IMG/VR virus record: IMGVR_UViG_2636416131_000003
Location: 1 to 11,853 of that record
Strand: one strand, 5' to 3'
Source of the DNA: a virus
Taxonomy: Duplodnaviria > Heunggongvirae > Uroviricota > Caudoviricetes
DNA: 11,853 nt
Shown here: one piece after another, positions 1 through 11,853 of the stretch
Layout: each line of letters starts with the position of its first letter
Position numbering within the stretch: the stretch's first letter is position 1
Program-made: the position numbers and the translations under genes
The notes under the pieces: generated by a model
Told to the model about the DNA's origin: nothing
The model's database searches: none
Seen by the model: the letters and a program-made list of their open reading frames with translations, nothing else

Positions 1-3832
<3,832 letters not shown>

Positions 3833-3858
<26 letters not shown>

Positions 3859-4378
3859 TCAGCAACCCCGGTATCAGTTCATCCAGCGCGGCTGCTTTGT
3901 TCATGGCTTTGATGATATCCCGTTTCAGGAAATCAACATGTCGGTTTTCCAGTTCCGGAAAACGCCGCTGCACCGACAGGGGGATCCCGTCGAGAATACT
4001 GGCAATTTCACCTGCGATCCGCGACAGCACGAAAGTACAGAATGCGGTTTCCACCACTTCAGCGGAGTCTCTGGCATTTTTCAGCTCCTGTGCGTCGGCC
4101 TGCGCACGCGTAAGTCGATGGCGTTCGTACTCAATAGTCCCTGGCTGGAGATCTGTCTCGCTGGCCTGCCGCAGTTCTTCAACTTCCCGGCGCAGCTTTT
4201 CGTTCTCAATTTCAGCATCCCTTTCGGCATACCATTTTATGACGGCGGCAGAATCATAAAGCACCTCATTACCCTTGCCACCGCCTCGCAGAACGGGCAT
4301 TCCCTGCTCCTGCCAGTTCTGAATGGTACGGATACTCGCACCGAAAATATCAGCCAGCTGCTTTTTGTTGACTTCCAT
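3833..4378 (-). CDS. nu1: Terminase small subunit Nu1 (181 aa)
   Basis: MEVNKKQLADIFGASIRTIQNWQEQGMPVLRGGGKGNEVLYDSAAVIKWYAERDAEIENEKLRREVEELRQ... matches lambda Nu1 (the DLP12 equivalent is NohD) in sequence and length. The 3' end overlaps the A start, as in lambda. Confidence 0.93.
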
Positions 4379-4379
4379 T

Positions 4380-4600
4380 GTTCATTCCACGGACAAAAAC
4401 AGAGAAAGGAAACGACAGAGGCCAAAAAGCTCGCTTTCAGCACCTGTCGTTTCCTTTCTTTTCAGAGGGTATTTTAAATAAAAACATTAAGTTATGACGA
4501 AGAAGAACGGAAACGCCTTAAACCGGAAAATTTTCATAAATAGCGAAAACCCGCGAGGTCGCCGCCCCGTAACCTGTCGGATCGCCGGAAAGGACCCGAA
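4380..4600 (-). other. cos: cos site (cosB, cosN, cosQ); the 12-nt cohesive-end sequence cosN is at 4556-4567
   Basis: The + strand at 4556-4567 is AGGTCGCCGCCC, the reverse complement of the lambda cohesive end GGGCGGCGACCT. Flanking sequence matches the lambda left end (CGCGGGTTTTCGCTATTTATGAAAATTTTCCGG...) and right end (...CCGACAGGTTACG) as I recall them. It lies immediately upstream of Nu1. Confidence 0.85.
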
Positions 4601-4766
4601 AAATGATAATAATTATCATCTACATATCACAACGTGCATCTACGCCATCAAACCACGTCAAATAATCAATTATGACGCAGGTATCGTATTAATTGATCTG
4701 CATCAACTTAACGTAAAAACAACTTCAGACAATACAAATCAGCAACACTGAATACGGGGCAACCTC

Positions 4767-4961
4767 ATGTCAACTAAGAACAGAACCCGCAGAACAACAA
4801 CCCGCAACATCCGCTTTCCTAACCAAATGATTGAACAAATTAACATCGCTCTTGAGCAAAAAGGGTCTGGGAATTTCTCAGCCTGGGTCATTGAAGCCTG
4901 CCGTCGGAGACTAACGTCAGAAAAGAGAGCATATACATCAATCCAAAGTGATGATGAATAA
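4767..4961 (+). CDS. Small hypothetical protein (64 aa), predicted ribbon-helix-helix (Arc/MetJ/CopG-like) DNA-binding fold
   Basis: ORF MSTKNRTRRTTTRNIRFPNQMIEQINIALEQKGSGNFSAWVIEACRRRLTSEKRAYTSIQSDDE has a basic N-terminus. The segment IRFPNQMIEQINIALEQKGSGNFSAWVIEACRRRL aligns by eye with the Arc/Mnt pattern (R-x-P, hydrophobic helix, G-x-S-x-N, second helix). I believe a similar small ORF exists near the right end of lambda, but I cannot confirm that. The ribosome-binding site is weak. Confidence 0.5.
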   Translation: MSTKNRTRRTTTRNIRFPNQMIEQINIALEQKGSGNFSAWVIEACRRRLTSEKRAYTSIQSDDE

Positions 4962-5320
4962 ACATCCCGGTTTCTTCCACCATCGCACCGGAAAAGCGAC
5001 TATGAGGGTAACCCTGCGTCTGTCAGCACAGTAAAACCCGGTGTGCATCGTTTTTGATTATTCCCGCACACTCACGCAGAAGGAATTCCCCGTCGGGCTA
5101 CGGTCATGGTTAATGCGGGAATACGGCGACGATACAGCGCAGCTAAAAGGGTAATGGACAGAAAGAGCGGTTTATTTCATTCCACAGGATTCTGAGTGCC
5201 CCCCTCCTCCAATAGGCTGAGCATCCACCTATATAGTTTTAATTTTCATCAATCCATTTAACTATCGTTTAATTGTTGTCACATAGGATTCTGCCGTTTT
5301 TAACAATGCAGGATAATAAG

Positions 5321-5614
5321 ATGAAAAAAATGTTGTTTTCTGCCGCTCTGGCAATGCTTATTACAGGATGTGCTCAACAGACGTTTACTGTTGGAAACAA
5401 ACCGACAGCAGTAACACCAAAGGAAACCATCACCCATCACTTCTTCGTTTCGGGAATTGGACAGGAGAAAACTGTTGATGCAGCCAAAATTTGTGGCGGC
5501 GCAGAAAATGTTGTTAAAACAGAAACCCAGCAAACATTCGTAAATGGATTGCTCGGTTTTATTACTTTAGGCATTTATACTCCGCTGGAAGCGCGTGTGT
5601 ATTGCTCACAATAA
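5321..5614 (+). CDS. bor: Bor lipoprotein (serum-resistance protein, 97 aa)
   Basis: MKKMLFSAALAMLITGCAQQTFTVGNKPTAVTPKETITHHFFVSGIGQEKTVDAAKICGGAENVVKTETQQTFVNGLLGFITLGIYTPLEARVYCSQ matches lambda Bor/DLP12 BorD as I recall it. It has a lipobox (ITGC) and is oriented opposite to the lysis genes, as in lambda. The ORF-track start at 5273 is an N-terminal extension. Confidence 0.9.
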   Translation: MKKMLFSAALAMLITGCAQQTFTVGNKPTAVTPKETITHHFFVSGIGQEKTVDAAKICGGAENVVKTETQQTFVNGLLGFITLGIYTPLEARVYCSQ

Positions 5615-5645
5615 TTGCATGAGTTGCCCATCGATATGGGCAGCT

Positions 5646-6107
5646 CTATCTGCACTGCTCATTAATATACTTCTGGGCTCCTTCCAGTTGTTTTTGCATA
5701 GTGATCAGCCTCTCTCTGAGGGTGAAATAATCCCGTTCAGCGGTGTCTGCCAGTCGGGGGGAGGCTGCATTATCCACGCCGGAGGCGGTGGTGGCTTCAC
5801 GCACTGACTGACAGACTGCTTTGATGTGCAACCGACGACGACCAGCGGCAACATCATCACGCAGAGCATCATTTTCAGCTTTCGCATCAGCTAACTCCTT
5901 CGTGTATTTTGCATCGAGCGCAGCAACATCACGCTGACGCATCTGCATGTCAGTAATTGCCGCGTTCGCCAGCTTCAGTTCTCTGGCATTTTTGTCGCGC
6001 TGGGCTTTGTAGGTAATGGCGTTATCACGGTAATGATTAACAGCCCATGACAGGCCGACGATGATGCAGATAACCAGAGCGGAGATAATCGCGGTTACTC
6101 TGTTCAT
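5646..6107 (-). CDS. rz: Rz inner-membrane spanin (153 aa)
   Basis: [61 protein letters not shown]... matches lambda Rz (DLP12 RzpD) as I recall it. The start overlaps the endolysin stop (ATGA). Confidence 0.9.
5705..5887 (-). CDS. rz1: Rz1 outer-membrane lipoprotein spanin (60 aa), embedded in the +1 frame of Rz
   Basis: [60 protein letters not shown] has a lipobox (VVGC) and a proline-rich core. The fully embedded arrangement is as in lambda Rz/Rz1. Confidence 0.9.
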
Positions 6108-6601
6108 TGCTGACCCCACAAACAGATTTCACGCTCAATCTCACGACGAGTCATGAGACCTTTCCATTGCTTACCGCCAGCATATGTCCAGCGACGTAGC
6201 TGATCACATGCGCCTTTGATATCGCCCTGGTTTATTTTGCGAAGAAGCGTCGATGTTCTGAAATTGCCAGCACCCACGTTGTAAACGAATGAGTAAAGAG
6301 CGCCGCGCATTGTTTCCGGTATATCGACTTTGATGTACGGGTTAATTTGTCTGGCGACCGTGGCAAGGTCTTTATTCAGGAGGGCTTTGCATTCTGCTTT
6401 GGTATACGTTTTACCGAGCATGATGTCTTTTCCTGTATGCCCGTGACATACAGTCCATACACCAACAATATCTTTGTATGGTATGTAGCTGACACCTTCC
6501 AGACCATCGTTACCACTTGGGCCAGTAATTAACACTGATGCTATAGCAATTGCTCCGCCACCAATAGCAGCAGCAACGGCTTTTCGTAATGATGGAGGCA
6601 T
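6104..6601 (-). CDS. rrrD: SAR (signal-arrest-release) endolysin, T4-lysozyme-family muramidase, phage-21 R / DLP12 RrrD type (165 aa)
   Basis: [59 protein letters not shown]... has a Gly/Ala-rich weakly hydrophobic N-terminal SAR domain followed by a lysozyme catalytic region. It matches K-12 RrrD as I recall it and is not the lambda R transglycosylase. Confidence 0.88.
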
Positions 6602-6816
6602 TATTCACCTCTCGCAGCCTTGCGCTTATCTTCTTTAATCTTGAAATAAAGGTTTGTCAGGTACGTCAGCAGGCCAAATACCAGGCTACCCAGCACACCT
6701 ATTGCTGCCCACTGTGAGGGCGTGACTTTATCGAGCAGCTGTAAAAACCAGTAACCGGCACTACCTGCTGAGGTGCCATAGGCGACACCCGTTGTTAACT
6801 TATCCATGGATTTCAT
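6601..6816 (-). CDS. essD: Pinholin, phage-21 S21 / DLP12 EssD type (71 aa), with dual-start motif MKSM
   Basis: [71 protein letters not shown] has two TM segments and Met1/Met4 dual starts. A GAGGTG Shine-Dalgarno sits just upstream of 6816. The stop overlaps the R start (TAATG). The ORF-track start at 6861 is probably an artefactual extension. Confidence 0.85.
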
Positions 6817-6899
6817 AACCCCACCTCGCAGACAAAGCGGGTGTAAATTGAGGGAATACAACGTATCGCAAAAAAGCAGAAACGTAACAGACTCGGAGT

Positions 6900-7404
6900 C
6901 AGTGAATAACTCAGGTATTGAGTTATCAGCTAATATCGAGACTCAAAAAATGGAAAAACCAGCTCGACGGCGGGTTTAAGCTGTGTGACGAAGTAACCAC
7001 TCTTAACAGCATAACCAATTTTTTACGTACGTAAACCACTGAATGATATTTATGAGAATGCTACCGAGTGTTCAAAACACCACCACAAATACATAAGAAA
7101 ACCTCAACAAATAACCAATAAATAATTTCAGACGTTATTTTTAGTTGATTTAAATTAAACTGCCGAATTATAGAACCTCCATAAATAACAACCATTAATA
7201 TAAATTAGCTAATAGGTTTATTTTTGTTCAAATAAGAGCCATAAATAGGTTTCGATAGAAAAAGTTCAGATAAAAATAGAGATCTACTTCACAAATTAAA
7301 TGAGAAACTAAAACTTACATCTTGAAATAATCACATTGATTAGATGAATATTTATCGCGCAGTGACATCATTTTTTAATAATAGTTCAAAAAAAAGGGCT
7401 CACG
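6900..7404 (+). promoter_or_regulatory. AT-rich upstream regulatory region of the porin gene (promoter not precisely mapped)
   Basis: About 500 bp of very AT-rich sequence lies immediately 5' of the porin ATG, with no ORF. It contains a perfect 14-bp palindrome TTTACGTACGTAAA at 7021-7034. This is typical of H-NS or OmpR-regulated porin promoters (inference). Confidence 0.4.
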
Positions 7405-8502
7405 ATGAAAAAATTAACAGTGGCAATTTCTGCTGTAGCTGCATCAGTACTGATGGCGATGTCTGCTCAGGCAGCTGAAATTTATAATAAAGACAGTAAC
7501 AAGCTGGATCTGTACGGGAAAGTTAATGCCAAGCACTACTTCTCCTCTAATGATGCAGATGATGGTGATACTACTTATGCCCGTCTTGGCTTCAAAGGTG
7601 AAACCCAAATCAACGATCAACTGACTGGTTTCGGTCAGTGGGAATATGAATTCAAAGGCAACCGCGCTGAATCTCAAGGTTCCTCCAAAGACAAAACCCG
7701 TCTTGCATTTGCAGGCCTGAAATTCGGTGACTACGGCTCAATCGATTACGGCCGTAACTACGGTGTAGCATACGACATCGGTGCGTGGACTGACGTTCTG
7801 CCAGAATTCGGTGGCGATACCTGGACCCAAACAGATGTGTTCATGACTGGTCGCACCACTGGTGTTGCAACCTATCGTAACAACGACTTCTTTGGTCTGG
7901 TTGATGGTCTGAACTTTGCTGCTCAGTACCAAGGCAAAAACGATCGTAGCGATTTCGATAACTACACTGAAGGTAACGGTGATGGCTTCGGTTTCTCTGC
8001 TACCTATGAATACGAAGGATTCGGTATCGGTGCAACTTATGCGAAATCTGATCGTACCGACACTCAAGTTAATGCAGGGAAAGTTCTTCCTGAAGTATTT
8101 GCTTCCGGTAAAAATGCAGAAGTTTGGGCCGCAGGTCTGAAATATGACGCTAACAACATTTACCTGGCCACTACCTATTCTGAAACCCAGAATATGACTG
8201 TATTTGCTGATCACTTCGTTGCTAATAAAGCCCAAAACTTCGAAGCTGTTGCACAATATCAGTTCGATTTCGGTCTGCGTCCGTCCGTTGCTTACCTGCA
8301 ATCTAAAGGTAAAGATCTTGGAGTATGGGGCGATCAGGACTTAGTCAAATATGTTGATGTAGGTGCAACCTATTACTTCAACAAAAATATGTCTACTTTC
8401 GTTGATTACAAAATCAACCTGCTTGACAAAAATGACTTCACTAAAGCACTCGGTGTAAGCACTGATGACATCGTTGCTGTAGGTCTGGTTTACCAGTTCT
8501 AA
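7405..8502 (+). CDS. nmpC: Outer-membrane general porin, NmpC/OmpD/Lc family (365 aa precursor), apparently intact
   Basis: [46 protein letters not shown]... has a signal peptide with an AQA-A cleavage site, porin motifs ([31 protein letters not shown]) and the C-terminal ...GLVYQF with terminal Phe. Its position between Q and S, antisense to the late genes, is as for nmpC in DLP12. There is no IS5 interruption here. Confidence 0.9.
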
Positions 8503-8510
8503 TCTGATTA

Positions 8511-8550
8511 CGAAAAAGATATGTTGCGGGAGGCGTTGCCTCCCCAACAT
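8511..8550 (-). terminator. Putative intrinsic terminator on the minus strand (candidate tR'-like terminator downstream of Q)
   Basis: The minus strand reads ATGTTGGGGAGGCAACGCCTCCCGCAACAT followed by ATCTTTTTCG. This is a GC-rich stem (GGGAGGC/GCCTCCC plus flanking pairs) followed by a T5 run, about 150 nt downstream of the Q stop. Confidence 0.45.
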
Positions 8551-8640
8551 ATAAGTGGCTCCCTCAAGCCACTTCCTTTAGAAGCACAACCTTGCTTCTA
8601 ACTATATAAACCTTCTGTTATATATTACCCTTTATTTTTG

Positions 8641-8667
8641 GGGGCGTCTCAACGCCCCATTTTTAAT
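8641..8667 (+). terminator. Rho-independent terminator of the porin transcript
   Basis: GGGGCGTCTCAACGCCCC (6-bp GC stem) is followed by ATTTTTAATAATTTTT on the + strand. It lies about 140 nt after the porin stop, following three smaller hairpins. Confidence 0.6.
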
Positions 8668-8691
8668 AATTTTTAGTAAACAATTGGCATA

Positions 8692-9075
8692 TTAATTAGA
8701 GTTATTAACAACGATATCCATCTCTAACCGGATATCTAATGCCATTAACATCCCTTCAATTATGCCCTCAGCCTTCTGTAACCTTTTCCCGATATAACCA
8801 TCAGAGCAGCAATGCTTACCTGCCAGTGACATGAATGTCATACCGACTACATAATAATCTACTAATAAATCGTGCAAATCGCTGTTGTTCTTTTTCAGAC
8901 GGGCCATGCACCCGCAAATAATCATCGCGTCATCGTCACAACATTGCGGGCGAGATTTTACTTTTGAAGTAATTAATCCCTTAAAACCGGCGGCAATGGA
9001 CGACCAGGTCACATCTTCATGATTATTAGCCGCCCACGCTCCCCAACGCTCAAGAACCATCTGAATATCACGCAT
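8692..9075 (-). CDS. quuD: Late-gene antiterminator Q (phage 82/21-type, DLP12 QuuD-like, 127 aa)
   Basis: [62 protein letters not shown]... is Cys-rich (zinc-binding). It sits immediately after rusA-ylcG and upstream of the lysis cassette, and matches K-12 QuuD as I recall it. The start could alternatively be 9090 (MWSKL...). Confidence 0.75.
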
Positions 9076-9160
9076 CAACTTACTCCACAAAAATCAGACC
9101 AGAACGCCAATTACAAGCAAAAATCAACAAAACAGTATTAGTTGATTGTTATCTCTGACT

Positions 9161-9301
9161 TCATACTCCTGCTCCTGTCAGGGTTTTGGCGTAATTCTTC
9201 AGTATTCGGTAATCGGTCAAAACAGAACCGGGGAAACGATATAAGCGCAGATGCCCCCAGCGGTGGCGAAGAAGTTCTGCCATATAAAACTCAAACATCA
9301 T
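9161..9301 (-). CDS. ylcG: Small protein YlcG (46 aa)
   Basis: Hand translation of the minus strand gives [46 protein letters not shown]. It is below the ORF-track size cut-off. The start overlaps the rusA stop. Length and position match ylcG between rusA and quuD in DLP12. Confidence 0.6.
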
Positions 9302-9660
9302 TCATTCCCCATTTCGGTGATGGTCAGTTCCAGCCTCCCACCTTTGGTAACAGGCATCTTCACAACGCGGTAATCAACGACCTGAGCATCATCCAGCCAG
9401 AAACCTGCTTTAGTGAGTGCGTCAAAAGCGGCTTTTTGCAGATTATCCAGGTCACGGCGACGGCGATCCGGCATGTGGCACTCAATGCGGATTTTCACAG
9501 GCATAGCCAGGCCGATATCCAGCATTGCGTTTTTAATGATTCGGGCGACGTTATCGCGGTATGCCTGCCCCTCTGCGCTGACGTGCGTGCGCCCGCGATT
9601 ATGGCGGTAATAGCGATTATTGCTCGGAGGCCAGGGTAATGTGATGCTGTAGGTATTCAC
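9298..9660 (-). CDS. rusA: Holliday-junction resolvase RusA (120 aa), GTG start
   Basis: [120 protein letters not shown] matches E. coli RusA as I recall it. The first codon at 9660-9658 is GTG, overlapping the ybcO stop (GTGA). Confidence 0.92.
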
Positions 9661-9946
9661 GCCTTAATAACCCCCTCTTTCAGCCAGATAACCTGTGTTC
9701 TCGCCATACCTTCCAGCGCGCATTCTTTTGCATATGCAGCATCGACAAAATGTGTGCGGCGGTCGATTTCGTCGTGGCAGGCAGAACATGCAATGGTGGC
9801 AATCAGGTCTGGCGGTTTGGTACCGGTGCCGCACAATCCAGTCAGCCGGATATGTGCCAGTACAGACGTTTCAGGGTTGCCATTACATACGCAGGGATTC
9901 TTACCTGGCATTCCCGACTACGCGCTGCTTTTCTCAAATCAGCCAT
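9657..9946 (-). pseudogene. ybcO: ybcO-like nin-region Cys/His-rich protein (DUF1364-like putative nuclease), apparently disrupted by a 1-nt frameshift
   Basis: A strong RBS (AAGGAGG) precedes the ATG at 9946 and gives MADLRKAARSRECQVRIP, which then runs out of frame and stops after 34 codons. The downstream frame (ORF-track 9657-9911) carries the remainder: ...VCNGNPETSVLAHIRLTGLCGTGTKPPDLIATIACSACHDEIDRR...VIKA. Joining the two with one restored nucleotide near 9892 gives a 96-aa protein. Confidence 0.65.
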
Positions 9947-10109
9947 GATTCCTCCTTGCTGCCAGTCGCAACCATTTTTTATCAACCAGGCTGGCGGTAT
10001 ATCCGAGCAGTGTTGGTATTTCGGAAGGCTTCAGCTCCGGTTTACGCTTACGACGATCTGGTACTCTGTAGATGTGTCCGTTCATGACACGAATAAGCGG
10101 TGTAGCCAT
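9939..10109 (-). CDS. ninE: NinE protein (56 aa)
   Basis: Hand translation gives MATPLIRVMNGHIYRVPDRRKRKPELKPSEIPTLLGYTASLVDKKWLRLAARRNHG, matching lambdoid NinE as I recall it. The ATG overlaps the ybcN stop, and the 3' end overlaps the ybcO RBS and start. Confidence 0.85.
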   Translation of the reverse strand: MATPLIRVMNGHIYRVPDRRKRKPELKPSEIPTLLGYTASLVDKKWLRLAARRNHG

Positions 10110-10564
10110 TACGCCTCCTGCTTGTCGCGGAGCAGCTGGAACTCGCAGCTCTGCGGAATAGTCAGGTGGCAGCCAATATTCACCGCCCAGGCTTCAACCT
10201 TACACAGGAAGACATACATCTCTCCGGTATCAAGATCGGAGGTATGGCGTAACGACTGGACGGTGGTGACCTCGCCGGACACGACATCTACACGGTCTTT
10301 GCTTTCGTAGCCGAGATAGGTGTGCTTCATCGCGTCTTTGACCCACTCAGGCGTAGCGAAGGTCTTGCCGCGGGCGATGAGATATTCGCTGATCTCCGTG
10401 TACCACATGTGGCTGAGCGCGTTCTGCGACAGGCTGCGCTTCTCGCGCCACGGCTTAACCTGCAGGCGTAAGCATTGCCCGGCATCCAGCAATGGCTGAA
10501 TCTGCTGGCCGATGGCCGCGAAGTTACCGCGATGGAGTTTGATGCCGTCTACTGGCAGAGTCAT
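10109..10564 (-). CDS. ybcN: NinB-like (lambda Orf-family) recombination protein / YbcN-like DNA base-flipping protein (151 aa)
   Basis: MTLPVDGIKLHRGNFAAIGQQIQPLLDAGQCLRLQVKPWREKRSLSQNALSHMWYTEISEYL... has the S-x-x-Q-N motif and length typical of NinB. A GGGAGG Shine-Dalgarno lies 6 nt upstream of the ATG. The position upstream of ninE matches DLP12 ybcN. Confidence 0.75.
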   Translation of the reverse strand: MTLPVDGIKLHRGNFAAIGQQIQPLLDAGQCLRLQVKPWREKRSLSQNALSHMWYTEISEYLIARGKTFATPEWVKDAMKHTYLGYESKDRVDVVSGEVTTVQSLRHTSDLDTGEMYVFLCKVEAWAVNIGCHLTIPQSCEFQLLRDKQEA

Positions 10565-10828
10565 ACGGCCTCCCTAACGGAAACCGCAGAATGCAGAAAA
10601 TCGCAGGTGCATTTCTGCATCTGTGACAAGGTGATGAGTTCAGATTGTGGTCGCATTTAAGTCCCCTTAAATGCGCAGAAGTCACCGGAGTTGTTCAGGC
10701 TCCGATGAGAGGATTATGGCGGATTGATTACGATAAATCAAAACTATCTTGAAGCCAAAACAGTGATCTTCGCTTTAAAAACCTTGTATACTTTCACCTA
10801 ATCACAGCCAGAACTATGGATCTAACCA

Positions 10829-11206
10829 ATGACCAACAAAGAAAACAAAGATAAATATATTAACAAGTTCAAGAAAGAGCTTTCAAAATATATACAACCA
10901 ACTGCTGGAGTGGACATTCAATTATTTAACTCTAAGGATGGTGGTGGTGTAATTAAAGCCACTTTGAATAGAAGTGGAAAAAGAAAATCATCAATTGCAG
11001 GTAATTTTACTAAATTAGGTGAGGCAATTACCTCGAGTGGGCAGAGGGTTTTTGGTGGTGATCTATCAAATGTAAATTTTTACGGAACAAATACGATTTT
11101 TGATGGAGATACAATATTTTTAATTAAATCACCTGATTCAGAGGAGTGGTCATCACAAAAAGCTTCCAAAGACGTAGAGGGCATCGTATTTGGAGGGAAA
11201 AAATGA
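10829..11206 (+). CDS. Hypothetical protein (125 aa), Lys- and Gly-rich, predicted soluble; first gene of an AT-rich two-gene cassette
   Basis: ORF MTNKENKDKYINKFKKELSKYIQPTAGVDIQLFNSKDGGGVIKATLNRSGKRK...GIVFGGKK is in an AT-rich region (roughly one-third G+C by eye, against more than 50% in flanking phage genes). It is on the strand opposite to the surrounding nin-region genes. A TATACT -10-like hexamer lies at 10787-10792. I do not recognise the family. Confidence 0.6.
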   Translation: MTNKENKDKYINKFKKELSKYIQPTAGVDIQLFNSKDGGGVIKATLNRSGKRKSSIAGNFTKLGEAITSSGQRVFGGDLSNVNFYGTNTIFDGDTIFLIKSPDSEEWSSQKASKDVEGIVFGGKK

Positions 11207-11631
11207 TTAACATTACTACTAAGGATGGCACTCAAGTCAGTGGTGAAGTAAGAGATCTAGTAATTCTTCTTGAAACTGATGGAAAAACGGTGTCTGATTA
11301 TTTGCAGCCAATCCCTCCCAAAAAAGATACACACTGGAGCATGATTTTCATTCCGGTAGCAATTTATATACTACTTAATCTTGTATACATTATTGCTCAC
11401 CCATTATTTCCTGAAAAATATCTAAAAACATCAACATCTATATTTCTATTCATTTCCTTCATATTAAGTGCAATAGTAGCATATTTTGTTTTCCATAAAC
11501 ATAAATCTGCCACTCTATCCATATGCAGCTTAGTGTTCTTAGTGTTAATTGTAGGTGCTAACGTAGGGTTTATCAGTTACAGCGACCTAACACAAAAAGC
11601 GACGCAAAAATTAGATAGTTTGTCTAAATAA
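11203..11631 (+). CDS. Hypothetical membrane protein (142 aa): soluble N-terminal region of about 55 aa plus three predicted transmembrane helices; translationally coupled to the upstream ORF
   Basis: The ATG at 11203 overlaps the stop of the upstream ORF (ATGA). The protein MINITTKDGTQVSGEVRDLVILLETDGKTVSDYLQPIPPKKDTHWSMIFIPVAIYILLNLVYIIAHPLF...TSTSIFLFISFILSAIVAYFVFHKHKSATLSICSLVFLVLIVGANVGFISYSD... has three hydrophobic stretches of about 20-23 aa. It shares the AT-rich composition of the upstream ORF. The ORF-track start at 11146 is an upstream extension in the same frame. Confidence 0.6.
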   Translation: MINITTKDGTQVSGEVRDLVILLETDGKTVSDYLQPIPPKKDTHWSMIFIPVAIYILLNLVYIIAHPLFPEKYLKTSTSIFLFISFILSAIVAYFVFHKHKSATLSICSLVFLVLIVGANVGFISYSDLTQKATQKLDSLSK

Positions 11632-11709
11632 TTATGTTGCCATGCGAAGTATGCATGGCTGCATGTCTGCCTTCCATTTAAAATGGGCTAAGACCTATAA
11701 CCCTAAATA

Positions 11710-11853
11710 TTATTCTTTATTATCTTCTTTACCACTTCGCGCCATCCCGTTCGACTTGTTGCGGTTGTACTTCGCCTGAAGCTGCTGGATTGGCGTCGGG
11801 CCATGCTCGGCAGCCGGTGCTGCAATCGCCCGGCGCACAGGCGGTACTGGTTT
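11710..11853 (-). CDS. 3' end of an unidentified minus-strand gene entering from beyond the window (possibly an early-region or replication gene); frame uncertain
   Basis: GC-rich sequence at the window end is open in all three minus-strand frames for about 130 nt. One frame ends ...QLQAKYNRNKSNGMARSGKEDNKE with a stop at 11712-11710. Composition resembles the phage backbone, not the AT-rich island. I cannot assign a family. Confidence 0.3.
   Translation of the reverse strand, partial: KPVPPVRRAIAAPAAEHGPTPIQQLQAKYNRNKSNGMARSGKEDNKE

Follow-up and report, generated by a model that had tools for sequence, protein, structure and literature searches.

Where does late transcription begin in a lambdoid prophage that carries a porin gene between its antiterminator gene and its lysis genes, and does it have to cross that gene? 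This question is raised by an 11,853-nucleotide stretch of viral DNA (positions 1 to 11,853 of IMG/VR record IMGVR_UViG_2636416131_000003), hereafter the window. An earlier reading of the sequence alone, which we call the original prediction, recognized an intact NmpC/Lc-type porin gene on the plus strand between the Q and holin genes, both on the minus strand. It reasoned that late transcripts, starting at a pR'-like promoter located downstream of Q, must traverse the whole porin gene in antisense orientation. The gene arrangement was borne out by our analysis (Table 1). The late promoter homologue, however, was found on the holin side of the porin.

Table 1. Features of the region between the Q gene and the lysis genes, in window coordinates
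Feature	Position	Strand	Description and basis
Holin/antiholin gene essD, S21 (P21) type	6601-6816	-	Dual starts 6816 and 6807; Pfam PF04971, E 3.5e-35
Late leader	6817-6944	-	From tR' to the holin start codons
Late promoter block	6945-7035	-	Homologous to the pR'/qut/first terminator annotated in 933W; also to H-19B, Sp5 and PhiR55_1
Porin cargo cassette, ~1.68 kb	7041-8715	.	Separates the Q core from the late promoter
Porin promoter and 5'UTR region (PnmpC)	7206-7404	+	In the AT-rich region 7041-7404; placed by homology to K-12
SigmaE-like promoter GAACTA-N16-TCACT	7355-7387	-	Published essDp "+1" at 7355, derived from the construct and primers in PMC7918800
Intact nmpC/lc-type general porin gene	7405-8502	+	365 aa; 23-aa signal peptide; C-terminal YQF
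Structured porin 3'UTR, IpeX equivalent	8503-8669	+	167 nt; hairpins 8519-8552, 8555-8572 and 8580-8599, then the terminator
Hairpin followed by CUUUUUCG on the Q-sense strand	8512-8552	-	Fold -21.3 kcal/mol, z -4.9
Intrinsic terminator of the porin transcript	8641-8668	+	GGGGCGT-CTCA-ACGCCCC, then a T run; terminator scan and fold
Q antiterminator gene, quuD allele	8692-9075	-	127 aa; Pfam PF06530, E 4e-53

The porin and its cassette

The porin matched the Pfam family Porin_1 (PF00267) over the full profile (1-337 of 337, E 1e-156) and scored above the NCBIfam cut-off for the OmpC subfamily (526 versus 484 bits). Since residues 24-365 aligned end to end with complete PDB chains of mature OmpC, OmpF and PhoE, the gene is intact. 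Its product is a general bacterial porin of the OmpC/NmpC/OmpD group, and homology suggests that it assembles into trimeric diffusion pores of the outer membrane. An antisense ORF of 187 aa (7738-8301), listed as "hypothetical" in some phage records, is entirely contained in the porin coding sequence, in opposite orientation, and was treated as spurious.

The porin gene occupies the position of the nmpC/lc locus, between quuD and essD and on the opposite strand. It is the classical lysogenic-conversion porin of a DLP12-type lambdoid prophage and is already known. The module is 100% identical to that of SE11, where the gene is called "porin", and to those of other genomes annotated quuD - porin - essD - rrrD. 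Of 5426 complete E. coli genomes, 2392 (~44%) contain at least 80% of the module, which also occurs in plaque-forming lambdoid phages such as Turner, PhiR26_1, mEp332 and 434B (this analysis and PMC9119081). In the DLP12 (qsr') prophage of K-12 and in phage 434B, Q (quuD), the porin, the intergenic regions, the pR' block and the lysis genes have the same order and orientation, with 95.6-99.7% DNA identity to the window's module. Their nmpC copies are cut by IS5 after codon 346, an interruption that the original prediction had noted for K-12, whereas the window's copy is intact. Unlike DLP12, the window's prophage still has the terminase genes and a portion of the portal gene. Since an IS element cuts the portal gene, the prophage is defective, and its lytic programme may never run in this host.

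A porin moron is textbook material, known as nmpC in DLP12 and lc in phage PA-2, and its finding here therefore adds no new biology. According to Schnaitman and colleagues, lc of PA-2 reportedly encodes an OmpC-family porin that is expressed in the lysogen, and its IpeX-type 3'UTR is said to lower OmpC, PA-2's own receptor. PA-2 lc combines lysogenic conversion with superinfection exclusion. The "Escherichia phage PA2" among our sequence matches is an unrelated Stx phage and not PA-2.

DNA similarity to phages 933W and H-19B is confined to two segments, the Q core (8743-9077) and the pR' block at 7036-6954. Since these flank the porin, a cassette of ~1.68 kb sits between the Q core and pR'. 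As expected of a moron, it separates elements that adjoin each other in related phages, and its base composition deviates: GC content is 26-33% across ~7050-7350 upstream of the porin, compared with ~50% in the flanks. The original prediction had assigned some 500 bp of AT-rich upstream DNA to the porin, and the stretch between holin and porin (6862-7404) measures 543 bp. This assignment holds for ~7041-7404 but not for 6945-7035, which is the late promoter block, or for 6817-6944, which is the late leader.

The predicted autonomy of the moron is supported by homology to the PnmpC promoter of K-12. There, the region from -199 to -1 of nmpC contains a CRP-activated sigma70 promoter mapped by 5'RACE, with sites for CRP, OmpR, IHF and MprA (PMC11677980). 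A consensus promoter scan of window positions 6500-9200 passed no site for a porin promoter. At the other end of the gene, the moron has its own intrinsic terminator on the plus strand (-14 kcal/mol, z -3.2), again as predicted. The 3'UTR has the features of IpeX in that ~167 nt of the porin transcript lie between the porin stop codon and the porin terminator, and its segment 8503-8640 is strongly folded (-47.9 kcal/mol, z -8.6). IpeX itself is a 167-nt RNA that is made within the porin transcript and lowers OmpC (PMC12197685). An Rfam scan of the whole window returned no family for IpeX or for a pR' leader. The sole Rfam match in the window was isrC/IS-end at 186-308.

Expression from the resident prophage, which the original prediction had proposed together with altered outer-membrane permeability or receptor profile, is documented in strains with the K-12 allele and changes their outer-membrane porin profile (PMC11677980, PMC8144880, PMC12197685). 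Where the gene is intact, NmpC amounts to ~2% of the proteome; the protein is abundant in NCM3722 (PMC8144880), and both its abundance and the activity of PnmpC have been published (PMC11677980, PMC8144880).

The Q gene and a probable 933W-type late promoter block

We then determined how the two segments that flank the cassette compare with their counterparts in other phages. Q belongs to the Q933/H-19B-type family (PF06530), with 75-78% DNA identity to the 933W and H-19B genes and a distant match to the Q21 structures 6P18 and 6JNX. The protein aligns with the Q proteins of H-19B and 933W up to LEMD and then diverges, and those of 2E9 and PhiR55_1 part from it at the same codon. The conserved Q core stops at codon 120 (...RLEMD, base 8716), while the last seven codons and the stop codon (8692-8715) are specific to the cassette.

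The minus-strand block at 7036-6954, on the holin side of the porin, is the sole homologue of a 933W-type pR' block in the window. It shares 76-77% identity with 933W, Sp5 and H-19B (E 1e-10 to 9e-12) and 86% with PhiR55_1 (E 2e-21). Its -35 element is TTTACG (7035-7030) and its -10 element TATGCT (7013-7008), with a predicted start near 7001/7000. The initial transcribed motif TAAGAGTGGTTAC at 7005-6993 is invariant in the alignment after TTTACG-N16-TATGCT. A tR'-like hairpin, CCCGC/GCtGG at 6974-6959, and a T tract at 6958-6945 complete the block. Among 67 distinct module sequences, mean identity in the block was 97.0%, compared with 86% and 92% in its flanks; no non-coding segment on the porin's holin side is better conserved. 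Conservation of the -35, the -10 and the initial transcribed region points to a cognate promoter of the Q933/H-19B type, and the block is likely a functional Q target in this allele.

The position of the block differs from that of its relatives. The Q family and the pR' block are common to the window and the Stx phages 933W, Sp5 and H-19B. In these phages pR' overlaps the Q stop, whereas in the window the -35 lies ~1.68 kb from the Q core and pR' neither adjoins nor overlaps the 3' end of Q. Their stx genes follow pR' on the late strand, where Q-modified polymerase transcribes them. Conversely, the window's porin precedes pR', has the opposite orientation, and would depend on its own promoter alone for transcription. 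It is thus not placed between the pR' start and the lysis genes, as the block lies beyond it. Since the cargo separates the late promoter from Q, the assumption that pR' abuts Q misplaces the promoter, which leads to wrong predictions of the accessory genes that are switched on or silenced at induction.

Two further comparisons concern termination downstream of pR'. The tR' hairpin has a folding energy of -5.4 kcal/mol in the window, where the stem reads GCTGG, compared with -11.6 kcal/mol in K-12, where GCGGG is intact. The stem is mutated in the window's allele and in ~30% of related loci, and this G-to-T change suggests that termination, and hence Q dependence, may be weak in this allele. 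In Sp5, the PR' start was mapped close to Q by dRNA-seq, and a 3' end was mapped at a second terminator 258 nt downstream (PMC7547250). We placed the Sp5 start by this stated distance; the published coordinates do not match the current RefSeq version. No counterpart of the second Sp5 terminator was found in the window, and a scan of the late leader (6817-6944) revealed no further terminator-like site. The leader ends at essD, the first gene of the lysis cassette, whose assignment also follows from the annotation of the identical SE11 and 434B genes.

Transcription of the porin and the lysis genes

Taken as a whole, it is very probable that the locus consists of an autonomous nmpC/lc conversion cassette set between Q codon 120 and the cognate pR', and that late transcription never crosses the porin. 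The plus-strand unit would comprise a CRP-activated sigma70 promoter in the AT-rich region, the intact porin gene and the 167-nt IpeX 3'UTR, with its own terminator predicted to stop transcription 24 nt short of the Q stop codon. Inserted at this point, the cassette converges with Q and diverges from pR'. In the lysogen, the host would transcribe the cassette, so that NmpC is made and OmpC is lowered via IpeX. Upon induction, minus-strand transcription would start at pR', near 7001/7000, and RNA polymerase acted on by Q would pass the weak tR' hairpin into S, R, Rz and onward. Since late transcription would start downstream of the porin, late transcripts would never cross it. This layout would explain how a strongly expressed porin gene under host control can lie between Q and the lysis genes and leave lysis timing undisturbed, because the cassette points away from the holin and has its own terminator before Q.

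By comparison, we regard as very improbable the arrangement of the original prediction, in which pR' and a terminator occupy the minus strand of 8503-8691, and late transcripts run antisense through the porin to the holin and silence the porin by collision or antisense RNA. It has a precedent in lambda, phage 21 and 933W, where pR' is found within about 10-80 nt of the Q stop, 7 nt after Q in phage 21 and overlapping the stop in the 933W annotation. A stable tR'-like hairpin followed by CUUUUUCG is also present on the Q-sense strand at 8552-8512, and a weak TTGAGA-N19-TAATAT can be read by eye at ~8651-8621. However, the consensus scan called no promoter-like site on the minus strand in the 190 bp past Q (8503-8691), and the candidate read by eye is poor, with a 19-nt spacer. 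Besides this candidate, the search next to Q yielded only a 9-mer, ATATAACAG, in common with Lambda_2E9, and we rejected this location for the late promoter. A five-phage alignment found no similarity between 8503-8691 and the Q-downstream regions of phages with closely related Q. These 190 bp change with the cargo, and in the window they are the 3'UTR and terminator of the porin, travelling with it. The homologue of the cognate pR' lies at 7036-6954 instead, and the published Q-responsive lysis promoter is likewise on the holin side, so that both candidates for the late promoter lie beyond the porin coding sequence as seen from Q. A late promoter situated downstream of the porin gene is what the original prediction itself had named as counting against it.

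That second promoter is the basis of another explanation. The DLP12 lysis operon promoter, essDp, has been published as dependent on Q and RpoE (PMC7918800, citing Rueggeberg 2013, 2015). From the "-121 to +650" construct and its primers, as given in that paper, we derived a "+1" at 7355, between the porin ATG and the holin. This differs from the 933W-like start at ~7001/7000, although both are on the holin side of the porin coding sequence. Possibly, then, the 933W-like block at 7035-6945 is a decayed relic, and essDp and Q drive the lysis cassette, as proposed for K-12. The sigmaE-like motif at this "+1" is a good one, and the mutated tR' stem is also what decay would produce. Yet the block is better conserved than its flanks, its -35, -10 and initial transcribed motif are intact, and it occurs together with the Q core across ~20 cargos, plaque-forming phages included. 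The sigmaE motif is part of the AT-rich DNA that goes with this cargo and would therefore be missing from phages that combine the same Q with other cargo. We therefore consider decay of the block unlikely.

Early transcription may nevertheless reach the porin from the Q side. N-antiterminated transcripts from pR could run past Q and antisense through the porin, adding a modest early shut-off of the porin to the cassette architecture favoured above. In lambda, N-modified transcription from pR runs on beyond Q. Immediately upstream of the cassette, the minus strand carries ybcN, ninE, ybcO, rusA, ylcG and Q, and a single imperfect terminator-like hairpin (8552-8512) separates Q from the 3' end of the porin. 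An N-type antitermination system is an assumption here, as the immunity and N regions lie outside the window. Against early read-through, uninduced K-12 showed no measurable change when transcription from quuD toward nmpC was blocked by a strong terminator inserted between the two genes (PMC11677980). This result agrees with little transcription reaching the porin in antisense from the Q side before induction. On balance, early read-through is plausible, if slightly short of an even chance. It would be the only source of antisense porin RNA. Of the antisense transcription upon induction that had been predicted, the part attributed to late transcripts is not supported, and the part that early transcripts from pR might contribute is conceivable.

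The hairpin past Q may itself act as a terminator for non-antiterminated transcripts that leave Q, before they enter the porin in antisense. The consensus scan missed it because its stem is imperfect. With its T run, it resembles a tR' just past Q, a superficial fit to the originally predicted model.

Antisense crossing by late transcripts does apply to other genes of the window. Lambda bor is, like the porin, a small lysogenic-conversion moron on the strand opposite the late genes, and the window carries a homologue, iss/bor, on the plus strand at 5321-5614. Since bor lies within the late operon, between Rz and Nu1, late transcripts cross it antisense. This arrangement holds for bor and ylcI in the window, unlike the porin.

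Cargo between the Q core and pR'

We also looked at what occupies the junction between the Q core and pR' in other loci. Searching IMG/VR with the Q protein yielded only loci with identical Q, all with the porin, and therefore reports on conservation rather than diversity; almost all of these 80 loci have the pR' block beyond the porin. Cargo diversity was instead drawn from a search with the pR' block motif, which retrieved 120 loci. Whatever the cargo, the Q core was found upstream in 100 of them. The gap between the Q core and pR' was at most 60 nt in 24 of these 100 loci, and the remaining 76 carried an insert of 0.6-2.4 kb. A Q core to -35 distance of 1660-1680 nt was shared by 37 loci, nearly all of which (34) contained the porin.

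The inserts represent ~20 unrelated cassette types, 18 of which are antisense to Q and pR'. Among the cargo are the Kiwa defence system, PDC-S20, PDC-M53A, NA37-domain gene pairs, lipoprotein-like genes and an esterase. Many cassettes have no family match, and most of the alternative cargo proteins tested had no match in PADLOC or Pfam. The median GC content of the cassettes is 39%.

We tentatively propose, while holding it to be somewhat doubtful, that lambdoid phages of the Q933/QuuD family have a cargo hotspot located exactly between the Q core (...LEMD) and pR', with the porin cassette as one of its alleles. Such a hotspot was not found described in the literature that we searched. If it is one, the position and strand of the cargo would insulate it from late transcription and keep its promoters from reading into the holin gene, and the uncharacterised cassettes would be candidates for new anti-phage or conversion functions. 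Reuse of the junction by other cassettes, known defence systems included, offers a lead to new prophage-borne functions. A fixed junction with many accessory and defence cassettes has likewise been described for P2-like phages and P4-like satellites (Rousset et al. 2022, PMC9122126), in a different phage group and at a different junction from that between the Q core and pR'.

Prophage layout and the probable late promoter of Q

The window represents an E. coli lambdoid prophage of the DLP12 type. In a genome comparison, positions 377-10734 were colinear with the prophage of SE11 (97.8% identity). For positions 6500-9150 the identity to SE11 and many further genomes was 100%, and a match spanning at least 80% of this segment was present in 2392 of the 5426 complete E. 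coli genomes compared. The module, which runs from Q/quuD through the porin and the late promoter block to essD, is also found in the sequenced plaque-forming phages Turner, PhiR26_1, mEp332, the ev phages and 434B.

Genes and probable late promoter elements in the window
Feature	Position	Strand	Remark
portal gene, W, large terminase, Nu1/nohD, Rz/Rz1, rrrD		-	rrrD: SAR endolysin
ylcI	4767-4961	+	DUF3950; within late operon, between Rz and Nu1
bor/iss	5321-5614	+	within late operon, between Rz and Nu1
essD	6601-6816	-	P21-type holin
tR' T tract	6958-6945	-	
tR' hairpin	6974-6959	-	
invariant motif TAAGAGTGGTTAC	7005-6993	-	
pR' -10	7013-7008	-	
pR' -35	7035-7030	-	
porin	7405-8502	+	
Q/quuD	8692-9075	-	
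ylcG, rusA, ybcO, ninE, ybcN	further along from Q/quuD	-	

The cognate late promoter of Q, pR', overlaps the Q stop codon as annotated in 933W, and its -35 lies 7 nt past the Q stop in phage 21. This proximity holds in the characterised relatives but not in the window, where a consensus scan of the 190 bp past Q yielded no promoter-like site and a search for similarity to the post-Q DNA of phages with nearly the same Q found none. These 190 bp consist of the porin 3'UTR and terminator. The Q protein of the window and those of H-19B/933W, Lambda_2E9 and PhiR55_1 can be closely aligned as far as ...RLEMD (codon 120, base 8716; the Q core) and diverge completely beyond it. In H-19B and 933W, Q runs on for 24 codons past LEMD, and the pR' -35 falls within these codons.

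When the module was compared with related loci by local BLAST, a pR' homolog appeared on the holin side of the porin, at 7036-6954 on the minus strand. Its identity to the block holding pR', qut and the first hairpin is 76-77% for 933W, Sp5 and H-19B (E-values 1e-10 to 9e-12); a block in PhiR55_1 is 86% identical to it (E-value 2e-21). The aligned block comprises TTTACG-N16-TATGCT, the invariant motif, and a CCCGC-N6-GCGGG hairpin with a T tract; the -10 is TATGCT in the window versus TATCAT in 933W. The Sp5 PR' start, determined by dRNA-seq, is 'closely associated with Q', and 258 nt separate it from the 3' end found by Term-seq (PMC7547250). We placed it 7-8 nt past TATCAT on the Sp5 sequence, and by alignment its equivalent in the window would be at about 7001/7000. 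Across 67 distinct module versions the block was 97.0% conserved, versus 86% and 92% for its flanks, and nearly all of 80 IMG/VR loci with the exact window Q had it on the far side of the porin. In both respects the block behaves as a conserved partner of Q.

A second start has been published for the same interval. PMC7918800, citing Rueggeberg 2013 and 2015, places the DLP12 S-R-Rz/Rz1 lysis operon under a Q-type antiterminator and RpoE, and a 'regulatory region from -121 to +650' was cloned in that study. Mapped on K-12, its primers give an amplicon of exactly 771 bp and put the '+1' at window position 7355 on the minus strand, just downstream of a sigmaE-like GAACTA-N16-TCACT. This '+1' differs from the 933W-like start, but each of the two falls in the interval bounded by the porin ATG and the holin. 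The original prediction that late pR' transcripts read antisense through the porin is contradicted by these positions, as both the pR' block and the published '+1' are downstream of the porin and the DNA past Q offers no promoter-like site. A late promoter downstream of the porin had been named beforehand as an outcome that would refute the prediction.

The porin cassette (~7041-8715) thus separates the Q core from pR', pointing towards Q and away from pR'. Under the arrangement we propose, late transcripts start downstream of the cassette and do not cross it. By analogy with lambda, the sole remaining antisense crossing would come from early pR transcription that is antiterminated by N and continues past Q. 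A Q-sense imperfect hairpin with a T run at 8552-8512 (-21.3 kcal/mol, z -4.9 by folding) would lie in the path of that transcription and may be a stop for non-antiterminated transcripts. Separating nmpC from quuD by a strong terminator in K-12 made no measurable difference (PMC11677980).

The layout originally pictured for the porin does occur for bor/iss and ylcI. Since both are plus-strand genes inside the late operon, late transcripts must cross them antisense.

The 3' arm of the tR' stem (the first hairpin beyond pR') varies among the compared loci (L009-L088, L003 and L001). It reads GCTGG in the window, SE11 and 23 IMG/VR loci with the same Q, GCGGG in K-12, 434B and the majority, and GCAGG or GTGGG in others. 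The change from GCGGG to GCTGG is predicted to weaken the hairpin from -11.6 to -5.4 kcal/mol. These recurrent changes suggest selection for leakier, less Q-dependent lysis-cassette expression in resident prophages.

A cargo junction between Q and pR'

What remains of interest at the locus is its displaced late promoter, together with a hotspot for cargo genes. An IMG/VR search with the invariant pR' motif returned at least 120 loci (L089-L208). Among the matches listed, the Q core lay upstream on the same strand in 100 of 120 loci, at a distance from the -35 of 60 nt or less in 24 (933W-like) and of 600-2430 nt in 76. The inserts in these listed matches represent roughly 20 unrelated cassette types, with genes antisense to Q and pR' in 18 types and sense in two (one-sided binomial p ~2e-4, from raw ORF calls in a non-independent sample). 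The porin was the commonest cargo among the matches listed (34 loci); others included KwaB with a membrane partner (Kiwa system), PDC-S20, PDC-M53A, NA37-domain gene pairs, an alpha/beta hydrolase (esterase) and lipoprotein-like genes, while several listed cassettes had no family match. PhiR55_1 likewise carries an antisense ORF at this junction. Lambda_2E9 carries an antisense lipocalin and a ybgA-like gene there, and its pR'-like GTTTACAATCGTAAAAA...TATGAT is found only beyond both. We found no description of this junction as a hotspot in the literature searched, although one may exist.

The hotspot loci (L089-L208, L004 and L005) correspond to window positions 7041-8715. Directly after Q, Lambda_2E9 has a terminator (L004 3355-3383; AGCCAGCCTCCCCAAAGGCTGG then a T run) that closely resembles the Sp5 tR' mapped by Term-seq (L209 976-1006; GCCAGCCTCCCCCAGTGGCTGGC then a T run). 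Unlike the Sp5 tR', it is located upstream of the pR'-like promoter.

The porin and the prophage ends

The porin is the well-studied nmpC/lc moron, intact in this strain, which is an ordinary finding. As predicted, its ORF is complete: Pfam Porin_1 was covered over the full profile (E-value 1e-156), the NCBIfam OmpC subfamily cut-off was exceeded, and residues 24-365 aligned end to end with the mature OmpC, OmpF and PhoE chains (PDB). Its own plus-strand intrinsic terminator (8641-8668), the AT-rich upstream region (GC falling to 26-33%) and the IS5 disruption of K-12 nmpC, after codon 346 and shared with 434B, were likewise borne out.

The moron and lysogenic-conversion readings, both established long ago, also hold. 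Upstream of K-12 nmpC, a stretch of 199 bp carries a sigma70 promoter with a start determined by 5'RACE. CRP activates this promoter and OmpR, IHF and MprA repress it; its activity is sufficient to drive the transposase gene of the IS5 within nmpC (PMC11677980). NmpC makes up ~2% of the proteome of NCM3722, a K-12 strain with intact nmpC, and is its major porin under carbon limitation, with OmpC more than 10-fold below MG1655 (PMC8144880). The DLP12-derived ipeX RNA is described as a 167-nt part of the porin transcript that reduces OmpC (PMC12197685). In the window, the interval between the porin stop codon and the terminator end (8503-8669) is also 167 nt, and its predicted structure is a series of consecutive hairpins (-47.9 kcal/mol, z -8.6).

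The most variable gene across 67 distinct module sequences was the porin, whose coding sequence had a mean identity to the window allele of 92.4%; the values for Q and the 3'UTR were 99.8% and 97.6%. This variability would fit surface-loop diversification under phage or immune pressure. A 187-aa minus-strand ORF lies antisense within the porin gene (7738-8301). Its counterparts are labelled 'hypothetical protein' in some phage records, such as 434B, and it is probably an artefact of porin codon composition.

The prophage is interrupted within the portal gene (ORF of 457 aa), where SE11 colinearity stops at 377. The left 377 bp match an IS3-family element end present in thousands of E. coli genomes, within which an Rfam isrC match falls (186-308, minus strand, 150 bits). 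Beyond the right end of colinearity at 10734, positions 10735-11853 have 32-37% GC and contain two plus-strand ORFs, 10829-11206 (125 aa) and 11146-11631 (161 aa, probably membrane-spanning), neither with a significant Pfam match. Located upstream of ybcN, this region may represent a further antisense cargo.

Follow-up and report, generated by a model that had tools for sequence, protein, structure and literature searches.

YbcO has been classified, on the basis of the 3G27 fold, as a His-Me finger (HNH-like) domain placed in group 7 together with DUF968 (PMC5714182). The protein is predicted to act as a His-Me finger nuclease that binds metal through conserved Cys/His residues, and a literature search on YbcO function yielded this fold-based nuclease prediction and no experimentally shown activity. 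In the cryptic prophage DLP12 of E. coli K-12, the source of the YbcO structure PDB 3G27, ybcO is intact and sits in the order ninE-ybcO-rusA-ylcG-quuD. Our window, that is, the whole stretch of DNA analyzed (11,853 nt), comprises the entire contig CBWC010000058.1 of the draft assembly GCA_000689315.1 and belongs to a DLP12-like prophage with the same gene order, but its ybcO frame is broken after codon 18. On the left, the window breaks off in repeated sequence (IS); on the right, it stops at replication gene P, where the sequence is probably repeated as well. The closest complete relative of the whole window was 98.6% identical. The features considered below are collected in Table 1.

Table 1. 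Coordinates of the features discussed, numbered from the first letter of the window.
Feature	Position	Strand	Remarks and basis
End of IS3-family insertion sequence	1-376		truncates portal gene
Portal ORF	361-1734	(-)	457 aa instead of 533
Large terminase ORF	3858-1891	(-)	655 aa
Single-base deletion, large terminase gene	2013-2014	gene (-)	CAGGCTC to CAGCTC, + strand; alignment
quuD antiterminator	about 9075-8692	(-)	annotated orthologous loci
ylcG	9301-9161	(-)	annotated orthologous loci
rusA (Holliday-junction resolvase), intact	9298-9660	(-)	120 aa; direct reading, orthologous loci
ybcO 3' segment	9657-9892	(-)	residues 20-96 and native stop (9659-9657), -1 frame
Premature TGA in original frame	9842-9844	(-)	direct translation
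Lesion site	9890-9895	(-)	CCTGCG, against CCTGGCG in intact alleles; alignment to two intact relatives
ybcO 5' segment	9893-9946	(-)	native ATG 9946-9944, codons 1-18 = MADLRKAARSRECQVRIP, original frame
Shine-Dalgarno AAGGAGG of ybcO	9951-9957	(-)	4 nt before ATG, inside ninE 3' end; direct reading
ninE, intact	9939-10109	(-)	56 aa; stop overlaps ybcO codons 2-3
ybcN / ninB-like	10564-10109	(-)	ORF call, annotated orthologous loci

Direct reading of the minus strand indicated that the frame opened by the ATG at 9946 runs through MADLRKAARSRECQVRIP and then through AYVMATLKRLYWHISG to the TGA at 9844-9842, giving from the native start a 34-aa product that consists of 18 native residues and 16 out-of-frame codons. 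The adjacent frame carries the remainder of the protein, ...PCVCNGNPETSV...CSACHDEIDRR...KEGVIKA, with its stop at 9659-9657. A mechanical ORF call returned an 84-aa product from the internal ATG at 9911, and the gene calls of GCA_000689315.1 list ybcO as 59 aa and the terminase as 595 aa. The original prediction, made from the sequence of the window, had described an AAGGAGG ribosome-binding site ahead of the ATG at 9946 and a Cys/His-rich remainder in the neighboring frame; the minus-strand reading agreed with both, the remainder extending to the native stop at 9657. It had also proposed a TBLASTN comparison with a YbcO protein as a check, and this located the frame switch at residue 18, with residues 1-18 of K-12 YbcO aligned in frame -3 (9946-9893; E=1e-7) and residues 18-96 in frame -2 (9896-9660; E=1e-51).

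Alignment to the closest complete genome revealed that exactly one base is absent at 9891/9892, where the + strand reads ACG-CAGGG against ACGCCAGGG. The lost base is one G of a GG doublet on the coding strand, the other G being retained at 9892, and the lesion removes Gly19 and shifts the ybcO frame by -1. The deletion predicted near 9892, together with the loss of a Gly codon, was thus borne out by a gap at 9891/9892. A 451-nt query across ybcO matched many complete E. coli genomes at 99.8%, with 452 nt in the subject, so the single gap is the only difference from those genomes. The deletion site falls in a Dcm site (CCTGG).

Re-insertion of one G produced a 291-nt ORF encoding the 96-aa product that had been anticipated, and this restored protein had the same sequence as the E. 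coli 55989 YbcO (100% identity) and differed from the YbcO of K-12 DLP12 at 2 of its 96 positions (G10S and G71A). The restored YbcO matched PF07102 with 140.6 bits over profile positions 2-92 of 92 and PDB 3g27 over all 96 residues (E=3e-62), in support of the proposed YbcO/DUF1364 homology. When the two pieces were taken separately, the 34-aa fragment covered profile positions 2-19 with 19.6 bits, by itself under the curated gathering score of 29.9 bits, and the 84-aa fragment covered positions 17-92 with 109.7 bits. The YbcO domain is therefore not contained in one uninterrupted frame; its break, at profile position ~18, separates a part in frame -3 from a part in frame -2. Intact homologues start with MADLRK and not at the Met corresponding to 9911, and the N-terminus is conserved, the 92-position Pfam model including the N-terminal 18 residues; the condition that would have refuted the original prediction thus did not hold. 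The frameshift parts Cys13 from Cys21, Cys54, Cys57, and His58, and the shifted frame creates a new Cys two residues before Cys21 (PCVCNG). The locus shows the features by which a frameshift pseudogene is recognized, namely, a 1-nt indel relative to near-identical intact orthologues and a premature stop after 34 codons.

The distribution of the deletion among other genomes was informative. A search with a 71-mer carrying the deletion found no exact match in any of 5,426 complete E. coli genomes; 1,471 of these matched the 71-mer, all at 98.6% and all with the extra base. A 43-mer spanning the deletion likewise had no match in GTDB species-representative genomes. By exact-sequence look-up, the 84-aa product was found on 11-12 contigs from other samples, this independent support consisting of draft or Logan assemblies: the NCBI assembly GCA_030203555.1 and the Logan assemblies SRR11018285, DRR589002, SRR29061239, SRR23867118, SRR9668671, and ERR10434805 were among the sources, and the samples span NCBI, SRA, DRA, and ENA. 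The window's own assembly was absent from this look-up because its gene call was 59 aa. All seven loci fetched from other samples (7/7) contained the exact 71-mer with the deletion and had the flanking gene set of the window in common, and they differed from one another by 1-5 SNPs or by one different porin allele. The identical intact YbcO, in contrast, was present in at least 1,000 contigs whose flanks varied, compared with 11 contigs for the truncated form.

Three readings compete with an inherited pseudogene, and the one that the original prediction had left standing is an error of sequencing or assembly, in which the source genome would really read CCTGGCG and the draft contig would have dropped a base. 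Such an error would fit a window that makes up a complete contig (11,853 nt) of the draft assembly GCA_000689315.1 and a deletion seen in none of the complete genomes (0/5,426); moreover, a contig of another run, identical in other respects, lacks the terminase deletion (2013) of the window, so that this family of assemblies contains at least one indel that is unstable or uncertain. Nevertheless, multi-kilobase contigs of at least seven other samples, put together with different pipelines, offer no route across the site other than the one with the ybcO deletion, and a GG doublet is not an error-prone homopolymer. All contigs with the deletion share the same flanking haplotype, and the identical intact allele occurs on many other backgrounds; this linkage is the pattern of inheritance and not that of a context-dependent error. 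The occurrence of one haplotype in several non-identical strains sequenced in different places argues for an inherited mutation rather than an artefact. Judged from these sequences, the ybcO deletion is a real, inherited mutation, and the error alternative, which we consider highly improbable, was rejected with the same deletion present in 11-12 mutually non-identical contigs.

The two remaining readings accept the deletion and suppose that the allele is still useful. Recoding would yield a full-length YbcO by a -1 ribosomal slip or by transcriptional slippage, leaving the gene functional or regulated. The frame would be restored by a shift of -1, the C-CCU context permits re-pairing of tRNA-Pro in the P site from CCU to CCC in AUC-CCU-GCG, and the slipped product, ...RIPCVCNG..., would be the wild-type protein with the single change G19C, as deduced from the sequence. 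The overlap of the two frames, from the upstream stop of the -1 frame to the TGA at 9844-9842, contains no X-XXY-YYZ heptamer, however, and the slippery context is limited to the single-tRNA C-CCU, with nothing to suggest a slip above background. The downstream 100 nt (9900-9800, minus strand) had a predicted MFE of -23.9 kcal/mol, no better than that of shuffled sequences (mean, -24.15; z = 0.08), and the Rfam search of the window gave no match near the frameshift site. Nor is the shift conserved (0 of the 1,471 complete genomes matching the 71-mer; the intact form on at least 1,000 contigs against 11), and the allele derives recently from an intact gene whose sequence is otherwise found unchanged in other genomes. 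Programmed -1 frameshifting, for which the heptamer, the downstream structure, and the conservation are all absent, is not supported by these sequence features, and we regard recoding as exceedingly improbable. A split gene, in which the 84-aa ORF would be translated from the ATG at 9911 (MPGKNPCVCNG...) with some activity kept, also seems most unlikely. That ORF keeps 76 of the 92 Pfam positions in its 109.7-bit match, gains a Cys near the lost one, and is predicted by gene callers, but it lacks profile positions 1-16, including the conserved Cys13. The ATG at 9911 is preceded by GUCGGGA-AUG, in which the only purine-rich run (GGGA) abuts the start with zero spacing, and the ORF lies inside the translated 34-aa ORF; the missing Shine-Dalgarno spacing and this position make efficient independent initiation at 9911 unlikely. 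A natural family of short YbcO proteins did not emerge, and the 75-80-aa cluster members examined as natural short forms were contig-edge partials or rare truncations. That the allele is alive in some form, through a low-level tRNA-Pro slip giving the G19C YbcO or through an active 84-aa His-Me finger protein, strikes us as very doubtful; were it so, there would be an E. coli lineage with a recoded or remodelled nin-region nuclease.

Collectively, our data suggest that ybcO in this DLP12-like lambdoid prophage of E. coli is very probably a true frameshift pseudogene that has been inherited. The inherited pseudogene would have originated from the spontaneous loss of one G from the GG doublet, converting CCTGGCG to CCTGCG on the coding strand (9895-9890), an event that would have arisen once in one prophage lineage and passed to several strains. 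Ribosomes would still begin at the unchanged, well-placed start at 9946, make the 34-aa peptide, and stop at the TGA at 9844-9842. The remaining 77 codons, encoding three of the four conserved Cys residues and the CSACH motif, would be left out of frame, and this 77-codon 3' part would have no credible initiation site of its own; the 84-aa ORF is thus presumably not expressed. The separation of Cys13 from Cys21, Cys54, Cys57, and His58 makes a loss of YbcO function a reasonable expectation. Because the nin region, in which ybcO lies, is non-essential, the loss would be tolerated. The ybcO stop and the GTG start codon of rusA overlap in GTGA, and rusA is probably translationally coupled to ybcO. 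Owing to this overlap, premature termination 180 nt before rusA should abolish the coupling as a side effect and could exert polarity on rusA, which could matter where the expression of prophage RusA is of interest, as in the suppression of ruv defects. The gene would be best annotated as a frameshifted ybcO pseudogene and not as an 84-aa or 59-aa 'DUF1364 protein'.

A second single-nucleotide frameshift in the window had also been predicted, and it is present in the terminase gene at 2013. The deletion replaces the last ~26 residues, giving 655 aa instead of 641 aa, and it was found in no complete E. coli genome. The exact 655-aa product also occurs in three contigs, from GCA_000832005.1, SRR1765575, and ERR499276; the portal gene is intact in the contigs of SRR1765575 and ERR499276, and ybcO is intact in GCA_000832005.1. 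The coexistence of the terminase deletion with an intact ybcO indicates that the two frameshifts were independent events. Over 347-5255, the IS junction included, the ERR3469352 contig matches the window at 100%, but it has an intact terminase. The terminase deletion and the IS insertion thus display a four-gamete pattern, which may reflect gene conversion between co-resident lambdoid prophages, recurrence, or assembly collapse of two copies. The original prediction had held that, if the ybcO lesion were a sequencing error, the same could be true of the terminase lesion. The two stand on different footings: error was rejected for ybcO, and the terminase lesion is less certain because of the otherwise identical contig with an intact terminase. 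In both single-base deletions, the missing G belonged to a GGC context (minus strand, CTGGCG to CTGCG; + strand, CAGGCT to CAGCT), probably by coincidence. One systematic error behind both was considered, and for ybcO the haplotype linkage across independent samples speaks against it. A usable rule emerges: to validate a single-base lesion of a draft contig when reads are not at hand, one can look for the exact truncated product in independent assemblies. The ybcO lesion passes this test firmly, the terminase lesion only in part.

The ybcO deletion had also been read as a sign of mutational decay in a cryptic prophage, a claim that was sustained in part. The gene order ybcN-ninE-ybcO-rusA-ylcG-quuD, the same as in annotated E. 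coli genomes, fits a lambdoid nin region located before Q. The nin region is dispensable for lambda growth, as in the nin5 deletion, and the loss of a gene within it is on its own no proof of a cryptic prophage. The portal gene provides stronger support for decay: its truncation by the IS element is the strongest evidence for a defective prophage, and the IS/portal junction was also present in the independent run ERR3469352. The ybcO lesion and the IS-cut portal together mark the prophage as defective. Within the IS segment, the Rfam sRNA isrC gave a full-length match of 150 bits (186-308, minus strand), and its position inside the IS indicates that this 'sRNA' match is IS sequence here.

Other parts of the window carry variable cargo. 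A porin gene of the OmpC/NmpC-like type (7405-8502, + strand) lies between quuD and the lysis cassette, and nearly all mismatches and indels relative to close relatives cluster there, with ~100 of 139 mismatches falling in the porin gene. One of the contigs with the ybcO deletion differs in its porin allele, its backbone being otherwise near-identical, which points to replacement of the porin allele by recombination. Between replication gene P and ybcN/ninB, two overlapping ORFs on the opposite strand (10829-11206 and 11203-11631, both +) match phrog_18061 and phrog_16940, respectively, and the ORF at 11203-11631 has a weak, sub-threshold match to a 7TM-like Pfam family. In relatives, the same slot is occupied by BstA_C, by NADAR with PRTase-CE, or by an AAA_15/AAA_21 ATPase, so the P-ybcN slot looks like a variable moron or defence hotspot.

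The closest intact counterpart is the ybcO of E. coli 55989 / O104:H4 (WP_000774504.1), to which the 451 nt of our locus are identical save for the one missing base; unlike ours, that gene is intact. At the position corresponding to 2013 of the window, the terminase of E. coli 55989 is likewise intact, and the prophage of that strain has rusA and a terminase annotated as frameshifted. The lesions in the two prophages thus lie in different genes and at different sites, suggesting that the same type of prophage decays independently, and routinely, in different lineages. Pseudogenes flagged as 'frameshifted' by PGAP in defective lambdoid prophages of E. coli and Shigella resemble our locus in having a single-base indel in a conserved phage gene, and these prophages also share with ours an IS insertion in a morphogenesis gene, with no difference of substance. 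The ybcO lesion is not a new mechanism; the pseudogene is an ordinary one, and both its parent gene and this type of defective prophage are familiar.

Follow-up and report, generated by a model that had tools for sequence, protein, structure and literature searches.

The AT-rich segment near the right end of the window studied here (the whole stretch of 11,853 nucleotides analysed, from IMG/VR record IMGVR_UViG_2636416131_000003) is a moron, a self-contained accessory cassette of two genes. It lies in a DLP12-like lambdoid prophage of E. coli, in a slot with variable cargo that separates the replication genes from the nin region. Sequence comparisons show that it is a member of a widespread and so far undescribed two-gene module, consisting of a protein A of ~125 amino acids and a protein B of ~125–142 amino acids. 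We infer, with a probability of roughly 45%, that this module is a mobile combination of a sensor and a membrane effector that probably acts against phages in an abortive-infection-like manner.

The two coupled genes of the cassette, orfA and orfB, are both on the + strand and form an AT-rich island between ybcN/NinB and the replication gene P. Such an island of about 1 kb beside a NinB-like gene, with two + strand open reading frames of 125 and 142 amino acids opposite to the early/nin operon, had been described in the initial annotation, and both its composition and its coordinates proved correct: the G+C content of positions 10680–11720 is 0.349, vs. 0.484 for the whole window, 0.49–0.52 for the flanks, and 0.541 for positions 9298–10564. 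On the left the island is flanked by the first gene of the nin region (10109–10564, − strand), which lies outside the cassette, encodes a NinB-like protein (Pfam NinB, E 3.2e-5) and is annotated as a YbcN family protein in the RefSeq record of a 99.7% identical prophage. It is followed by a conserved stretch upstream of ybcN (10565–10743) that is common to DLP12-like and lambdoid phages; bases 10680–10745 match phage 82, HK639, and others. Homology between the island region and prophages without the cassette stops at ~10743, and we therefore place the left junction of the island at this position; in thousands of E. coli genomes the matches to positions 10109–11853 end at query position 620–635. 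The right edge is formed by the stop codon of gene P at ~11710, next to a spacer that is rich in AT and contains another small hairpin (11665–11709) and a terminator-like site on the − strand (11703–11685) just past P. The 3′ end of the gene for replication protein P itself (11710–11853, − strand; identified from locus L001, which is 99.7% identical and annotated in RefSeq) is cut by the end of the window and does not belong to the cassette.

A survey of 5,426 complete genomes of E. coli yielded 46 near-identical cassettes, all of them located between P and ybcN; natural lysogens include strains A7, F11, and M-17. Related E. coli prophages carry ren, emrE, and ybcK, a 238-amino-acid unknown protein, or other genes in the same slot. 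In prophages of Klebsiella and Enterobacter that differ in their replication, Q, and terminase genes, the pair is likewise flanked by the replication module and the nin region and is again on the opposite strand. It was furthermore detected in 17 viral contigs of IMG/VR; tblastn and blastn searches of GenBank phages retrieved neither gene, the sole match being the flank upstream of ybcN. The break in homology at the insertion point, the different contents of the slot across prophages, and the deviant nucleotide composition bear out the earlier suggestion that the segment is a horizontally acquired moron. As in the morons of lambdoid phages such as HK97 and HK022, an extra unit of deviant composition has been placed on the opposite strand between otherwise adjacent genes, with its own promoter-like and terminator-like elements, which in the case of the cassette are putative. 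The term moron concerns genomic status and says nothing about the function of the cassette.

The 5′ leader of the cassette (10744–10828, + strand) contains the hexamer TATACT at positions 10787–10792 and a weak GGA Shine-Dalgarno sequence (10818–10820) ahead of orfA. The initial annotation had regarded TATACT as a −10-like element. The hexamer is indeed present, and a −10-like TATAGT and the GGA are found at matching positions in cassettes of 76 and 67% identity from other prophages, but a good −35 element is absent and a consensus promoter scan of the region did not call the site. A stem-loop, recognized from alignment and folding of the downstream region, begins straight after the orfB stop codon (11634–11664, + strand). 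Its core, GCCATGC/GCATGGC (11639–11659), is kept in diverged cassettes and is not followed by a U-tract; the predicted fold of positions 11625–11720 has a free energy of −23.2 kcal/mol (z −2.6). This stem-loop could represent the 3′ end of the transcript, a stabilizer, or a terminator lacking a U-tract. An Rfam scan of the island yielded zero known RNAs. The cassette seems to have its own promoter-like element, a weak one, and its own hairpin at the 3′ end.

OrfA (10829–11206, + strand; WP_000182282.1) is a soluble protein of 125 amino acids, which was previously noted as basic, Gly-rich, and devoid of a recognizable motif; this agrees with its pI of 9.5, its Gly content of 12%, and the empty outcome of the family-database searches. 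It has zero hydrophobic segments, and residues Y10, G39, F84, G86, T87, K100, W107, and D115 are near-invariant in its family. OrfB (11203–11631, + strand; WP_000608370.1) is an inner-membrane protein of 142 amino acids. The stop codon of orfA overlaps with the ATG start of orfB (11203) in the sequence ATGA at 11203–11206, an overlap already reported and now ascertained, through which translation of orfB is coupled to that of orfA. A longer reading frame of 161 amino acids, starting at a GTG at 11146, is also available for orfB. However, the start giving 142 amino acids is preferred because it is preceded at 7 nt by the Shine-Dalgarno sequence GGAGGG, is the one used in RefSeq, and provides the Met from which all homologs align. 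Both genes show dN/dS values of 0.07–0.13 between the enterobacterial variants, with pN far below pS, which indicates that purifying selection acts on them. Together with the existence of homologs of ~30% identity in other phyla, this low dN/dS leads us to consider orfA and orfB as real genes.

A short cytoplasmic N-terminus followed by three transmembrane (TM) helices had been proposed for OrfB, and this architecture is upheld by three hydrophobic segments (~45–66, 78–97, and 104–124) that follow a soluble N-terminus of 44 amino acids and by the three long helices of the AF2 model. The protein is predicted to have its N-terminus inside and its C-terminus outside. TM2 and TM3 are joined by a basic R/K-F-K loop and TM1 is preceded by Lys/Arg, from which a cytoplasmic location of the N-terminal domain, together with A, follows. 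No part of B is better conserved than this N-terminal mini-domain of 35–44 amino acids, whose EGTPEE-type motif contains an invariant Gly and an invariant Glu (G8 and E12 in alignment numbering).

Profile searches with OrfA identified relatives in ~111 representative sequence clusters, and the pair ranges from enterobacteria to Acidobacteriota, with ~30% identity in other phyla. An A gene followed by a gene matching the B profile was found at 68 loci, in 52 of which the two genes overlap by 4 nt. These loci are situated in prophages, an integrative and conjugative element (ICE), and islets, and the co-occurrence of the pair at variable positions, which the earlier reading of the sequence had left to be checked, is thereby established. 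Where the contig is long enough, the gene next to A codes for a small protein in which 2–3 TM helices follow a short N-terminal part in the cytosol, the exceptions being an HNH fusion (L056/L057) and a fragment of A (L055). At five further A loci without a B-profile match (L014, L024, L042, L046, and L077) the end of the contig is reached, and in L079–L083 the partner of A is a more divergent small protein with 2–3 TM helices. Most of these partners can be recognized as homologs of OrfB; comparison of the B family of the window with the partners of distant OrfA relatives by hhalign gave a probability of 97.4% (E 1.6e-11). The cassette itself has all the features of the module, i.e., matches to the A profile (E 6.6e-39) and the B profile (E 5.1e-47) built locally, the N-terminal mini-domain and three TM helices of B, and the gene overlap. 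By these comparisons the pairing of A and B is both obligate and ancient; a recurrent third gene beside the A/B loci was looked for and none was found. A narrower search with the A5 alignment produced matches in genomes and metagenomes and none in viral contigs.

In one A-domain cluster (P0104, represented by two contigs of 1.6 kb) the A domain and an HNH nuclease (Pfam E 1.3e-12) form a single fusion protein, and B is absent downstream. The effector of the module would thus seem to be swappable, being either the TM protein B or an HNH domain. In another locus (L052) B is fused to a C-terminal region of 310 amino acids without a family match; this may be the result of sequencing read-through and was not used as evidence.

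The proteins A and B of the window did not match any family, RexA and RexB included, in Pfam-A or PADLOC-DB v2.0.0 (both at E ≤ 1). NCBIfam gave no match for either protein, the distant members were without a match in both Pfam and NCBIfam, and a scan of PHROGs returned only families without known function (phrog_18061 and phrog_16940). Ten distant members of A and B searched against PADLOC yielded nothing but an insignificant match with ZorA (E 0.027). Sequence-profile searches of the PDB with the A and B alignments gave nothing significant, and neither did structural searches, viral proteins included, although the latter result carries little weight because the AF2 models are of low confidence (pLDDT 58 and 68). 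The pair was also not encountered in the literature on the accessions, on a defense hotspot between the replication genes and nin, and on lambdoid morons, a coverage that does not extend to the prophage-defense systems of Brenes and Laub (2025).

Among the known systems closest to the cassette is RexA/RexB of phage lambda, with whose RexB the initial annotation had compared the membrane protein. Like the cassette, it is a two-gene unit of a prophage in which a cytosolic protein has a small polytopic partner of ~140 amino acids in the inner membrane, and the logic proposed for both, a sensor triggering a membrane effector, is the same. However, RexB has four TM helices whereas B has three and a conserved cytosolic N-terminal domain, RexA has 279 amino acids and A only 125, and rex is located in the immunity region instead of the slot between the replication genes and nin. 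In view of this and of the lack of matches with the RexA and RexB models of Pfam and PADLOC, a specific link with RexB is not supported, the likeness being confined to architecture. The module also resembles Kiwa and those CBASS, Pycsar, and retron systems that have TM effectors in that a soluble component is combined with a membrane effector, in its mobile carriage, in its occasional placement in defense islands, and in having exchangeable effectors (in this case B or the HNH fusion). A and B are, however, much smaller and lack a nucleotide-cyclase, DUF4868, or reverse-transcriptase partner.

Defense systems of E. coli are mostly carried on prophages and other mobile elements, where they are concentrated in hotspots (PMC9519451). 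The A/B pairs reside in prophages (e.g., L011), in an ICE, of which the pair is cargo (L080), and in small islets of low G+C content; in 22 of 25 non-redundant loci the G+C content of the module is below that of its flanks. Defense-type genes were present within 5 kb at 6 of 26 distinct non-enterobacterial loci, a count that derives from short contigs and has no matched control. BrxA and BrxB of a BREX system lie 112 nt downstream of the pair in L018, an OLD/AriA/GajA-like ATPase is nearby in L036, a mad3-like ATPase in L021, and a C5-methyltransferase in L038, while in L052 a HEC-01A/AriA-like ATPase lies ~0.5 kb upstream with one small ORF in between. A homolog of PD-Lambda-3_B (E 6e-83) is located directly downstream of the pair in L015, adjoining toxin-antitoxin genes, and toxin-antitoxin genes also neighbor the pair in L008. 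Most neighbors are unannotated or housekeeping genes (e.g., valS, tyrS, and ligA). Since only 1 of 20 neighboring genes, mostly directly adjacent ones that were run singly against PADLOC, matched a defense model, the association with defense (6 out of 26 contexts) should be regarded as moderate. A DUF4238 gene near L080, known from precomputed Pfam annotation, was dropped as a defense neighbor as it did not match the PADLOC models.

Because the pair is often carried by mobile elements and sometimes has known anti-phage genes beside it, it is a reasonable candidate for a new defense system. In the mechanism that we envisage, A would associate with the N-terminal domain of B in a complex at the membrane and serve as sensor or regulator, and B would be the effector. 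When an incoming phage provides a cue, B would alter the permeability or energization of the inner membrane and the infection would be stopped in the manner of abortive infection, to the benefit of both the resident prophage and the lysogens as a population. More tentatively, A and B may represent an undescribed anti-phage system that crosses phylum boundaries, in which the small cytosolic sensor has a new fold and the effector, with three TM helices, is likewise new. Prophages, ICEs, and mini-islets would spread this system, and in lambdoid prophages the slot between the replication genes and nin would be a defense hotspot comparable to those of P2 and P4.

Part of the same evidence would also fit a toxin-antitoxin or addiction module, in which B is a membrane-damaging toxin and A an antitoxin produced in a ratio fixed by the coupling, so that prophages, ICEs, and islets are stabilized and phages are not sensed. 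This reading, which overlaps with abortive infection, is consistent with two small overlapping genes of which the soluble one comes first, with the spread of an autonomous islet of low G+C content through many genomic contexts, and with the toxin-antitoxin genes adjoining the pair in L015 and L008. We nevertheless consider it unlikely. The Pfam, NCBIfam, and PDB-sequence searches revealed neither a known antitoxin or DNA-binding fold in A nor a known toxin family, features that a type II system would have, and the fusion of A to HNH suits a sensor domain better than an antitoxin. E. coli CV839-06 is, moreover, viable with an intact orfB and an orfA disrupted by IS1, although this is weak evidence since the IS1 copy also cuts orfB off from its promoter. 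Exclusion of superinfecting phages at the inner membrane, in which B together with A would block the entry of incoming phage DNA without killing the cell, as do SieA of P22 and Imm of T4, is still less probable. SieA is, like B, a prophage-encoded inner-membrane protein of similar size (162–164 amino acids) with three predicted TM helices, but it is sufficient alone and has a conserved cytoplasmic motif, FxRYPxEAxxFNK (PMC10883804). B lacks this motif and has A as an obligate partner; its most conserved part is cytosolic rather than periplasmic, and many copies of the module reside outside prophages, beside housekeeping, BREX, or ICE genes.

The module could also have an accessory membrane function that is unrelated to phages, such as envelope stress, small-molecule response, or lysogenic conversion, and merely hitch-hike on mobile elements. 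The zero matches of A and B to defense models and the predominance of unannotated or housekeeping neighbors agree with this, as does the presence of non-defense cargo such as emrE in the same slot of other prophages. However, a transporter or enzyme signature is absent, and the strict coupling, the low G+C content, the HNH variant, and the recurrence of BREX, OLD-type ATPases, and PD-Lambda-3_B next to the pair are better suited to conflict systems, which makes an accessory function of this kind improbable in our opinion. A mobile sensor and membrane-effector module, probably directed against phages, is therefore the reading that we prefer.

At present, the genes encoding A and B carry no annotation other than "hypothetical protein." Should the pair protect against phages, it would constitute a compact defense family of ~800 bp that adds two unannotated protein folds to the repertoire, and the junction between the replication genes and nin of lambdoid prophages would be a cargo hotspot worth mining, as P2 and P4 were. 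Its small size, its strict two-gene build, and the apparent exchange of its effector (TM protein vs. HNH) would make it convenient for work on the control of a membrane effector by a minimal sensor. If its role is not in defense, it would still be a conserved mobile membrane module in the prophages of clinical E. coli, Klebsiella, and Enterobacter.

The AT-rich island contains all of the ORF, composition, flank and hexamer features that the initial annotation had described. orfA extends from 10829 to 11206 (125 aa) and orfB from an ATG at 11203 to 11631 (142 aa), the two sharing an ATGA at 11203-11206. The longest form of the orfB ORF starts at a GTG (11146); the ATG start is backed by an upstream GGAGGG, the RefSeq start and the beginning of all homologues. 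The G+C content of 10680-11720 is 0.349, compared with 0.484 over the whole window and 0.54 in the neighbouring nin genes, and the flanking genes encode a NinB/YbcN homologue on one side and replication protein P on the other. The orfA protein is soluble (pI 9.5, 12% Gly), and that of orfB has a 44-aa soluble N-terminus followed by three hydrophobic helices. The TATACT proposed as a -10 element is indeed present at 10787-10792 but without a convincing -35, and a consensus scan made no call. A leader of ca. 45 nt, with the -10-like hexamer and a GGA Shine-Dalgarno sequence, moves together with the cassette, as does a hairpin directly 3' of the orfB stop codon (GCCATGCG...CGCATGGC). Between enterobacterial variants, pN (0.12-0.20) is far below pS (0.57-0.85), with dN/dS ca. 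0.07-0.13 for both genes, and both are, therefore, real genes. By composition and position, the cassette is a moron.

The window represents the right arm of a lambdoid, DLP12-like E. coli prophage, of which strain A7 carries a 99.7% identical copy integrated adjoining tRNA-Arg and intD. In that copy the replication genes O and P, ybcN, ninE, ybcO, rusA, ylcG, quuD, the lysis genes, nohD/terminase and the portal gene lie on the strand corresponding to the minus strand of the window, and the ompC-like porin gene and iss/bor on the other. The porin gene (365 aa; 7405-8502, plus strand) bears the annotation ompC in the near-identical copy and forms a second moron of opposite orientation, located between Q and the lysis genes; an extremely AT-rich stretch (7050-7350; G+C 0.26-0.30) lies upstream of it. 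A further classic plus-strand moron, an iss/bor-type serum-resistance lipoprotein gene (97 aa; 5321-5614), is flanked by the lysis cassette and the terminase genes. At the portal end, the Hfq-binding sRNA isrC (Rfam) has a full-length match at 186-308 on the minus strand (150 bits vs. a gathering score of 39).

ybcN and its upstream region have matches in more than 3,000 E. coli genomes, and these matches end at window position ~10743; the whole island was found in only 46 E. coli genomes. The interval between P and ybcN contains ren, emrE and ybcK in an O157:H7 prophage, a 238-aa protein without family match in another related prophage, and ren with several further genes and pseudogenes in an O104:H4 prophage. 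In Klebsiella and Enterobacter prophages, copies of the pair with 65-92% identity occur on the opposite strand, with the replication module on one side and the first nin gene (NinB or DUF1367) on the other, and these prophages differ in replication proteins (DnaB-type, DnaC-type or lambda O/P), Q proteins and terminases. The ybcN-upstream segment (10680-10745) matches HK639, other lambdoid phages and phage 82, whose record (X92588) annotates a regulator-binding site and -35/-10 signals there; the left junction of the island sits exactly where this conserved promoter region ends. In one enterobacterial prophage (L007, 5665-7348) the slot also holds, beside the A/B cassette, two genes that weakly match the Pfam families for pore-forming colicin and colicin immunity, with a DndB-like and an HNH gene on the other side, and the slot, therefore, has room for several conflict-type cargos side by side. 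Our literature search found no paper naming the A/B proteins or this slot as a hotspot.

Word-seeded searches yielded enterobacterial relatives only, and no copy of either gene was found in GenBank phages. With the orfA alignment as query, a full HMMER scan recovered 111 representative clusters, mostly of 120-135 aa, with the common motifs YINNFRR, GGAxxEF and QxAFGGNLxGFxFxGTNxIxExxRIxLIKDxxxxEWSxxAAxxDV; across 82 aligned sequences K100 never varies, and Y10, G39, F84, G86, T87, W107 and D115 are nearly invariant. The loci derive from Deltaproteobacteria, Acidobacteriota, Nitrosomonas, other Beta- and Gammaproteobacteria, many metagenomes and one MAG with a T9SS-tail gene nearby that points to Bacteroidota. 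One A-domain cluster (P0104, 447 aa), based on two short contigs (L056, L057; 1.6 kb), is fused to an HNH nuclease. Fusion of a domain to an alternative effector is typical of sensor domains with interchangeable effectors.

A profile built from orfB-like partners matched the gene following A at 68 loci, 52 of them with the 4-nt overlap. At the 13 loci lacking a match, the contig end cuts the locus (L014, L024, L042, L046, L077), only a short A fragment is present (L055), A is fused to HNH (L056, L057), or the next gene encodes a small, more divergent protein in which 2-3 TM helices accompany a soluble N-terminus (L079-L083). B partners share the N-terminal motif MK[IFL]G..EG[TS]PEE[IV]..[FL]...[ND]G[LF]....[YF], three TM helices and a basic RFK loop joining TM2 to TM3, and hhalign relates the orfB family of the window to distant partners (probability 97.4%, E 1.6e-11, 117 columns). 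No recurrent third gene was found around the loci, and A and B thus form an ancient, obligate, translationally coupled pair. From the positive-inside rule, the N-terminal mini-domain and the RFK loop (HKHK in the orfB of the window) are predicted to be cytoplasmic and the C-tail to be outside. In L052 (3198-4523) the B homologue runs on into an extra ~310 aa without Pfam or PADLOC match, either a true fusion, with the domain then outside the cytoplasm, or an assembly read-through. In two IMG/VR copies (L064, L072), A is separated from the best start of B by gaps of 82 and 256 nt in place of the usual overlap; frameshifts or decay may account for this.

Of 25 non-redundant loci, 22 have a module with a G+C content below that of the flanks. 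The module occurs in prophages (the enterobacterial loci; L011, L012 and L078, near lysis genes; 17 IMG/VR contigs), as cargo of an ICE (L080), and in small islets adjoining housekeeping genes, e.g., valS, tyrS and ligA. As a general principle, the carriage of defence systems in hotspots is established for E. coli prophages (PMC9519451). Of 26 distinct non-enterobacterial contexts, 6 include genes of known defence type at a distance of no more than 5 kb: BrxA and BrxB of BREX (2883-4147), starting 112 nt downstream of A/B in a deltaproteobacterial MAG, on a contig that breaks off before the remainder of the system (L018); an OLD/AriA/GajA-like ATPase (L036); a HEC-01A/AriA-like ATPase ~0.5 kb upstream, with a single small intervening ORF (L052); a mad3-like ATPase (L021); a C5-methyltransferase (L038); and a PD-Lambda-3_B homologue directly downstream, amid toxin-antitoxin genes (L015). 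Since this is a raw count and 20 neighbouring genes tested individually against PADLOC gave only one defence match, the association is suggestive, not conclusive.

Neither family matched Pfam, NCBIfam, PADLOC v2 or PDB sequences, and PHROGs contains both as families of unknown function only. Low-confidence AF2 models (A: alpha-beta-beta-alpha-beta-beta-alpha, pLDDT 58; B: a beta-hairpin and helix, then three long helices, pLDDT 68) gave nothing informative in fold searches. The likeness to lambda RexB put forward initially did not hold beyond shared architecture, as every testable feature of RexAB membership failed; no RexA/RexB, holin, SieA-motif or Panacea/DUF4065 signals were found in A/B. 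Exclusion of DNA entry in the manner of SieA/Imm would fit the three-TM inner-membrane design common to SieA and B. However, SieA acts alone and has a conserved motif (PMC10883804), whereas B lacks this motif and is paired with A, and we regard this explanation as improbable.

We prefer, with a probability of roughly 0.45, a reading in which an A-B complex senses a phage cue: A would bind B at its cytosolic N-domain, a cue derived from the phage would alter the complex, and B would then perturb the inner membrane, aborting infection. A toxin-antitoxin or addiction module with B as membrane toxin seems unlikely; in E. coli CV839-06 (L085, 530-2109), a natural knock-out, IS1A splits orfA, leaving a 49-aa stub and an intact orfB, which argues mildly against a constitutively toxic B, although polarity confounds this. 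A membrane function unrelated to phage is about equally unlikely.

The island is a real moron encoding a new, widely distributed two-gene module, which is a credible candidate for a defence system, though an unproven one. A Klebsiella-type prophage with the cassette (L005) also encodes, adjoining its repressor, a KilA-N/BstA_C protein (13685-14446) resembling the BstA defence. Should A/B prove to be a defence system, prophages of this kind would have two.
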